Source: an uncultured Anaerolineales bacterium (GTDB taxonomy: Bacteria; Chloroflexota; Anaerolineae; B4-G1). From it: a stretch of 64,000 nucleotides of DNA. A model generated the notes under the pieces. That model was given only the letters and a program-made list of their open reading frames with translations, had not been told where the DNA came from and made no database searches. Every line of letters starts with the position of its first letter. The stretch's first letter is position 1. The translations under genes and the position numbers were made by a program. This document shows, one piece after another, positions 1 to 64,000 of this stretch. The stretch spans positions 2,563 to 66,562 of the forward strand of contig CAYYTU010000004.1 in assembly GCA_964474655.1 (NCBI GenBank), read 5' to 3'.

Positions 1-1101
1 CGGGCCCAGCAGGCCAGTGCGCCCATCATCGTCTGACGATGGAGATAAGAGGTCCGCAGTTTCATCTTCTCTCTCCACTGTCGGCGACGGAAGGGGCGTC
101 CAGGTTGGAAAGGGCGTCGGGGAACCAGGCGTGGCAGTGTCCGGCTCTGGCGTGACCGAAGGAGCTACCATCGACGACGTAGCGGAAGGTGTGGCAAGGG
201 GAGTTGCAGGCGGAGCGGTTGTTGTGGACGGAGGAGCAGTTGATTCAGGAGTAGCCGAGGGCGCGGTGGTCTCCATCCCCGCCAAGGGAGTTGGAGTCGG
301 AGGCGTGCCCTCGCCCAGATAGATGGTGTCGGCGGAGATGGCTGTACGTCCGGCAGCATCACGGAACTGAACGTAGACCGTATGCTCGCCCACCTCATCC
401 GGCAAGGTCCAGGAGACGAACGTGGACCACGAGCGCCACGATGCATTCTCAAACTCGGGATCATCGCTGATGCGGATCTCAATCGCCTGGCCCATTTTGC
501 TGGCCCCCTCGCCCGAGGGGCGGGCGTTTTCGTTGGTGAGATGAATGGCGACCTCCGGATCGTCGGTGGTCTCAGCGCCGTCGTTGACGAAGATCGGCAA
601 CACGTTCGGGCGGGCGCCAAAAGTGAGCACGTAAAATTGACGTCCGTCGTCACCGGTGGCGACGCCCACGCCAACTTCTCGATACCGTTCGCTGAGGATA
701 TTCGCGCGGTGTACCGGGTCGTCCAAAAAGAAGGCCAGCGCGTCCTCCGGGTCCCCAGCGCCGGCCCAGAGGTTCTCGTCCACGATTGTTGATTCGTCGT
801 TACGGGTCCAGGCCGCGTAACCAGCCTCCTCGATGCGTTCGTGTTCGTAGCTCCCATCGGAGCCCAGATGGGGATCATCGGGATCGGCAAAGCCATTCGC
901 CGCCAGATCATCAGCGTGACGCTGAGCTGCTTTGCTCAACAACGAGGAGAGGTTGTAGGGCGCCAGGCCTTCATCAAGGCGGGTCTCGTTCACCAGCGAA
1001 AGCCAGGTAACGACGGGCCCTGGCGATTGAGCCTTGCTGGGGATATTCAGCAGGGTAGCGAGACAGGCGAGGAGGCTGACGACGCGCAGAACGTTTCGCA
1101 T
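1..1101 (-). CDS. Secreted CAP/SCP (PR-1-like) domain protein with a Pro/Thr/Ser-rich linker. The C-terminus runs off the window start.
   Basis: Own translation of the minus strand from ATG at 1101: MRNVLRVVSLLACLATLLNIPSKAQS (signal peptide), then LSLVNETRLDEGLAPYNLSSLLSKAAQRHADDLAANGF (CAP-domain signature), then TPPTPTP/ATPESTAPPSTT low-complexity linker. Absent from the ORF track because there is no stop within the window. The track ORFs 17..322(+) and 382..792(+) are its antisense. Confidence 0.65.
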   Translation of the reverse strand, partial: MRNVLRVVSLLACLATLLNIPSKAQSPGPVVTWLSLVNETRLDEGLAPYNLSSLLSKAAQRHADDLAANGFADPDDPHLGSDGSYEHERIEEAGYAAWTRNDESTIVDENLWAGAGDPEDALAFFLDDPVHRANILSERYREVGVGVATGDDGRQFYVLTFGARPNVLPIFVNDGAETTDDPEVAIHLTNENARPSGEGASKMGQAIEIRISDDPEFENASWRSWSTFVSWTLPDEVGEHTVYVQFRDAAGRTAISADTIYLGEGTPPTPTPLAGMETTAPSATPESTAPPSTTTAPPATPLATPSATSSMVAPSVTPEPDTATPGSPTPFPTWTPLPSPTVEREDETADLLSPSSDDDGRTGLLGP

Positions 1102-1153
1102 AGGTAAAATTTTAACACACAGGTGAAAAGGCGCAAGCATCCTCACACCAAGG

Positions 1154-1672
1154 TCACTGGGGCAGAGCGATGAATTCCTGCTGCCAGCAATCCAAAACCG
1201 CTTGAGTGGCACGGAAAGCGAGGGGCGGAAGGCTTCCCGGCGCGAAGAACGCGACACGCTCGACTTCGGGGCCCGGAGCTATCTGCCCACCGACCGGGCG
1301 GGCGCGATAGGCGATAACGATGCTGGCTCCGGCCTCGTGTTCCCGCCCGCCGACGATGTCACACAAAGCGACGATTTCCACCTCTAGCCCGGTCTCCTCG
1401 CAACACTCGCGCACAGCTGCCTCCGCGGGGGCCTCGTCGAAGTCGACAAACCCGCCGGGGAAAGTCCAGAGACCGCGCCCAGGGTTGATTTTCCGACGTA
1501 CCAGGAGAATCTCGCCCTCGTGCTCGACCAGGACGCCCGCAGCGATCTTATGTTCGCGGAAGACGATCCGTTCACAGCGGGGGCAGAAGCGACGCTTGCG
1601 CCCAAAGGCCACGCGATCCTCCAAGGGATGGGCGCAGCGAGGGCAATAGTTCAGTTCCAGAGGCTTCGACAA
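1154..1672 (-). CDS. NUDIX hydrolase with N-terminal Cys4 zinc ribbon (NudC-like NADH pyrophosphatase architecture)
   Basis: CPRCAHPL...CPRCER zinc ribbon, followed by the Nudix box [26 protein letters not shown]. Confidence 0.85.
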
Positions 1673-1683
1673 GCAAGGTCTCC

Positions 1684-2520
1684 TTATCGACGGGTCCGCC
1701 AGGCACGGATGGTAACCAGCATCAGGATGATAGATGTCAGGCCGAGCGTGACTTCCAGCGCGCGCCAGAGCACTATCGGCGGACGATCAACGCGATCAGA
1801 GGCTGCTTCTTCAGTCGTTTCCTCTGGCGCATCTTCCAGCAGCGGCGATGGTGTGACTTCTTCCCTTTCCTCCGCCACCGGAGGAGACGTGGGCAGTGGG
1901 GAAGCGCCAGCTCCGGGCGGCGCTGCTGTCTTCCTGGCCTCAATTGAATCGGCGTCTTGTTCTTCTTCCGTCTTTTCCGCCTCCTCCTCCTCATCCGGGC
2001 TCTCCTGGACAGCGGCCACCGGTGCTTTCTCGGTCGGCGTTACGACGGTCCGTTCGGCTTCGGCCTCAGCGGGCCCCTCGACGGGGGCCGTTTCCATCGC
2101 CATCCGCGGCTCCTCCTGCACCGCCGGGGCGGAAGCCGCCCCTCCCCAACCGATGCCGCCCAGCAGCAGATCGCTGGCGAGGACGACGATGAAGAGCAAG
2201 CTCACAGTGGCGGTGACGGCCGTCAGAATCGGCGCGGTCCAGCCCAACGTCTGCGTTTCTCGTGCCACTGGATGGGGTTGTTCGACCATCGACGGCGAGA
2301 GGATGAAGTTACGCGGCGCCGAGACGGTCGGCAGGTCGCGCGTCATTGTCACGGTGCGACGCAGCGCCTCCAGCTCGCGCTGCAACACGGCATCGCTCGT
2401 CACACGTGCCTCCAGGAGCTCCCGCTCTTGGTCGCTCAGCTCATCATCCAGGTAGGCGGAAAGCAATTCATCGCGCATCTCTTGATCTTTCCTTGCCTGA
2501 GAAAACAAATCCCTCATCAC
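1684..2520 (-). CDS. Single-pass transmembrane anti-sigma factor (RskA-like N-terminal domain)
   Basis: N-terminus [21 protein letters not shown] is typical of the anti-sigma N-terminal domain. It has one TM helix ([18 protein letters not shown]), an acidic/Pro-rich extracytoplasmic tail, and lies immediately downstream of an ECF sigma gene. Confidence 0.75.
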
Positions 2521-2565
2521 CCTATCTCTATTTCCTTACCTACACTACCTTTCACATATACTCAA

Positions 2566-3192
2566 TCAATTCACCGTCTCATCATTTAGACGGTAACCAG
2601 CCGGTAAAAGTTCCCCTCGCGAGCGAAGATAATCGCGCAGTTTGCCCCGTGCCCGCGCCAGGCGCGATTTCACCGTGCCTAGCGGGGCATCGGTTATCTC
2701 GGCGATCTCCTCGTAGCTGTGGCCCTGGACGTCGCAGAGGATCAACGTAATACGCTGGCTGGGGGGCAACGTTTGGATGCCAGCCTGAAGCGCCTGGGCC
2801 ATCTCCTGGCGCTCAGCGTATGCCTCTGGATCTTCGTGCTCACTGGTCAAAGCCACGTTTGCCTCTGGTTCCACCTCGAAGTCCTCAAAGGAGGAGGTGG
2901 GGTGGCGTTTACGACGGCGCAGCTCATCGTAGCAGGTATTGGAGACGATGCGCATCAGCCAGGAGCGAAACGAGCCCGGGCGTTCGCCGCGGAAGCTGTC
3001 GATGTTCTGATAGGCGGATATAAAGGCCTCTTGCGTGGCATCGGACGCCGCGGCCGGATCGCCCATAATGCGATAGGCGAGGTTGTAGACCTGATCCTGG
3101 TAGGAGAGCACTAGTTCATTGAAGGCATCTAGCTTCCCTGCTTGGGCGGCTGCAATCAGGCTTTCTTCGTCCATAGTGCCTGAATTATACAT
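2566..3192 (-). CDS. ECF-type RNA polymerase sigma-70 factor
   Basis: Region 2 (VYNLAYRIMGDPAAASDATQEAFISAY) and region 4 (YEEIAEITDAPLGTVKSRLARAR) signatures. The ATG at 3192 is the likely start; the track shows a TTG at 3195. Confidence 0.9.
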   Translation of the reverse strand: MYNSGTMDEESLIAAAQAGKLDAFNELVLSYQDQVYNLAYRIMGDPAAASDATQEAFISAYQNIDSFRGERPGSFRSWLMRIVSNTCYDELRRRKRHPTSSFEDFEVEPEANVALTSEHEDPEAYAERQEMAQALQAGIQTLPPSQRITLILCDVQGHSYEEIAEITDAPLGTVKSRLARARGKLRDYLRSRGELLPAGYRLNDETVN

Positions 3193-3344
3193 CAAGCATG
3201 CCCACCGTCAACGCATCTAACGCGATTCTGTTCGCTCTTTATGGCAAGCGTGTTATAATTAAGTGTTGCTTTTGTGATTGCTCGGTCGCGCCCGACGACC
3301 GAGACCAAAGAGCAGTGGTTATACTTTTCGAGCAGGGGACGAAC

Positions 3345-3992
3345 ATGAACTTATTTTCTAATCTTTTTGATCCCAACAGGCTCATCACACTGATGATCTT
3401 ATTCCTGACCAGTATGCCAATCCACGAATGGGCCCACGCCTGGGCCGCTTACCAGCTGGGCGACGATACGGCCGCGTTACAGGGCCGTCTGACCATCAAT
3501 CCTCTGGCCCACTTGGACCCGATGGGGACGCTGGCGCTGGTCTTCTTTGGCTTCGGCTGGGGAAAACCGGTGCCTGTCAGCTCCTACCGGCTGGAAGGGG
3601 ATATGCGTCGCAGCATGGCGCTGGTGAGCGTAGCAGGTCCTTTTTCCAACCTTGTATTGGCTATGCTGGCAGCTATCCCCTTCCGGCTTGGCTGGTTGAG
3701 CCTCTCCGGCAACACATCGCCGCTCTTCAGTCCGCAAAGCATTCTGTTCCATTTCATCACGCTCAATCTGGCCTTGATGCTGTTCAATATGATCCCACTA
3801 CCGCCGCTAGACGGCTCACGCCTCTTCGCCTGGCTTTTGCCGAGGCAATGGGCCAGCAGACTGGATCAGCTGGAACGGTTCGGCGGGCCCGCCCTGATGT
3901 TGGTGCTTTACCTGCTGTCGCGATTGGGCGTCCTGGGCGCTGTGATCAGCCCGCTGATGAACTTCATGTTTCGCGCACTGCTCGTCTACTGA
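3345..3992 (+). CDS. Site-2 protease family (peptidase M50) intramembrane zinc metalloprotease, small form without PDZ
   Basis: HEWAHAW (HExxH) inside a TM helix, and MIPLPPLDGSRLF (LDG motif). Start chosen at MNLFSNLF (ATG 3345) rather than the track's 3198. Divergent from the ECF sigma gene. Confidence 0.8.
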   Translation: MNLFSNLFDPNRLITLMILFLTSMPIHEWAHAWAAYQLGDDTAALQGRLTINPLAHLDPMGTLALVFFGFGWGKPVPVSSYRLEGDMRRSMALVSVAGPFSNLVLAMLAAIPFRLGWLSLSGNTSPLFSPQSILFHFITLNLALMLFNMIPLPPLDGSRLFAWLLPRQWASRLDQLERFGGPALMLVLYLLSRLGVLGAVISPLMNFMFRALLVY

Positions 3993-3998
3993 GCCGGG

Positions 3999-4514
3999 AT
4001 GGAGACGATACGGTATCGCGTGGGGCAGTTCCTCCGCGCGGTCACTGCGCGACGTTCGCTTTCGCAGGAAAGCGACAAAATTGAGCAGATGCTCGACGTC
4101 TTGCCCCCTGCAGGGCGCGAATTGTTCTATCGGCAAGCCCCCCAGGACCAACGCCACGCGCTTGACGTGAGCGAAGCGCTTCAGCGGGCCGGATACACCA
4201 GCCCAGACCTCATGGCAGCTGCGTTGCTGCACGACGTGGGAAAGGCCGCCGCGCAACTGCCAGCCTGGATGCGAGGGGTGTTCGTCCTCTCAGAGCAGCT
4301 GGCGCCCGAGATGCTGGGCGATCAATTGCAGGCCCACGAGCCGTTTGACGCTTATGTCGAACACGCCGAGATCGGCGCCGATTGGGCGGAGGAGGCCGGC
4401 TGCTCTCCGCTCACCGTAGATCTGATCCGCCGGCATCAAGAAGACCTGATCAATCCCCACGGCGAGGAGGAGCGATTGCTGGCAGCTCTACAGGCAGCCG
4501 ACCGCCAATGTTAG
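3999..4514 (+). CDS. HD-domain phosphohydrolase family protein
   Basis: LLHDVGK HD motif. Seven nt downstream of the S2P gene, so probably co-transcribed. Confidence 0.6.
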   Translation: METIRYRVGQFLRAVTARRSLSQESDKIEQMLDVLPPAGRELFYRQAPQDQRHALDVSEALQRAGYTSPDLMAAALLHDVGKAAAQLPAWMRGVFVLSEQLAPEMLGDQLQAHEPFDAYVEHAEIGADWAEEAGCSPLTVDLIRRHQEDLINPHGEEERLLAALQAADRQC

Positions 4515-4528
4515 CTCGCGCCGTTAAC

Positions 4529-4684
4529 ACTACAACGAGATTTGGAGCTAAACCAGACTTCCGGAATCTGCTTGCTGGGTCACAAATCGACCCAGGACCT
4601 TCTCTTGGATTGAATAGATAGCCAACTGAATGCAAATTTAGAGACTTCGGAAGTCCATCAGGCCGAAACTTCGTTGTAGTATTA
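4529..4684. repeat. Repeat family A, copy A1. About 156-bp non-coding MITE-like element with 11-bp terminal inverted repeats ACTACAACGAG...CTTCGTTGTAGT.
   Basis: Left end ACTACAACGAG at 4529, right end CGTTGTAGTATTAG at about 4671-4685. Internal palindrome GACTTCGGAAGTC at 4643-4655. The same termini recur at 6952, 12828 and 24935. Confidence 0.7.
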
Positions 4685-4714
4685 GAAAGCGCCAGAAGAA
4701 CCAGGAGTTATGAT

Positions 4715-5728
4715 ATGAGCATCAATCAAGTGACGATTATTGAGACTACTCCGTTCAGTGTCTCCATCGCACTGAAGCTAAAGGAGGAGCATGAAGACCT
4801 GACGATCGTGGGGTATAGCGCCGAAGCCGCGGCGGGTGACCTGGTCCGCGCCCAGGGCGTGTTCGATCGCGTGGAACGAGAGCCAGGCCGGGCCTGTGAG
4901 GAAGCCGACATGGTCATTGTGACCACGCCCCTTGAGGCGATTCGAGAGATGTTCGGTGCTATCGCACCGCACCTCCGACCCGGCTGCCTGATCACAGACA
5001 CCGCCGCGCTTAAGGCCCCTGTGGCGCGCTGGGCTGAGGAGATTCTTCCTCAGAACGCCGAGTTCGTCGGCGGACACGTCCTGCTCAATCCGGTCACCGC
5101 CGACCGTTCCAGCTCCTCAGAGGAACCAGGCCCGGCCCGCGCCGATCTGCTGAAGCACGCGCTCTACTGCTTCACCCCTCTGCCAGAGACCTCCGCTGCC
5201 GCGCTCGATACCTGCTCCAACCTGGCCTGGACGCTGGAAGCCTACCCTTTCTTCATCGACGTCACCGAGCACGATGGTCTGGAGGCCGTTAAGGGCTTGA
5301 CCGAACTGGCAGCGGTGGCGTTGCTACGCTCCACCGTGGACTCCCCGGGTTGGCAAGAGATGCGAAAGTTCGCCGGCGAGCACTTCGCGACCACGACGGC
5401 CACGGTCGAGCGAGCCCGCGAGCGCCAGCAGGCGATCCTCCTCAACCGCGAGCATATCGCCCAGCGCATCGACGTGCTTGTGGAGGAGCTGATGCGCTTG
5501 CGGTCTCTGCTCGTCAGCAACGAGGCCGAGAAGCTGGCCGATGTCCTGCTCCAGGCCGCCGAGGGGCGCGAGCGCTGGGTCCAGGCGCGCCAACAAGGAA
5601 TGTGGGGCGATAAAGAGGCTTTCGATATGGAGAACGCGCCAGGTATGGGCGAAAGGTTTACCCGGATGGTCTTCGGCGGCCTCGGCGCCCGTCTGAAAAA
5701 AGCCGCCGGCCGCGATCAGGACGACTAG
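4715..5728 (+). CDS. Prephenate/arogenate dehydrogenase (TyrA) family protein with degenerate N-terminal dinucleotide-binding motif
   Basis: FVGGHVLLNP aligns with TyrA GGHPMAG. HDGLEAVKGLTELAAVALL aligns with TyrA HD...SHLPH. The N-terminus TIIETTPFSVSIALKL lacks a GxGxxG. Confidence 0.5.
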   Translation: MSINQVTIIETTPFSVSIALKLKEEHEDLTIVGYSAEAAAGDLVRAQGVFDRVEREPGRACEEADMVIVTTPLEAIREMFGAIAPHLRPGCLITDTAALKAPVARWAEEILPQNAEFVGGHVLLNPVTADRSSSSEEPGPARADLLKHALYCFTPLPETSAAALDTCSNLAWTLEAYPFFIDVTEHDGLEAVKGLTELAAVALLRSTVDSPGWQEMRKFAGEHFATTTATVERARERQQAILLNREHIAQRIDVLVEELMRLRSLLVSNEAEKLADVLLQAAEGRERWVQARQQGMWGDKEAFDMENAPGMGERFTRMVFGGLGARLKKAAGRDQDD

Positions 5729-5756
5729 CGTCCCTTCATCGGTTCGATCAAGCGCC

Positions 5757-6950
5757 TTGAGCAAGATATACCGCATCTTGATGATCGCTCCTACGTCCTT
5801 CTTTCTGGATTATGGCTGTCACGTCCGCATCCTGGAGGAGGCACGAGCACTCCAGAAGCTGGGCCATCGAGTGACTATCATCACCTACTATCAGGGCCGC
5901 GACCTGCCGGATCTGGAGATCGTGCGCACCCGCCCCACGCCCTGGCGAGCCGACTACGAGGTGGGGTCCTCGCTCCACAAGATTGCCTTCGACATCCTGC
6001 TCTCCTGGACCGGGATGAAAACCGTCCTGCGACATCGCTTCGACATTGTGCACGGTCATCTACACGAGGGTGCGCTCATCGGCTACGCGCTGAGCCAACT
6101 CCGGGGCCTACCGCTGGTGGCGGATTTCCAGGGCAGTATGACCAGCGAGATGGTCGACCACCACTTCCTTGATCCTGACGGGCTGTGGTACTACTGGGCG
6201 CGGCTGCTGGAGCTGCGCATTGCACAAATGCCGGACGTAATCCTGACCAGCACGCAGATGGCCGCCCATATGCTGGACCAGGAGTTCAACTGCAACGCTC
6301 AACAGATCCATCCGCTGCCCGATTGCGTCAATCTGGACTTCTTCCACCCTCAAGCATCCAGTTCCCAGACGATAACCACGTACCGACGCGCCTTGAAAAT
6401 CCCCCCGGGCAGACCGATAGTGGCTTATTTGGGGCTCCTGGCCGATTATCAGGGCACGCCGCTGCTGGTGGAAGCAGCGCAAATCTTGAAGCAGCGTGGG
6501 CTGGACGTGCACTTTCTGATTATGGGATTCCCCGGCGTCTCGCACTACCAGGCCCTGGCCGCCGAGCTGGGCGTGGTCGACCGGGTCACGTTCACGGGAA
6601 AAGTGCCGTATGAAGAAGCCCCGGCCCACCTGGCGCTGGGCGACATCGCCGTAGCGCCCAAGATATCGGAAACTGAGGGCGCCGGCAAGATCCTCAACTA
6701 CATGGCGATGGAGCTGCCTACCGTTGCCTTCGACACGCCGGTCAGCCGGGAGTATCTGGGCAGCCTGGGCACCTACGCCGCGCCGGCAGGCGATTCGGAG
6801 GCGTTGGCCGACGCCATCGCCAGCCTTCTGGAGGACCCACAACGCTGCATCGACCTGGGCCGACGGTTGCGCCAGCGCGTCAGCCGGCACTTCTCCTGGG
6901 ACCGGGCCGGACGGCACCTTTTGAAGATCTATCAAACGATTCTCAACTAA
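5757..6950 (+). CDS. Glycosyltransferase family 4 (group 1 GT)
   Basis: GT-B GT4 signatures: N-terminal GT4 domain and C-terminal EGAGKILNYMAMELPTVAFD. TTG start at 5757; the alternative ATG at 5781 (MIAPTSFF) is equally plausible. Confidence 0.85.
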   Translation: MSKIYRILMIAPTSFFLDYGCHVRILEEARALQKLGHRVTIITYYQGRDLPDLEIVRTRPTPWRADYEVGSSLHKIAFDILLSWTGMKTVLRHRFDIVHGHLHEGALIGYALSQLRGLPLVADFQGSMTSEMVDHHFLDPDGLWYYWARLLELRIAQMPDVILTSTQMAAHMLDQEFNCNAQQIHPLPDCVNLDFFHPQASSSQTITTYRRALKIPPGRPIVAYLGLLADYQGTPLLVEAAQILKQRGLDVHFLIMGFPGVSHYQALAAELGVVDRVTFTGKVPYEEAPAHLALGDIAVAPKISETEGAGKILNYMAMELPTVAFDTPVSREYLGSLGTYAAPAGDSEALADAIASLLEDPQRCIDLGRRLRQRVSRHFSWDRAGRHLLKIYQTILN

Positions 6951-6951
6951 A

Positions 6952-7092
6952 ACTACAACGAGACTTTGACGAGCCTGTCGGAGGGTGCGATTTTCGCCAG
7001 TCGTCATCCTTCGACAGGCTTCGGCGTGAGCTCGGCCGAACGGTTCAGGATGACTATCGAAGGATCAACGTCGTTGAGATCTCATTGTAGAT
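6952..7092. repeat. Repeat family A, copy A2. Abuts the GT4 stop and carries a 13-bp hairpin module shared with A4.
   Basis: ACTACAACGAG at 6952. Internal stem GAGCCTGTCGGAGG...CCTTCGACAGGCTT. The right end CTCATTGTAGATTG is degenerate. About 90 bp is more than 90 % identical to 24950-25045. Confidence 0.65.
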
Positions 7093-7130
7093 TGACTTCT
7101 CTGCACTTTTTAAATTCTTGAGGAGCAGGG

Positions 7131-7287
7131 GCAAACGGAGCGATTCTAGGGTAGCCCAGACACATTAGATTGCCTACAGTCACGTTTATCGAGCGTATCA
7201 ACCCCAGCTTCGTTTGCCTTGTTCACGCTTTAAGGACGCTCTGTGGTCTTGAGGGCATTTTTGCTGAGCGACTTGCTTCGAAATCCC
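7131..7287 (+). repeat. Repeat family B, copy B1 (about 155-bp non-coding interspersed repeat)
   Basis: GCAAACGGAGCGATTCTAGGGTAGCCCAGACACATTAGATTGCCTACAGTCACG...CTTCGAAATCCC. About 95 % identical to 14339-14493. Internal complementary segments GCAAACGnAGC / GCTTCGTTTGC. Confidence 0.75.
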
Positions 7288-7672
7288 AGCAGAGACTTCG
7301 GAAGTCTTAAGATGTGTGGTTTGCGAACCCAATTTGGAAGCAAAGTGGGGTTATTTTGCATCCAAAATCCTCGACGGTAGACTTCCAAAGTCTGGAGTCG
7401 CTAACGTGACCTTTGACCGCCGGCCAACAAATCGCTTAATTGAATGTCGGGTACGGTTTCTTAAGCAGAATTGAGAGCAAAATGCCTATTCTAAGCCCTG
7501 AGAGGCACGTAGAGCCGCCGAGAACTTTTGTTCTATACAGTTTTTGACGTATTTCTGTCAGCGTGCCCCACAGAACGCGAAATTACAATTATGTATTTTG
7601 CTGAGAAGCGGTCAAACCTAATGCTAAACTGCGAGAGTTAAGTTGTAATACTAACTGGGAGGAGCGTTTTCT

Positions 7673-8488
7673 GTGAAGATAGTCCAACACCTGAAAGAGA
7701 TTTGGCAATATCGAGAGCTGGTCCGTAATCTAGTCGCGCGGGATCTCAAGGTCCGCTACCGCAACTCCGTGCTAGGCGTAGTCTGGTCGTGGGCCAATCC
7801 GCTGCTGATGATGGTGGTTTACACCTTGGTCTTCAATTTCCTGGCCGGGAACGCGAATTTGTCCCACTATCATGTCTTTATCCTGTGTGCCTTGCTGCCC
7901 TGGAACTTCTTCTCCCAGTCAGTGATGGGCGCCATCGGCAGCATCGTCGGCAACGCCCATCTGGTTAAAAAGGTCTATTTCCCCCGGGAGGTGCTTCCCC
8001 TCTCGATCATCTTGTCGAACCTGGTCAATTTTCTGATCGGACTGCCGGTCTTTTTTGGACTGGCTCTGATATCCGGCGCTCCGCTCACGCGCTGGGCGCT
8101 GCTACTGCCGATTCCGATCCTGGTGCAGGTCATCTTCAGCATCGGCATCTGCCTGATCCTCTCCACGCTCAATGTCTTCTACCGCGATACCCAGATCATT
8201 ATGGAAGTCTTGATGATGGCCTGGTTCTTCGTCACGCCCATCTTCTATCCCATCACGCGCGTGCCTCAAGAGGCGGCCATTCGGGGCATCACCTTCAACG
8301 CCCGCCTCTGGCTGCGTCGCTTAAATCCAATGGCCTCTATCATCGCCTCCTACCGCGACTTACTCTACTGGGGGGCGCCAACAGGGCTCGACTTCTTGCT
8401 GCGGACCGCCATCACCGCGTTGATCGTACTGGTCGTGGGCTACCTTATCTTCCTACGCTATAGCCCTCGCTTTGGAGAAGAGGTGTAG
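7673..8488 (+). CDS. ABC-2 type transporter permease (Wzm/TagG/KpsM-like polysaccharide exporter permease)
   Basis: Six-TM ABC-2 signature. The N-terminus WQYRELVRNLVARDLKVRYRNSVLGVVWSWANPLL is characteristic. GTG start preceded by GGGAGGAG. No cognate ATPase gene is adjacent. Confidence 0.85.
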   Translation: MKIVQHLKEIWQYRELVRNLVARDLKVRYRNSVLGVVWSWANPLLMMVVYTLVFNFLAGNANLSHYHVFILCALLPWNFFSQSVMGAIGSIVGNAHLVKKVYFPREVLPLSIILSNLVNFLIGLPVFFGLALISGAPLTRWALLLPIPILVQVIFSIGICLILSTLNVFYRDTQIIMEVLMMAWFFVTPIFYPITRVPQEAAIRGITFNARLWLRRLNPMASIIASYRDLLYWGAPTGLDFLLRTAITALIVLVVGYLIFLRYSPRFGEEV

Positions 8489-8494
8489 ACCAGG

Positions 8495-11053
8495 TTGCCA
8501 GTGAGCACACCCACAAGCGAATCTGGAAGAAGGGAGCGCCGATTCGCCGAGGTGATCGTCTTCTCGCCGGCCAAGGCATCGGAGAAGAAACCAGCCTTCA
8601 CGTACCATATCCCGGACGATCTGAGGAGCCAGCTGGAGGTCGGTTCGCTCGTCGTAGTGCCCTTTGGGCCGCGACGACTCTACGGACTCGTGGTCGCCCT
8701 GGGCGACGAATCACCCGTGCCAGAGACGCGTCCGGTCGGCTCACTGGTCGATCCTCAGCCTGTCCTCACACAGGAACAAATCGCGCTGGCCCGTTGGATA
8801 GCGCACGAATACCTGGCCCCGCTCCACGAATGCTTGGAATTGATGCTGCCGCCGGGATTGGTGGGCCACGCTGACGTACGGGTCAGTCTCCAGCACGACC
8901 GGCTGGAGGAGGCCGCCAACACCGAGGCCCAGGCCAGATTGCTGGCGGTGCTCCAGCGACGCGGGCCGCTGCGCGGCGCTCAGCTCGATCGCGCTCTGTC
9001 CGATATCGACTGGCGCCCGGCTTCCGAGCAGCTGGCTCGCCGGGGGATCGTCAGCCGCGAATCATTCCTGGCTCCGCCCAACGCCTCCCCCAAGCGCGTG
9101 CGCACCGTCCAGCTCGTTCCCTCGGTCGACGAGCAATCTGCGCTGGAAGGCCTGCGCAGCGATCGCTACCCACTCATTCTTGATATGTTACGGGTCGCCG
9201 ATGGGCCGGTGGCCGTCAAGCGGGTCTACGAGGAGACCGACGCCAGCCGCTACCACCTGAACAAGCTGGAGGAGCGCGGTGTGGTCACCTTCGGCAGCCA
9301 GGAGGTCTGGCGTGATCCGCTTTCCGATGTCTTCTTCGTGCCCACGGACCCGCCGCCGCTCACGCCAGACCAGGAGGTGGTCTGGACGGCCATTCGCTCC
9401 GCTGTAAAAGAGCCGGAAAGGAAGCCTGTGCCCTTTCTGCTCCACGGCGTGACCGGCTCCGGCAAGACTGAGATCTACCTCCGCGCCGTGGCCGAGGTTC
9501 TGGAGCAGGGCCAGAAGGCAATCGTACTTGTGCCGGAGATATCGCTGACGCCGCAGACCGTGGCGCGTTTCGCCGGGCGCTTCCCAGATCGCGTCGCCGT
9601 CCTCCACAGCGCTCTCACCGACGGAGAACGTTATGACACCTGGCGTCGCGCCCGAGCTGGCTTGGTCGATATCGTCGTTGGACCGCGCTCGGCGCTCTTC
9701 GCCCCGCTCTCGCCGCTAGGGCTGATCGTGTTGGACGAAGAGCATGACGACAGCTACAAGCAAGAGGCCCCGCGCCCCCGCTACCACGCCCGCGACACGG
9801 CGGTCGAGATGGCTCGCCTGAGCGACGCGACCGTCATCCTGGGTTCCGCCACGCCCAGCCTGGAATCATACCACCGGGCTCGAGAAGAGAAATTTACCTT
9901 GCTGGAGATGCCACGCCGCATTATGGGTCACACCCGCCGTCTGCAAGAGCTCCAGGCCCGTCACCACCTGGCTCATTCGCGCTACCGAGCGCTGACCGAG
10001 GGGGCTGCCGAGGCGCGTTACCTGCCCCTGCCGCCGGTGAAAATCGTCGATCTGCGTGCCGAGCTCCACGCTGGCAATCGCTCTATCTTCAGCCGCGCCC
10101 TCCAGAAGAAGATGGACCAGGCGCTGGAACGAGGGGAACAGGCGATCCTTTTCCTCAACCGGCGGGGGAGCGCCACCTTCATCCTCTGCCGTGATTGTGG
10201 GCACGTGATGGAATGTCCCCGCTGCGACACGCCGCTGACCTATCACGGTCACCAGGACCGTCTGGTCTGCCATCACTGCAACCACCGTGAGCCTCAACCC
10301 AAGCGTTGCCCATCGTGCGGCAGCCGACGCATTCGCTACTTTGGCCTGGGCACTGAGCAGCTGGAAGACGCCGTGCGGAAGCGTTGGCCCGAGGCGCGTC
10401 TGTTGCGCTGGGATAGAGATACGGCCCACACCCACGAGGCTCATACCAATATCATGAATCGCTTCGCCAGCGGCGCGGCCGACGTGCTCGTGGGGACGCA
10501 GATGATCACCAAGGGGCTGGATCTGCCGTTGGTGACCGTGGTGGGTGTCATCTCGGCCGACACGGCGCTCAATTTGCCGGACTTCCGCGCCAGCGAGCGC
10601 ACGTTCCAGCTGTTGGCCCAGGTAGCGGGCCGCGCCGGGCGCGGCCTGTTGGGCGGGCACGTTATCATCCAGACGTACCACCCCGATCATTACGCCGTCG
10701 AGGCCGCTGCCGAGCACGACTACGAGGCCTTTGCCCAGGAAGAGCTGGCTTTCCGCCGCGCGCAAGGCTATCCTCCCTATCGCCGGCTGGCCAAGCTGGT
10801 CTACGAAGATACCGACTTTCACCGCGCCCAGGCCCGCGCCGAGGCACTGGCCCAGGATTTGAGCAAGTTGCTGACGCAACGCCATCTTCCCGCCACGGAC
10901 CTGATGGGGCCTGTGCCGCCTTTCTTCGCCCGGCTGCGGGGACGCTACCGCTGGCAGATCTTGCTGCGACACCCAGATCCCCCAGCGCTCCTTGAGGCAG
11001 TCGATATTCCGCCGGGCTGGCACGTGGAAGTCGACCCAGTCAGCGTCCTGTAG
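8495..11053 (+). CDS. priA: Primosomal protein N' (replication restart helicase PriA)
   Basis: Walker A LHGVTGSGKTEIY, DEEH box, Cys4 zinc-binding CRDCGHVMECPRCDTPLTYH...CHHCNH...CPSCGS, and helicase C domain. TTG start as in the track. Confidence 0.95.
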   Translation: MPVSTPTSESGRRERRFAEVIVFSPAKASEKKPAFTYHIPDDLRSQLEVGSLVVVPFGPRRLYGLVVALGDESPVPETRPVGSLVDPQPVLTQEQIALARWIAHEYLAPLHECLELMLPPGLVGHADVRVSLQHDRLEEAANTEAQARLLAVLQRRGPLRGAQLDRALSDIDWRPASEQLARRGIVSRESFLAPPNASPKRVRTVQLVPSVDEQSALEGLRSDRYPLILDMLRVADGPVAVKRVYEETDASRYHLNKLEERGVVTFGSQEVWRDPLSDVFFVPTDPPPLTPDQEVVWTAIRSAVKEPERKPVPFLLHGVTGSGKTEIYLRAVAEVLEQGQKAIVLVPEISLTPQTVARFAGRFPDRVAVLHSALTDGERYDTWRRARAGLVDIVVGPRSALFAPLSPLGLIVLDEEHDDSYKQEAPRPRYHARDTAVEMARLSDATVILGSATPSLESYHRAREEKFTLLEMPRRIMGHTRRLQELQARHHLAHSRYRALTEGAAEARYLPLPPVKIVDLRAELHAGNRSIFSRALQKKMDQALERGEQAILFLNRRGSATFILCRDCGHVMECPRCDTPLTYHGHQDRLVCHHCNHREPQPKRCPSCGSRRIRYFGLGTEQLEDAVRKRWPEARLLRWDRDTAHTHEAHTNIMNRFASGAADVLVGTQMITKGLDLPLVTVVGVISADTALNLPDFRASERTFQLLAQVAGRAGRGLLGGHVIIQTYHPDHYAVEAAAEHDYEAFAQEELAFRRAQGYPPYRRLAKLVYEDTDFHRAQARAEALAQDLSKLLTQRHLPATDLMGPVPPFFARLRGRYRWQILLRHPDPPALLEAVDIPPGWHVEVDPVSVL

Positions 11054-11297
11054 CGTGGTAGACACAATATGCGTAAGCCTCAGTCCAACTTTGCGTTGGA
11101 GATCCCCACTCTCATCGGGGGAAGGGAAAGAGGCCGCCAGCTCAGCAGTGGCGCCTGAGATTGACATCACGGAGCGATCAAGGTATGCTTCCCCTCATCT
11201 TAATACGATCAGCCTTTGACGCTTGGATCCCTGGAGGGACGAGGGTGAGAATTAAATTCGACAGACGACGTTGGCCCGGCAACGCTCGCAACTGGAC

Positions 11298-12153
11298 GAT
11301 GTTGAGTGCGCTGCTGGTCACTTTGGTAGCAGGTAGCTGCTTGCTCGCCAAGCCGGTGCTAGGGCGCTGGGAAGTGCCCGCAACTAATGGCATTGGCGAT
11401 CAATCTCACTCCTCGGCCCAGAAGGCCATCAGCCTCACGTCGACGCCCACGCCTGTCGCCCGACCGGAGGCAGCGGAGGTCCCGATTCTGATGTACCATT
11501 ATGTCTCTGATCTGCCGGCAGACGCCAACACGTATCGACGCGATCTTACCGTCTCGCCGGAGGCTTTCCGGGCACAGTTGGAGTACCTCAAGGAAGCCGA
11601 TTACCGCACGATCACCCTCACCGATCTCCACCTTCACCTGACAGAGAGCTATCCCCTGCCAGAGAAACCCGTCATCCTCACCTTTGACGACGGCTACCGC
11701 GACGCTTACGAGGTGGTATTTCCGTTATTGTTGGATTATGGGTTCACCGGCACATTTTTCGTGCTCTCCACGCCAGCTCATCACGAGTCACCGGAGTATT
11801 TGACCTGGGATCAGATGAACGAAATGGCCCGAGCCGGTATGTCGATCCAGTCACACGGACGGGACCACGTCGATCTGCGGAATCGTTCCTACGAGTACCT
11901 GGTTTACCAGACGCTGGGTATCCAGGAGGCGATCGAACAACATACAGATATCAAACCGCGCTTCTTCTGCTATCCTGGGGGAAAACGGGACGCCAACGTG
12001 ATTAAGGTGTTGGAGTCGGCCGGCTATTGGGGAGCGGTGACGACTGAATGGGGTCAGACACACACGCGAGAAGACTTCTACGAAATGCCCCGCCTGCGCG
12101 TCCGAGGAACGGGAACGCTGGAGAGCTTCATCAAGATGCTGGAAGGCGACTGA
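11298..12153 (+). CDS. Polysaccharide deacetylase (NodB-homology, CE4) with N-terminal membrane anchor or signal
   Basis: ILTFDDGY and HGRDH NodB motifs. Start chosen at MLSALLVTLVAG (11298). The track's 11161 start adds an Arg-rich, non-protein-like extension. Confidence 0.8.
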
Positions 12154-12178
12154 ACGCCGCTGCACCACATATGTAAAA

Positions 12179-12212
12179 GGCCCGGAGGAATACTCCGGGC
12201 CTTTCCGTGTTT
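12179..12212. terminator. Bidirectional intrinsic terminator between convergent genes
   Basis: GGCCCGGA-ggaatac-TCCGGGCC 8-bp GC stem followed by TTTCCGTGTTT, with an A-run on the other side. Confidence 0.6.
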
Positions 12213-12213
12213 G

Positions 12214-12651
12214 CTAGCGCTCCGGCTCGCAAATGATGATCCTATCGCCCGAACGATCGGTGTGGATATTATACTCTTCTCCCCCTGCCGCAAGAAGCAA
12301 GCGATAACCGGGGGTAATGACCTGGGCATACATCTCTCCCTCTTGAGGGCAGCCTAAGCTGGCATCCGACCACTCGACCGCTTCCATCTCAAGCACCTCA
12401 ATCTCTTGCGGGGAGGCGTCGATCTCAGCCGCCAAGTAAGATACGGCCGCTTCCTCGATCTCCGTGCTCGATTCCGAGCCTGGCACCAATGGGGACACGG
12501 GACTGACATCTGTCTGTGGCACGGGACTTTCTCCTCTGGTGACAGGGGGCGTGAGATCGATCTCCAGAGAGGTCTCCTCCACTCCTTCACAGGCGACCAG
12601 TGCTAATCCGAGCACCAATAACGTCGTCAACATCAAGTGTCTAGCCTTCAT
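12214..12651 (-). CDS. Hypothetical secreted protein or lipoprotein
   Basis: Start at MKARHLMLTTLLVLGLALVAC (signal peptide with Cys), preceded by a strong RBS AAGGAGGTAAAG. No recognisable domain. Confidence 0.55.
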   Translation of the reverse strand: MKARHLMLTTLLVLGLALVACEGVEETSLEIDLTPPVTRGESPVPQTDVSPVSPLVPGSESSTEIEEAAVSYLAAEIDASPQEIEVLEMEAVEWSDASLGCPQEGEMYAQVITPGYRLLLAAGGEEYNIHTDRSGDRIIICEPER

Positions 12652-12827
12652 CTTTACCTCCTTGATTTTATGTACTTTTTTACTGATCCATACACGACTC
12701 ACTAACGGTCCCGGCACGCTCTATGGAGCGCTTAAATCTGCCTGGACAATTTTACTTAACTCCTGCAGTTTAGCGACTTCAGACTTCTGCTCCTCAAAAA
12801 TTTGAAAAGTGCAGGAGTCAAGTTATT

Positions 12828-12947
12828 ACTACAACGGGATTTCAACGGAGTTGATCTCTCGATAGTGATCCTGAACTTATCGAAGGATCACGACTTGGCG
12901 AAGATCGTACCTTTCGACAGGCTCGTCAGAGTCTCGTTGTAGTATTA
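12828..12947. repeat. Repeat family A, copy A3 (120 bp)
   Basis: ACTACAACGGG at 12828 and GTCTCGTTGTAGTATTA at about 12931-12947. Confidence 0.65.
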
Positions 12948-13118
12948 TGGTCAAGATCAGTAAGACACTGATTAGACGCTGATCGACCGGCTTTTGTTCC
13001 GCAAGGCGGTTAAATCCCTCGCTCAAGAGGGACAAGAAAAAGACGAACGCGCAAAGGAGGCGCCAGATGAGCAGCGCGAACCTCAGGAGCGCCAGTCAGG
13101 ACGCTGTGCTGAGTTACA

Positions 13119-14270
13119 TCAAGCAGGTTCGTCTTCGTCTGCTTCGCTCTCCAAAGGTTCCTCAAAGGGCTCAATGGACTCAGCAGGCCCGGCTGCATGG
13201 GTCTCCGTGGGAGGCGGGGGTGGGGTTGGCTCAGGCGGCCTGGCAGGGGAACGATGCAACTGTCCAGGGGTGTAAGGTCTCGTGCCAAACCGGGTGAGCG
13301 CCACAGCACCCAGCCCCAAGAGAATCAAGGCGGTGGTCAACAGCCAGCCCAATGGCGCCAGGCATAAGGCTGCACTCAAGCCCAGGCTGAGCACAGTAAT
13401 AAGCAATGTGCCCAGGCCAGCTGCCCACATCGGCTCCAGGTCGGTGGACGAGGAGCGAAGCGAGCGCAGTAGGCGTCTCCCAACTTCGGCGCCGACGGCG
13501 ACCCAGCCAAACAGGCCGGCCACCCCGACGGCGAGAGCCAACAGTAGGGCCACTGGAGAGAGGCAGATCGTAATCGCCAACGTGACTACCAGGGCCAGCG
13601 CAGCGATCGCAGTCAACAAGCCGATCCCGGCGCTAGGCAGCGGGTCACTGAAGACCGTCTCTCCAACCCGATCTAACTCGCGCGGCCAGATCAGGGCCAC
13701 TAGCCCCCCCATCACGGAGATGACCAGGGCCGTGAACACCCCGCGGATCAGCCTAAGCATCCACTCAAAAGCCCTGCGTACCCCAGAAACGTAGAATGGA
13801 ACCGGCGACGGCGTTGGTTCTGGAGGTCCATTCTCAAAGCGGAAACCACGGAAAGGTAATCCTTCAATGATATCTCCTTCAACGCGCGCTCCCGACTTCC
13901 GCTCAAGATCGCAGTTCAGACCACATACGACGTCGCCGTAGATGTGAGCAGTCTCGTCCAGGCTGATATTGCCGCTCATAACGACCAGATCTGCCTGGAT
14001 CTGGCCATGGACGTTAGCATCGCCGTTCCATATCACGGTGGAACCTTGAACCCAGCTATCGGCTTCCAGGGTGACATCGCCGTTGAAGACGACCAGATCA
14101 CCACCTACCTCTTCGCCTTCCTCCAGCTTATAATCTTCATTCCAAACCACCGTGCCGTCATCGGGCGGAGGTGAGGCATCCGCTTTTACGGAGAGCGCCG
14201 GGAAGAGCAACGCCCCTCCGACCAACAGTAAGACCACAAATGCAGGCAATAATCTTCTCGTGTTATTCAT
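13119..14270 (-). CDS. Membrane protein with extracytoplasmic beta-helical repeat domain (DUF4097 / bactofilin-like 'putative adhesin' type) and polytopic C-terminal TM region
   Basis: Repeats such as DLVVFNGDVTLEADSWVQGSTVIWNGDANVHGQIQADLVVMSGNISL, followed by about six hydrophobic helices. Sits downstream of an ECF sigma/anti-sigma pair, as DUF4097 proteins often do. Confidence 0.6.
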   Translation of the reverse strand: MNNTRRLLPAFVVLLLVGGALLFPALSVKADASPPPDDGTVVWNEDYKLEEGEEVGGDLVVFNGDVTLEADSWVQGSTVIWNGDANVHGQIQADLVVMSGNISLDETAHIYGDVVCGLNCDLERKSGARVEGDIIEGLPFRGFRFENGPPEPTPSPVPFYVSGVRRAFEWMLRLIRGVFTALVISVMGGLVALIWPRELDRVGETVFSDPLPSAGIGLLTAIAALALVVTLAITICLSPVALLLALAVGVAGLFGWVAVGAEVGRRLLRSLRSSSTDLEPMWAAGLGTLLITVLSLGLSAALCLAPLGWLLTTALILLGLGAVALTRFGTRPYTPGQLHRSPARPPEPTPPPPPTETHAAGPAESIEPFEEPLESEADEDEPA

Positions 14271-14338
14271 ACCTCCTCCATAAAATCAGAATAGCGGCTA
14301 ACCTCGTCTCTCAATCGCCAAACACGTCGCTTAAGCGG

Positions 14339-14493
14339 CAAACGAAGCGATTCTAGGGTAGCCCAGACGCATTAGATTGCCTACAGTCACGTTTATCGAG
14401 CGCATCAACCCCAGCTTCGTTTGCCTTGTTCGCGCCTAAGCACGTTCTGTGGCCTTGAGGGCATTTTTGCTGGGCGACCTGCTTCGAAATCCC
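14339..14493 (+). repeat. Repeat family B, copy B2, inserted between the anti-sigma gene and the downstream membrane-protein gene
   Basis: About 95 % identical to B1 (7131-7287). It ends exactly at the stop of the 14494..15018 gene. Confidence 0.75.
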
Positions 14494-15018
14494 TTAAGCA
14501 CACCGCAAGACCCTGATCCAGAGTCCATTGAGCGCCAGGGCCATCAGCGTGCAAGCCAAAAACAACAGCGTCAATGGCAAGGTAAGCGGTCCAATGGAAA
14601 TGACCAGAGCACGCCCCAGCGTATTCAAGAAAGAGATCCCCCGACTGACCATCACCGGGCCAGCGCTCACGAGAGCCGGGATGATGCCCAACGGCTCCAG
14701 CAAGCTCCTGATAGCGCCAGGCAGTACGAGCGACGCCAAAGCAATTGTGCCCAGTGCTAATCCCAGGCTGCCGATGATGGCTCGACTGGTCCGATGGCGA
14801 TGGCGCTCGAGGCGGGTCATCACGCGGACGTGTAGATCAGCCGGCGCCATCGCCATCGGAGCAGTATGGAACAGGCGGTCCACGACTTCCAACTTTTGCC
14901 ACCGGGCGCGACAATCAGCGCACATTCGCAGATGGTCATCCAATTCCAACTGAGCCATCTCACAGAGGCAACCATCAAGTCGCCTCGACATCATCTTATC
15001 GGCTTCTTCACAACGCAT
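14494..15018 (-). CDS. zf-HC2 type transmembrane anti-sigma factor
   Basis: H-x3-C-x2-C-like zinc motif (CLCEM...HLRMCADCR). Two or three TM helices. Overlaps the upstream ECF sigma gene by 11 nt. Confidence 0.8.
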   Translation of the reverse strand: MRCEEADKMMSRRLDGCLCEMAQLELDDHLRMCADCRARWQKLEVVDRLFHTAPMAMAPADLHVRVMTRLERHRHRTSRAIIGSLGLALGTIALASLVLPGAIRSLLEPLGIIPALVSAGPVMVSRGISFLNTLGRALVISIGPLTLPLTLLFLACTLMALALNGLWIRVLRCA

Positions 15019-15571
15019 CGGCTAGATCTCCTTCCAGCAGCTGCGCCAACGAGCGGCGGGCACGATAGAGCCTCGATTTGACTGCGCTGACCGTCAAATC
15101 CAACACCTGCGCGATCTCCTTATAAGAATGATCGTACCAGTAATGGAGCAAGACAGCTGCCCGATCGGTGGGTGAAAGGGTACTCAGCATTCGTTCTATT
15201 CTGGCCTCCCGCTCACGTCGCGTCACCACAGACTCTGGGTTGGGGCTAGCGTTCGTCAGGCGTCCAGGCCGGGCGATCTCTTCTTTGAGCGGGAGCAACG
15301 TCATATGGCGACGTCTCAGCTGGTCAATGCAGTAATGAGACGTGATGGATAGCAACCAGGTGCTGAAAGAGCGTTGCGGATCGTAGCTCTTGAGATGCAT
15401 ATAGGCTCGTATGAAAGCCTCCTGCGCTGCCTCCTCGGCTTCATCCCCATTGCCCAGCATGCGATAAGCCAAGTTGTAGACGGGGTTCTGGTAGGTCTCC
15501 ACCAGGCGACCAAACGCATCCTGGTCACCAGCGCAAGCTGCTTCAACCCACTTCTCCTCGTCAGTTACCAT
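15008..15571 (-). CDS. ECF-type RNA polymerase sigma-70 factor, paralog of 2566..3192
   Basis: VYNLAYRMLGNGDEAEEAAQEAFIRAY (region 2) and YKEIAQVLDLTVSAVKSRLYRARR (region 4). Confidence 0.9.
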   Translation of the reverse strand: MVTDEEKWVEAACAGDQDAFGRLVETYQNPVYNLAYRMLGNGDEAEEAAQEAFIRAYMHLKSYDPQRSFSTWLLSITSHYCIDQLRRRHMTLLPLKEEIARPGRLTNASPNPESVVTRREREARIERMLSTLSPTDRAAVLLHYWYDHSYKEIAQVLDLTVSAVKSRLYRARRSLAQLLEGDLADAL

Positions 15572-15899
15572 ATCTTCCAGGCTCTTTGGGATTTCGCGTG
15601 GTCGATAGCTTGAGATTCCTCAGCGGGGTGTGCCCCCGCATCTGTGTTCGAAGTAATCCTAAACCAGATATGAGACGCGGGTTACAACCCCGATTTGAAC
15701 ACCAAGTAAAGTCCCAGAGAACCATCTTCCATAAAGCGGCGCCACAATGTTTCCTCAGCCTGACATGTTGTTATACGCATTATAATGGATAAAGTTGCAA
15801 TGGAAAGCGATCATTTCTCCATCGGGTGCGATCTGGAAACCTGCCCAGGCTCTGGTATAATTAAAGTGAAAAGCAATCGAAAGAACGGGAAGTGGAATA

Positions 15900-16676
15900 A
15901 TGACAATCCTTATCGGTACCAGTGGCTTCAGCTTCAACGACTGGGTGGGCCCGGTCTACCCTGAGGGCTTGCCGAAGCGTGAGTGGCTTTCCTTTTACGC
16001 TCAGGAATTCTCGACTTGCGAGTTGAATTTCAGCTACTACCGCATCCCCGACGCCAAAACGCTGAGTCAGATAGCGACCAAGGTGCCGCCGGATTTCCTT
16101 TTCTCAATCAAAGCCTTTCGTGGCATCACCCACGAGCGAGAGAATCCAGAACCACTCATAAAAGCGTTTCGAGAAGCCCTTACACCTCTGATCGAGCAAG
16201 ATAAATTGGCCTGCGTGCTAGCCCAGTTCCCCTACTCCTTCCACGCCACCGACGAGAACCGCATCTATCTCAAGCGAGTGCGGGAGGGCTTCGGCGACCT
16301 GCCGGTCGTGGTCGAGTTCCGCTCCCGCGAGTGGATCACCGAGCGCACCTTCGAGGGGCTGCGCAAGCTCGGCTTAGGCTATTGCTGCGTGGACCAACCG
16401 CGGTTCAAGAACCTGGTGCCGCCGATAGCCGTCGCCACCGGGCCAGTGGCCTACGTTCGCTTCCACGGTCGGAACCGCGAAAAGTGGTGGCAACATGACG
16501 AAGCCTGGGAACGGTATAATTACAGCTACTCCGACGAGGAACTACTGGAGTGGACGCCCAAGATTAAGGAATTGGCCGACGAGACGTCGCTCACGCTGGT
16601 CTATATGAACAATCATTGGCAAGGACAAGCGGTGGGTTCCGCCCGCCAGCTGAAATCGTTGATGGCGAATCAATAG
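15900..16676 (+). CDS. DUF72 family protein (YecE-like)
   Basis: N-terminal ILIGTSGFSFNDWVGPVYPEG and RFHGRN motifs typical of DUF72. Confidence 0.85.
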   Translation: MTILIGTSGFSFNDWVGPVYPEGLPKREWLSFYAQEFSTCELNFSYYRIPDAKTLSQIATKVPPDFLFSIKAFRGITHERENPEPLIKAFREALTPLIEQDKLACVLAQFPYSFHATDENRIYLKRVREGFGDLPVVVEFRSREWITERTFEGLRKLGLGYCCVDQPRFKNLVPPIAVATGPVAYVRFHGRNREKWWQHDEAWERYNYSYSDEELLEWTPKIKELADETSLTLVYMNNHWQGQAVGSARQLKSLMANQ

Positions 16677-16796
16677 CCAGTACTCCTCCACCACTGGTTT
16701 ACTTGCGATGTACGGTAAACAATCTATAATTGAACTACCCTTATGCTAAATCGTGGTGAGCAAAAATGACCGCTGCTACGAGAAAACTAGAACGGG

Positions 16797-19310
16797 GTGA
16801 TAACTATGGATAAGTTAATGAAATACTTTACGAACGCAGCAAGACGTGTTTTGAAGTTAGCCCAACAAGAGGCTAAGCGGATGCATCACGTCGAAATTGG
16901 AACCGAACACCTCCTATTGGGCCTTTTACACGAGGACACAGGGGCGGCAAGTCAGGTTTTGCAGCAGCTTGGCTTACAATCAGGCGATATACAGCATTGG
17001 GTTGAAAGACTTAGCACCATCCGACAACGCTCATCATTGATCAATACCGATCCTCAGCTGACTTCCCGCACGCAAAAAGTGCTTGAGATGGCCAAAGAGG
17101 AAGCGCATCAGCGAGGAGATAGACGGATCGACACGCACCACATCCTGCTGGGCCTCATTCGGCAGGACGAAGGGACGGCGATTGAGATTCTCAGCCATCT
17201 GGGCGTCACCGATAACCAGGTACGCCGCTACACGGACCAGGCCCTGCAGCGGCAACCAGTGCTTGCCGGGAGTAAACAACGCCAAACATCGGAAACGCCG
17301 ACTACCAATAAACTGACCATTGATCTGACCGCCTGGGCGCAAGAAGACAAACTGGACCCCGTGATCGGACGCCAGCAAGAGATAGAGCGCGTCATTCAGA
17401 TCCTGGCCCGCCGGACGAAGAACAACCCCGCTCTGATCGGGGAACCAGGGGTGGGCAAGACAGCCATCGTCGAGGGGTTAGCACAGCGAATCATCACCGG
17501 CGAGGTCCCCGAGCCCCTGCTGGACAAACGTCTGCTCCAGTTCGATATCGGCTCGCTGGTGGCCGGGACGATGTATCGGGGGCAGTTTGAGGAGCGGCTC
17601 AAAAAGGTGATTGAGGAGCTCAAAGAGAGCAATAGCATCCTTTTCATCGACGAGGTTCATATGCTTGTCGGCGCCGGATCGGCTGGCTCATCAATGGACG
17701 CCGCCAATATCCTCAAGCCGGCCCTCGCACGAGGTCAGCTCCAGTGCATCGGCGCGACCACAATGGCCGAGTACCGCAAACACATCGAATCCGACGCCGC
17801 TCTGGAGCGGCGGTTCCAACCGATCACAGTTGACGAACCCACGGTCGAGGAGACAATCAAGATCCTGCGCGGCATCCGGGTACCATACGAGCGGCACCAC
17901 CAACTACACATCAGCGATGAAGCGCTAGAGGCCGCCGCCAGGCTATCGGATCGTTATATCACGGGCCGCTACCTGCCGGATAAAGCGATCGACCTGATGG
18001 ACGAAGCCGCGTCCCGCGTGCGAATGTACAAGACCCCTCAGGCCAAAAGCCTGCGCAGCATATTTGCCGATCTCAAAGAGGTACAGAAGGCCAAAGAGAA
18101 AGCCATCAAAGAAAAACAGTACGAAGAAGCTTCTGTACTGCGCGACCAGGAGCTCGATCTCCAGGATGAGCTGCGCACCCTCCGCACCGATAAAGAGGGC
18201 CGATTCTTCGAGAATGGCGGCACTGTCGAATCGGAGGATATCGCAGAAGTGGTCTCTATGTGGACGGGTATCCCTGTGACACAGATGCACGCCGACGAGC
18301 AATCGCGGCTCCTGGAGATGGAAGACGCCATCCACGAGCGGATCGTCGGGCAGGACGAGGCCATCTCGGCCATCGCCAAGGCTGTGCGCCGCGCTCGGGC
18401 CGGTCTGAAGGATCCCCGGCGCCCGATCGGCTCCTTCATCTTCCTTGGGCCCACTGGAGTCGGCAAGACGGAGCTCTCCAAGGCCCTGGCCGAGTTTATG
18501 TTCGGCAGCGAGGACGCATTGCTCCAGCTGGATATGTCCGAGTTTATGGAGCGCCACACGGTATCCCGCCTGGTCGGTGCTCCGCCCGGTTACGTGGGCT
18601 ACGATGACGCTGGACAGCTGACTGAGACTATTCGACGTCGCCCCTACACTATTGTCGTCTTCGACGAAATCGAAAAAGCTCACCAAGAGGCCTTCAATAT
18701 GTTGTTGCAGATTATGGAAGAAGGTCACCTCTCCGACGCTCGTGGGCGAAAAGTGGACTTTTCCAACGCGATCATCATTATGACCTCAAACGTCGGCGCG
18801 GAGATGATTAAACGGAGCACCAGCCTGGGCTTCGCCGCTCCGTCTGGCGATGAGACCGCCCAACGTGATTACGAGGCGATGCGAGAAAACCTGCTTGAGC
18901 AGCTCAAGCGCACCTTCCGCCCCGAGTTCCTGAACCGCGTGGATAACATCGTCGTCTTCCATTCCCTCAGCAAAGAGGACATCGCCAACATCGTCGATCT
19001 AGAGATGGACAAAGTGCGCGAACGGTTGCACGAATCCGATCTACGGATGGAAATGACCGAGGCCACCAAGGACCTGCTGGCTCAAGAAGGCTACAGCGAA
19101 GAATACGGCGCCCGTCCACTGCGCCGTGTGATCCAGGATCGAATTGAGGATGCACTGTCCGATGCTATCTTAACCGGCGAGTTTACCGAGGGCGATACGG
19201 TGCTGGTCGACGTGGAGGAGGACGAGTTCGTGCTCCGTCCGGTGGAAAAGAAAGAAGCGGAAGAAGAGGGGAAAACCGAAGAAAGCGAAGGAGCGTTGGC
19301 GCTCGCCTGA
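16797..19310 (+). CDS. clpC: ATP-dependent Clp protease ATP-binding subunit ClpC (class III Hsp100)
   Basis: Two Clp_N repeats, Walker [19 protein letters not shown] and [19 protein letters not shown], and a short UVR-like middle domain ([25 protein letters not shown]). 837 aa. The ATG at 16806 (MDKLMKYF) is an alternative start. Confidence 0.9.
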
Positions 19311-19364
19311 ACGCTATCTTTGAAGGATCAATCCCGACAAGTTAGCATAACAGCAGAAGAGAGA

Positions 19365-19397
19365 GAAGCCGCCGGTGCATTCGGCGGCTTCTTTTCG
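19365..19397. terminator. Bidirectional intrinsic terminator between clpC (+) and the GT4 gene (-)
   Basis: GAAGCCGCCG-gtgcattc-GGCGGCTTC followed by TTTTCG. Confidence 0.7.
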
Positions 19398-19420
19398 TCT
19401 CTTTACCATACCGACGTCCC

Positions 19421-20635
19421 TCATAGCAACTCCGCGTAAACATGCTCCACCTGGGGCACGATAACCCCCCAATCATAACGCTGCTCGACAAACAAACGTG
19501 CACGTCTACCCAGAGCGGCCCGTCGATCTGGTGCTCCCAGCAGCGAGACGACGGCCTCAGCAAACTCAACCGGCGTATCCGCCAGCAGTAGCTCCTGCCC
19601 GTCGCTCACTGGATACCCCTCCGCCCCCAGGCGCGTGGCGACCACAGGTCGCTCCATCGCCATCGCCTCCAGAAGCTTGAGCCGCGTCCCGCCTCCCACC
19701 CGCAGCGGTGCCACATAGACCGTCGCCCGCGCGATGTGGGGCTGGACTTTCTCTACCCAGCCCGTCAGGGTCACCGCTGGGTCATCCCGCAGCGGGTCCA
19801 GGCGGCGATGAGGACGCTGGCCCACGACGACGAACCGCACGTCGGGTACTTCGGCCTGGATGCGTGGGAGCACGCGCTGGGCAAACCAGAGCACCGCGTC
19901 GACGTTGGGGCGAAAGTCCATCGTGCCGGTGAACACGAGCGTCGGATGAGCACCCGAGGCTACCTGACGAGGGCGATAGACCCGCGTGTCGATGCCGTTG
20001 GGGACGATGGTGACCTCAAGGCCCGGGAGCAGCTGTTCAATCGCCGCGGCGTCCGCCTTGGAGACCGCCAGCACGTGATGGGCGCGGCGGCAGATGTGTG
20101 TCTCATACCGTCGCAGCCGCCGCCATTGGACCAACGAGTAGGCCGCTTGAGGCCAACGGCCCGGCATCCGCAGATCGGTCAAAAAGGCCCGCTTCTGGAG
20201 CAAGTACTCACAGTTATGATCATCGAAGACCACGAACGGAGACGGATGGACGCACGCAACCAGATCCAGGTATGGTCCCATCTCAATACCCTCGATCTGT
20301 AACACGTCGAAGCGCTCTTGCCGCAACCAGTCCACCAGGCGACTTGCATAGCCATCCGATGCCAGCCGTAACGCCATATCGGGTTTGCCGGTGAGAACCA
20401 TATCGCGCAAGCGATCACGCCGGGTCCGCGTCGGCTGAGCCACCAGATCAACCCGCTCACAGGCGTCCAGAAGCGGCGCTTGCGGCTGCGCATTCTGCCC
20501 TGCCGCCCGGAACGAAAGCAAGCTCACCTGATGTCTGGGAGCAAGTCCCTCGATCAAGCCCCAGTTCCTCAACGCAGTTCCCTTATGCGGAGGATAGGGC
20601 ACCTGAGGGGTCAGAAATAAGACTTTCATCCGCAC
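19421..20635 (-). CDS. Glycosyltransferase family 4 (group 1 GT)
   Basis: GT-B fold, C-terminal GT4 E-x7-E region (LKLLEAMAMERPVVATRLG). The N-terminus MKVLFLTPQVPYPPHKGTALRN resembles the EpsH1/PEP-CTERM-associated sugar-transferase type (from memory, not verified). Confidence 0.8.
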   Translation of the reverse strand: MRMKVLFLTPQVPYPPHKGTALRNWGLIEGLAPRHQVSLLSFRAAGQNAQPQAPLLDACERVDLVAQPTRTRRDRLRDMVLTGKPDMALRLASDGYASRLVDWLRQERFDVLQIEGIEMGPYLDLVACVHPSPFVVFDDHNCEYLLQKRAFLTDLRMPGRWPQAAYSLVQWRRLRRYETHICRRAHHVLAVSKADAAAIEQLLPGLEVTIVPNGIDTRVYRPRQVASGAHPTLVFTGTMDFRPNVDAVLWFAQRVLPRIQAEVPDVRFVVVGQRPHRRLDPLRDDPAVTLTGWVEKVQPHIARATVYVAPLRVGGGTRLKLLEAMAMERPVVATRLGAEGYPVSDGQELLLADTPVEFAEAVVSLLGAPDRRAALGRRARLFVEQRYDWGVIVPQVEHVYAELL

Positions 20636-20641
20636 GCTTCC

Positions 20642-21796
20642 TTACTCGCCCGCGAGTTCCCGGTAGACGTTCAGCGTCTCCTGCGCCGTGCGGCTCCAGG
20701 AGAAGCGTGCCGCTTGCGACAGCCCTTCCTCTCGCATCTCAGCTCGCAAAGCTACATCGGTCAAGGCGCGGGTCAGGGCCTGGGCGATATCGTCTGGATC
20801 CTCGGGATCGACCAGCAGGCCAGCCTCGCCCACTACCTCCGGCAGCGAGGCCCGATTGGCGACCACGACTGGCGTGCCACAGGCCATCGCCTCCAGCGCC
20901 GGCAGCCCGAACCCCTCATAGAACGAGGGCGTCGTCAATACACTGGCGGCATTGTAGAGAGCGGGTAGATCCTCGTCAGGCACCTGATGCAAGAATCGCA
21001 GGTGGTCGTGTAGCGACAACTGATCTACGTACTCGAAGATCTCGTCATACAGCCAGCCCTTGCCACCGATCAGAACCAGGGGAGGAGGCGTCACCTCGCC
21101 ATCAAGCAGCGTTCGATAGGCCCTCAACAGACCAGGCACATTCTTGCGCGGCTCCAACGTACCCAGGAAGAGCAGAAAGTCAGCCTCCAGATCGTAACGA
21201 GAGGCTACTGGTTGACATTTCTCCTCCGGCAAGGGGCGAAAGGCCGAATCGGCGGCCAGGTGGACGACTGAAATCTTCTCCTCCGGCATCCTTAGCAGAT
21301 GAACGAGGTCAGACTTGGTGGCGTAAGAATCCGCCAGAATATAGTGCGTATGCTCCACAGCCCACTCGATCTGCTCGTTGTAATAACGGTGGCTCTCGTC
21401 GGTCAAAAACTGAGGGTAGTATAGGAAGTTCAGATCGTGAATGGTGATGACAGAGCGGCGATAGCCAAAGGCTGGGGGGATAAAATCGGGGCTATGGAGC
21501 ACGTCGAGCCCCAGACGGGCGATCTCCACGCTTAACGCCCAGCGTTCCAGCCGATGGTGGCAGGGTGTCCAGCAAGCCACGGGATGGAAGTTGGGGCCCG
21601 GCAGCGGAGGGTCATCGTCCTTGCGACTGTGGAGTACGTAATAATCCGTATCGGCGTCTAACGCGGCCAGAGCATCAAGTAGGTGCTTGACGTAATTGCT
21701 GATACCACCGCGGGTATAATGGTCGATGCGGGCATCGATGCCTATTCGCATAGCTGGCCCCGTTAGGTGTAATGTCTCAAAGAGCGGGAGCTCCAC
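20642..21796 (-). CDS. Glycosyltransferase family 4 (group 1 GT)
   Basis: FYEGFGLPALEAMACGTPVV GT4 catalytic region. Six nt downstream of the preceding GT4 gene. Confidence 0.85.
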   Translation of the reverse strand: MELPLFETLHLTGPAMRIGIDARIDHYTRGGISNYVKHLLDALAALDADTDYYVLHSRKDDDPPLPGPNFHPVACWTPCHHRLERWALSVEIARLGLDVLHSPDFIPPAFGYRRSVITIHDLNFLYYPQFLTDESHRYYNEQIEWAVEHTHYILADSYATKSDLVHLLRMPEEKISVVHLAADSAFRPLPEEKCQPVASRYDLEADFLLFLGTLEPRKNVPGLLRAYRTLLDGEVTPPPLVLIGGKGWLYDEIFEYVDQLSLHDHLRFLHQVPDEDLPALYNAASVLTTPSFYEGFGLPALEAMACGTPVVVANRASLPEVVGEAGLLVDPEDPDDIAQALTRALTDVALRAEMREEGLSQAARFSWSRTAQETLNVYRELAGE

Positions 21797-21829
21797 CGCT
21801 GTGAGGCTGTCGGCGTTGCGACGCCACGC

Positions 21830-23767
21830 TCACACGTCCAGGTTGCGTACCTGTTTGGCGTGGGTCTGGATGAAGTGGCGTCGAGGCGGCACGCTGGAAC
21901 CCATCAGCATGCTGAAGGTCCGATCGGCCGCTGCAGCGTCTTCGATTGTCACGCGCAACAGCGTGCGATTCTCCGGGTTCATCGTCGTCTCCCAAAGCTG
22001 CTCCGGATTCATCTCACCCAACCCCTTGTAACGCTGGAGCGAGACCCGCCGTCCGTCTAGCTCCTGCAAAATTCTCGCCCGCTCCGCCTCCGAGTATGCA
22101 TAATGCTCCTCGCGCCCAGCCTTGATCAAGTAAAGGGGAGGCTGTGCGATGTACAGGTGTCCTTCCTCAATGAGCGGCTGCATATAGCGATAGAAGAAGG
22201 TTAGAAGCAACGTGCGAATGTGAGCGCCGTCGATGTCGGCATCGGTCAGCAGAATCACCCGCCCGTAGCGCAGGCCGTCCAGGCTGAACTGCCCGCCGAC
22301 GCTGGTGCCCAGGGCGGAGATTAGCGCCTGCACCTCCTTGTTCTTGAGGATGCGGTTCAGCCCCGCTCGCTCCGTGTTTAGGATCTTGCCGCGCAGGGGC
22401 AAGATGGCCTGGAAATGCCGATCGCGTCCTTGCTTGGCACTGCCGCCGGCGCTATCTCCCTCCACGATGAAGAGTTCCGAACGCGCCGCTTCCTGCTCCG
22501 AGCAATCGGCCAGCTTGCCCGGCAGGGTCAAGCTTTCCAGCGTGCTCTTGCGGATCACCAGATCACGAGCCTTACGGGCCGCTGCCCGCGCGCGGAAAGA
22601 GGTGAGACACTTGCGGATGATGTTCCGCGCGGCCGCCGACTCTCGCTCCAGAAACTCGGAGAGCGCCCGGGTGACCACCGATTCGACCATCCCTCGTACC
22701 TCGGCGTTCATCAGCTTCACCTTCGTCTGGCTCTCGAACTGGGGGTCCGGGTGCTTGACGCTGACGATGGCCGTCAACCCCTCGCGCACATCCTCGCCGG
22801 AGAAGTTAGGGTCTCTGTCTCTGAGCTTGCCCGTCTTGCGAGCATACTCGTTCATCGTGCGAGTCAATCCAGAACGGAGCCCCGTCAGGTGTGAACCGCC
22901 GTCCACAGTGTGGATCGTGTTGGCGAAGGCATAGATGGACTCGGCGTAAGATTCAGTGTACTGGAGTGCAACCTCAATCCCCACCCCGTCCTCATCCGAC
23001 TGGATATAGATCACCTCATCGTGAAGCACCTCGCGGTTGCGATTAAGATAGCGCACGAATGAAGCGATCCCCCCCTCAAAGTAGAAGGTCATATCCCGCG
23101 GGAAAGGCTGCTCTCGCTCATCGACCAGTCGGATAGAAACCTCGCTGGTGACGAAGGCCATCTCCCGCAATCTTTGCATCAGCGTATCGTAATCAAAATC
23201 CACGTCCTCGAAAATCGTACGGTCAAAGCGGAACGTGACGCGCGTGCCGCGCCCCTCAGCAGCGCCGATATCCTCTACCGGCGTGACGGGGGTTCCCTTT
23301 TCGTACCGCTGGCGGTAGCGGCGACCATCACGGGGGTTATCGATCACCACCTCCAACCACTCGGAGAGCGCATTGACAGCCGCCACACCCACACCGTGCA
23401 GTCCGCCGGAGACCTTGTAGCCGTCTCCACCGAACTTCGCTCCGGAATGGAGGCTCGTCATCACCAGCTCCAGGGTTGAGATGCCCTTTTCTGGATGGCG
23501 GGCGGTGGGAATGCCACGCCCATTATCCGCCACCGTGACCGAGGAATCGGCATGGATGATAATTTCGATGCTGTCACAGAGCCCCACCAGGGCCTCGTCA
23601 ATCGCGTTGTCGACCACCTCGTATACCAGGTGGTGCAACGCCCGCAGATCCGTGCCGCCGACGTACATACCGGGCCGGCGGCGGACGGCTTCCAGTCCCT
23701 CCAATACCTGAACGTCATCCGCTTCGTAACGGCCAATCTGACTCATAGCCCTATGCATCACAATCAC
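21830..23767 (-). CDS. gyrB: DNA gyrase subunit B
   Basis: [43 protein letters not shown] (GHKL ATPase), TOPRIM and C-terminal domains. About 640 aa. GTG start in GTGA overlap with the upstream gene. ATG 23758 or 23746 are alternative starts. Confidence 0.93.
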
Positions 23768-24789
23768 ACATCCCCATCAGTAACTGACGCACGTCCAATC
23801 GCGTCCACCAACCTGTCGCGATAAAACATAAAAATCGCTGCCAATACGCCGCCTGCAATGGCGCCGTTGCCCAGGATACCAACCAACAACAACCACGAAT
23901 CGCCGTCCGGGAGCGACCAAGCGTAGCCCAGGCCCTTGTAAATCACCAATCCCAATCCCACCAACCCTAGCACTGAGGGCAGTTGCGCGTGGCTTAACAC
24001 CACACTTTCCCAGACCGCTTGCACCAGACCGCGCCCCCCGATCAGAATGCTGGGAATCACGAATATCAGGTGGAGCGCCAGGTAGATGGTCAACGCCACC
24101 CCCATTACCCAAACCAACACTCCGATCGGCTCCGCGATCAGCATGGCAATTCCCATCAGCAAAAACCAAAACAAAGCGAATATCGCCCAGATCAGAAGCA
24201 GGCCTACCTCGAATAGTAAGAGGCGAAGTATCTTCCACAGGCCCCTATGCATCCCCCGCGCTTCCTCTGGTCGCTCGGGCTTTTTCTGGCCAATCAACCC
24301 TTCGGCGATCGCCATCCGACTGGCTAACTCGTTGAGGTAGAACCCTCCCAGCACCAGCCCTGCCAAAAGCAATCCCAGCCACCAGGGGATAAAAGTCAAG
24401 ACGCTCGTGATGGAGAAGACACGCGGAGAGCTCAGCGGTGAGACCGGGCCAATATGGTATTGCGCCAGCAGACTGGGCACTTGTACCATCGGTAAGCTGC
24501 CCAGAAGCGAGACCAGGTTAAACTGCTGTCCAAACTCCTCCAACAGCCGAACGGCTTGCGCGGCCTGTTGGGCCATATCTGGATTGGCGGATGCCTGCGC
24601 CTCAAACAGAGCGGAAAATCGCTGCAATAATGGAGCCACCGACAGCCTCGGGCCCAACCAGAGCAAGAGATCCAACAAAGCCGGTACCGCCGCCAGATCC
24701 AGGTTTCGACTCAAAACCTCAAATCCAGCCGTCAAACAACCGATCACCCCGCGGGGAGCGCTCGTCTCTTCTGCTCTTCTTAATTTCAT
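23764..24789 (-). CDS. Hypothetical polytopic membrane protein, translationally coupled to gyrB
   Basis: Multiple hydrophobic helices, no recognisable motif. Four-nt overlap with the gyrB start. Confidence 0.5.
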
Positions 24790-24828
24790 ACGAGCCTATA
24801 TTATACCACGACTTGAAAGGGCGGTAAA

Positions 24829-24863
24829 CCTGTCGGTGCTTTGGAACTGCTCCGTTTGCCCCC
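24829..24863. repeat. Repeat family B, truncated fragment B4
   Basis: CCTGTCGGTGCTTTGGAACTGCTCCGTTTGCCCC matches the B3 terminal module, with an internal deletion. Confidence 0.5.
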
Positions 24864-24934
24864 AATCAGATTGACTTTACCGCGTAGACATCTTGGCGTA
24901 TAATATCGCCTTGCATAGATCATGCAACTTATGA

Positions 24935-25218
24935 CTACAACGAGGCTTTGACGAGCCTCTCGAAGGGTGCGATTTTCGCCAAGTCGTCATCCTTCGACAG
25001 GCTTCGGCGTGAGCTCAGCCGAATGGATCAGGATGACTATCGATTGGACTTTGGACAAAGCTCGCAAGACCTTCCCGAAAGCTTTCAGAAGTGGTGAAGC
25101 TAGCCGAAAACTTTTTAGACTGTTCGTTTCAACTTTCGGGAAGGTTCTCAGCAGAGATCTAAGTTTTATCCAAAGTCCAGTATTGAGAGTCAACTTTGTT
25201 GAAACCTCGTTGTAGCAT
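24935..25218. repeat. Repeat family A, copy A4 (284 bp, the longest copy). Carries the A2-type hairpin module plus an extra AT-rich segment.
   Basis: ACTACAACGAG at 24935 and CCTCGTTGTAGCATTA at 25203-25218. Internal stem GAGCCTCTCGAAGG...CCTTCGACAGGCTT. The track ORFs 24967..25215(+) and 24987..25193(-) lie wholly inside it. Confidence 0.65.
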
Positions 25219-25247
25219 TATGAGATGGTACTAAGGAGGTTATGTTG

Positions 25248-26426
25248 ATGGATCTGTTCGAGAAGTGTCGGGCCTTTACCGAGGCGCGAGAGGCACAAGA
25301 GACGGGCATCTACCCATATTTCATCCCCTTGACCGATAGTGAGGGCACAGAAGTTACCGTGGGCGATCATCGCCTGATTATGATCGGCTCCAACAACTAC
25401 CTGGGGCTGACCACTCACCCCAAAGTTCGGCAAGCTGCGATCAAAGCCACCGAAGAATACGGCACCAGCTGTACCGGGTCGCGGTTCCTCAACGGCACGC
25501 TGGAGTTCCACCTGGAGCTGGAGCGCAATCTGGCAGATTTTATGGGCACAGAAGCGGCGCTGGTCTTCCCCACCGGCTACCAGACTAACGTAGGCACCAT
25601 CTCGTCCCTGGTGGGCCGGCACGATGTCGTGATCACAGACAAGGACGACCACGCCAGTATCGTAGACGGCTGCAAGATGTCCTACGGGACCGTACGACGT
25701 TTCAATCACAACGATATGGACCACCTGGAGCGTGTGCTGGCCCACCTGGATGACGACGTGGGCAAGCTGGTCGTCGTGGATGGCGTCTTCAGCATGGGCG
25801 GCGACCTTGCCCCCCTGCCGGAGATCGTATCACTATGCCAGAAGTACGACGCCCGTCTGATGGTGGACGATGCCCACGCTGTGGGCGTTGTGGGGGGCGG
25901 ACGGGGCACGGCCGCCCACTTTGGCCTCGTCAACGAGGTGGACCTGATTATGGGTACCTTCAGCAAGTCCTTCGCCAGCCTGGGCGGATTCATCGCCGGC
26001 GCCGACGACGTGGTTCATTACGTCCAGCACCACGCTCGTTCCCTGATCTTCAGCGCCAGCATGTCGCCCTCCAACACCGCGGCGGCCCTGGCAGCGCTGG
26101 AGGTGATGCAAGAGGAGCCAGAGCGCATCGAGCGGGTCAACGACATCGCCGAGTACATGCGCACCGAGTACCGCCGGATGGGCTTCAACGTCGGCAACAG
26201 CCAGACCCCTATCATTCCCATCATCATCGGCGACAACGACCTTACCTTTATGACGTGGAAAACACTCTACGAGGCCGGACTCTACACTAACCCTGTCATC
26301 TCCCCGGCGGTGCCCCCGGAGATGTCGCTGCTGCGCACCAGCTACATGGCCACCCACACCGACGAACATCTGGAGCGTGTGTTGGCGACGTTCAAACAAG
26401 TAGGCGACGCTCTGGGTCTGATCTAG
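25248..26426 (+). CDS. Alpha-oxoamine synthase family PLP enzyme, most similar to serine palmitoyltransferase (SPT-like; KBL/BioF family member)
   Basis: GSNNYLGL, GSRFLNGT, DDAHAVGVVGGGRG, and GTFSKSF containing the PLP-lysine. The GTFSKS, GSRxLNGT and C-terminal LLRTSYMATHT motifs resemble Sphingomonas SPT more than E. coli KBL or BioF (comparison from memory). RBS AAGGAGG sits 8 nt upstream of ATG 25248. Confidence 0.8.
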   Translation: MDLFEKCRAFTEAREAQETGIYPYFIPLTDSEGTEVTVGDHRLIMIGSNNYLGLTTHPKVRQAAIKATEEYGTSCTGSRFLNGTLEFHLELERNLADFMGTEAALVFPTGYQTNVGTISSLVGRHDVVITDKDDHASIVDGCKMSYGTVRRFNHNDMDHLERVLAHLDDDVGKLVVVDGVFSMGGDLAPLPEIVSLCQKYDARLMVDDAHAVGVVGGGRGTAAHFGLVNEVDLIMGTFSKSFASLGGFIAGADDVVHYVQHHARSLIFSASMSPSNTAAALAALEVMQEEPERIERVNDIAEYMRTEYRRMGFNVGNSQTPIIPIIIGDNDLTFMTWKTLYEAGLYTNPVISPAVPPEMSLLRTSYMATHTDEHLERVLATFKQVGDALGLI

Positions 26427-26443
26427 CGAATCATCAGGAGGAT

Positions 26444-26683
26444 ATGATGCCGCTTTACGAATACAAATGTTCCGATTGTGAGACGAAGTTCGACGCCCTG
26501 CGGGATATGTCCGAGGCCGATGCCCCGATTGCCTGTCCCCACTGCGGCAGCGAGGAGACGCAGCGGGCCGTCTCGCTCTTCTCCGCCATCGGCAGCGAGG
26601 GCGTTGTGATCGGCGACAATTCTTGCGCCTCCTGCTCGCCGTCGGCATCCTGCGCCACATGTGGAGCCCGCTCGTCGCATTAG
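26444..26683 (+). CDS. FmdB family zinc-ribbon protein
   Basis: MPLYEYKCSDCETKFDAL...CPHCGS, the canonical FmdB N-terminus, plus a Cys-rich tail. RBS CAGGAGGA. Confidence 0.8.
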   Translation: MMPLYEYKCSDCETKFDALRDMSEADAPIACPHCGSEETQRAVSLFSAIGSEGVVIGDNSCASCSPSASCATCGARSSH

Positions 26684-26730
26684 GTGGAAAGAACCAGCCC
26701 TCGATATGCGAGGCAAGGTGAACCATCTCG

Positions 26731-27846
26731 ATGACTGATCAGACCATAACATCGGTCTTCCCGTTTACGGCGATTGTGAACCAGGCGCGTATGAAACGCG
26801 CCCTGATCCTGAACGCGATCCACCCCAAAATCGGCGGCGTGCTGATCCGCGGCGAGCGCGGCACGGCTAAATCCACCGCGGCCCGGGCGCTGGCGGCCCT
26901 ATTGCCAGAAATCGAAGTGGTCGCCGATTGCTCCTTCGGTTGCGACCCCGATCGCCCTTCCACCTGGTGCACCGAATGTCAGGATCGCAGCCAGGGTGAG
27001 AACCCGTTACCACGCGCTCGCCGCCGCACCCAATTCGTGGATCTCCCCGTCAGCGCGACCGAGGACCGGGTCGTGGGCACGCTGGATATCGAGCGGGCCA
27101 TCCAGGAGGGCGAGCGACACTTCGAGCCGGGCGTGCTCGCCGCCGCCAATCGCGGCGTGCTCTACGTGGACGAGGTCAACCTGCTGGACGATCACGTCGT
27201 CGATCTGCTGCTCGACGCGGCCGCGATGGGCGTCAACGTGGTGGAGCGCGAGGGCATCTCCTTCAGCCATCCGGCCCGCTTCATCCTCATCGGCACGATG
27301 AACCCGGAGGAGGGCGATCTGCGCCCGCAGCTGCTCGACCGCTTCGCGCTCTGCGTCGACATTCGGGGTATTCGCGATCCCGACGCGCGAATGCTGATTA
27401 TGGAGCGGAACCTGGCCTTTGATGCGGACCCACAGGCCTTTCGCGCGGCCTGGGCCGGGCGCGAGCAGGAACTCTCCCGTGAGATCGCGCGGGCCCGGCA
27501 GCTGCTACCTGAGATGCAGCACACACGCTCGGATCTGGCTACCATCGCGACGATGATGGCCGATCTGGGCGTCGATGGGCATCGCGCCGATTTGGTGGTG
27601 CTCAAGGCCGCTCGGACGCACGCAGCGTTCGATGGGCGTCGGCACCTGACCGATACCGATATCCTGCTGGCGGCTGAACTGGCGTTGCCGCACCGGCTGA
27701 AGCGCCACCCGCTGGAGGAGACGGAGGTCACGCTAGATGATCTCTCTGAGCGGCTGAACGAAGTCCGCGCCCAGGCCCAGCGTAGCGAGCCGCACGAGGC
27801 AGAGAACAGTGAGCCGGTCGAGGTCGCCGGTAAAAAAAAAGCATAG
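26731..27846 (+). CDS. Mg-chelatase subunit I-like AAA+ ATPase (ChlI/BchI family)
   Basis: FPFTAIVNQARMKRALILNAIHPKIGGVLIRGERGTAKST (Walker A), Walker B VLYVDEVNLL. The ORF ends ...VAGKKKA* inside an A9 run. Confidence 0.9.
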   Translation: MTDQTITSVFPFTAIVNQARMKRALILNAIHPKIGGVLIRGERGTAKSTAARALAALLPEIEVVADCSFGCDPDRPSTWCTECQDRSQGENPLPRARRRTQFVDLPVSATEDRVVGTLDIERAIQEGERHFEPGVLAAANRGVLYVDEVNLLDDHVVDLLLDAAAMGVNVVEREGISFSHPARFILIGTMNPEEGDLRPQLLDRFALCVDIRGIRDPDARMLIMERNLAFDADPQAFRAAWAGREQELSREIARARQLLPEMQHTRSDLATIATMMADLGVDGHRADLVVLKAARTHAAFDGRRHLTDTDILLAAELALPHRLKRHPLEETEVTLDDLSERLNEVRAQAQRSEPHEAENSEPVEVAGKKKA

Positions 27847-27893
27847 CGGCCGATGACGCCGAGCAGGAGCCCTCGGCCGAACCCGAGCGGCCG

Positions 27894-28805
27894 ATGCAAA
27901 GTCCAGCCCAGCAGATCATCCCCCAGTGGCCGTCGTCGGGGCGTTGGTGGGAAGGCGGCGAGCAGACTGCCTTCGGCGAGCCCTTCGATCCTCGTCACCT
28001 GGAGACGCCCCTCGACCGCCTGACCCGCTCCACCGGCGGGCGCCGCAGCGAGACTCGCACCGATCGCAAACGCGGGCGCTACGTCCAATCGCGCCCCTCG
28101 CCGGACGATGCCAGCGACTTGGCCTTCGACGCCACGCTCCGCGCCGCCGCGCCCCACCAGAAAACACGCCAGGAAGATGGCGGCCCGGCCCTGGTGCTGT
28201 ACCCCGCCGACTTTCGCCGCAAGGTGCGCGTGAGCCGCGCGGCCAATCTGATCCTCTTCGTCGTCGATGCCTCCTGGTCGATGGCCGTGGCGGAGCGAAT
28301 GGAGGCCACGAAAGGCGCCGTCGTCTCGCTGCTGACCGACGCCTACCAGCGGCGCGACCGGGTGGGGCTGGTTGTCTTTCAGAAGAACGATGCGCTCGTG
28401 GTGCTGCCGCCCACCAATAGCGTCGCGCTGGCCAAGCGGACGCTGAACGATATCCCCATCGGCGGGAAGACGCCGCTTTCCGCTGGACTAAAAACCTCGT
28501 ACGAGCTCATCACCCGCGAGATCCGTCAACATCCCGATCTCAAGCCGCTGATGGTGCTGCTCACCGACGGAGCGGGCAATGTCTCAATGACAAACCGCCC
28601 GCCGCAGGAAGAGGCTTATCGCATGGCGGAGCTCTTCCCACAGGCCGACATCCGTTCGCTGGTGATCAATATGGAGAACGAGGCCTTCGATCAGGGGCTA
28701 GCGCAGACGTTGGCCGATCATCTGGAGGCGCCGTGCTACACGCTGGCCGACTTGCGGGCTGAGTCGCTGCTGTGGACGGTGCGCGGGGCGCTCGATGAGG
28801 GTTAA
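27894..28805 (+). CDS. ChlD/BchD C-terminal-half-like protein with vWA domain
   Basis: LAFDATLRAAAPHQ and LILFVVDASWSM (MIDAS DxSxS) match the ChlD linker and vWA. The same frame is open upstream through an acidic, Pro-rich stretch to the A9 tract at 27832-27840. Confidence 0.85.
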   Translation: MQSPAQQIIPQWPSSGRWWEGGEQTAFGEPFDPRHLETPLDRLTRSTGGRRSETRTDRKRGRYVQSRPSPDDASDLAFDATLRAAAPHQKTRQEDGGPALVLYPADFRRKVRVSRAANLILFVVDASWSMAVAERMEATKGAVVSLLTDAYQRRDRVGLVVFQKNDALVVLPPTNSVALAKRTLNDIPIGGKTPLSAGLKTSYELITREIRQHPDLKPLMVLLTDGAGNVSMTNRPPQEEAYRMAELFPQADIRSLVINMENEAFDQGLAQTLADHLEAPCYTLADLRAESLLWTVRGALDEG

Positions 28806-28996
28806 GAGCGGCGCGTGTGAGGAGAGCTGGGTGGTCTGATAACTCCAAAAAAGATCCTTGCGAAATCGAGCCGCTGCTGGTGCGGTCGGGAGACCGGACA
28901 GAGCACTTCCTGGGCGTTGTTTGTAGTGCGCGCTTCAGCGCGCTTCTACGGCGATAAATCGCCTACTACGAACACGCCGCCATCTGAGGTGATACA

Positions 28997-29020
28997 CCCC
29001 CGTCTGATTGGGGGCTTTTT
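28997..29020 (+). terminator. Intrinsic terminator downstream of the vWA gene
   Basis: CCCCC-gtctgatt-GGGGG followed by CTTTTT. Confidence 0.6.
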
Positions 29021-29061
29021 CAAAATAGTGGGGTAATGTGATAGCAACGCCGTGGACCCAC

Positions 29062-29892
29062 TTAGAGCAGGTCGTAATTCCGTATCAGGATCTGCTCGAA
29101 GAGCCGGTCGGGCACGATATCCTTGAGCGCGGCGGCCAACTTCTGATCGAAGGAACCGACGCGATAGCGGATCTTGGGCGAGGGATGCTCGATGATGCGC
29201 TCCAGTAGCCGGGCTACGCGCTCTGGCGGGACGCCGTTGCGTTCGTCCTCTTCGATGATGGTCATCATTCGCTCGCAGCTCTCCTCGTAAACGGAGCCTC
29301 GGGCGCCGGCAACCCGGTGGCGGTTGTCGACGAAGGGGGTGCTGATATCGCCCGGTTCGAGCAGCACCACGTCGATGCCGAACGGACGAACCTCCATCCG
29401 CATCGCATCGGTCATCCCCTCCACGGCGAACTTAGTGGCGCTATAGAATGCCTGGAAGGGCAGGGCAATCAACCCGCCGATCGAGCTGACATTCACGATG
29501 AGCCCGCTCCTCCGGGCTCGCATCGCCGGCAGCACGGCCCTACAGACCCGTAGCACGCCGAAGAAATTCGTCTCGAACAAGGCCTTGGCCTCCTCCACGG
29601 TCGTATCCTCCACCGCCCCGGCGATCCCATATCCGGCGTTGTTCACCACCACGTCCAGAACTCCCGCTTCTTGCAGGATGAAGTCCACGCCACGCCGGAC
29701 TGATTCATCGTGATTGACGTCCATCTGGAGCATCGCGACGGAGCCGGGTGTGGATATCTCTGGCGGGAAGGGTGCGCGTCGGCTTGTCCCGAATACCTGA
29801 TAGCCTTGCCGGGCCAGATGCTGGGCGCACGCTTTGCCAATCCCGGAGGACGCGCCGGTGATCAGGATCACTTGGTCACAGGAGTCACTCAT
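29062..29892 (-). CDS. Short-chain dehydrogenase/reductase (SDR) family oxidoreductase
   Basis: TGASSGIG cofactor motif, NNAG, and YSATKFAVEG (YxxxK). Confidence 0.9.
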   Translation of the reverse strand: MSDSCDQVILITGASSGIGKACAQHLARQGYQVFGTSRRAPFPPEISTPGSVAMLQMDVNHDESVRRGVDFILQEAGVLDVVVNNAGYGIAGAVEDTTVEEAKALFETNFFGVLRVCRAVLPAMRARRSGLIVNVSSIGGLIALPFQAFYSATKFAVEGMTDAMRMEVRPFGIDVVLLEPGDISTPFVDNRHRVAGARGSVYEESCERMMTIIEEDERNGVPPERVARLLERIIEHPSPKIRYRVGSFDQKLAAALKDIVPDRLFEQILIRNYDLL

Positions 29893-29929
29893 CGGTTTGC
29901 CTCCGATCTAGGTTCTCTTAACAAGCGAC

Positions 29930-29967
29930 GGGCCGTGCATCCCGAGCTGCGTTGGGATGCACGGCCC
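29930..29967 (-). terminator. Perfect 14-bp hairpin downstream of the csp gene (putative terminator)
   Basis: GGGCCGTGCATCCC-gagctgcgtt-GGGATGCACGGCCC. Only a weak U-tract follows on the minus strand. Confidence 0.4.
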
Positions 29968-30040
29968 GATTGTCGCTCACGACTTACTTACGCCACGTCA
30001 ATCATGGCGCTATGCAGCGAAACGGTCTACTGCCCCTTCG

Positions 30041-30268
30041 CTAGAAGTCGAAGCTCTGTCCCAATGCGACGACGTTGGTCGCTCGCAAGCCCTTGGGGCC
30101 CTCCTCCACGTTGAACTCGACGCGCTGACCTTCGTTCAACGTCCGGAAGCCCGAACCTTCGATCGCGGAGTAATGGACGAAGACATCGTCCCCCCCTTCG
30201 CGCGAGATAAAGCCATAGCCTTTATCATTGCTGAACCACTTGACGGTTCCCGTTTCTTTTTCTGCCAT
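30041..30268 (-). CDS. Cold-shock protein (CspA family)
   Basis: [36 protein letters not shown], with RNP1/RNP2 motifs. Start taken at ATG 30268. Confidence 0.9.
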
Positions 30269-30493
30269 CAGAAACATACTCCTTTAACTAAAATGGTTTT
30301 ATGGGCTGGAGCGGCTAAGAGGGCAGCTACAAAACTACCCAGGTGATGCCAAGCCCAGGTAGCTTCACCACCACAACACTTACCGCTTCCTGCAATAAAA
30401 CTTTACCATGTGACGCTTCAGATGTCAAGCTAATTTCTTGAGGCGAGAGAGGAAACGATTGGCAGTGCGCGGTTCGTCAGGTATAATCTGCTT

Positions 30494-31469
30494 GATGGGT
30501 ATCTCGGTCGTCGCCACGGTGTTGAACGAAGCGCGAAGCTTACCCCGCTTGCTGGACAGCTTATCCGCCCAGATCCGCCAGCCGGACGAGGTGGTCATCT
30601 GTGACGGCGGCTCTACTGACGGCACGCTAGCGTTGCTGGAGGCCGAGGATCGCTTCCCGTTGCGTCTCATCAGCCGACCCGGGGCCAACATCTCACAGGG
30701 TCGCAACGCAGCCATCGCGGCTGCCAAAGGCGAGCTGATCGCAGTGACTGACGCCGGTGTGCGCCTAAGCTCCAACTGGCTGGACGCTCTCGTGACTCCG
30801 CTGGAAAATGACCAGGCGCAAGTGGTGGCCGGCTTCTTCCGGCCCGATCCGCATACCGTCTTTGAGGTCGCCATGGGGGCCACCGTGCTCCCCGAGATGC
30901 GCGATATTCGCCCGGAGCACTTCCTGCCCTCTAGTCGCTCCGTCGCTTTCCGGAAGGCCGCCTGGGTGGCCGTCGGCGGCTATCCTGAGTGGCTCGATTA
31001 TTGCGAGGATCTGATCTTCGATTTCCGCCTGCGCGATTGTTGCGGCCCCTTCGCCTTCGCGCCGGAAGCGTTGGCCTATTTCCGCCCCCGGCCCAGCCTG
31101 CGGGCATTCTTCGTCCAGTATTATCGCTACGCCCGCGGTGACGGCAAGGCCGATCTATGGCGCAAGCGTCATGCCATCCGCTACCTGACGTACCTGATCG
31201 CCACCCCGCTGATCGCCCTCGCCGGCCTGTTGAGGCACCCCGGGTGGTGGGCGCTCTATCTGATCGCCATTCCCGGTATGCTCTGGGTGCCCTGGCGGCG
31301 TCTGACGGGTCTCTGGGATGCTCTTCCTTCTGCGCAAAAGCTAAAGGCGGCGCTGTGGGTACCCGTGATCCGGGTCACGGGCGATGTAGCCAAGATGATC
31401 GGCTATCCGGCTGGTCTATGGTGGCGCTGGCGCCATCGGGACCAGGTGCCAGATTGGCGCGAGCTCTGA
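30494..31469 (+). CDS. Glycosyltransferase family 2 with C-terminal TM helices
   Basis: ISVVATVLNEARSLPRLLDSL...VVICDGGSTDGT (GT2 DxD-type). Start taken at MGISVV. Confidence 0.85.
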
Positions 31470-31471
31470 CG

Positions 31472-31984
31472 GTGAGCTGCTCGCTGAGCGAGCCAGAGGG
31501 GCCTATTTTGGTCAGCGCCTGCTTGTTGGGCATTCCGACGGCCTACAATGGCAGCGCTAACCTTTGCCAGCGCCTGCTGGATCCAGCAGCCCAAGGGCGT
31601 ATCCTACCGATCTGCCCCGAGGTAGCCGGTGGATTGTCGACGCCTCGTCCACCGGCCGAAATCGTCGGCGGTGACGGCGGTGACGTCCTGGATGGACGCG
31701 CCCGCGTGGTGACGATCGACGGAGTAGATATGACCGCAGCCTACGTGGAGGGAGCCCACATAGCGCTCGCAACGACGCAGAGGTACAGCATACAGATGGC
31801 CATTCTCAAGCAGCGTAGCCCCTCGTGCGGCAGCTCGCACATCTACGACGGCACCCACAGCGATCGTCTGGTGCCTGGTCAGGGCGTCGCGGCTGCGCTC
31901 TTGCGACGATACGGTGTGACCGTGAAGGGTGGGGATGGCGTGAGGTATCACCCCCGCTCCGGTTCCAGCGGCAATGAGATGTAG
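31472..31984 (+). CDS. DUF523 (TudS/YbbK-like) family protein
   Basis: ILVSACLLGIPTAYNG...ICPEVAGGLSTPRPPAEI...SPSCGSSHIYDG. GTG start 2 nt after the GT2 stop. The track ORF beginning at 31157 overlaps GT2 out of frame and is rejected. Confidence 0.75.
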   Translation: MSCSLSEPEGPILVSACLLGIPTAYNGSANLCQRLLDPAAQGRILPICPEVAGGLSTPRPPAEIVGGDGGDVLDGRARVVTIDGVDMTAAYVEGAHIALATTQRYSIQMAILKQRSPSCGSSHIYDGTHSDRLVPGQGVAAALLRRYGVTVKGGDGVRYHPRSGSSGNEM

Positions 31985-31994
31985 AAAGTCGTCC

Positions 31995-32300
31995 TTCGCT
32001 CACTTTACTTTCCCCCCAGATTCCCCTCCTGGTGGTCTTCAACGATCTTCTTGACGATCACCAGGCCTAGCCCCGTGCTCTCTTCGCCGCCGGTGCTTTT
32101 CACGCTGGTCGTCTCGAAAGGATGAAAGAGAGCTTGGTCTCATCTTCGGGAATGCCCAGCCCAGTATCCGCCACCACCAGAAGCACCCGCCCATCGCGCT
32201 GCGTGGCCTTGACGGTGACCGTGCTCCTGGAGTGTGGGATATTAACTCCAGCGTCAAGGTCTCGCCTACCCCCGTGGGGCACTTCAATCTCCCGACCACA
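31995..32300 (-). pseudogene. Remnant of a histidine-kinase C-terminus (HATPase_c), frameshifted and lacking the rest of the kinase
   Basis: Minus-strand translation gives ...VTVKATQRDGRVLLVVADTGLGIPEDE, then a frame change, then FETTSVKSTGGEESTGLGLVIVKKIVEDHQEGNLGGK*. No DHp or sensor domain lies upstream. Confidence 0.5.
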
Positions 32301-32504
32301 CGAAAACCCAAAGAGCCGTCGAAGCCCAAACGTGCTCTAATGTCGTACTAATGCCACTCTTATGTTTTTCTGATATACGCACTGTATACTGTGTCCAGTT
32401 GAGTGAGGCATGAGACACGACGATATCTACGTCTGTCGCGTTAGTTGACAGTAGAGCAGATTGCAATTGAAATTGTAGTTAGAGAAACGGATAGGAGGAA
32501 TCAG

Positions 32505-34460
<1,956 letters not shown>

Positions 34461-34525
34461 GCCCACTCTTAGATATAAGCCTTCCGAAGGCGTAACGCCT
34501 TCGGGAGGCTTCTCACCCAAGAGCC

Positions 34526-35170
34526 ATGATGAACAAACGAGTGAAAATACCGATTAAAGTGCGCGGAAAGGCAGCTGTTTCTGATCCGGAAGGAATGGAA
34601 GAAGAGATAATCGCTGAAGCTGAACCGCCGGTCGTAGAATGCGAGCCCGTAGAGATGGATGGAGCCTCACCATCAACGCCACAGCCGTCTTCCCCCGAAA
34701 TGAACAAGGGGGAAGAGGAAAACGGTGAGAAGGGAGAGCAGGAGAAACATCTACAAGAGTGGCGAGATCGGGCGATGCGGCTCCAGGCCGAACAAGAGAA
34801 CTTCCGCAAACGCCAGCGTCGTCTGGCCGAGGAGCGCGTGGAGGCCGATCGCGGGCGCCTGCTGCGTGATTTCTTGCAAGTGATGGATAACCTGGAGCGA
34901 GCGCTGAACGCTGAAAACTCCGACTTCGATAATCTACGTGAAGGCGTCGAGGTGACACAGCGGTCGTTGCATCAGCTGCTCAAGCATGAAGGCGTCAAAC
35001 CGATCAAGGCCAAAGGGCAAAAATTCGATCCCTTCTGGCACGAAGCAGTGAGCACCGTCTCGCACGAGGCCGTCGATACCGAGCCTAACACCATCATTGA
35101 GGTAGTGCAGCCGGGCTATCGTATGGACGGCAAGCTGCTGCGCCCGGCCCGGGTCGTCGTCGCTGCTTGA
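34526..35170 (+). CDS. grpE: Nucleotide exchange factor GrpE
   Basis: RLQAEQENFRKRQRRLAEERVEADRGRLLRDFLQVMDNLERAL and the GrpE C-terminal beta-domain. Confidence 0.9.
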   Translation: MMNKRVKIPIKVRGKAAVSDPEGMEEEIIAEAEPPVVECEPVEMDGASPSTPQPSSPEMNKGEEENGEKGEQEKHLQEWRDRAMRLQAEQENFRKRQRRLAEERVEADRGRLLRDFLQVMDNLERALNAENSDFDNLREGVEVTQRSLHQLLKHEGVKPIKAKGQKFDPFWHEAVSTVSHEAVDTEPNTIIEVVQPGYRMDGKLLRPARVVVAA

Positions 35171-35232
35171 GCGGTCGAGATTCGGTAGGATGTCAGCGCC
35201 TTTCGGCGATCAAGTAATGCGAAGGACAAAGT

Positions 35233-36231
35233 ATGGAGTATAAGGACTATTACGACGTCTTGGGAGTGAGCAAGGACGCCAGCCAGGATGAAATTCGGCG
35301 CGCCTTTCGCAGGTTGGCACGCAAACACCATCCGGACGTCAATCCGGGCGATGGCGAGGCCGAAGAGCGCTTCAAGGAGATTAACGAAGCCTACGAGGTG
35401 CTCTCCGATCCTCAGAAGCGCAGCAAATACGACCGGCTTGGGTCCGACTGGCGCCGCTATCAGCAGGCCGGTGGCCGTCCGGGCGGGTTCAATTGGGGCC
35501 AATGGACGACTGCCTCACCCGGCAGCGGGCCTCAACGCGTCCACGTCCGTCACGGTACGCCGGAGGATCTGGAGGATCTATTCGGCGGCGGGAGCCCCTT
35601 CTCGGACTTCTTCAGCCAGATTTTCGGTGGCATGGGCGTCGATGCTGCAGCCAGAGGCGGCGCGCGGAGCGGCGCACAAGGCGCCGCCGGACCGAGTGGG
35701 TTCCAGTACCAGACACGCCCACGACGGGGCCGAGACTACGAGCAGGAGGTCGAGATCAGCCTGCGAGAGGCCTATCAAGGCACCACGCGCATGATCCAGA
35801 GAAACGGCCGTCGGCTGGAAGTAGAGATTCCCCCAGGCGCGCGTACGGGCACTCGCGTGCGCATCAGCGGCGAGGGGGGGAACGGCGCAGCCGGTGGCGA
35901 ACCGGGCGACCTGTATCTACGTGTCAAAGTGCGCCCTGACGATCGCTTCGAGCGGGAGGGCGATGATCTGCGCGTGACGGTGCCGGTGGACCTGTACACA
36001 GCTGTGCTGGGCGGAGAAGTACACGTGCCTACGATCAACGGTTCCGTTATGCTGAACATTCCCCCCGGCACACAAAACGGACAGGTCTTCCGTCTGCGCG
36101 GTAAGGGGATGCCCTGTCTGCGCCATCCGGACCAGCACGGCGATCTGTACGCCGAGATCGACGTAACCCTTCCCACGGACCTCACCCCTCGCCAGCGGGA
36201 GCTGTTCGAGGATCTACGGAGCATCGCATAG
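35233..36231 (+). CDS. dnaJ: J-domain co-chaperone (DnaJ/CbpA type II: J-domain + G/F region + C-terminal domains, no Cys-rich zinc finger)
   Basis: KDYYDVLGVSKDASQDEIRRAFRRLARKHHPDVN (HPD). Gly-rich region. No CxxCxGxG repeats. Confidence 0.9.
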   Translation: MEYKDYYDVLGVSKDASQDEIRRAFRRLARKHHPDVNPGDGEAEERFKEINEAYEVLSDPQKRSKYDRLGSDWRRYQQAGGRPGGFNWGQWTTASPGSGPQRVHVRHGTPEDLEDLFGGGSPFSDFFSQIFGGMGVDAAARGGARSGAQGAAGPSGFQYQTRPRRGRDYEQEVEISLREAYQGTTRMIQRNGRRLEVEIPPGARTGTRVRISGEGGNGAAGGEPGDLYLRVKVRPDDRFEREGDDLRVTVPVDLYTAVLGGEVHVPTINGSVMLNIPPGTQNGQVFRLRGKGMPCLRHPDQHGDLYAEIDVTLPTDLTPRQRELFEDLRSIA

Positions 36232-36257
36232 GAAAGCGTAGGGAGGAGCGACTGCGC

Positions 36258-36521
36258 ATGGATGAGCGGAAAGAGCTACGTTCGAGGCAAATCAAGCAAG
36301 TTGCCCGGCGGGCTGGCGTGGAAGCGAAGGTTGTGCGCTACTGCGTCGAGGTGGGGTTGGTGGAAGAGACGTTAAACGAGGATGATCTGTGCGAACTGCG
36401 TCGCATCCGCCGCCTGAAAACGCTAGGCGTCAATATGGCCGGGGCGGAGATCATCCTGCGGATGCGCCGCAAGATCGTAGCCCTGCAAACCGAACTGGCG
36501 CGCTTGCGCGCTTCACGTTAG
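36258..36521 (+). CDS. Small MerR-family regulator (HspR/CbpM-like) at the end of the dnaK operon
   Basis: 87 aa. MerR-type HTH remnant ...KTLGVNMAGAEIILRMRRKIVALQ. Position is analogous to hspR or cbpM. Confidence 0.65.
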   Translation: MDERKELRSRQIKQVARRAGVEAKVVRYCVEVGLVEETLNEDDLCELRRIRRLKTLGVNMAGAEIILRMRRKIVALQTELARLRASR

Positions 36522-36571
36522 CCGGCTGCACGCAGGATGAACAACGACGTCGGCTGAGACCAGGAGAGAAG

Positions 36572-37780
36572 ATGGATATGAGGCGAGAAGAAGACAGATC
36601 GAGCAGAAGACGATTGATCGGCGTGATCACGGCAGTCCTGGTGTTGGTGACGATGTTGAGCTGCCAGCTCTCGTCCGATCTGTTGCACGCCACACCGACG
36701 CCCTCTCCGCCGCCGACGCCGACGGCTGGCTCGCCTCGGACGGGCCCCACGCCAGTGCCGGCCGAGCCGGCCAATGTCCTGGAGGCCCAGGTCGAGGCCG
36801 TCTACGATGAGGTCAGTTCAGCCGTGGTCAACATTACCAGCGTCACATATGCCTACGACTTTTTCTTCAACCCGGTGCCGCAGGAGGGAGCTGGCTCCGG
36901 CTTCGTCTACGACCAGGACGGTCACATCATCACCAACTATCACGTGGTGGAAGACGCCGAAGAATTGTCGGTTACGCTGGCCGACGGCGAAAGTTACCCG
37001 GCCGAAATCGTCGGCCAGGACCCGGCCAATGACCTGGCGGTCATCAAGATTGATGCCGAGACGATACCCCCGCCGATCCCGGTGGGCGATTCGGACGGCT
37101 TGCGCGTGGGGCAGTTCGTGGTCGCCATCGGCAACCCCTTTGGGCTGGAACGGACTCTGACGGTTGGCGTGGTCAGCTCGCTGGGACGGGTGATCGAAGG
37201 GCCTGATGGGCGATTCATCGGCGAGGTGATCCAGACCGATGCGGCTATCAACCCCGGCAACTCCGGCGGGCCCCTGCTGGATCTATCGGGGAACGTCATC
37301 GGGGTTAACTCCAAGATCGTCAGCCCCAGCCAAGCCAACGCGGGCATTGGCTTCGCAGTGCCGTCTAACACCATACGGCGCGTGGTGCCCCAGCTGATTG
37401 AGCAGGGGTATTATCCTCATCCCTGGCTTGGTATCCAGTCTCTCTCATTATCGGCTGAGCGAGTGGAGGCATTCCGGGAGGCCGGGATGGAGGTGCCGGT
37501 GGAGCGCGGCGTGCTGGTCGTAGAAGTGATGAGTGAAGGCCCTGCCGCCGAGGCCGGATTGCGGGGCGGCGATAAAATAGTACGGTTTGGCAACTATCGC
37601 GTCCCTGTGGGGGGCGATATCATCACCGCCCTCGACGGCGAACCGGTGGCGGATTTTCAAGACCTCACCGTCTACCTGGAGACCCAGAAGCGCGTGGGGG
37701 ATACCATTGAGGTGACCATCATCCGGGACGGTGAGGAGCAGGTGGTGACGGCGACGCTGGAGGAGCGCCCGGAAAGGTGA
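36572..37780 (+). CDS. htrA: HtrA/DegP-family serine protease (trypsin-like domain + PDZ) with N-terminal membrane anchor
   Basis: TNYHVV (His), D, and GNSGGPLLDLSGNVIGVNS (Ser) catalytic triad context. C-terminal PDZ. Start at MDMRREEDR with RBS CAGGAGAGAA. The track's 36389 start overlaps the MerR gene. Confidence 0.9.
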   Translation: MDMRREEDRSSRRRLIGVITAVLVLVTMLSCQLSSDLLHATPTPSPPPTPTAGSPRTGPTPVPAEPANVLEAQVEAVYDEVSSAVVNITSVTYAYDFFFNPVPQEGAGSGFVYDQDGHIITNYHVVEDAEELSVTLADGESYPAEIVGQDPANDLAVIKIDAETIPPPIPVGDSDGLRVGQFVVAIGNPFGLERTLTVGVVSSLGRVIEGPDGRFIGEVIQTDAAINPGNSGGPLLDLSGNVIGVNSKIVSPSQANAGIGFAVPSNTIRRVVPQLIEQGYYPHPWLGIQSLSLSAERVEAFREAGMEVPVERGVLVVEVMSEGPAAEAGLRGGDKIVRFGNYRVPVGGDIITALDGEPVADFQDLTVYLETQKRVGDTIEVTIIRDGEEQVVTATLEERPER

Positions 37781-37862
37781 CCGTCGCACGTCTTGGCGGG
37801 GGGAGGGCAAAGTGCATCCGACGTCTGAAGACCGGTCGGTAGAAGTCTGGCTGGCTTTTTTC

Positions 37863-37933
37863 TTGACGTCGCCATCCCTTTCGCTATAATATCCTCCGGT
37901 ATGCAAGCGGCCCCATAGGGGGCCGCCTTTGTT
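37863..37933 (+). promoter_or_regulatory. Sigma-70-like promoter (TTGACG-16-TATAAT) followed within 20 nt by a strong GC hairpin and U-rich tail, upstream of prfA
   Basis: -35 at 37863-68, -10 at 37885-90. Hairpin GCGGCCCC-ata-GGGGCCGC at 37907-37925, followed by CTTTGTTT. Confidence 0.45.
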
Positions 37934-37946
37934 TAGGATAGGAGCT

Positions 37947-39023
37947 ATGCTGGAAAAGCTAGAACAAGTCGAAGAGCGATACGAAGAGCTGACCCGTCTG
38001 ATGGCCGATCCTGAGATCGCGCAGGACTATGAGCGCGTGGCAGAGTATGCCAAAGAACGATCTGACCTGGAGGATATCGTCTCAACGTACCGGACATATA
38101 AGGACGTATCCCAGGAGTTAGAAGACACGGAAGCGCTACTCAATGAGGACGTCGAGCCTGATTTCCGCGAGCTGGTCGAAATGGAGGTCGTCCAGCTGGA
38201 AGAGCAGCAAGAGAGCCTGGAGGAGAAACTGAAGCACCTGTTGTTGCCGAAGGACCCCCGCGATTCCAAGGACGTGATTATTGAGATCCGAGCTGGGGCC
38301 GGCGGCGACGAGGCGGGGCTCTTTGCGGCCGATCTCTACCGTATGTACACGCACTATGCGGAGGAGCAGGGCTGGAAGACGGAGCTGCTGAGCGAGCATC
38401 CCACGGGCATCGGGGGCTACAAGGAGGTAATCTTCGGCGTGAAAGGACGCGGAGCCTTCTCTCATCTTAAGTTCGAAAGTGGCGTTCATCGCGTCCAGCG
38501 CGTGCCGGTGACCGAATCGTCTGGACGTATCCATACCTCCACCGCGACTGTGGCTGTTCTCCCAGAGATGGACGCGGTAGAAGTAGATATCAACCCCAGC
38601 GATCTGGAATTCGAGGCCTACGGGGCCTCCGGGCCCGGCGGTCAGCACATGCAGAAGAACGCCACTGCCATTCGCCTCACCCACCACCCCACGGGCATCG
38701 TCGTGGCGTGCGAATCGGAGCGCTCGCAATCCCAGAACAAGGAACGGGCCCTCTCCATCCTCCGGGCGCGACTGTATGAACAGGAACGTAGGAAACGGGA
38801 GCGAGAGCGAGCTGAAGCCCGTAGATCTCAGGTCGGCAGCGGCGACCGCAGTGAGAAGATTCGCACCTATAACTTCCCTCAGAATCGAGTGACCGACCAC
38901 CGCACCGGCACCAGCGTCCACCAGCTGTCAGAAGTCCTGGACGGCGACCTGGAAGAATTTATTGAGGACTTGCAAGCACAAGAACAAGCAGAGCAGCTGG
39001 AGGCCCTGAGTGAAGCCGACTGA
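37947..39023 (+). CDS. prfA: Peptide chain release factor 1
   Basis: GGQ motif (SGPGGQHMQKN), PVT tripeptide (the RF1-type P[AV]T), and N-terminal coiled coil. RBS AGGATAGGAG. Start at MLEKLEQ. Confidence 0.95.
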   Translation: MLEKLEQVEERYEELTRLMADPEIAQDYERVAEYAKERSDLEDIVSTYRTYKDVSQELEDTEALLNEDVEPDFRELVEMEVVQLEEQQESLEEKLKHLLLPKDPRDSKDVIIEIRAGAGGDEAGLFAADLYRMYTHYAEEQGWKTELLSEHPTGIGGYKEVIFGVKGRGAFSHLKFESGVHRVQRVPVTESSGRIHTSTATVAVLPEMDAVEVDINPSDLEFEAYGASGPGGQHMQKNATAIRLTHHPTGIVVACESERSQSQNKERALSILRARLYEQERRKRERERAEARRSQVGSGDRSEKIRTYNFPQNRVTDHRTGTSVHQLSEVLDGDLEEFIEDLQAQEQAEQLEALSEAD

Positions 39024-39049
39024 TACCCGCGCTATCTCCAACTGGCCCA

Positions 39050-39982
39050 ATGATTTGGTCTGAACATTCCCAAGAACGAACGACGTTGCTCAAAGTGGAT
39101 AACGACGAGGATCGCCCTCCACAAACCTCAGTGCTTGATCACAGGCCGACCAAAAGCACGGTCAGGCAGGCTTTGCGGCCGGCCGCTGCGCGTCTCCGTC
39201 CCATCACGAAAACACCTCGCCTTGAGGCCGAAGTGCTTCTGACACACGTTCTAGACACGGCCCGATCCACGCTTTTGGCCCACCCCGAACGGGATCTTTA
39301 TCCCGATCAGGTGGCACAGTATCGCGATCTCGTGGCCCGTCGAGCCTCAAACTACCCTTTGCCTTATCTGACCGGGACATGTGAATTCTACGGTATGGAC
39401 TTCGAGGTCACGCCGGAGGTGATGATCCCGCGTCCGGAGACGGAGACGTTGGTAGAGATGGCCCTGGAGCGCGAACCGGCATCCATCATCGACGTGGGCA
39501 CTGGCTCTGGTTGCATCGCCATCGCTCTGGCAGCCAATCTGCCCACTGCCAGCATCTACGCCATCGATATTTCCTCCGCAGCGCTTGCCGTCGCGCGCCG
39601 CAACGCGGAGCAGTATGGAGTCGAGGATCGCGTGCGGCTGATCGTGGGCGATGTGCTCACGCCGCGCCCCAGCTCGGTCGATCTGATCGTCTCGAATCCC
39701 CCTTATGTCTCTGCCAACGAGTGGTCGACGCTGCCGGATTCGGTGCTCCATCACGAACCACGCCTGGCGCTCGACGGCGGCCCTGATGGACTATCCATCA
39801 TCCGGCAGCTGTTGCTGGAAGCGCAGGGAACGTTGAAGTCCAACGGCAGCTTGTTGATCGAGATCGGCGCCCAGCAGGGTCAAGCAGCGAGGCAACTGGC
39901 TCACACCTACTTCCCCCAGGCCGAGATAGACATCCATCCCGACTTAGCCGGCCGCGATCGAGTGCTGGAGGTGGAGACGTGA
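39050..39982 (+). CDS. prmC: Release-factor glutamine N5-methyltransferase PrmC (HemK)
   Basis: IVSNPPYV (NPPY), SAM-binding IDVGTGSGCIAIALA. A GTG at 39131 is an alternative start. Confidence 0.85.
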   Translation: MIWSEHSQERTTLLKVDNDEDRPPQTSVLDHRPTKSTVRQALRPAAARLRPITKTPRLEAEVLLTHVLDTARSTLLAHPERDLYPDQVAQYRDLVARRASNYPLPYLTGTCEFYGMDFEVTPEVMIPRPETETLVEMALEREPASIIDVGTGSGCIAIALAANLPTASIYAIDISSAALAVARRNAEQYGVEDRVRLIVGDVLTPRPSSVDLIVSNPPYVSANEWSTLPDSVLHHEPRLALDGGPDGLSIIRQLLLEAQGTLKSNGSLLIEIGAQQGQAARQLAHTYFPQAEIDIHPDLAGRDRVLEVET

Positions 39983-40779
39983 TCCAGCTGGTAGCGCTTG
40001 ATCTGGACGGCACGCTGATCGGTGATCAATTCACGATCTCCGACAACGTGTGCCAGGCCGTCGCCGAGGCGCAAGCACACGGTGTCACTGTCACGCTGGC
40101 CACGGGCAGGATGTTCGAATCCACGGTCCCTTTCGCCCGCCGGTTGAACATCACCGCCCCGCTAATTTGTTATCAGGGTGGATTGATCCAGGCGCCGGCA
40201 GCCGAAGGACCGCTCTACCAGGCCACGATGGACCCCGCGCTGGTGCGAGAGGCGCTGGCCTGGCAGATGGAGCGGGGCTGGCACATCGTCATCTATGCCG
40301 ATGATGCCCTCTTCGCCGCCGAACGCCGATATCCAGAGGACTTCTACCGCGAGCTGCTGGGGCAGAACTTCCACTGGGTCGACGACTGGGCCGATGTGTT
40401 GGAGCAACGCCAACCGGTCAAGTTCCTCTTCGTGGCCGAACCATCCGAGGCCGACGTTATTGAGGCTGCGATGCGAGAGCGGTTCGAGGGGCAGATGGAG
40501 ATCGTGCGTTCCCACGCGATGTTCGTCGAGGGAAATCCGCTGGGCGTGTCCAAAGGCGAAGCGCTGCGACGGCTGGCCGATCACCTCGATGTTCCTCAAA
40601 GCCAAGTGATGGCGGTCGGCGATCAGGGCAACGACGTGACGATGATCGAGTGGGCCGGCGTTGGCGTGGCGATGGAGAATGGGAGCGCGGCGGTCAAAGC
40701 GGTGGCCGATTGGGTCGCCCCGCCGCTGAAGGAAGATGGTGCGGCGACAGCTATTCGGCAGTTCGTGCTGGACAGCTGA
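39979..40779 (+). CDS. Cof-type HAD-IIB family phosphatase
   Basis: LVALDLDGTL (motif I), TLATGR, VGDQGNDVTMIEWAG (motif IV). Confidence 0.85.
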   Translation: MIQLVALDLDGTLIGDQFTISDNVCQAVAEAQAHGVTVTLATGRMFESTVPFARRLNITAPLICYQGGLIQAPAAEGPLYQATMDPALVREALAWQMERGWHIVIYADDALFAAERRYPEDFYRELLGQNFHWVDDWADVLEQRQPVKFLFVAEPSEADVIEAAMRERFEGQMEIVRSHAMFVEGNPLGVSKGEALRRLADHLDVPQSQVMAVGDQGNDVTMIEWAGVGVAMENGSAAVKAVADWVAPPLKEDGAATAIRQFVLDS

Positions 40780-40833
40780 CATAGCCCCAGCCCGATATGC
40801 TGAGCAGGCTCATCGTTGTCCTCGGGTAACCCC

Positions 40834-41583
40834 TCAGGCTTTCTTTTCCACAATCAGAAGATGTGAGAGGCCAAAGAGACGTAACGGCGTGTGCTCCAGG
40901 CTATGGGTGATGGTGCGCAGCAGGCGGCCCAGAGCACCTGTACGGGCGATGATGTTATCGTATCCGGGGTAAACCTGGGTATGGTGGAGGACGTGGACAG
41001 CGAGGCCATCGAAGAGCTGCCGGAGGCCGCTCACTGTGTAGGCCCGTACGTGTGGCGCCAACCGGTTCCGCAGTTGCGCGGGGAGCCAGTTGACCAGCGG
41101 CGCGTTGCCAAAGTGGTACTCCCCTCGCCAGAATATGCCGTGCGTCTCGAAGGGATAGAGGCGATTGGGGACGAAGACCACAATCCGCCCGCCGAGGCGC
41201 GTCACCCGCACCATCTCCTCGACGCAGGCCCGGTCATCAGCGACATGCTCCAGCACCTCGTGGGAGAAGACGACATCGAAGGTTCTATTTGGGAAGGGGA
41301 TCTGCTCTCCCAACGCCTCCACCACGCCAGCGGCGCGCCCCAACGCCTCTTGCGCCCGGTCGTGTTCAATCTCTACCCCGTAGACGTGAGGCGTCTCACG
41401 TTGAAAGGCATCGGTGTACATTCCGACGCCGCAACCCACGTCCAGCACGCGCCGGTCAATCAGCTTGACCCAGCGCCGCACCAGCTGGAAGCGCCGCTCT
41501 TGCCCCGCTCGCCAGACGTAGGAGGGGTGCCCACGCGTAGCGGCCTTATCGTTGACCGAATTTGTCTCTTCTCGGCCGCTCAT
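40834..41583 (-). CDS. Class I SAM-dependent methyltransferase
   Basis: VLDVGCGVGMYT motif I. Start taken at internal ATG 41583 to avoid the 80-nt overlap with ubiX implied by the track ORF. Confidence 0.75.
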   Translation of the reverse strand: MSGREETNSVNDKAATRGHPSYVWRAGQERRFQLVRRWVKLIDRRVLDVGCGVGMYTDAFQRETPHVYGVEIEHDRAQEALGRAAGVVEALGEQIPFPNRTFDVVFSHEVLEHVADDRACVEEMVRVTRLGGRIVVFVPNRLYPFETHGIFWRGEYHFGNAPLVNWLPAQLRNRLAPHVRAYTVSGLRQLFDGLAVHVLHHTQVYPGYDNIIARTGALGRLLRTITHSLEHTPLRLFGLSHLLIVEKKA

Positions 41584-41605
41584 ATCAGTTAGCGAGGCTA
41601 TGCGC

Positions 41606-42217
41606 TTATGCGCTCTTGGGGGCCGACGAGGCCGCTGCGTCCACCGCCTCCGCTTCTCCCCAGCGTGTGTAAAGCTGGTTGTCAATCCCCAGACGCGCCA
41701 ATACTCGCCCGACGGTGGCGTCGATCAGATCGGCGATGGACTGAGGCTGTCCGTAAAGGGCTGGAATCGGCGGGAAGATGACCGCGCCGATCTCAGCAGC
41801 GCGCGCCATCAGACGCAGATGGCCCAGGTGGAGCGGGGTTTCACGCACGAGCAGCACCAGGGGACGGCCTTCCTTGAGCGTGACGTCGGCGGCGCGGCTG
41901 ATCAAGTCGGCGGCGTAGGAATTCGCCACGGCTGAGAGCGTCTTGATCGAGCAGGGGGCAATGACCATACCGGCGGTAGCAAAGGAGCCACTGGCGATGG
42001 CAGCGACCAGATCGTCGGGGGCGTGTGCGTGATCGGCCAAGGCCTCGACTTGTTCCGCTGCCCAGCTGGTCTCGTAGGCGATGGTGAGCCGGGCGGGCGC
42101 GCTGATGACGAGATGCGTCTCTACTTCCGGCCGCTCGGCCAGAAGCTCCACCATTCGCACGCCGTAGATGGCCCCGCTGGCCCCAGATATACCGACCACC
42201 AATCGTCTGGATGGCAT
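41606..42217 (-). CDS. ubiX: Flavin prenyltransferase UbiX (Pad1 family)
   Basis: VVGISGASGAIYGVRMVELL and SIKTLSAVANSYAADLISRAADVTLKEGRPLVLLVRETPLH. Confidence 0.9.
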   Translation of the reverse strand: MPSRRLVVGISGASGAIYGVRMVELLAERPEVETHLVISAPARLTIAYETSWAAEQVEALADHAHAPDDLVAAIASGSFATAGMVIAPCSIKTLSAVANSYAADLISRAADVTLKEGRPLVLLVRETPLHLGHLRLMARAAEIGAVIFPPIPALYGQPQSIADLIDATVGRVLARLGIDNQLYTRWGEAEAVDAAASSAPKSA

Positions 42218-42220
42218 ATC

Positions 42221-42931
42221 TCAGCGCTGACCGACGTGGAGCATAATGCTACCCAGGACCAACATCTGGTAGCGCACGTTTTGCCATCCGGCTTGTTCCA
42301 TAGTCGCTTTCATCCCCTCTGGCGTCTGGAAGCTCTGTACAGAGCGAGGCAGGTAGCGATAGGCCGCCGGCTGCCCACTCAGCAGCCCCGTGATACGCGG
42401 CATAACGTCGGCGAAGTAGAAACGGAATAGCGTGCGGAAGACGGGGATGCGGGGCCAGGTCATCTCCAGGCAGACCACACGCCCTCCTCGACGGACTACG
42501 CGGTGCTGCTCGGTCAGGGAGGCTGGCACATCGGGCACGTTCCGCATCACGAAAGCGCTCACCGCCATGTCGAAGTATTCCTCGGGGAATGGAAGACGAG
42601 TGCCGTCGCCTTGCATCCATCGAATCATCTCGCCGCCCGGTTTCTCCCGGCCCAGGCTCATCATCGCTGTCGTGGGGTCAAGCCCGACGATGTTAGCATC
42701 GGGCCAGCGCTCTAACAGGGCTAGCGCCATATCGCCGGTGCCGACGCCCACATCGAGCACTCGCCCCTCCGGCGGCAACTGGGCCGCCTCGGCGGCGACC
42801 TGACGCCAACGCCGATCTTGCCCTAGCGACATCAATCGCCCCAGCGCATCATAATGATCAGCGATATGCCGAAACAGCCGCGGGGTATCGGAGGGATCGG
42901 TATATTCAACCCCTTGTGACCGGGAGCTCAC
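42221..42931 (-). CDS. ubiE: Demethylmenaquinone/ubiquinone C-methyltransferase (UbiE/MenG family)
   Basis: FRHIADHYDALGRLMSLGQDRRWR...VLDVGVGTGD and VLRRGGRVVCLE. Confidence 0.85.
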   Translation of the reverse strand: MSSRSQGVEYTDPSDTPRLFRHIADHYDALGRLMSLGQDRRWRQVAAEAAQLPPEGRVLDVGVGTGDMALALLERWPDANIVGLDPTTAMMSLGREKPGGEMIRWMQGDGTRLPFPEEYFDMAVSAFVMRNVPDVPASLTEQHRVVRRGGRVVCLEMTWPRIPVFRTLFRFYFADVMPRITGLLSGQPAAYRYLPRSVQSFQTPEGMKATMEQAGWQNVRYQMLVLGSIMLHVGQR

Positions 42932-42977
42932 GCCCCACGCTTCCTTTCCGTCGGGGTATCAACACCAGTGGTCTGGA

Positions 42978-43403
42978 TCAGTGACAACTGCAATCGCAAT
43001 CCTTTTCGTCGCCGTGACAATCGCAGGCCTCCACGATAGCCTCAATCTCGACCCGGCCTCCCAGCGGGAGCGCGGCGACCTCCACCGCCGACCGCGCTGG
43101 CGGGCGCTCTGAGAAGAACTCGGCATAAACGGCGTTCATACGGGGAAACTCGTCCATATCCTGCAAAAAGACGGTGACCTTGACCACGTGTTCCAGGCAA
43201 GATCCGCTGGCTTCGATCACGCCTTTCAGGTTTTCCAACGCCTGACGAGTCTGGCTCTCGATATCTGGCCCAGCGAAATCCTTTGTACCAGGGATTAGTC
43301 CCAACTGCCCGGCGCTGAAGACTAGGCTGCCCAGACGTACGCCTTGTGAATAGGGACCAACCGCAGCCGGGGCTTTATCGGTGGCGATGATCTCTTTTTC
43401 CAT
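42978..43403 (-). CDS. RidA/YjgF family reactive-intermediate deaminase with an unusual Cys/His-rich C-terminal tail
   Basis: ATDKAPAAVGPYSQGV...HVVKVTVFLQDMDEF...RSAVEVAALPLGGRVEIEAIV, then CDCHGDEKDCDCSCH. Start at MEKEI (ATG 43403). Confidence 0.85.
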   Translation of the reverse strand: MEKEIIATDKAPAAVGPYSQGVRLGSLVFSAGQLGLIPGTKDFAGPDIESQTRQALENLKGVIEASGSCLEHVVKVTVFLQDMDEFPRMNAVYAEFFSERPPARSAVEVAALPLGGRVEIEAIVEACDCHGDEKDCDCSCH

Positions 43404-43689
43404 CAATGCCTCCTGTTTGAGTCTCAAGTCTGCACCAAAGCGAAAACGTTTTGTGGAGCTGCGGGGATTATAGCCCGCTCGATTTACAGCGTCAACCGCA
43501 AACGGCTCGCTAATAATTTTGTACCAGACCTGCTCACGGCTGGACCTGCACCACCTTAAACCGTTGACCAAGTGAAGTGGAAGAAACGAGTTTTCGGACA
43601 GCCCCGTATTTGGTCAGCGTGTTAGGCATCGCCCCCCCCACAGCTGGAGGCGTGGACTGTCGTCCACGCCGAGCACCACACGAAGTCCC

Positions 43690-43740
43690 AAGCCATACTT
43701 ACTTGGACTTAGGGTGCCTGGGAACTGCTTCGTTTACCCA
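43690..43740. repeat. Repeat family B, truncated fragment B5
   Basis: TAGGGTGCCTGGGAACTGCTTCGTTTACCC matches the B3 terminal module. Confidence 0.45.
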
Positions 43741-43755
43741 GAAACGGGGCCTTAT

Positions 43756-43784
43756 TTGACCGCTTCTATCTCTTAAGGTATAAT
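43756..43784 (+). promoter_or_regulatory. Consensus sigma-70 promoter for rpmH (TTGACC-17-TATAAT)
   Basis: -35 at 43756-61, 17-nt spacer, -10 at 43779-84. A 10-bp leader hairpin CTCCCACGCC...GGCGTGGGAG lies at 43836-43867. Confidence 0.6.
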
Positions 43785-43923
43785 TTACATTCCGACTGTT
43801 GAATTTATGCGAGCGTCTATCCGGGTGTGATCGGGCTCCCACGCCGTTCGAGTTATGGGCGTGGGAGTACATCTGTTAGCTACCGGGTAGCCGTGAGCCT
43901 GTTGAGAGTATGGGGAGGAGAAA

Positions 43924-44100
43924 ATGCCTAAGCGAACATACCAACCCAAGAAACGGAAACGCAAACGAAAACACGGCTTTCGAGCACGTCAGTCGACCAA
44001 AAGCGGACGCAAAATCATCAAGCGTCGACGCAAAAAAGGGCGAAAGCGACTGGCTGTCGGTAAGCGCCAGGCGAAGAAGTGGAACTGGAAGGAGAAGTAA
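43924..44100 (+). CDS. rpmH: 50S ribosomal protein L34 with a 13-aa basic C-terminal extension
   Basis: [45 protein letters not shown] is canonical L34. It continues [25 protein letters not shown]. Absent from the track because it is under 60 aa. Confidence 0.85.
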
Positions 44101-44196
44101 TCCCTTGCCGCTGCTTTATGCCGATAAAGGGGTAAAGCAGCGGTCAGCTCAGAGAGCGCCACTCGCGCTAAATCGGGTGCGGTACGTCCAGATTGA

Positions 44197-44535
44197 ATGG
44201 AGCGACGAATTCGGCTACGGCGGGCGGGCGATGTCCAGCAGGTGTACGAGGAGGGCCATTCTTGGGCTCACCCGTTGCTGGTGCTCATCGCTCGTCCCAG
44301 TGAACTCGAGTTCAGCCGCGTGGGCGTCACGGCCAGCCGAAAGGTAGGAAATGCTGTGGAACGTAATCGAGCTAAACGCCTTCTGCGTGAGGCAGCACGT
44401 CATCTTTATCCGCAGTTTGAAGCTGCTGGACAAGATATCGTGTTGATAGCGCGGCCTCAAATCGTGGGGGTAAAGGAACCAGCAGTTGAAGAAGCACTCT
44501 CCACCTTGCTGGATCGAGCTGGATTGTGCGCCTAG
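44197..44535 (+). CDS. rnpA: Ribonuclease P protein component
   Basis: [15 protein letters not shown]...[26 protein letters not shown], the RNR motif region. Confidence 0.85.
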
Positions 44536-44536
44536 T

Positions 44537-44857
44537 ATGTTGAACTGGAAAAGATCAGGCGAAACGGGATTGAACCTCAACGGTAGCCTCCACGCAACTG
44601 ACAAGGACCCCACACAAGATTATAGAGGGCCGAAAGCCATTCTGCTGGGGGTCATTCGTCTCTACCAGATAACCCTGTCGCGTCTGCTCCCTCCGGCGTG
44701 TCGCTTTACCCCTTCCTGTTCTCAATATAGTTACGAGGCCATCGCCCGCCACGGCGCTATACGTGGCATAGGGCTGGCCATCAAACGAATTACTCGCTGC
44801 CATCCGTTTAACCCGGGTGGCTATGACCCTGTGCCTGACTTGGAGGAGGATACGTAA
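44537..44857 (+). CDS. yidD: Membrane protein insertion efficiency factor YidD
   Basis: [36 protein letters not shown]...[15 protein letters not shown] 1 nt after the rnpA stop. Confidence 0.85.
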
Positions 44858-45991
44858 TTGAATCGTCTTTGGACGCGACGCTGGCCCCCCTTACTGACGG
44901 TGTTGGCCGCGCTACTTTTCGTCACCAGTGGCTGTGCTGGAGGCGCTGCCAGAGCCTCGAGCTGGACCGGTATGACCATTGCAGGAGAGATGATCTACGC
45001 TGCAGATTTGCAACAGGTCATCGCGCTGGATACAGAGGACGGCCAGCCGGTCTGGACATTCCCCAACAACCAACAAGATGACGACCGTGGCATGTTTTAC
45101 GTCACGCCGACCGTGGGCGAAGGGCTGGTGATTGGAGCTTCTCAGCTATCCTCGGGCGGTATCATCAGCCAACAAGATGATATTATTTGGGCGTTGGATA
45201 TAGAGACTGGCGAAGAGGTCTGGCGTTTCGAGGATGCCTCGGGGCGCTACGTCGAGGGCGGTGTTTTGAGCGACGGGCTCTTCGTCATTGGCAATGATGA
45301 TGGCAACATCTACGCGCTGGACGTCGAAAGCGGAACGCTCAGATGGACCTTCAAAACCGGTAACAGCGTATGGGCCACCCCTCTCATTGCCGATGACACC
45401 GTCTACGTGGGCTCAATGGATAGACGTTTCTACGCCCTTACGCTGGACGACGGACAAAAAAAGTGGGATTTCGCCACTAAAGGCGCTTTCGCTGGAACGC
45501 CGGCCTTGCTCGACGGGACGCTTTACATCGGCGCCTTCGACGACACCCTATACGCCTTGGATGCGGCCACCGGGGAAGAAGAATGGCAGATCCAAGGTGC
45601 TAACTGGTTCTGGGGTAGCCCCGCGATTGACGACGACACAATCTACGCCGTCGACGTGGATGGCAACGTCTACGCTCTCGCTGCAACAAGTGGCGAGGAA
45701 CGCTGGCGAGAAGCCCTTGAGACGCCAGTGCGGGCCGGAGCAGTGTTGTCCGACGATGGAAGTCGTCTGTTCATAGGCTCCGAAGACGGCACGCTCTACA
45801 CGCTGGATGCCGCCAACGGCTCTCTGATGTGGCGAAACGAGAGTGAGGGGCGCGTCCTTTCGAGCCCGGTCGTGAGCGGTTCGACAGTTTACAAACCGCT
45901 TATCTATGGGCCACATCGCATCATTGCGCTCCATATCGACAATGGTCGCGAGCTGTGGGCCTATCCACAGGTAGAGGAAGAGCAGGAGTAG
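44858..45991 (+). CDS. PQQ-repeat beta-propeller protein with signal peptide ending in Cys (possible lipoprotein; BamB/YfgL-like fold)
   Basis: About eight repeats of the type DG.L/VYAL/VD..TG...W.F. Signal peptide ...LLFVTSGC. TTG start immediately after the yidD stop. Confidence 0.8.
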   Translation: MNRLWTRRWPPLLTVLAALLFVTSGCAGGAARASSWTGMTIAGEMIYAADLQQVIALDTEDGQPVWTFPNNQQDDDRGMFYVTPTVGEGLVIGASQLSSGGIISQQDDIIWALDIETGEEVWRFEDASGRYVEGGVLSDGLFVIGNDDGNIYALDVESGTLRWTFKTGNSVWATPLIADDTVYVGSMDRRFYALTLDDGQKKWDFATKGAFAGTPALLDGTLYIGAFDDTLYALDAATGEEEWQIQGANWFWGSPAIDDDTIYAVDVDGNVYALAATSGEERWREALETPVRAGAVLSDDGSRLFIGSEDGTLYTLDAANGSLMWRNESEGRVLSSPVVSGSTVYKPLIYGPHRIIALHIDNGRELWAYPQVEEEQE

Positions 45992-46000
45992 AAACCACCA

Positions 46001-46780
46001 GTGTTTGATTTTATAGCCTATCCCTTAGCTAACTTGTTGCTTCTTTTTTACAACTTTCTGGGCCACCAAACGGTCGTCGCCATCGCCGTGCTGACGATTC
46101 TGATCCGACTTCTCATCTTGCCCTTGACGCTAGGCCAACAACGATCAGCACAGAAGATGCGCGAGCTACAACCAGAGATCGACAAACTGCGCGAAAAATA
46201 TAGCGACAATCAGGAGAAACTGGCCGAGGAGCAAATGAAACTCTGGCGAGAGGCCGGGGTAAACCCAGCGGGTGGGTGCCTGCCAGTCCTGATCCAGCTA
46301 CCGATTATGATCGGACTCTATCGGGCCATCACTTACTGCGTGCCATCCACCCCTTTGCAGCTGTTCCAATTCTCCCAAAATATCTACAAATGGCTACCGG
46401 GCATCGAAGGGTTGGTACCGTTGCAAAGCACATTCCTGGGCGTAGACCTGGGCCAGCCGCCCAGCCCCGACCAATGGTGGTCATACGCGCTACCGTTGCT
46501 GGCCTTCGTCACCTCCTGGCTACAGCAAAAGATGTTGAGCCCCACGATGTCCGGAGGCTCCGGCGATGGACAGTCGCAGACAGAGATGATGACCCAACAG
46601 ATGCAGATTATGATGCCCTTGATGTTCGGGTTCATCGCCCTCCAATATGCAACCGGGCTCTCCTTTTACTTCATCATCTCCAACCTGGTGGGGATAGCGC
46701 AATACTACTTCATCAATAACTCACAAGAGGAAAGCCCTTCTGATCCAAAACCGCAGCGGCGAAAGCCTCCCAAGCAATAG
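46001..46780 (+). CDS. yidC: Membrane protein insertase YidC/Oxa1 (short form)
   Basis: GCLPVLIQLPIMIGLYRAI and the C-terminal YYFISNLVGIAQ. 259 aa, five TM. GTG start. Confidence 0.9.
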   Translation: MFDFIAYPLANLLLLFYNFLGHQTVVAIAVLTILIRLLILPLTLGQQRSAQKMRELQPEIDKLREKYSDNQEKLAEEQMKLWREAGVNPAGGCLPVLIQLPIMIGLYRAITYCVPSTPLQLFQFSQNIYKWLPGIEGLVPLQSTFLGVDLGQPPSPDQWWSYALPLLAFVTSWLQQKMLSPTMSGGSGDGQSQTEMMTQQMQIMMPLMFGFIALQYATGLSFYFIISNLVGIAQYYFINNSQEESPSDPKPQRRKPPKQ

Positions 46781-46912
46781 ATCACTCCCCGAAACGGCCC
46801 CCAGCCTCGCAGGGAGCTAACCCAGTTCGCTCGGGGGCCTCAGCTGAAAGATTTTTTCGGCAATAGATTCATTATTGATTCGCGTTGAGCGATTGTCGGA
46901 GGAGAACAGTCG

Positions 46913-47809
46913 ATGGTAAACAAAGAACGAGTGATAGAGACAGCGGGTAAAGACGTAGAATCGGCAATCAGCACCGGCCTGGCACAGCTTGGCGTTGAGC
47001 GCGATGACGTCGAGATCGAAGTGCTGGATGAGGGCCGGCAAGGTATGTTCGGCATCGGGGCCCGGGCGGCCCGCGTGCGCCTGACGACCACGGTTTCCAA
47101 AGAGCCCAAGTCAGAGCCGTCCCCTATGCCGGAAGAGCCGGAACCCCCAGCAGAGCCCAAGAAGCCCAAGAAGCCAAAGAAACCGCCGGAACCGACGAAG
47201 ACGAAGCCGCCAGAACCGGAGCCGGAGCCAGCGCCGAGCGGACCAGAAGAGGTCGAGGAGATCGAACCCGCGCCCCACAAACCAGAAAAACCGGTCCAGC
47301 CAGCTTCCCAGCCCGAACCTTCTGTCTCCGATGCCGTGGAACGCGAGGTGGTCTATGGCGTGACGGAAGATCTACTAGCGATTATGGATATGGAAAACGC
47401 GCAGATCCACGTTGAGCGCGCCGAGCCCGGCCCCAACGACAGCAAGGTGCCACCGTGGGAGATCGACGTGCGCGGCTCCGGCACCGACGCGCTGATCGGC
47501 CACCACGGTGAGACACTCGACGCTTTCCAGCGCATCATACGGCTGATCGTCGGGCGCGAGATGAGATCGTGGGTCCACCTCGTCGTGGACGTGCAGGGGT
47601 ACAAAGAGGAGCGAGCCGAAAAGCTACGCGCCCTCGCCTATCGGATGGCGAACCAGGCCGTCGATAGCGAGCGCACTGTGGTGCTGGAACCTATGCCGCC
47701 CCACGAGCGCCGGGTGATCCATGTCGCGCTGTACGACGATTCCCGGGTGACCACCGAGAGCATCGGCGAGGGCGATCGACGTCGCGTCACCATCACCTCC
47801 AAGCGATGA
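46913..47809 (+). CDS. jag: Jag/KhpB (SpoIIIJ-associated) RNA-binding protein with Jag_N, KH and R3H domains and a Pro/Glu/Lys-rich insert
   Basis: N-terminal VIETAGKDVESAISTGLAQLGV. C-terminal R3H region VLEPMPPHERRVIHVAL. Confidence 0.85.
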   Translation: MVNKERVIETAGKDVESAISTGLAQLGVERDDVEIEVLDEGRQGMFGIGARAARVRLTTTVSKEPKSEPSPMPEEPEPPAEPKKPKKPKKPPEPTKTKPPEPEPEPAPSGPEEVEEIEPAPHKPEKPVQPASQPEPSVSDAVEREVVYGVTEDLLAIMDMENAQIHVERAEPGPNDSKVPPWEIDVRGSGTDALIGHHGETLDAFQRIIRLIVGREMRSWVHLVVDVQGYKEERAEKLRALAYRMANQAVDSERTVVLEPMPPHERRVIHVALYDDSRVTTESIGEGDRRRVTITSKR

Positions 47810-47842
47810 GCGCACAGACCGTGACGGGGGCGAGCAATCTTT

Positions 47843-48781
47843 ATGGTCGCGTTAGACTACCTTGTCATTGGTCACATCACGAAAGACATTGAAGCCCTGG
47901 ATTCGAGGAAACGGTGGGCTGACTCCAGGGCTAAAGCCGGATCGAAGCCTCCCGCCCGCGTGACTACTTTCAAGGGGCTCGGCGGGACTGCTTTGTACGC
48001 TGCCCGAACCGCGCACGCTTTGGGATGCCGCGTCGGCGTCATCACCAGCGCCCGTCCCGAGCTCGATCTGCGGGCAACGTTGAACGAGGCGCTGGTCGTC
48101 TGCGTCCCCGCCGCCGAAACAACCATCTTCGAGAACCGCTACACCGACAGCGGTCGACGCCAGCTCCTGCACAGCGTCGCAGAAACACTGACGCCGGCTG
48201 CAGTGCCGGTCGATTGGAATCCCACCATCGTCCATCTGGGCCCGGTGGCCCGGGAGTGCGACCCGTCACTCATTGAGGCTTTCGCGGACGCCTTTCTCGG
48301 CCTCACACTCCAGGGCTGGCTGCGCCACTGGGATCAGGACGGACACATCTATCCGCACGAGGAGGAGGCGGCGGTGGAAAAGATGCTCCCACAAGCCGAC
48401 GCCGTAGTGGTGAGCGAGGAAGACGTGGACGGCGATCGGGCGATGGTTGAGCGCTACGCCTCACAGACACATCTCCTGGTCCTGACTCAGGGGGAGAGAG
48501 GCTGCACGGTCTACACCGCCGGTCAAAAGCATAACATACCCGTCTCGCGCGTAGAAGAGGCCAATCCGACCGGTGCCGGTGACATTTTCGCCGCTGCTTT
48601 CTTCGTCAAAATGGAGCGCGGGGGAGATCCCTGGCAAGCTGCACGCTTCGCCAACTGCATTGCTTCGCGCTCAGTGACCCGTTGGGGGCCGCTGGCAAGC
48701 CCCCCCAGACACGAAGAGATCGCTCGCTGCGAGCAAATCGCCGAAGAGAAAGCCTATGCCCCATATTTACGCACTGGCTAA
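47843..48781 (+). CDS. PfkB-family carbohydrate/nucleoside kinase
   Basis: DPTGAGDIFAAAF (PfkB signature 2). Confidence 0.8.
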   Translation: MVALDYLVIGHITKDIEALDSRKRWADSRAKAGSKPPARVTTFKGLGGTALYAARTAHALGCRVGVITSARPELDLRATLNEALVVCVPAAETTIFENRYTDSGRRQLLHSVAETLTPAAVPVDWNPTIVHLGPVARECDPSLIEAFADAFLGLTLQGWLRHWDQDGHIYPHEEEAAVEKMLPQADAVVVSEEDVDGDRAMVERYASQTHLLVLTQGERGCTVYTAGQKHNIPVSRVEEANPTGAGDIFAAAFFVKMERGGDPWQAARFANCIASRSVTRWGPLASPPRHEEIARCEQIAEEKAYAPYLRTG

Positions 48782-49562
48782 CCAAAAAGGCGGCGTCGGT
48801 AAGACGACCACCGCGATCAACGTGGGGGCCTATCTGGCCGAATGGGGCTCGCGGGTCCTGCTGATCGACATCGACCCTCAGGCCAATGCCACATCCTCTC
48901 TCGGCATCGACAAGCGAGCAGTCTCGTCCTCCATCTACGACGTGCTAGTGCAGGAGCTACCACTCAAGCGCATCGTGCAACCAACCGAGCAAGCGCTTCT
49001 GGACATCGCCCCCTCCACGCCAGAGCTGGCCGGAGCCACCGTCGAGATGGTCGATCTGCCCGACCGCGAGTATCGCCTCCACCAAGCCCTGGAGGATCTG
49101 GGACCAGGTTACGACTACGTATTGATCGATTGCCCCCCCAGCCTGGGCATTCTGACGGTGAACGGCCTCACAGCGGCCCAGAGCGGCGTGATTATCCCGG
49201 TCCAATGTGAGTATCTGGCATTGGAGGGGCTTTCTCAGCTGGCGCGTACGATCCGCTTGGTGCGCCAGTCCCTCAACCCCGATCTGAAATTGCGTGGGCT
49301 GGTGATGACGATGTACGACGCGCGCACGAACCTCTCACAACAGGTAGTCGAGGAAGCACAGCGGTACTTCCCCGATCGTGTCTTCGAGACCATCATTCCG
49401 CGCAACGTGCGGCTGAGCGAAGCGCCCAGCTTCGGCGTACCGGTGATGGTCCACGCCCCCAGTTCGACGGGCGCCCAGGCCTACGCCGAGCTGGCCCGCG
49501 AGCTGGTAGATAGCGAAGAAGCATCCCAGCATCAACACGAGGGGCAACATGTCGCCACGTAA
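48756..49562 (+). CDS. parA: Chromosome partitioning ATPase ParA/Soj
   Basis: IYALANQKGGVGKTTTAINVGAYLA (deviant Walker A), DIDPQANATS. Confidence 0.9.
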   Translation: MPHIYALANQKGGVGKTTTAINVGAYLAEWGSRVLLIDIDPQANATSSLGIDKRAVSSSIYDVLVQELPLKRIVQPTEQALLDIAPSTPELAGATVEMVDLPDREYRLHQALEDLGPGYDYVLIDCPPSLGILTVNGLTAAQSGVIIPVQCEYLALEGLSQLARTIRLVRQSLNPDLKLRGLVMTMYDARTNLSQQVVEEAQRYFPDRVFETIIPRNVRLSEAPSFGVPVMVHAPSSTGAQAYAELARELVDSEEASQHQHEGQHVAT

Positions 49563-50406
49563 GAGAGGTTTGGGTAGAGGGCTGGAGTCACTGATCCCCG
49601 CCGAGGACGGCGAGACGTCTCGTGGTGTGTTGGAGGTCGCTCTTGCCTCGATCGCGCCTAACCCCCACCAGCCGCGTTCCCCGATTCGAGAACAGGATCT
49701 GCTCGAGCTGGCGGCCTCGATCGAGGAGCATGGCATCATACAGCCCCTCGTAGTCACCGAGGCGCCCGATGGCTACCAATTGATCGCTGGCGAACGACGT
49801 TGGCGAGCGGCGCGGGTAGCCGGTCTATCCACCGTGCCAGTGCTGGTGAAAGACGTCGCCCCCAGCGAGATGTTGGAGCTGGCCCTGGTGGAGAACCTCC
49901 AGCGCTCTGACCTCAACCCGCTGGAGGAGGCGATGGCCTACGAGCAGCTCGCTGACGAGTTTGGCCTCACGCAGAAGGAGATCGCGCAACGGGTGAGCAA
50001 AAGCCGCACGGCGATCACCAACACGCTGCGCCTTCTGAAGGCGGCCCGGCCCGTGCGCGAGGCCTTGCTGGAAGAGAGAATCAGCGAGGGACACGCACGG
50101 GCAATCCTGGGCCTGGAACAGCCGGAGGCCCAGGCGGCAGCGCTCAAGACGGTGCTCAAACGAAACCTGAACGTGCGCCAGACGGAGGCGCTGGTCCGTA
50201 AACTTCTGGGCCGCCAGCAGGAGAAGCAGAAACGCACCCCCCAGCGCTCGCCGGAGGTTGAAGCGCTGGAGAACCGCTTCCGCGAGTCACTGGGCACCAA
50301 GGTGCGACTAAAGCGAAAGGATAAGGGCGGACGGCTGGTCATCTACTTTTATTCCGACGAGGAGTTAGAAGCGCTTTACGACCAGATTGTTGGCGATGAG
50401 CTATGA
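49549..50406 (+). CDS. parB: Chromosome partitioning protein ParB/Spo0J
   Basis: IQPLVV...LIAGERRWRAARVAGL (ParB box), HTH. Confidence 0.9.
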   Translation: MSPRKRGLGRGLESLIPAEDGETSRGVLEVALASIAPNPHQPRSPIREQDLLELAASIEEHGIIQPLVVTEAPDGYQLIAGERRWRAARVAGLSTVPVLVKDVAPSEMLELALVENLQRSDLNPLEEAMAYEQLADEFGLTQKEIAQRVSKSRTAITNTLRLLKAARPVREALLEERISEGHARAILGLEQPEAQAAALKTVLKRNLNVRQTEALVRKLLGRQQEKQKRTPQRSPEVEALENRFRESLGTKVRLKRKDKGGRLVIYFYSDEELEALYDQIVGDEL

Positions 50407-50426
50407 GTGGAGGAGAGAATCTGATG

Positions 50427-50819
50427 GAGAAGATCAAGCGCTACGAGGACGTCGTCGCCGCTATTCAAGAACGGTCGCGGGAGGGGAAGCTGCGTTGCGG
50501 CAACGCCTTCCGCGTCGCGGAGGAATTGAACGTGACGCCGCTGGACGTGGGAAGAGCTGCCGACGCGATCGACGTTCGGCTCAGCCATTGTCAGCTGGGG
50601 TTGTTCGGCTACAACGGCGAGGAACGCATCATCCAGCCAGCCGAGGAAGTGCCTGCGGAGGTAGAGCAGGCTATCGACGAGGGATTGGTGCTGGGACGCC
50701 TGCCGTGCGCTGTAGCGTGGGCCATAGCCCAGCGGTTCGACCTGCGCAAGCCGGATGTAGCCAACGTCGCCGAGCGGCTCGACATTCACATCGGACAGTG
50801 CCAGCTGGGCGCGTTCTGA
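50427..50819 (+). CDS. Hypothetical small protein made of two tandem roughly 55-aa repeats, each ending in a C-Q-L-G-x-F motif
   Basis: Repeat 1 LRCGNAFRVAEELNVTPLDVGRAADAIDVRLSHCQLGLFG. Repeat 2 LPCAVAWAIAQRFDLRKPDVANVAERLDIHIGQCQLGAF. RBS GGAGGAGAG. ATGA overlap of the upstream ATG with the parB stop. Confidence 0.5.
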   Translation, partial: EKIKRYEDVVAAIQERSREGKLRCGNAFRVAEELNVTPLDVGRAADAIDVRLSHCQLGLFGYNGEERIIQPAEEVPAEVEQAIDEGLVLGRLPCAVAWAIAQRFDLRKPDVANVAERLDIHIGQCQLGAF

Positions 50820-50896
50820 GCGACGCCGGAAGCGGGAAAAACGGATGCCGGGTGCCACAATGGCCCGGCTTTGTGCTTTTTATAAGAGGAGAAGCG

Positions 50897-51475
50897 ATGC
50901 CCACCACAGGGAGAGATGACCGCCGCGCTGCGTTGGGACAGATTGCGGAGGAAATCCGACGATGTACGCTCTGCAAGCTGCATCAGGAGCGCACACAGGC
51001 GGTACCCGGTACAGGGCCGGCCGACGCCGACATCTTCTTCCTGGGCGAGGGGCCCGGCGCCAAAGAGGATGAGGAAGGCCGCCCCTTTGTCGGCGCGTCG
51101 GGCTCGTTCCTGGATGAGCTGCTGGCGAGCATTGAGATGGACCGCGAGAAAGTTTTTATCACCAACGTGGTCAAGTGCCGCCCACCGGGCAATCGGGATC
51201 CGCATGTGGCCGAGGTGCGCGCATGCACCGCCTATCTGAACCGTCAGCTGAGCATCATCCAACCCCAGTTGATCGTCACGCTGGGACGCTTCGCAATGAA
51301 CACCTTCTTCTCCGACGGGCGTATTTCAGAGATTCACGGTCAGCCTCGGCGCATGGATGATATGCTCTATCTGCCGCTCTACCATCCGGCGGCGGCGCTC
51401 TACCGTGGTTCGCTGCGGGGTGTGGTCAAGGAGGACTTTCAGCGCATCCCAGAGCTGCTAGAAGCGGTTTCTTGA
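50897..51475 (+). CDS. Uracil-DNA glycosylase, family 4 (thermophile-type, Fe-S)
   Basis: FLGEGPGAKEDEEGRPFVGASG, and Cys residues at the N- and C-terminal positions typical of family 4. RBS AAGAGGAGAAG. Confidence 0.85.
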   Translation: MPTTGRDDRRAALGQIAEEIRRCTLCKLHQERTQAVPGTGPADADIFFLGEGPGAKEDEEGRPFVGASGSFLDELLASIEMDREKVFITNVVKCRPPGNRDPHVAEVRACTAYLNRQLSIIQPQLIVTLGRFAMNTFFSDGRISEIHGQPRRMDDMLYLPLYHPAAALYRGSLRGVVKEDFQRIPELLEAVS

Positions 51476-51826
51476 TCAGGCGGTCTCAATCCGATCCAGC
51501 GCAAACGGGATGTCGCTGGGGATCGCCAGAGCCTCATGGCCGCAGTTGGGGCAGGTGGCGGCCTCCTCGTCGCTCTCGAAGCGCAGCCCACAGCAATTCC
51601 AGCAGATGAATCGATGCGGCCCAGCTTCGATGACGATCTCGGCATCCTCAGCCGGTGTGCCTGCGCTCACCTCCTGCAGTAAGCATCGTAAGTCGTCCTC
51701 TTCTCCTTGAGACCAGCCATAGATCACAAAATCGAGCGCTGTGATTCGCCTGGCGTCCTGGGAGCGCGCCTGCGCCAGGGCCTGATTGAGCAGCGCTTCT
51801 ACTTTTTCCTCTTTGCTGATTGCCAA
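51476..51826 (-). CDS. HypA/HybF-like zinc-finger protein (lacks the N-terminal MHE nickel site)
   Basis: ...ICWNCCGLRFESDEEAATCPNCGHEA (CxxC...CxxC) at the C-terminus. 116 aa. Confidence 0.55.
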   Translation of the reverse strand: MAISKEEKVEALLNQALAQARSQDARRITALDFVIYGWSQGEEDDLRCLLQEVSAGTPAEDAEIVIEAGPHRFICWNCCGLRFESDEEAATCPNCGHEALAIPSDIPFALDRIETA

Positions 51827-51860
51827 TCACGTCTCCTTCCAGATCATCCGTCGAGCGAGG

Positions 51861-52922
51861 CTACCATTCCACGGTGCAGCCCAGCCCCGGCACGTCGGTG
51901 GCGATAAGCCAACCCTCCTCCAAGCGGAAGCCCGGCACGGTCGGATCGCCGATCAGATCGAAGTGACCGTCGAGGTCGCCGTATTGGACGTTGGGGCTGC
52001 TGAGTGCAAAACTCAGCCCGGCCGCGATGAGCAGCGCCGGCTCGTTGACGCAGCTGACCATCGTGGACATCCGGGCTGTGCGGGCGATGGTGTCAATCTG
52101 ACGGGCGCAACGCAAACCGCCACAGGCTGCGAGTTTGACGCTCATCCCATCGGCGGCCCGCTGCGCCGCGACCTCCAGGGCCGAAGGCGGTTGTAACACG
52201 CTCTCGTCGGCCAAAATCGGCACCGGGCTGCGCCGGGTGACGTCGCGCAGGGCCTCCAGGTCATCGGCCGGGGTGGGTTGCTCCAGCATCTCCAGCTTCC
52301 CGGCCAGGGCGCGGGCCACGTCCAACGCTTGCTGGACGGTGTAACCCTGGTCGGCGTCCAGGCGCAAGGTGAGGCGCGGCAACGCATCGCGGATGGCCCG
52401 CACACGTCGCACGTCCTGTTCTGGGTCGAGCCCGCCCTTGATTTTGAGGATGCGGAAGCCCTGTCGGGCGCGGTCTTGCGCCCTTATGACGGATTCCTTC
52501 ACCGAAGCAATACCAATCGTGATCGAGGTCTGTATCCGGTGACGGTATCCCCCCAAAATCCGATGGAGCGGCATACCAGCGGATAGGCCCAACAAATCGT
52601 GAAACGCAAGATCGAAGGCACAGAGCGCTGAGGGCGCCCCGGTGGTCAATTGGGCTAGCTCGTCGAGGGCATATTCAGTATTCAGGGGATTCAGATCAAG
52701 CGCGCGGTTCGCGCAGGACTGGCATGCCGCGACGACCTTCTCCTTCGTCTCACCGGTGATGGCCGGGTCGAAGGCCGCACACCCCCAGGCCACTTTTCCA
52801 TCGGAGGTCTCAATCCGGATGAAGACCACTGTCACACTGTCGATCTCGGAATGGTAGGCTGTGCGGTAAGGCACGCGCAGCGACAATTCCATCGGCGTGA
52901 TTTCTACGTCTGTGATTTGCAT
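51861..52922 (-). CDS. Enolase-superfamily enzyme (mandelate racemase/muconate lactonizing family; dipeptide epimerase or OSBS-like)
   Basis: KIKGG (KxK), LRLDADQG, EQP, and ILADES metal-ligand motifs. Confidence 0.8.
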   Translation of the reverse strand: MQITDVEITPMELSLRVPYRTAYHSEIDSVTVVFIRIETSDGKVAWGCAAFDPAITGETKEKVVAACQSCANRALDLNPLNTEYALDELAQLTTGAPSALCAFDLAFHDLLGLSAGMPLHRILGGYRHRIQTSITIGIASVKESVIRAQDRARQGFRILKIKGGLDPEQDVRRVRAIRDALPRLTLRLDADQGYTVQQALDVARALAGKLEMLEQPTPADDLEALRDVTRRSPVPILADESVLQPPSALEVAAQRAADGMSVKLAACGGLRCARQIDTIARTARMSTMVSCVNEPALLIAAGLSFALSSPNVQYGDLDGHFDLIGDPTVPGFRLEEGWLIATDVPGLGCTVEW

Positions 52923-52995
52923 TCAACCTCCTTGCCATAACTTTTAAGCGCTCTACCGTCAGAGGATAGCACCAATTGGGATCTGCGACAAGCTG

Positions 52996-54486
52996 TTACC
53001 GCCGCTCCACGGTGATTATTGAGGGCACGGTGGTGTGGGAATCGAGTTTAAGCTCAACCACACCGGCATTCAGCCAGAGCCCTGTGGAGGAGCCGCCGTC
53101 TAGGTTGAGCGCGACGTCGATATCCAGCGCCAGGTCAGGCCGGGCCAGGAATACGGCCAGCGCGTGGAGGCTGAGCGTGCCACGCGGCGCGACGATTAAG
53201 AGGACGTTCCCCGCACAATCCTGAGCCACAACGGTACGCCGTGCCGTGGCACCGTCATCGGCGTCGGCGGGAAAGCCCATCTCGCCGCCGGGCTTGACCA
53301 GCACGGGGAAGGAGACCAGCGCCTCCGACAACGGTTCGGCGGGGTTGTAAGATCGCTCGCGCAACCAACGCACACTGACTTGCTGATCAGCTGTGACGGC
53401 GAACATGCCCGCAAAGTCGCCAAAGGGCTCCCCGTAGCGCTGCCCGCCGCTGATGAGCAGCCCTAACGTCTCTTTCCCCCGCTCATTTTCCGGGGCGAAA
53501 TAGCCGCCGTTAACCACCAGCAAAGCCGAGGTGGTCTCGGCCCACGCCAAGACCGAACGCGGTTCGCTGGGGTTGTAGCGAACGCGAAAGTGTACTTGAG
53601 ACGGGTCCAGCCGCAAGATACGAAGCCGCTCCACATGCTGCTCCTGGGGATCGCTGCTTTCGGCGCTGACGTCGAGTTCACGATATTCGACCCCCGCCTC
53701 CAACGCCTGCCAGCCGGTGTCCGGAAGCGACGGCGCCTCGTAATCATCATGGGCCAGGAGCGTCAGACGGTCGCTGTGGAACCTTACGGCCTCCACGCCG
53801 GCCTCGCCGGGCAGGGGGCCGACGATAGCCAAGTCACGCATCGCCCGCTCGACGTGGAGATCGACGGGGAGAAGTGATCGCACCAGGGTGCGTTCATCGG
53901 GCAGGGCGTAAAACGTCTCATCCAGCACAATAGCTTCCAGATGGAGATCGAGCCCCGCTGCCTCTTGAGTCAACAAAACCCCCATCCGCCGCCAGCGCAG
54001 GCCTAAATTGACGTCGGCGTAGAGAACCAGGCCGCCCGGTTGGAGATCAACCGTCAAATCGCGAAACCGGCTTGCTGTGCTTTCGGGGAGCCCCTCGCGG
54101 CGCCAAAGCTCGTTGAGGCGCGTCTCGGACAGTGTGAACAGATAGGTGCTTTGTCCCTGGGCCTGGCTTTCGTAAGCGCCAGCGTTGACCATCGCGGTGC
54201 GACCAAGGGCCGTCACGCCGTCCGTCGTACCATCCAGACGAAGTGGCGCGGTGAGCCAGGTCGGCAGGAGCAACTCTACTTGATCAAGGGATGGAGCATC
54301 CAACATCAACGGGGCTAACGGCGGGGGCAACACACCTTCGAAGCTTTCCACACGTTCAAGGTTCAGGACGCCAATCAATAGGCGAGGGGCAGCGTTGAGG
54401 CCCAGCAGCACGAAGGCCATGCAAAGTGACAGTGGTAACCCAACCACCAGGATGGCGGTCAGGATCTTACGGCGTCGTTCTGGCAT
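52996..54486 (-). CDS. Membrane-anchored phosphodiester glycosidase family (DUF2233) protein
   Basis: C-terminal LVVNGGYF...RTVVAQDCAGNVLLIV...ALNLDGGSST. Start taken at MPERRRKILTAILVVG. Confidence 0.7.
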   Translation of the reverse strand: MPERRRKILTAILVVGLPLSLCMAFVLLGLNAAPRLLIGVLNLERVESFEGVLPPPLAPLMLDAPSLDQVELLLPTWLTAPLRLDGTTDGVTALGRTAMVNAGAYESQAQGQSTYLFTLSETRLNELWRREGLPESTASRFRDLTVDLQPGGLVLYADVNLGLRWRRMGVLLTQEAAGLDLHLEAIVLDETFYALPDERTLVRSLLPVDLHVERAMRDLAIVGPLPGEAGVEAVRFHSDRLTLLAHDDYEAPSLPDTGWQALEAGVEYRELDVSAESSDPQEQHVERLRILRLDPSQVHFRVRYNPSEPRSVLAWAETTSALLVVNGGYFAPENERGKETLGLLISGGQRYGEPFGDFAGMFAVTADQQVSVRWLRERSYNPAEPLSEALVSFPVLVKPGGEMGFPADADDGATARRTVVAQDCAGNVLLIVAPRGTLSLHALAVFLARPDLALDIDVALNLDGGSSTGLWLNAGVVELKLDSHTTVPSIITVERR

Positions 54487-54568
54487 CAGCACCCGATTCT
54501 CGCTTGAAAGGCAAGACGTCTTGGCATGGGGAGGTAATCTATCACAATGGGGAGGATCTGGCAAATCA

Positions 54569-54725
54569 GGATTTTCGAAGCGGATCGTCTGCGAAGGCGC
54601 CCTCAGTGCTACAGAGTGTGCTCAGATGCGAACAAGGCAAACAAAGCTGGGGTTGATACGCTCGGTAGACGCGCCTGTCGGCAATCTAATGCGTCTAGGG
54701 TGCTTGGGAACTGTTTCGTTTGCCC
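54569..54725 (-). repeat. Repeat family B, copy B3 (reverse orientation, about 80 % identical to B1/B2)
   Basis: Reverse complement aligns with B1 along the whole length. The terminal module is AGGGTGCTTGGGAACTGTTTCGTTTGCCC. Confidence 0.65.
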
Positions 54726-54738
54726 AGTCATAGGTAAC

Positions 54739-54772
54739 GAAAAACCGCACGGTCTGCGGATAAACCGTGCGG
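54739..54772 (-). terminator. Intrinsic terminator of the cold-shock gene (minus strand)
   Basis: Minus strand CCGCACGGT-ttatccgcag-ACCGTGCGG followed by TTTTTCG. Confidence 0.7.
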
Positions 54773-54803
54773 TCGTCTATCGTCCCTTAAACGAGGCGGG
54801 TGT

Positions 54804-55136
54804 TTAGAACCAGCCGACGTCTTCTTCTAGAGACTTCACCTTGGCAGCGCGTGGGCCTTTGTCGCTCTGCTCAATGGAGAACTCAACGCGATCTCCTTCA
54901 TTCAGGGAACGGAAGCCGCCCCCTTCAATAGCTGAGTAGTGAACGAATACGTCTTCACCGTTATCACGGGAGATGAAGCCGTAGCCCTTGGGATTACTGA
55001 ACCACTTGACTGTCCCGGTTATGCGGTCGCTTTCTTCGGTCGTTTCTTCTTCGACTTCTGCCTCGACCACGGTTTCTTCTTCGGCTTCTGCCTGGACTTC
55101 CATCTCTACATTTTCTTGTTCTTCTGTTTCAAACAT
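54804..55136 (-). CDS. Cold-shock-domain protein with a roughly 40-aa highly acidic N-terminal extension
   Basis: N-terminal [35 protein letters not shown], then [31 protein letters not shown]. Confidence 0.85.
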
Positions 55137-55445
55137 TCTAGCTTTTTGCTCCTTTATTCTGCTAACTTAAGTATACATCTTACAGAGAGCGAGCCGAAAT
55201 AAAAAGACCACCCAGCATCCGCAAGCCCAGGTAGCCTCCAATTTGTTCGACTACAGCTCACTTCATACTACGAATAACATGATAACAGGTTTGGAATAAA
55301 AGTCAAATGAGGAAGAGGGAGTCGTAGCAGGGTCCACAATCTCCTGGAGGCCCAGCAGGCTATCTGTGATGGAAAACCGCATCTCTATATGCGCGTGACG
55401 ATGTAGGGGTGCTTTCCGTAGCCGACGACTTCTTTGCCGCGGATG

Positions 55446-55874
55446 TCACCAGACTTCAGGGGGTGGGGTGTATTGCCTTCGTCGCTTCTTCCGACCATGA
55501 CGACGCTTATTTTCCAGCCGCCTGCGCTCCGAGGCTGCGGTGGGCTTCGTCCGCCGGCGCGTCTTGGGCTTCTGCGATGCTCTTCGGATCATAGCCACCA
55601 ATCGATCCAGCGCGGCCTGCCGATTGCGAGTCTGTGAGCGATGATTGCTGGCTTCAATGAGCAACTCACCTTCCTTGGTCATTCGATTCCCGGCGAGGTT
55701 GACCAGCCGATCTCGGACCCGCTCAGGCAAGCCAGCGTTGGTCACGTCGAAGCGCAGCTGGACTGCAGTGGCCGCGGTGTTGACTTTCTGGCCGCCCGGA
55801 CCTGAAGAGCGCGTGAAGTTGACGTCGATGGCGCTTTCGTCGATGCTGACGTTGTGAGTGATCTGAATCATCAT
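55446..55874 (-). CDS. arfB: Alternative ribosome-rescue factor ArfB (peptidyl-tRNA hydrolase, class I RF family)
   Basis: SSGPGGQKVNTAATAVQLRFD (GGQ) plus the Arg/Lys-rich C-terminal tail. Confidence 0.85.
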   Translation of the reverse strand: MMIQITHNVSIDESAIDVNFTRSSGPGGQKVNTAATAVQLRFDVTNAGLPERVRDRLVNLAGNRMTKEGELLIEASNHRSQTRNRQAALDRLVAMIRRASQKPKTRRRTKPTAASERRRLENKRRHGRKKRRRQYTPPPEVW

Positions 55875-56037
55875 TCCTTGCCCTGTCTATTTGTTAGTCC
55901 CGAAATATGGTAACACGCTCGAATGGAACGTCAAACTGGTCCGTACTGCACAGGATCGGTTCACCCCGATCCCTCAATGTGATAGCATCCTCTCCACGTA
56001 AGCCCACGGGGGGAGCAGATTTTCCCAGCGCTTTCTC

Positions 56038-56637
56038 CTATTCCCACACAAGCGCCTGCTCAGACACAACGTGCACGGGCTCATCGTAACCGCGCACCCA
56101 TAACCCTACCTGGCCTGAAAGCGTCGTCTCATCCTCGACGGTGACGGCATATTCATTGTTGATGGTGAAGCGACAGGCCGCGCCTGTGCAACTCACGCGC
56201 AGGCGGTTGGCCTGCTGCCCGCGCCGGATGTGAGGGAACTGTTGCCAGGCGACCAACTCGGTCGCCCGCTGGCCCTCGACTCGCAGCACAGCGTAATATC
56301 CATCGCCGCCGACGGCGAAGGTGTAGTAATGCTCGGCATCCTGGGCGCGATAGATCAGGCCGTAGCCGTAGAAACCCGAATTCGGCCCGCTGACCGGACG
56401 GGCGATCACCTCGAATGTGAAATCGCGTCCAGTTTCTCCCAACAGCGCCACTGTCGTCTCACCTGGGGCAGATCGCAACGACCGGGGGAGCCCGGTCGGC
56501 GTCCAATCGGGCGGCCCGGACGGACGCGGATCATTCCAGCCCAGCGTCAGAGCCGCGATCAAGACCAGCGCTATCGCCAACACCAGCCCAATCAGCGCCA
56601 ATACGCCTCGCCAGAACCAAGCGGCTTTCTCGATCAT
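56038..56637 (-). CDS. Hypothetical N-terminally anchored membrane protein
   Basis: One TM helix (ALIGLVLAIALVLIAAL). No recognisable motif. 16 nt downstream of the Nramp gene. Confidence 0.5.
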   Translation of the reverse strand: MIEKAAWFWRGVLALIGLVLAIALVLIAALTLGWNDPRPSGPPDWTPTGLPRSLRSAPGETTVALLGETGRDFTFEVIARPVSGPNSGFYGYGLIYRAQDAEHYYTFAVGGDGYYAVLRVEGQRATELVAWQQFPHIRRGQQANRLRVSCTGAACRFTINNEYAVTVEDETTLSGQVGLWVRGYDEPVHVVSEQALVWE

Positions 56638-56653
56638 CGGGCTGGTCCAGAAC

Positions 56654-57895
56654 CTAGGACAGAAGCGGCGAGAGCAATAGGGCGATCATCGCCATGCCGA
56701 TCAGACCGGTCAGGCCCCAGGCGAGGGCGTTTTGAAAACGAGAGTTGGTCCACTCATTCATCACTTGCTGATCGTTGACGATCTTCAGCACCAGGACCAG
56801 CAGCACCGGCAGCAAGATAGCGTTCAGCGACTGGGAGAGCCACATCAGCGGGAAGAGCGGCAATCCGGGGATGAGCACCACCAGCACGCTGAGAACGATG
56901 ATGCTGCCGTACAGGCCGTAGAAGATAGGGGCCTCGGAGGCGCGATTGTCCAGCCCGCGCTCCCAGCCGAAGGCCTCGCAGAGCGCGTAAGTGGTGGAAA
57001 GGGGCAGTACCGAGGCCGCCAGCAGCGAGGCGCCCAGCAGCCCGGCGGAGAAGAGATAGCGCGCCCACGGGCCCACCAACGGCTCCAGGGCCAGGGCGGC
57101 CTGCTCGGCGCTTTCCACCCGTACGCCGTGGACGTAGAGTGCGGCCGCGGTGCAGATTACGATGAAGGCCGAGACCACGTTACCCCAGGCCGCGCCGCCC
57201 ATCACGTCTATCTTGGTATAGCGATAGTGCTCCATCGTGATCCCCTTATCGGCCACGGAGGCCTGCATATAGACGAAGGCCCAGGGCGTGATAGTGGTGC
57301 CTATGGTGGCCAGCACCGCCAGGATGTAGTTGGGATCGCTCCTGAAGGTGGGCACGAGGGCGTTGCGCAGCACGTCGCCCCAGGCTGGCCCGATGGCGAA
57401 GGCGGTGACGATGTAGCTGAGCGCCGAGAGGCAGAGCACCAGCAGAATTTTCTCCACGCGCTTGTACGATCCTCGAAGCACCACATAGGACACGCCCAGC
57501 GCGGCCAGGGGCACGGCGACGTAGCGGCTGAGGCCCAAAAGCTCCATGCCCGCCGCAATGCCGGCAAACTGGGCCACGGTGGTGCCCAGGTTCGCCAGCA
57601 GCAGGGAGAACATGGCGAAGGTCGTTATGCGCACCCCGAACTGCTCGCGGATCAGGTCGGCGGCCCCCTTGCCGGTCACCGCGCCCATGCGGGCGGCGAT
57701 CTCCTGGATGATGATTTCGCCCACGGTGACCAACACGATCAGCCACAGGAAACGATAGCCATACGTAGAGCCGGCCATCGAGTAGGTGGCGATGCCAGGG
57801 GCGTCGTTATCGGCGCTGGCGGTGATCAAGCCGGGGCCGAGGATGCTCAGGTAGAAGCCGATGCGGCGCAGCCAGTTCTGTAGTCGAAATTTCAT
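56654..57895 (-). CDS. mntH: NRAMP-family divalent metal (Mn2+/Fe2+) transporter
   Basis: Eleven or so TM helices. The N-terminal GPGLITASADNDAPGIATY aligns with the Nramp DPGN region. Confidence 0.9.
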   Translation of the reverse strand: MKFRLQNWLRRIGFYLSILGPGLITASADNDAPGIATYSMAGSTYGYRFLWLIVLVTVGEIIIQEIAARMGAVTGKGAADLIREQFGVRITTFAMFSLLLANLGTTVAQFAGIAAGMELLGLSRYVAVPLAALGVSYVVLRGSYKRVEKILLVLCLSALSYIVTAFAIGPAWGDVLRNALVPTFRSDPNYILAVLATIGTTITPWAFVYMQASVADKGITMEHYRYTKIDVMGGAAWGNVVSAFIVICTAAALYVHGVRVESAEQAALALEPLVGPWARYLFSAGLLGASLLAASVLPLSTTYALCEAFGWERGLDNRASEAPIFYGLYGSIIVLSVLVVLIPGLPLFPLMWLSQSLNAILLPVLLVLVLKIVNDQQVMNEWTNSRFQNALAWGLTGLIGMAMIALLLSPLLS

Positions 57896-57913
57896 CGTTG
57901 TGGCCTCCTTGGG

Positions 57914-59176
57914 TCAGAAAAAGCGGGGGATGCGTTTCTTCCAGGCCGTGGGCAGCACGGCGTCGATGGCGTCGTCCACGGTCACGATGCCCAGCAACTC
58001 GGCGCTCTCCTCGTCCACCACGGGGACGGCCAGCAGATCGTACTTGGCAACCAGATAAGCTACTTCCTCCTGGGAGGTGTAAGGAGTGACTGTGACGGGC
58101 TCCTTCTCGCTCCACTCGTCCAGCGGGGCATCCAGGGGCGCCATGACGAGGTCCCGCAGGCTGATAATGCCGTAGAGGCGTCTTTCCTCGTCGGTCAGGT
58201 AGACGTAGGGCATCACCTCGTCCTCCTGGGCCTCCCGTGAATGGCGCAGGTAGTCGAGGGCCTCGCCAACAGTTAGCTGGTGGGGGACGCGCACGAACTC
58301 GGTGGTCATAATCCCGCCGGCCGAGTCGACCGGGTAGCGCAGGAGGTCCTGCACGTCCTCGGCGTCCTCCTCCTCCATCAGGCTCAGCAGTTCCGCGCTG
58401 GCCTGATCGGATAGGCCGGCCAGCAGATCGGCGGCCTCATCGGGATCCATCTCCTCCAGGATGTCGGCGGCTCGTTCCGGAGGCATGTGCGAGAGCACGC
58501 TGACCTGCATATCCATCGGGCTCTCCTCCAGCGTGTCGGCCAGCGCCTCGTCGCTCAATGTGGTGACCAGCGCCTCGGAGGTATGACGATCCAGGTCGTT
58601 GAGAATGGCGGCGATGTCGGCCGGAGGCAGGCGGGTGATCTTCTCGCGCGAGACCTGGAGGCGCAGCGGTTCGTCCTGGTGCAGCGGGGCCACGTCCTCC
58701 CAGGGGATGACGCCGGAGGGCAGGGATCGTCCCAGTTTGTTGGCAACAGTGCGCACCGGCTTTTCCAGCCCCAGGCGTCGCAGGAGCCCCAGCCCGCCCA
58801 CGTCCACGCCGGTGAGACAGAACTGATCGCGCACCCGCATCATCTGGAGGTCGTTCACCCGTACCACGCGACGTCCCTCGGTGTCCACGATCTGGCGATC
58901 CAGAACCTGATCGAGCAGCCAGAGTTCGTCGCCCTGCGGCTCATAAGTCCGAATCTCGTTCTGGGGAATCTTCAGGTTGATGGTGGGGTAGAGGGCACTG
59001 ACCTGGTCGGCGGGGATGAAGTGTGTCTCGGAATCGCCATCGCGCATAGCCAGCGCCCGCAGAGGGGGATAGGGCTGACCAGGAGCCCCAACCAGGACGT
59101 CGATACACTTTCCGACCGGCAAGCTCCAGGCATCCCAGATCTGCTTATCCTGCAATTGACTTACGTACAGCATCAT
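57914..59176 (-). CDS. Soluble MgtE-N + tandem CBS domain protein (MgtE cytoplasmic module without the transporter TM domain), with N-terminal PRC-barrel-like region
   Basis: MgtE_N acidic helices (LSDEALADTLEESPMDMQVSVLSHMPPERAADILEEMDPDEAADLLAGL) and a CBS pair. Ends ...WKKRIPRFF with no TM segment. Start at MMLYVSQ. Confidence 0.7.
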   Translation of the reverse strand: MMLYVSQLQDKQIWDAWSLPVGKCIDVLVGAPGQPYPPLRALAMRDGDSETHFIPADQVSALYPTINLKIPQNEIRTYEPQGDELWLLDQVLDRQIVDTEGRRVVRVNDLQMMRVRDQFCLTGVDVGGLGLLRRLGLEKPVRTVANKLGRSLPSGVIPWEDVAPLHQDEPLRLQVSREKITRLPPADIAAILNDLDRHTSEALVTTLSDEALADTLEESPMDMQVSVLSHMPPERAADILEEMDPDEAADLLAGLSDQASAELLSLMEEEDAEDVQDLLRYPVDSAGGIMTTEFVRVPHQLTVGEALDYLRHSREAQEDEVMPYVYLTDEERRLYGIISLRDLVMAPLDAPLDEWSEKEPVTVTPYTSQEEVAYLVAKYDLLAVPVVDEESAELLGIVTVDDAIDAVLPTAWKKRIPRFF

Positions 59177-60227
59177 CGCCTCCTTGGTCTTGTGGCATCT
59201 TTTGAGCCGGAAAGCAGCCGACACGCAAAAAGGCCGCAGAATGAACTGTGGCCTTGACCATACCAGACCTCAGAGGCCAGGCGCTTAGATCATTCCACGG
59301 ATGTGTCCGCAGAACTGCCTTCACAAGATGGTCTCTCGGATTGTTCGTCCATATAAACGCATGTAACGAGACCGGCCCGATTCGTCCAGCCGTGAGCCAG
59401 GGGTTTAGGGATGCGCGTGACTTGGTGGTCTGCTTATCTTCTTTAGCAGCCCGCACTCGATCATAGACCGCCTGACCGACGACGCCGTCACGCACAATAT
59501 CCACGCGCTGACGCGGCATCCCCTCGAAGTCGAAGGACGGGGGTCAACCCGCAGGATCGAGCCCATCGTCCCAGATAGCGATCAACGGCGATAACAGCTG
59601 CTTCCCCGACGATCATTCATCCAACTCTTGCCCTCCTGTAGGGCATTAACACTAGCATAAAATGTAATAACCTGCAATATGTCGTGTACTACATCAGGTA
59701 GACGTCGGGAGCAACAGGCTGCGGGTTGCGGCTGCGCAGGGCCCGGTCGATAGCCTCTTTGCCGCGGGCCAGGCGAGCTCACTCGGCGGGGCTGTAGCCG
59801 GCGGTGGTCTCATCGAAAGCTGTGATGCGGGGCGGCTCGGTGGGCGCCGGCAAACCGGGGAAGTCCGGATCCTCCGGACGGTGTCGGGCGGTTGTGGTCG
59901 CTGCCTCGACTACGCCTCCAGCCCAGTCTCGGTCAGGTCGTTGGACGTAGCCACGCCCACCCGCTGGCCCAGGGCAGCGCGCACGACCAGGTGGTGATTC
60001 GCTCCCGCCACGTGCTGATGGATGGCGTTGTTGGCGAAGCGCATCAGCTGCTCGTCCAGCCCCAACAGCACTGCCTCGGTCTCATCGGCAGACGAGAGAG
60101 CAAGGGTTTGTTGGAGCAGCGCCTTCGTTCGGCTATGACCTAGCATTGGTATCTCCTGGTATGAGTCACAAAACGTAACGCCTATCGCGTATGGCGTAAA
60201 ACGTGTTGCATCCTCTCGACGTTTCAC
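59145..60227 (-). pseudogene. Degraded TldD/PmbA-family metallopeptidase gene (fragments in at least two frames)
   Basis: 59910..60227 encodes ...LMRFANNAIHQHVAGANHHLVVRAALGQRVGVATSNDL (PmbA/TldD N-terminal pattern). After an in-frame TAG the neighbouring frame continues AVVEAATTARHRPEDPDFPGLPAP... The ORF 59145..59519 carries DIVRDGVVGQAVYDRVRAAK, a C-terminal-like segment. Confidence 0.45.
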
Positions 60228-60230
60228 GCT

Positions 60231-61469
60231 TTACTCTCGCGCTTGCTCGTACACCCGCCCGAATTCCTCCACGTAAAACCTGGTCACCTCTGGATCGTGG
60301 ACGATGAGCACGTTCTCATCGTTCCTCTCTTCGGCGCTGGCGGTAAAGTTGTAGGAGCCTGTGATCACCGTCTCGTCGTCGATGATGATCACCTTGTGGT
60401 GCATGATATAGGGATTGCCGTCGGAGAGCACTTCAGCGATCTGCTTTCGTAGCCGGTCGTACTGGCTGTAGCTGCTTTCCAGGTTACGCTTCTCCATCAC
60501 GCCCTGCACAATCACGCCGGCCTCCGAGCGCTCGATCATCGCGTCGGCGATCTCCTCGCTGGTGAAGACGAAGGCCATAAAGCGGATGCGGTGCTGAGCA
60601 GATTCGATAGCCTGGATAATCGCCGTCGCTGTGTCATCTTCAGGCGCGAAGTAGTTCTCCACTTCGACCTGACGTTCCTGATCTGCTTCGGCTACTCCGT
60701 TCGCTTGGGATTCGACGGTGATGAGCACCCGCGGATGGGGCGTGTTGGACGGTGAAGAGGGACCGAACTCCCTTTCCAACATCTCCTCAAACTCGACGGT
60801 GTAGTTCTCCGCCAGCGCGGGAGAGGCGATCAAGATGGCGTTGTTATTATTGCGATAGGTGCCATTCGCAGTCATATTCCATGACCCGGTCCAGACCCAT
60901 TGCTCATCGATGACGACAAACTTGTTATGCATCAAGCCACTTTGGCGCTTATCCTCGATGACGGGGATGCCAGCCCGCTCCAGCTCGACCAGGGTCTCCT
61001 CGTTGGTCGAGACCGTATCGCTTTCAGTGACCATCCTCACTCGCACGCCGCGCTCCTCGGCCGCGATCAACGCCTCGGCGACGCTCTCCAGATCGAAGTC
61101 GTAAGCTACAAGATCGATGGTGCTTTTCGTTTGATCGATCAGCGCGGACAGATCCTCGCCCAGGCCGCCGTAGCGATCTACCTCCTCGTCCGGGTAGCGT
61201 GGCTGGGTAAAGTAGACGTGGCTCCACTCGCCGCTTACGTGCTCCCTTGCCGCGCCATCCAGCAGAAAATCCAACCCGACGCAGGCTACTTGCAGAAGCA
61301 AAAGCAGGAGCAATGCGCCGCGCGCGAATAACGAGCTCCAGTTGTCCGACGTATCTCTATGCACCGCTATTATCCTCCGGAGATTCCTCCGCTTCGATCT
61401 GCCCCAGCAACGCGCGTACGCCTGCGGCTTGCTCGTCCGGGACACGCTGACCGACCACCCGATTGACAT
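60231..61469 (-). CDS. Phospholipase D-family protein with two HKD motifs and an N-terminal TM helix (cardiolipin-synthase/PLD-like)
   Basis: MHNKFVVIDEQWVWTGSWNMT and MHHKVIIIDDETVITGSYNFT. The start is uncertain and probably internal to the track ORF. Confidence 0.8.
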   Translation of the reverse strand: MSIGWSVSVSRTSKPQAYARCWGRSKRRNLRRIIAVHRDTSDNWSSLFARGALLLLLLLQVACVGLDFLLDGAAREHVSGEWSHVYFTQPRYPDEEVDRYGGLGEDLSALIDQTKSTIDLVAYDFDLESVAEALIAAEERGVRVRMVTESDTVSTNEETLVELERAGIPVIEDKRQSGLMHNKFVVIDEQWVWTGSWNMTANGTYRNNNNAILIASPALAENYTVEFEEMLEREFGPSSPSNTPHPRVLITVESQANGVAEADQERQVEVENYFAPEDDTATAIIQAIESAQHRIRFMAFVFTSEEIADAMIERSEAGVIVQGVMEKRNLESSYSQYDRLRKQIAEVLSDGNPYIMHHKVIIIDDETVITGSYNFTASAEERNDENVLIVHDPEVTRFYVEEFGRVYEQARE

Positions 61470-61667
61470 GCCTCATAGCCCAACGGATGAGCGCGAGGTG
61501 ATCGTCACGCACCGTTGACGGGATCGTTGTCTGTTCTGCCACCGCCTCCGCCCGCTTGGCGGCCCACTCGAGCAACATAGTGGCTGCCTCGTCGACCAGA
61601 TCGGCGGTCAGGCTCTCATCCTCCAGGATGCGCTCGACCGCGCGGCGAGATTCTGAATCGTTCATAG
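61357..61667 (-). CDS. Hypothetical small protein
   Basis: ORF only, no motif. Start guessed at MNDSESRR. Overlaps the annotated PLD start region. Confidence 0.3.
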
Positions 61668-61769
61668 CCTCCTCCCTTGCTTGAGCAGGTAGTATAGCCC
61701 AGTCGGCGCGGAGCGCAAGCACAAGATCCGAGCCGATGAGAACCTGGGACGTGCCTCTTCCCACTCCAC

Positions 61770-61811
61770 GTTTCACGTGAAACGCGGCCCGCGAGACGTT
61801 TCACGTGAAAC
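61770..61811. promoter_or_regulatory. Two copies of the perfect 14-bp palindrome GTTTCACGTGAAAC, 28 bp apart, upstream of the pncB promoter (candidate operator)
   Basis: 61770-61783 and 61798-61811. TTGACC-16-TATAAT lies at 61834-61861. A half-site ACGTTTCACG also occurs at 60222-60231. Confidence 0.55.
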
Positions 61812-61920
61812 AAGCCCTGCCGGGGGCGTTGCCTTGACCAGCCCCTAAGGAGGAGTATAATTTCCGGTGCAGATTGGCATCAGGAAGCGCTATCCGGTTA
61901 ATCGTCTTGGAGGTAATCTT

Positions 61921-63489
61921 ATGAATACGTCAGAACGAGAGACAGCTGAAGGTATTCTGTTCACCGACCAGTATCAACTCACGATGGCCCAACTCTATTA
62001 CCGTATGGGGCTCCACGAAAAAGAAGTCCAGTTCGACCATTTCTTCCGCGATTATCCGGACTATGGCGGGCACAAGGCCGGCTACTGCGTCAACGCCGGG
62101 TTGGAGTGGCTGCTGGATTGGATGGACGGCGCCCACTTCCGCGCTCAGGACATCGACTATTTGCGCCAGCAGACCGGGCGCACCGGTTCTCGCATCTTCG
62201 ACGACGATTTTCTGAACTGGCTGGAGACGAACGGCTCCTTCGACGGCATCACGATGCGCGCCATTCCAGAGGGCCGCGTCGTCCATCCTAATGTCCCTTT
62301 GACCGTCGTTCAGGGACCGATGGCGATGGCGCAGATCCTGGAGACCTCGCTGCTCAATCATCTCAACTACCAGGTTCTGATCGCCACCAAAGCCGCGCGG
62401 ATCCACCAGAGCGGGCAAGGGCAACTGCTGCTAGAGTTCGGGCTGCGTCGCGGGCACGATAAGGGCGCCAACGCCGGAGCCCGGGCAGCTCTCATCGGCG
62501 GGGCTGACTTCACTTCCAACGTGGGCGCCTCGCATGTGTTGGGCTATCCGCCCAAGGGCACGCACGCCCACAGCATGGTGCAGGTATTTATGGCTCTGGG
62601 GGAAGGTGAGCTGGAGGCCTTCCGTGCCTACGCCGACGTCTACCCCGACGATTGTCTGCTGCTGGTCGATACCATCGACACGTTGGAGAGCGGCATCCCC
62701 AACGCCATCAAGGTCTTTGAGGAGCTGCGACGCCAGGGACACGAACCGCTCGGCATCCGGCTCGACTCCGGCGACCTGGCCTACCTCAGCATCCAGGCCG
62801 CCCGTATGCTCAACGAGGCCGGCTTCCCAGAGACGTCAATCGTGCTATCCAACAACCTGGATGAACTCGCCATCTGGCAGATTCTGACCCAGATTCAAGA
62901 GGAGGCGCCACGCTACGGGCTCGACCCCGATCATCTCGTCAACCGCCTGGTCTACGGCGTCGGTACGCGCCTGATCACCTCCTGGGGCGAGCCGGCGCTG
63001 GGCGGCGTCTACAAGCTGGTCGCCGTGCGCGATGGCGGCGCCTGGCAGCCGGCGATCAAGATCTCCGAATCGGCGGAGAAGACGCCCAACCCGGGCCACA
63101 AGCACGTCTGGCGCGTGTACGACCAGCGCAGCAAGGCCACAGCCGACCTGCTCAGCCTTGACGATGAGGACCCGCGGGAAATGGACGAGATCGTTCTGCG
63201 ACACCCCACGGAACGGACCAAGCACCGCAAGCTGACGCGCAACGAGATCACCCAGATCGAGCCTCTGCTGGTGGACGTGTTGCGCGATGGTGAACTGGTC
63301 TACGACTGCCCCCCGATTGAGACGATGCGAGAGCGTCGTCGCCACGACGTCGCCCGGCTCGACCCCGGCGTCAAGCGACTGCTCAACCCCCACATCTACC
63401 ATGTCTCCCTGACGCAGCACTTGTGGAACCTGAAGCAGGAGCTGATCGAGACGGCCCTGGCGAACAGTCAGCCCGACGACGGGCGTTAA
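61921..63489 (+). CDS. pncB: Nicotinate phosphoribosyltransferase
   Basis: [37 protein letters not shown]...VGTRL. Start at MNTSERE. Confidence 0.9.
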
Positions 63490-63623
63490 GACGCGGAAAC
63501 GGTATCGTAACAGATTTGCAACACACAAGCGCAGCGTTTACGCTATAATAATGGCGCAGTGCCTGGGGGCGAACCGTCCCGCCCCGGTTCGTTCTCAGGC
63601 AATTGCTTGAATCTCTTCCAGTA

Positions 63624-63658
63624 ATGCCCGGCGCCAAAACGCCGGGCATTTGCCTTTT
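63624..63658 (+). terminator. Intrinsic terminator downstream of pncB
   Basis: ATGCCCGGCG-ccaaaa-CGCCGGGCAT followed by TTGCCTTTT. Confidence 0.7.
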
Positions 63659-63685
63659 CCTCCCCACTCTGATATAGTCCCCGTG

Positions 63686-64000
63686 ATGAACGAGCAACTC
63701 AAGGGCACGGTCGAGCGCGTGACGTATTATAACGAGGAGAACGGCTACTCCGTCATCCGCCTCAATGTTGAGGACCGTTCCGATCTGGTGACTGTCGTCG
63801 GCAATCTGCCGGAGGTTCAGCCCGGCGAAAGCTTGCGCCTGGAAGGCCGATGGACGAAGCATCCCAAGTACGGACGCCAGTTCAAGGCCGAGTGGTGTGA
63901 GCAGGTTCTCCCGGCCACCGTCGAGGGCATCAAGGCCTACCTGGGTTCTGGAATGATCAAAGGCGTCGGGCCGGTGACCGCCAAACGAATCGTCCAGCGC
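63686..64000 (+). CDS. recD2: RecD2-type ATP-dependent DNA helicase (RecD/YrrC family), N-terminal part. Continues past the window end.
   Basis: MNEQLKGTVERVTYYNEENGYSVIRLNVEDRSDLVTVVGNLPEVQPGESLRLEGRWTKHPKYGRQFKAEWCEQVLPATVEGIKAYLGSGMIKGVGPVTAKRIV, the canonical RecD2 N-terminal domains. Confidence 0.8.
   Translation, partial: MNEQLKGTVERVTYYNEENGYSVIRLNVEDRSDLVTVVGNLPEVQPGESLRLEGRWTKHPKYGRQFKAEWCEQVLPATVEGIKAYLGSGMIKGVGPVTAKRIVQR

Follow-up and report, generated by a model that had tools for sequence, protein, structure and literature searches.

Insertases of the YidC/Oxa1 type are universal, and what takes place at their outer face in single-membrane bacteria is poorly understood. In bacteria, yidC belongs to the rpmH-rnpA-yidD-yidC-jag cluster, a widely preserved grouping of genes with unrelated functions in which yidC directly follows yidD in Escherichia coli, Bacillus, and Mycobacterium. 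In eukaryotes, EMC3, a member of the Oxa1/YidC superfamily, works beside the luminal beta-propellers of EMC1, which are important for multi-pass clients, and one of the propellers of human EMC1 is eight-bladed (PMC7785296). The bacterial protein BamB (YfgL) is a lipoprotein of ~350 to 390 residues with an eight-bladed propeller of the PQQ type, which serves a membrane-protein assembly machine as a noncatalytic scaffold. The Chloroflexota, to which the locus described here belongs, are reported to have neither BAM nor lipopolysaccharide genes and are considered single-membrane organisms (PMC13319060, PMC8871954, PMC10284905).

We analyzed a 64,000-nucleotide stretch of DNA from an uncultured Anaerolineales bacterium, which we call the window. 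Nine plus-strand genes identified from open reading frames and Pfam matches run consecutively over 43924-50406, in the order rpmH-rnpA-yidD-propeller-yidC-jag-pfkB-family kinase-parA-parB. The locus resembles the canonical rpmH-rnpA-yidD-yidC-jag operon of E. coli, Bacillus, and Mycobacterium in its genes, their order, and the proximity of parAB, but differs from it in that a 1.1-kb lipoprotein gene, probably coupled translationally to both neighbors, stands between yidD and yidC. A preliminary description, made from the letters and their open reading frames, had placed a 377-aa PQQ-repeat reading frame with a TTG start at 44858-45991, inserted between these two genes. The reading frame is present as described, and Pfam identified the surrounding genes as those of L34, the RNase P protein, YidD, 60KD_IMP, and Jag. 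The features of the locus are as follows.

43756..43784, plus strand: sigma-70-like promoter candidate upstream of rpmH (TTGACC, 17 nt, TATAAT), agreeing with 11/12 consensus positions
43924..44100, plus strand: rpmH, ribosomal protein L34 (Pfam Ribosomal_L34, E 1.8e-21)
44197..44535, plus strand: rnpA, RNase P protein (Pfam Ribonuclease_P, E 2.9e-26)
44537..44857, plus strand: yidD, membrane protein insertion efficiency factor (Pfam YidD, E 1.5e-29; YidD domain at ~44636-44833)
44842..44849, plus strand: Shine-Dalgarno-like GGAGGAGG for the propeller gene, read from the sequence, within the codons for LEEDT, the acidic end of YidD
44858-45991, plus strand: propeller gene, whole reading frame, TTG start, 377 aa (Pfam PQQ_2, E 6.8e-54)
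44858..44932, plus strand: predicted lipoprotein signal peptide, residues 1-25 (n-region with R3, R7, and R8; hydrophobic core; lipobox T-S-G)
44933..44935, plus strand: codon of Cys26 (tgt), predicted lipidation site and first mature residue, invariant in 39/39 aligned orthologues
44936..45991, plus strand: mature eight-bladed PQQ-type beta-propeller as modeled, acidic C-terminal tail, and stop codon (Pfam, AlphaFold2, Foldseek)
45602..45616, plus strand: family signature N-W-F-W-G, residues 249-253, in the loop into blade 7 (orthologue alignments)
45984..45988, plus strand: Shine-Dalgarno-like AGGAG for yidC, read from the sequence, within the codons for EEEQE, the acidic end of the propeller
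46001..46780, plus strand: yidC, short form, GTG start, 259 aa (Pfam 60KD_IMP, E 9.1e-53)
46913..47809, plus strand: jag/khpB, with Jag_N, KH, and R3H domains (Pfam)
47843-48781, plus strand: pfkB-family kinase (Pfam; tblastn across loci)
48756-49562, plus strand: parA (Pfam; tblastn across loci)
49549-50406, plus strand: parB (Pfam; tblastn across loci)

The products of the two genes flanking the propeller gene scored above the NCBIfam cut-offs of their families, at 82.8 bits versus 40 for YidD (TIGR00278) and 180 bits versus 84 for the short YidC (TIGR03592). The start of yidD is uncertain: its reading frame opens at 44486 and the first ATG within it, at 44537, is the probable start, while YidD orthologues begin with MKAVLLG, to which the residues PKAILLG correspond in the window. 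The YidC of the window is without the N-terminal anchor helix and the large outer P1 domain, begins ~20 residues ahead of the first core helix in our alignment of Chloroflexota YidC proteins (A3), and has a basic tail at its end. Neither an Rfam nor a tRNA scan of the window returned a match.

The spacing of the three genes proved to be exactly as the preliminary description gave it. The yidD stop codon (TAA, 44855-44857) is followed directly by the propeller TTG at 44858, a gap of 0 nt, and the propeller stop codon (TAG, 45989-45991) lies 9 nt before the yidC GTG at 46001. Both Shine-Dalgarno-like sequences fall within the final codons of the preceding gene, GGAGGAGG in yidD, 8 nt ahead of the propeller TTG, and AGGAG in the propeller gene, 12 nt ahead of the yidC GTG. 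The placement inside yidD was also seen in orthologous loci, and acidic C-terminal tails were present in nearly all propeller orthologues of the alignment. Across loci, the propeller start followed the yidD stop at 0 nt in 16 cases and lay no more than 4 nt from it in a further 10, and yidC mostly began 12 to 14 nt after the propeller stop. Because of the spacers of 0 and 9 nt and the location of both ribosome-binding sites inside the preceding gene, YidD, the propeller, and YidC should be made together in a fixed proportion, and the layout of the letters indicates that the propeller is probably translationally coupled with both proteins. A consensus scan of 43500-50600 returned the site upstream of rpmH as the sole promoter-like site on the plus strand, and no plus-strand promoter-like or terminator-like site at the yidD/propeller/yidC junctions; the scan was crude and its overall counts equaled the shuffled expectation, which makes it weak evidence.

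Judged by its sequence and conservation, the reading frame at 44858-45991 encodes a putative lipoprotein precursor, with the lipid predicted on Cys26. Its signal peptide, with the hydrophobic core LLTVLAALLFV, ends in LLFVTSGC as had been noted earlier, and this ending was conserved: G25 and C26 were invariant and S24 nearly so among 39 aligned orthologues, and the PROSITE-style (PS51257-type) lipobox pattern matched 46/48 Chloroflexota orthologues. Among those matched were distant orthologues from the Dehalococcoidia, for instance with ...LLLIAC and ...FAWQGC. Cys26 is the sole cysteine of the 377-aa precursor, and a tether of ~10 residues (AGGAARASSW) joins it to the propeller. Residues 9-23 of the signal peptide were helical in the AlphaFold2 model, at low pLDDT.

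The mature part scored above the Pfam gathering cut-offs of three repeat models, PQQ_2 (PF13360, 183.4 bits versus 27.6), PF13570 (151.8 versus 133), and PQQ (PF01011, 97.1 versus 26.7). The AlphaFold2 model, for which the orthologue alignment was the input, reached a mean pLDDT of 86.6 and a pTM of 0.83 and had eight four-stranded blades with an outer-strand tryptophan in each (W66, W122, W163, W203, W243, W283, W325, and W367), so that the eight blades of the preliminary description reappear in what is a confidently modeled PQQ-type beta-propeller. Foldseek alignments to eight-bladed propellers spanned 316 to 357 columns. The best natural structural matches were E. coli BamB chains (TM 0.74 to 0.82, 22% identity), and the next were YxaL of Bacillus (27% identity) and tetrathionate hydrolase. 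In a profile search versus solved structures, an archaeal PQQ-type propeller (3hxj) and YxaL-like chains outscored BamB. YxaL is, like the predicted protein, a secreted eight-bladed PQQ-type propeller of a single-membrane bacterium, with stronger profile matches than BamB in this comparison by solved chains alone.

Orthologues from the Anaerolineae and the Dehalococcoidia had 40 residues in common, including the NWFWG signature (249-253), W172, P175, and G209-A210. Within the signature, W250, F251, and W252 were invariant in the Anaerolineae, at least 6 of the 7 orthologues from the Dehalococcoidia conserved them as well, and one divergent locus (L131) had the related form NWVWA. The residues named here mapped to the loops that connect blade to blade on consecutive blades, and we infer that they form one conserved face.

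Sequence searches returned more than 120 clusters of ~375 aa at 57 to 83% identity to the propeller of the window, and the reading frame is therefore far beyond chance; the named assemblies among these clusters were all Chloroflexota. The Dehalococcoidales branch comprised 120 clusters at 53 to 80% identity to one member. A species scan with propeller-specific peptide patterns, in which each species was represented by one genome, returned 48 loci, and their neighbor genes were placed by tblastn. The arrangement yidD-propeller-yidC was present in 37/37 Anaerolineae/Thermoflexales-type loci having downstream sequence. In the Anaerolineae-type loci the order was rpmH-rnpA-yidD-propeller-yidC-jag-pfkB-parA-parB wherever the contig was long enough, with the downstream pfkB-parA-parB context kept as judged by tblastn. 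The four species-representative loci of the Dehalococcoidia, with propellers at 29 to 41% identity, all had yidD-propeller-yidC-jag, and the same order was found in seven further Dehalococcoidia-type loci obtained via protein look-ups (11/11 in total); in two of the seven, yidC had been missed by the gene caller and was recovered by tblastn. Outside the phylum, none of five propeller relatives (Verrucomicrobiota, Desulfuromonadales, Latescibacterota, Bacteroidota, and Myxococcales) had yidC as a neighbor.

A second search was anchored on YidC and thus independent of the propeller. With the Chloroflexota YidC alignment A3 as query against metagenome contigs, the best 80 loci were retained (YidC identity to the window of 36 to 77%), of which 51 were informative in having at least 1300 nt upstream of yidC. 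The propeller gene was directly upstream of yidC in all 51, and no yidC without an upstream propeller was found among these loci. It was recognizable by score in 50, and in the remaining one (L125) the propeller was divergent and just below the score threshold; propeller identity dropped to ~20% in this set, which includes a few near-duplicate contigs, consists of loci without taxonomy, and did not reach the taxonomic boundary of the arrangement. The jag gene followed yidC in every locus with enough sequence. Taken over both searches, the yidD-propeller-yidC arrangement extends to two Chloroflexota classes or more, and the propeller gene was in the yidC operon of every informative Chloroflexota locus examined; its absence from this operon in relatives, which the preliminary description had named as evidence against it, was not encountered.

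Some of the loci had junctions that link the gene to yidD and yidC more than to the operon at large. Two loci (L021 and L027) had a 227-aa reading frame inserted between yidD and the propeller gene; it ended 0 nt before the propeller start, the gap between propeller and yidC was still 3 nt, and the insert of L027 had no Pfam match. In L012 and L016, a sense codon took the place of the yidD stop, giving an in-frame yidD-propeller, and in L041 the two genes likewise shared one frame; these combined reading frames are ~450 aa long. Two low-GC loci (L125 and L128) had no separate yidD and encoded a single 473- to 474-aa protein, in which a YidD domain (Pfam, 39.9 bits versus a cut-off of 27) is followed by a hydrophobic segment with the lipobox ...LFVSC and then by the propeller. 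Such fusions hint at the place where YidD acts, which would be beside the signal peptide at the membrane.

Rate covariation was examined by a mirror-tree analysis of eight genes in 24 Anaerolineae-type loci, with the shared phylogenetic signal removed. Among seven neighboring genes, the best partner of the propeller was YidC (partial r of 0.48, permutation p of 0.0002). However, control pairs without an expected link scored alike (parA-jag, 0.46; parA-pfkB, 0.44), so that the test is not specific and the covariation of the propeller with YidC is suggestive.

We consider the chances about even that the propeller is an outer-leaflet lipoprotein scaffold that is made with YidD and YidC and acts on the outer face of the insertase, as a candidate partner of YidC. 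The signal peptide would direct export of the precursor, Cys26 would receive the lipid, and cleavage before this residue would leave a propeller of ~351 residues attached to the cytoplasmic membrane, at its outer leaflet, by the ~10-residue tether. Made from one message with YidD and YidC, it may serve as an outer-face subunit, scaffold, or holdase of a YidD-YidC insertion module, where it could bind, hold, or organize the exported parts of membrane proteins, loops as well as domains, as these proteins leave YidC; alternatively, it may recruit other envelope factors to the insertase. The candidate binding site is the conserved aromatic surface on the inter-blade loops (W172, G209-A210-F211, and W250-F251-W252). 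A role as accessory factor of YidC, which the preliminary description had suggested from the physical linkage, is well motivated by linkage, translational coupling, and the YidD fusions, and is putative. We do not rate the partnership above even because operon order is here kept without shared function, rpmH and rnpA being unrelated to yidC. To our knowledge, the same short type of YidC works in the Actinobacteria without such a propeller partner.

Two described insertases offer analogies for the proposed arrangement, and BamB on BamA is a third case that it resembles. The P1 domain of Gram-negative YidC is likewise a large, beta-rich, membrane-tethered module that lies at the outer face next to the YidC core, and its order of anchor, outer beta domain, and core would be collinear with that of lipid anchor plus propeller followed by a short YidC. 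However, P1 is a beta-sandwich within the YidC polypeptide, whereas the propeller is a separate protein, and no homology is implied. The pairing of EMC1 with EMC3 would be similar in placing propellers at the outer or luminal face of a YidC-related insertase, and this too is an analogy only: EMC1 differs in having its own transmembrane helix and two propellers, the Pfam models of its propellers matched weakly (24 bits, below the cut-off of 34), and the similarity is that of generic PQQ-like repeats, for which common descent is unsupported. A three-part insertase, with YidD at the inner face, the YidC core in the membrane, and the lipid-anchored propeller at the outer face, strikes us as rather unlikely; if it existed, it would be an independently arisen bacterial counterpart of EMC3-EMC1 in the eukaryotic ER, and the propeller would be the first subunit dedicated to the outer face of YidC in a bacterium regarded as single-membrane. 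The propeller lipoprotein, probably coupled translationally to its neighbors, provides a concrete and strong candidate for a new outer-face partner of YidC.

It is also possible, though on the less probable side, that the protein is an envelope lipoprotein scaffold unrelated to YidC, serving for example surface-layer, cell-wall, or signaling proteins, whose gene was inserted once in an ancestor and was kept since the operon is hard to break and offers suitable growth-coupled expression. Because the cluster retains unrelated genes, a gene caught in it could remain in place with no part in the work of YidC, and the operon already mixes functions (L34, RNase P protein, and Jag). PQQ-type propellers are moreover very common generic interaction modules: a concatenated propeller-plus-YidC query returned 98,162 of 1.84 billion representatives at E <= 0.001, with the propeller repeats scoring best, and the match lists contained such propellers fused to kinases and TIR domains. 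The best 150 of these representatives were giant multi-propeller proteins, bar one orthologue representative, and no propeller-YidC fusion was among them, a result that carries no weight as to whether such fusions exist. The rate covariation of the control pairs, similar to that of the propeller and YidC, fits an unrelated scaffold as well. On the other hand, the linkage was complete in ~100 loci despite a drop in propeller identity to ~20% and changes among the neighbors, the propeller-yidC gap was held at 3 to 14 nt even with a reading frame inserted upstream, and fusion occurred repeatedly with yidD, which encodes a factor linked to membrane insertion. The family is also present in Dehalococcoides (PMC5102406), which are described as being without peptidoglycan (PMC10284905), and this argues against a function that depends on the cell wall or an outer membrane.

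A propeller enzyme is a highly improbable reading, whether as a dehydrogenase that depends on PQQ or as a hydrolase that needs no cofactor, like tetrathionate hydrolase. The PQQ model of Pfam (PF01011) matches at 97 bits and tetrathionate hydrolase is among the structural matches, but the dehydrogenase models fell far below their cut-offs (TIGR03075, 98.3 bits versus 480; TIGR03074, 57.3 versus 833), and no dehydrogenase signature was seen; a dehydrogenase active site is what the preliminary description had named as evidence against its proposal. The mature protein has ~351 aa versus ~570 to 760 aa for the solved PQQ dehydrogenases matched, and the operon is without redox partner or PQQ synthesis genes. 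Methanol and ethanol dehydrogenases have a vicinal (adjacent Cys-Cys) disulfide at the active site, which is impossible here, the lipobox Cys26 being the only cysteine. We therefore rejected a PQQ dehydrogenase role by cut-offs, size, and the missing cysteine pair.

It is scarcely credible that the protein is BamB proper and serves as lipoprotein subunit to a beta-barrel assembly machine of an outer membrane so far hidden: the fold, the lipoprotein class, the similar size, and the names given by automatic pipelines speak for it, but both NCBIfam equivalog cut-offs were missed (TIGR03300, 169.2 bits versus 285.2; NF008351, 142.4 versus 423), archaeal and Bacillus propellers matched better by sequence profile, the phylum is reported to be without BAM and lipopolysaccharide genes, and the gene lies in the yidC operon and not beside any Omp85 gene. 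On the same grounds of cut-offs and phylum biology, membership in the BamB family was rejected, and even when taken together, the BamB and enzyme readings are very unlikely. The term "BamB-like" of the preliminary description thus holds for the fold and fails for the family. With BamB, the protein would share a noncatalytic scaffold role on a membrane-protein assembly machine, which for the propeller is the role proposed here by analogy; it differs in its 22% identity, in having a signature of its own (NWFWG), in the place of its gene between yidD and yidC, and in its predicted anchor, which is in the cytoplasmic membrane of a host phylum without BamA and considered to be without an outer membrane. 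The automatic label "outer membrane protein assembly factor BamB" is widespread in this family and reflects the fold only, since the BamB cut-offs failed and the Chloroflexota are reported without BAM genes. In the debate on one versus two membranes in the Chloroflexota, this label could mislead as evidence of an outer membrane.

Neither the fold nor the lipoprotein class nor the operon is new. The conserved yidD-propeller-yidC arrangement and the YidD-propeller fusions both appear to be new to the searchable literature. There, we found no description of a link between YidC and a propeller in the Chloroflexi, the only trace being a table entry for DET1041 and DET1039. These DET locus tags point to the same neighborhood in a cultured organism, in which we take DET1040 to be yidC. 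The entry comes from a network of Dehalococcoides mccartyi 195, in which DET1041 (PQQ repeat protein) and DET1039 (Jag) are paired by an edge that denotes co-expression (PMC5102406).

YidD and the propeller lipoprotein were found to be encoded in one reading frame at five of the orthologous loci on other genome and metagenome contigs:

L125:567-1991, plus strand, YidD-propeller frame, separate yidD absent
L128:2542-3963, plus strand, YidD-propeller frame, separate yidD absent
L012:5773-7128, YidD-propeller frame, yidD stop changed to a sense codon
L016:4391-5752, YidD-propeller frame, yidD stop changed to a sense codon
L041:5719-7062, YidD-propeller frame, single reading frame

The first two, which lie on low-GC contigs, encode a protein of 473 to 474 aa in which three parts follow one another: the YidD domain, a hydrophobic stretch bearing the LFVSC lipobox, and the propeller. 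At L012 and L016, where a sense codon takes the place of the yidD stop, the internal TTG and its Shine-Dalgarno sequence are kept. If signal peptidase II cleavage persists in the fused frames, YidD would retain a transmembrane anchor.

The same junction was interrupted by an additional ORF at one locus, which had a counterpart at another:

L027:3459-4142, plus strand, inserted ORF of 227 aa between yidD and the propeller gene
L021:about 5145-5916, counterpart of the inserted ORF, in a region that includes a run of N

The 227-aa ORF had no Pfam match. Its N-terminus is repetitive and coiled-coil-like, with FRETDARLDKR repeats, and its acidic tail ends 0 nt ahead of the TTG start of the propeller gene, imitating the junction normally formed by yidD.

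At the other end of yidD, orthologues begin with MKAVLLG, whereas the window has PKAILLG (44486-44640). Because the initiating Met of the orthologues is replaced by Pro, the YidD start in the window must lie further upstream, probably at the ATG at 44537, 1 nt past the rnpA stop. This start gives an N-terminal extension of approximately 31 residues that is absent from most relatives.

Downstream of the propeller gene, yidC was absent from the deposited annotation of two Dehalococcoidia-type contigs:

L055:4764-5684, plus strand, yidC located by tblastn
L060:about 4483-5160, plus strand, yidC located by tblastn

Both carry a clear yidC by tblastn (39% identity over about 240 aa), and the deposited calls there are small ORFs on the opposite strand; the gene is therefore missing from these annotations. 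The C-terminal tail of YidC in the window, KPQRRKPPKQ (46730-46780), is basic, and the Dehalococcoidia tails span 60 to 90 very Arg/Lys-rich residues in an alignment of Chloroflexota YidC proteins (A3). The basic YidC tail is similar to the ribosome-binding tails of Oxa1 and Gram-positive YidC2.

In Jag, a long, low-complexity linker rich in Pro, Glu, and Lys (47100-47300) joins the N-terminal domain to the KH-R3H part, and its counterpart region at L002 and L003 gave a spurious Trypan_PARP Pfam match. Between jag and parA lies a pfkB-family kinase gene, conserved at almost every Anaerolineae-type locus and also present at one of the Dehalococcoidia-type loci, L060. In the window, pfkB overlaps parA by 26 nt (48756-48781), and parA overlaps parB by 14 nt (49549-49562). 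Scans of the whole 64-kb window (1-64000) detected no tRNA gene and no Rfam match at or above the gathering score of its family.

In public annotation pipelines, many proteins of the propeller family carry the name "outer membrane protein assembly factor BamB," and some are called "dehydrogenase" or "serine/threonine-protein kinase" (protein matches P0002, P0015, P0020, P0422, and others). Since BAM genes are reported to be absent from the Chloroflexota (PMC13319060, PMC8871954, PMC10284905), these names are fold-level labels, and reasoning about the cell envelope could be led astray by them. The best 150 matches by summed score to the concatenated propeller and YidC query (P0241-P0390) were, apart from one orthologue representative, giant proteins. 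The longest reaches 7,398 residues, and 4 to 17 stretches of PQQ-type propeller repeats were matched in each.
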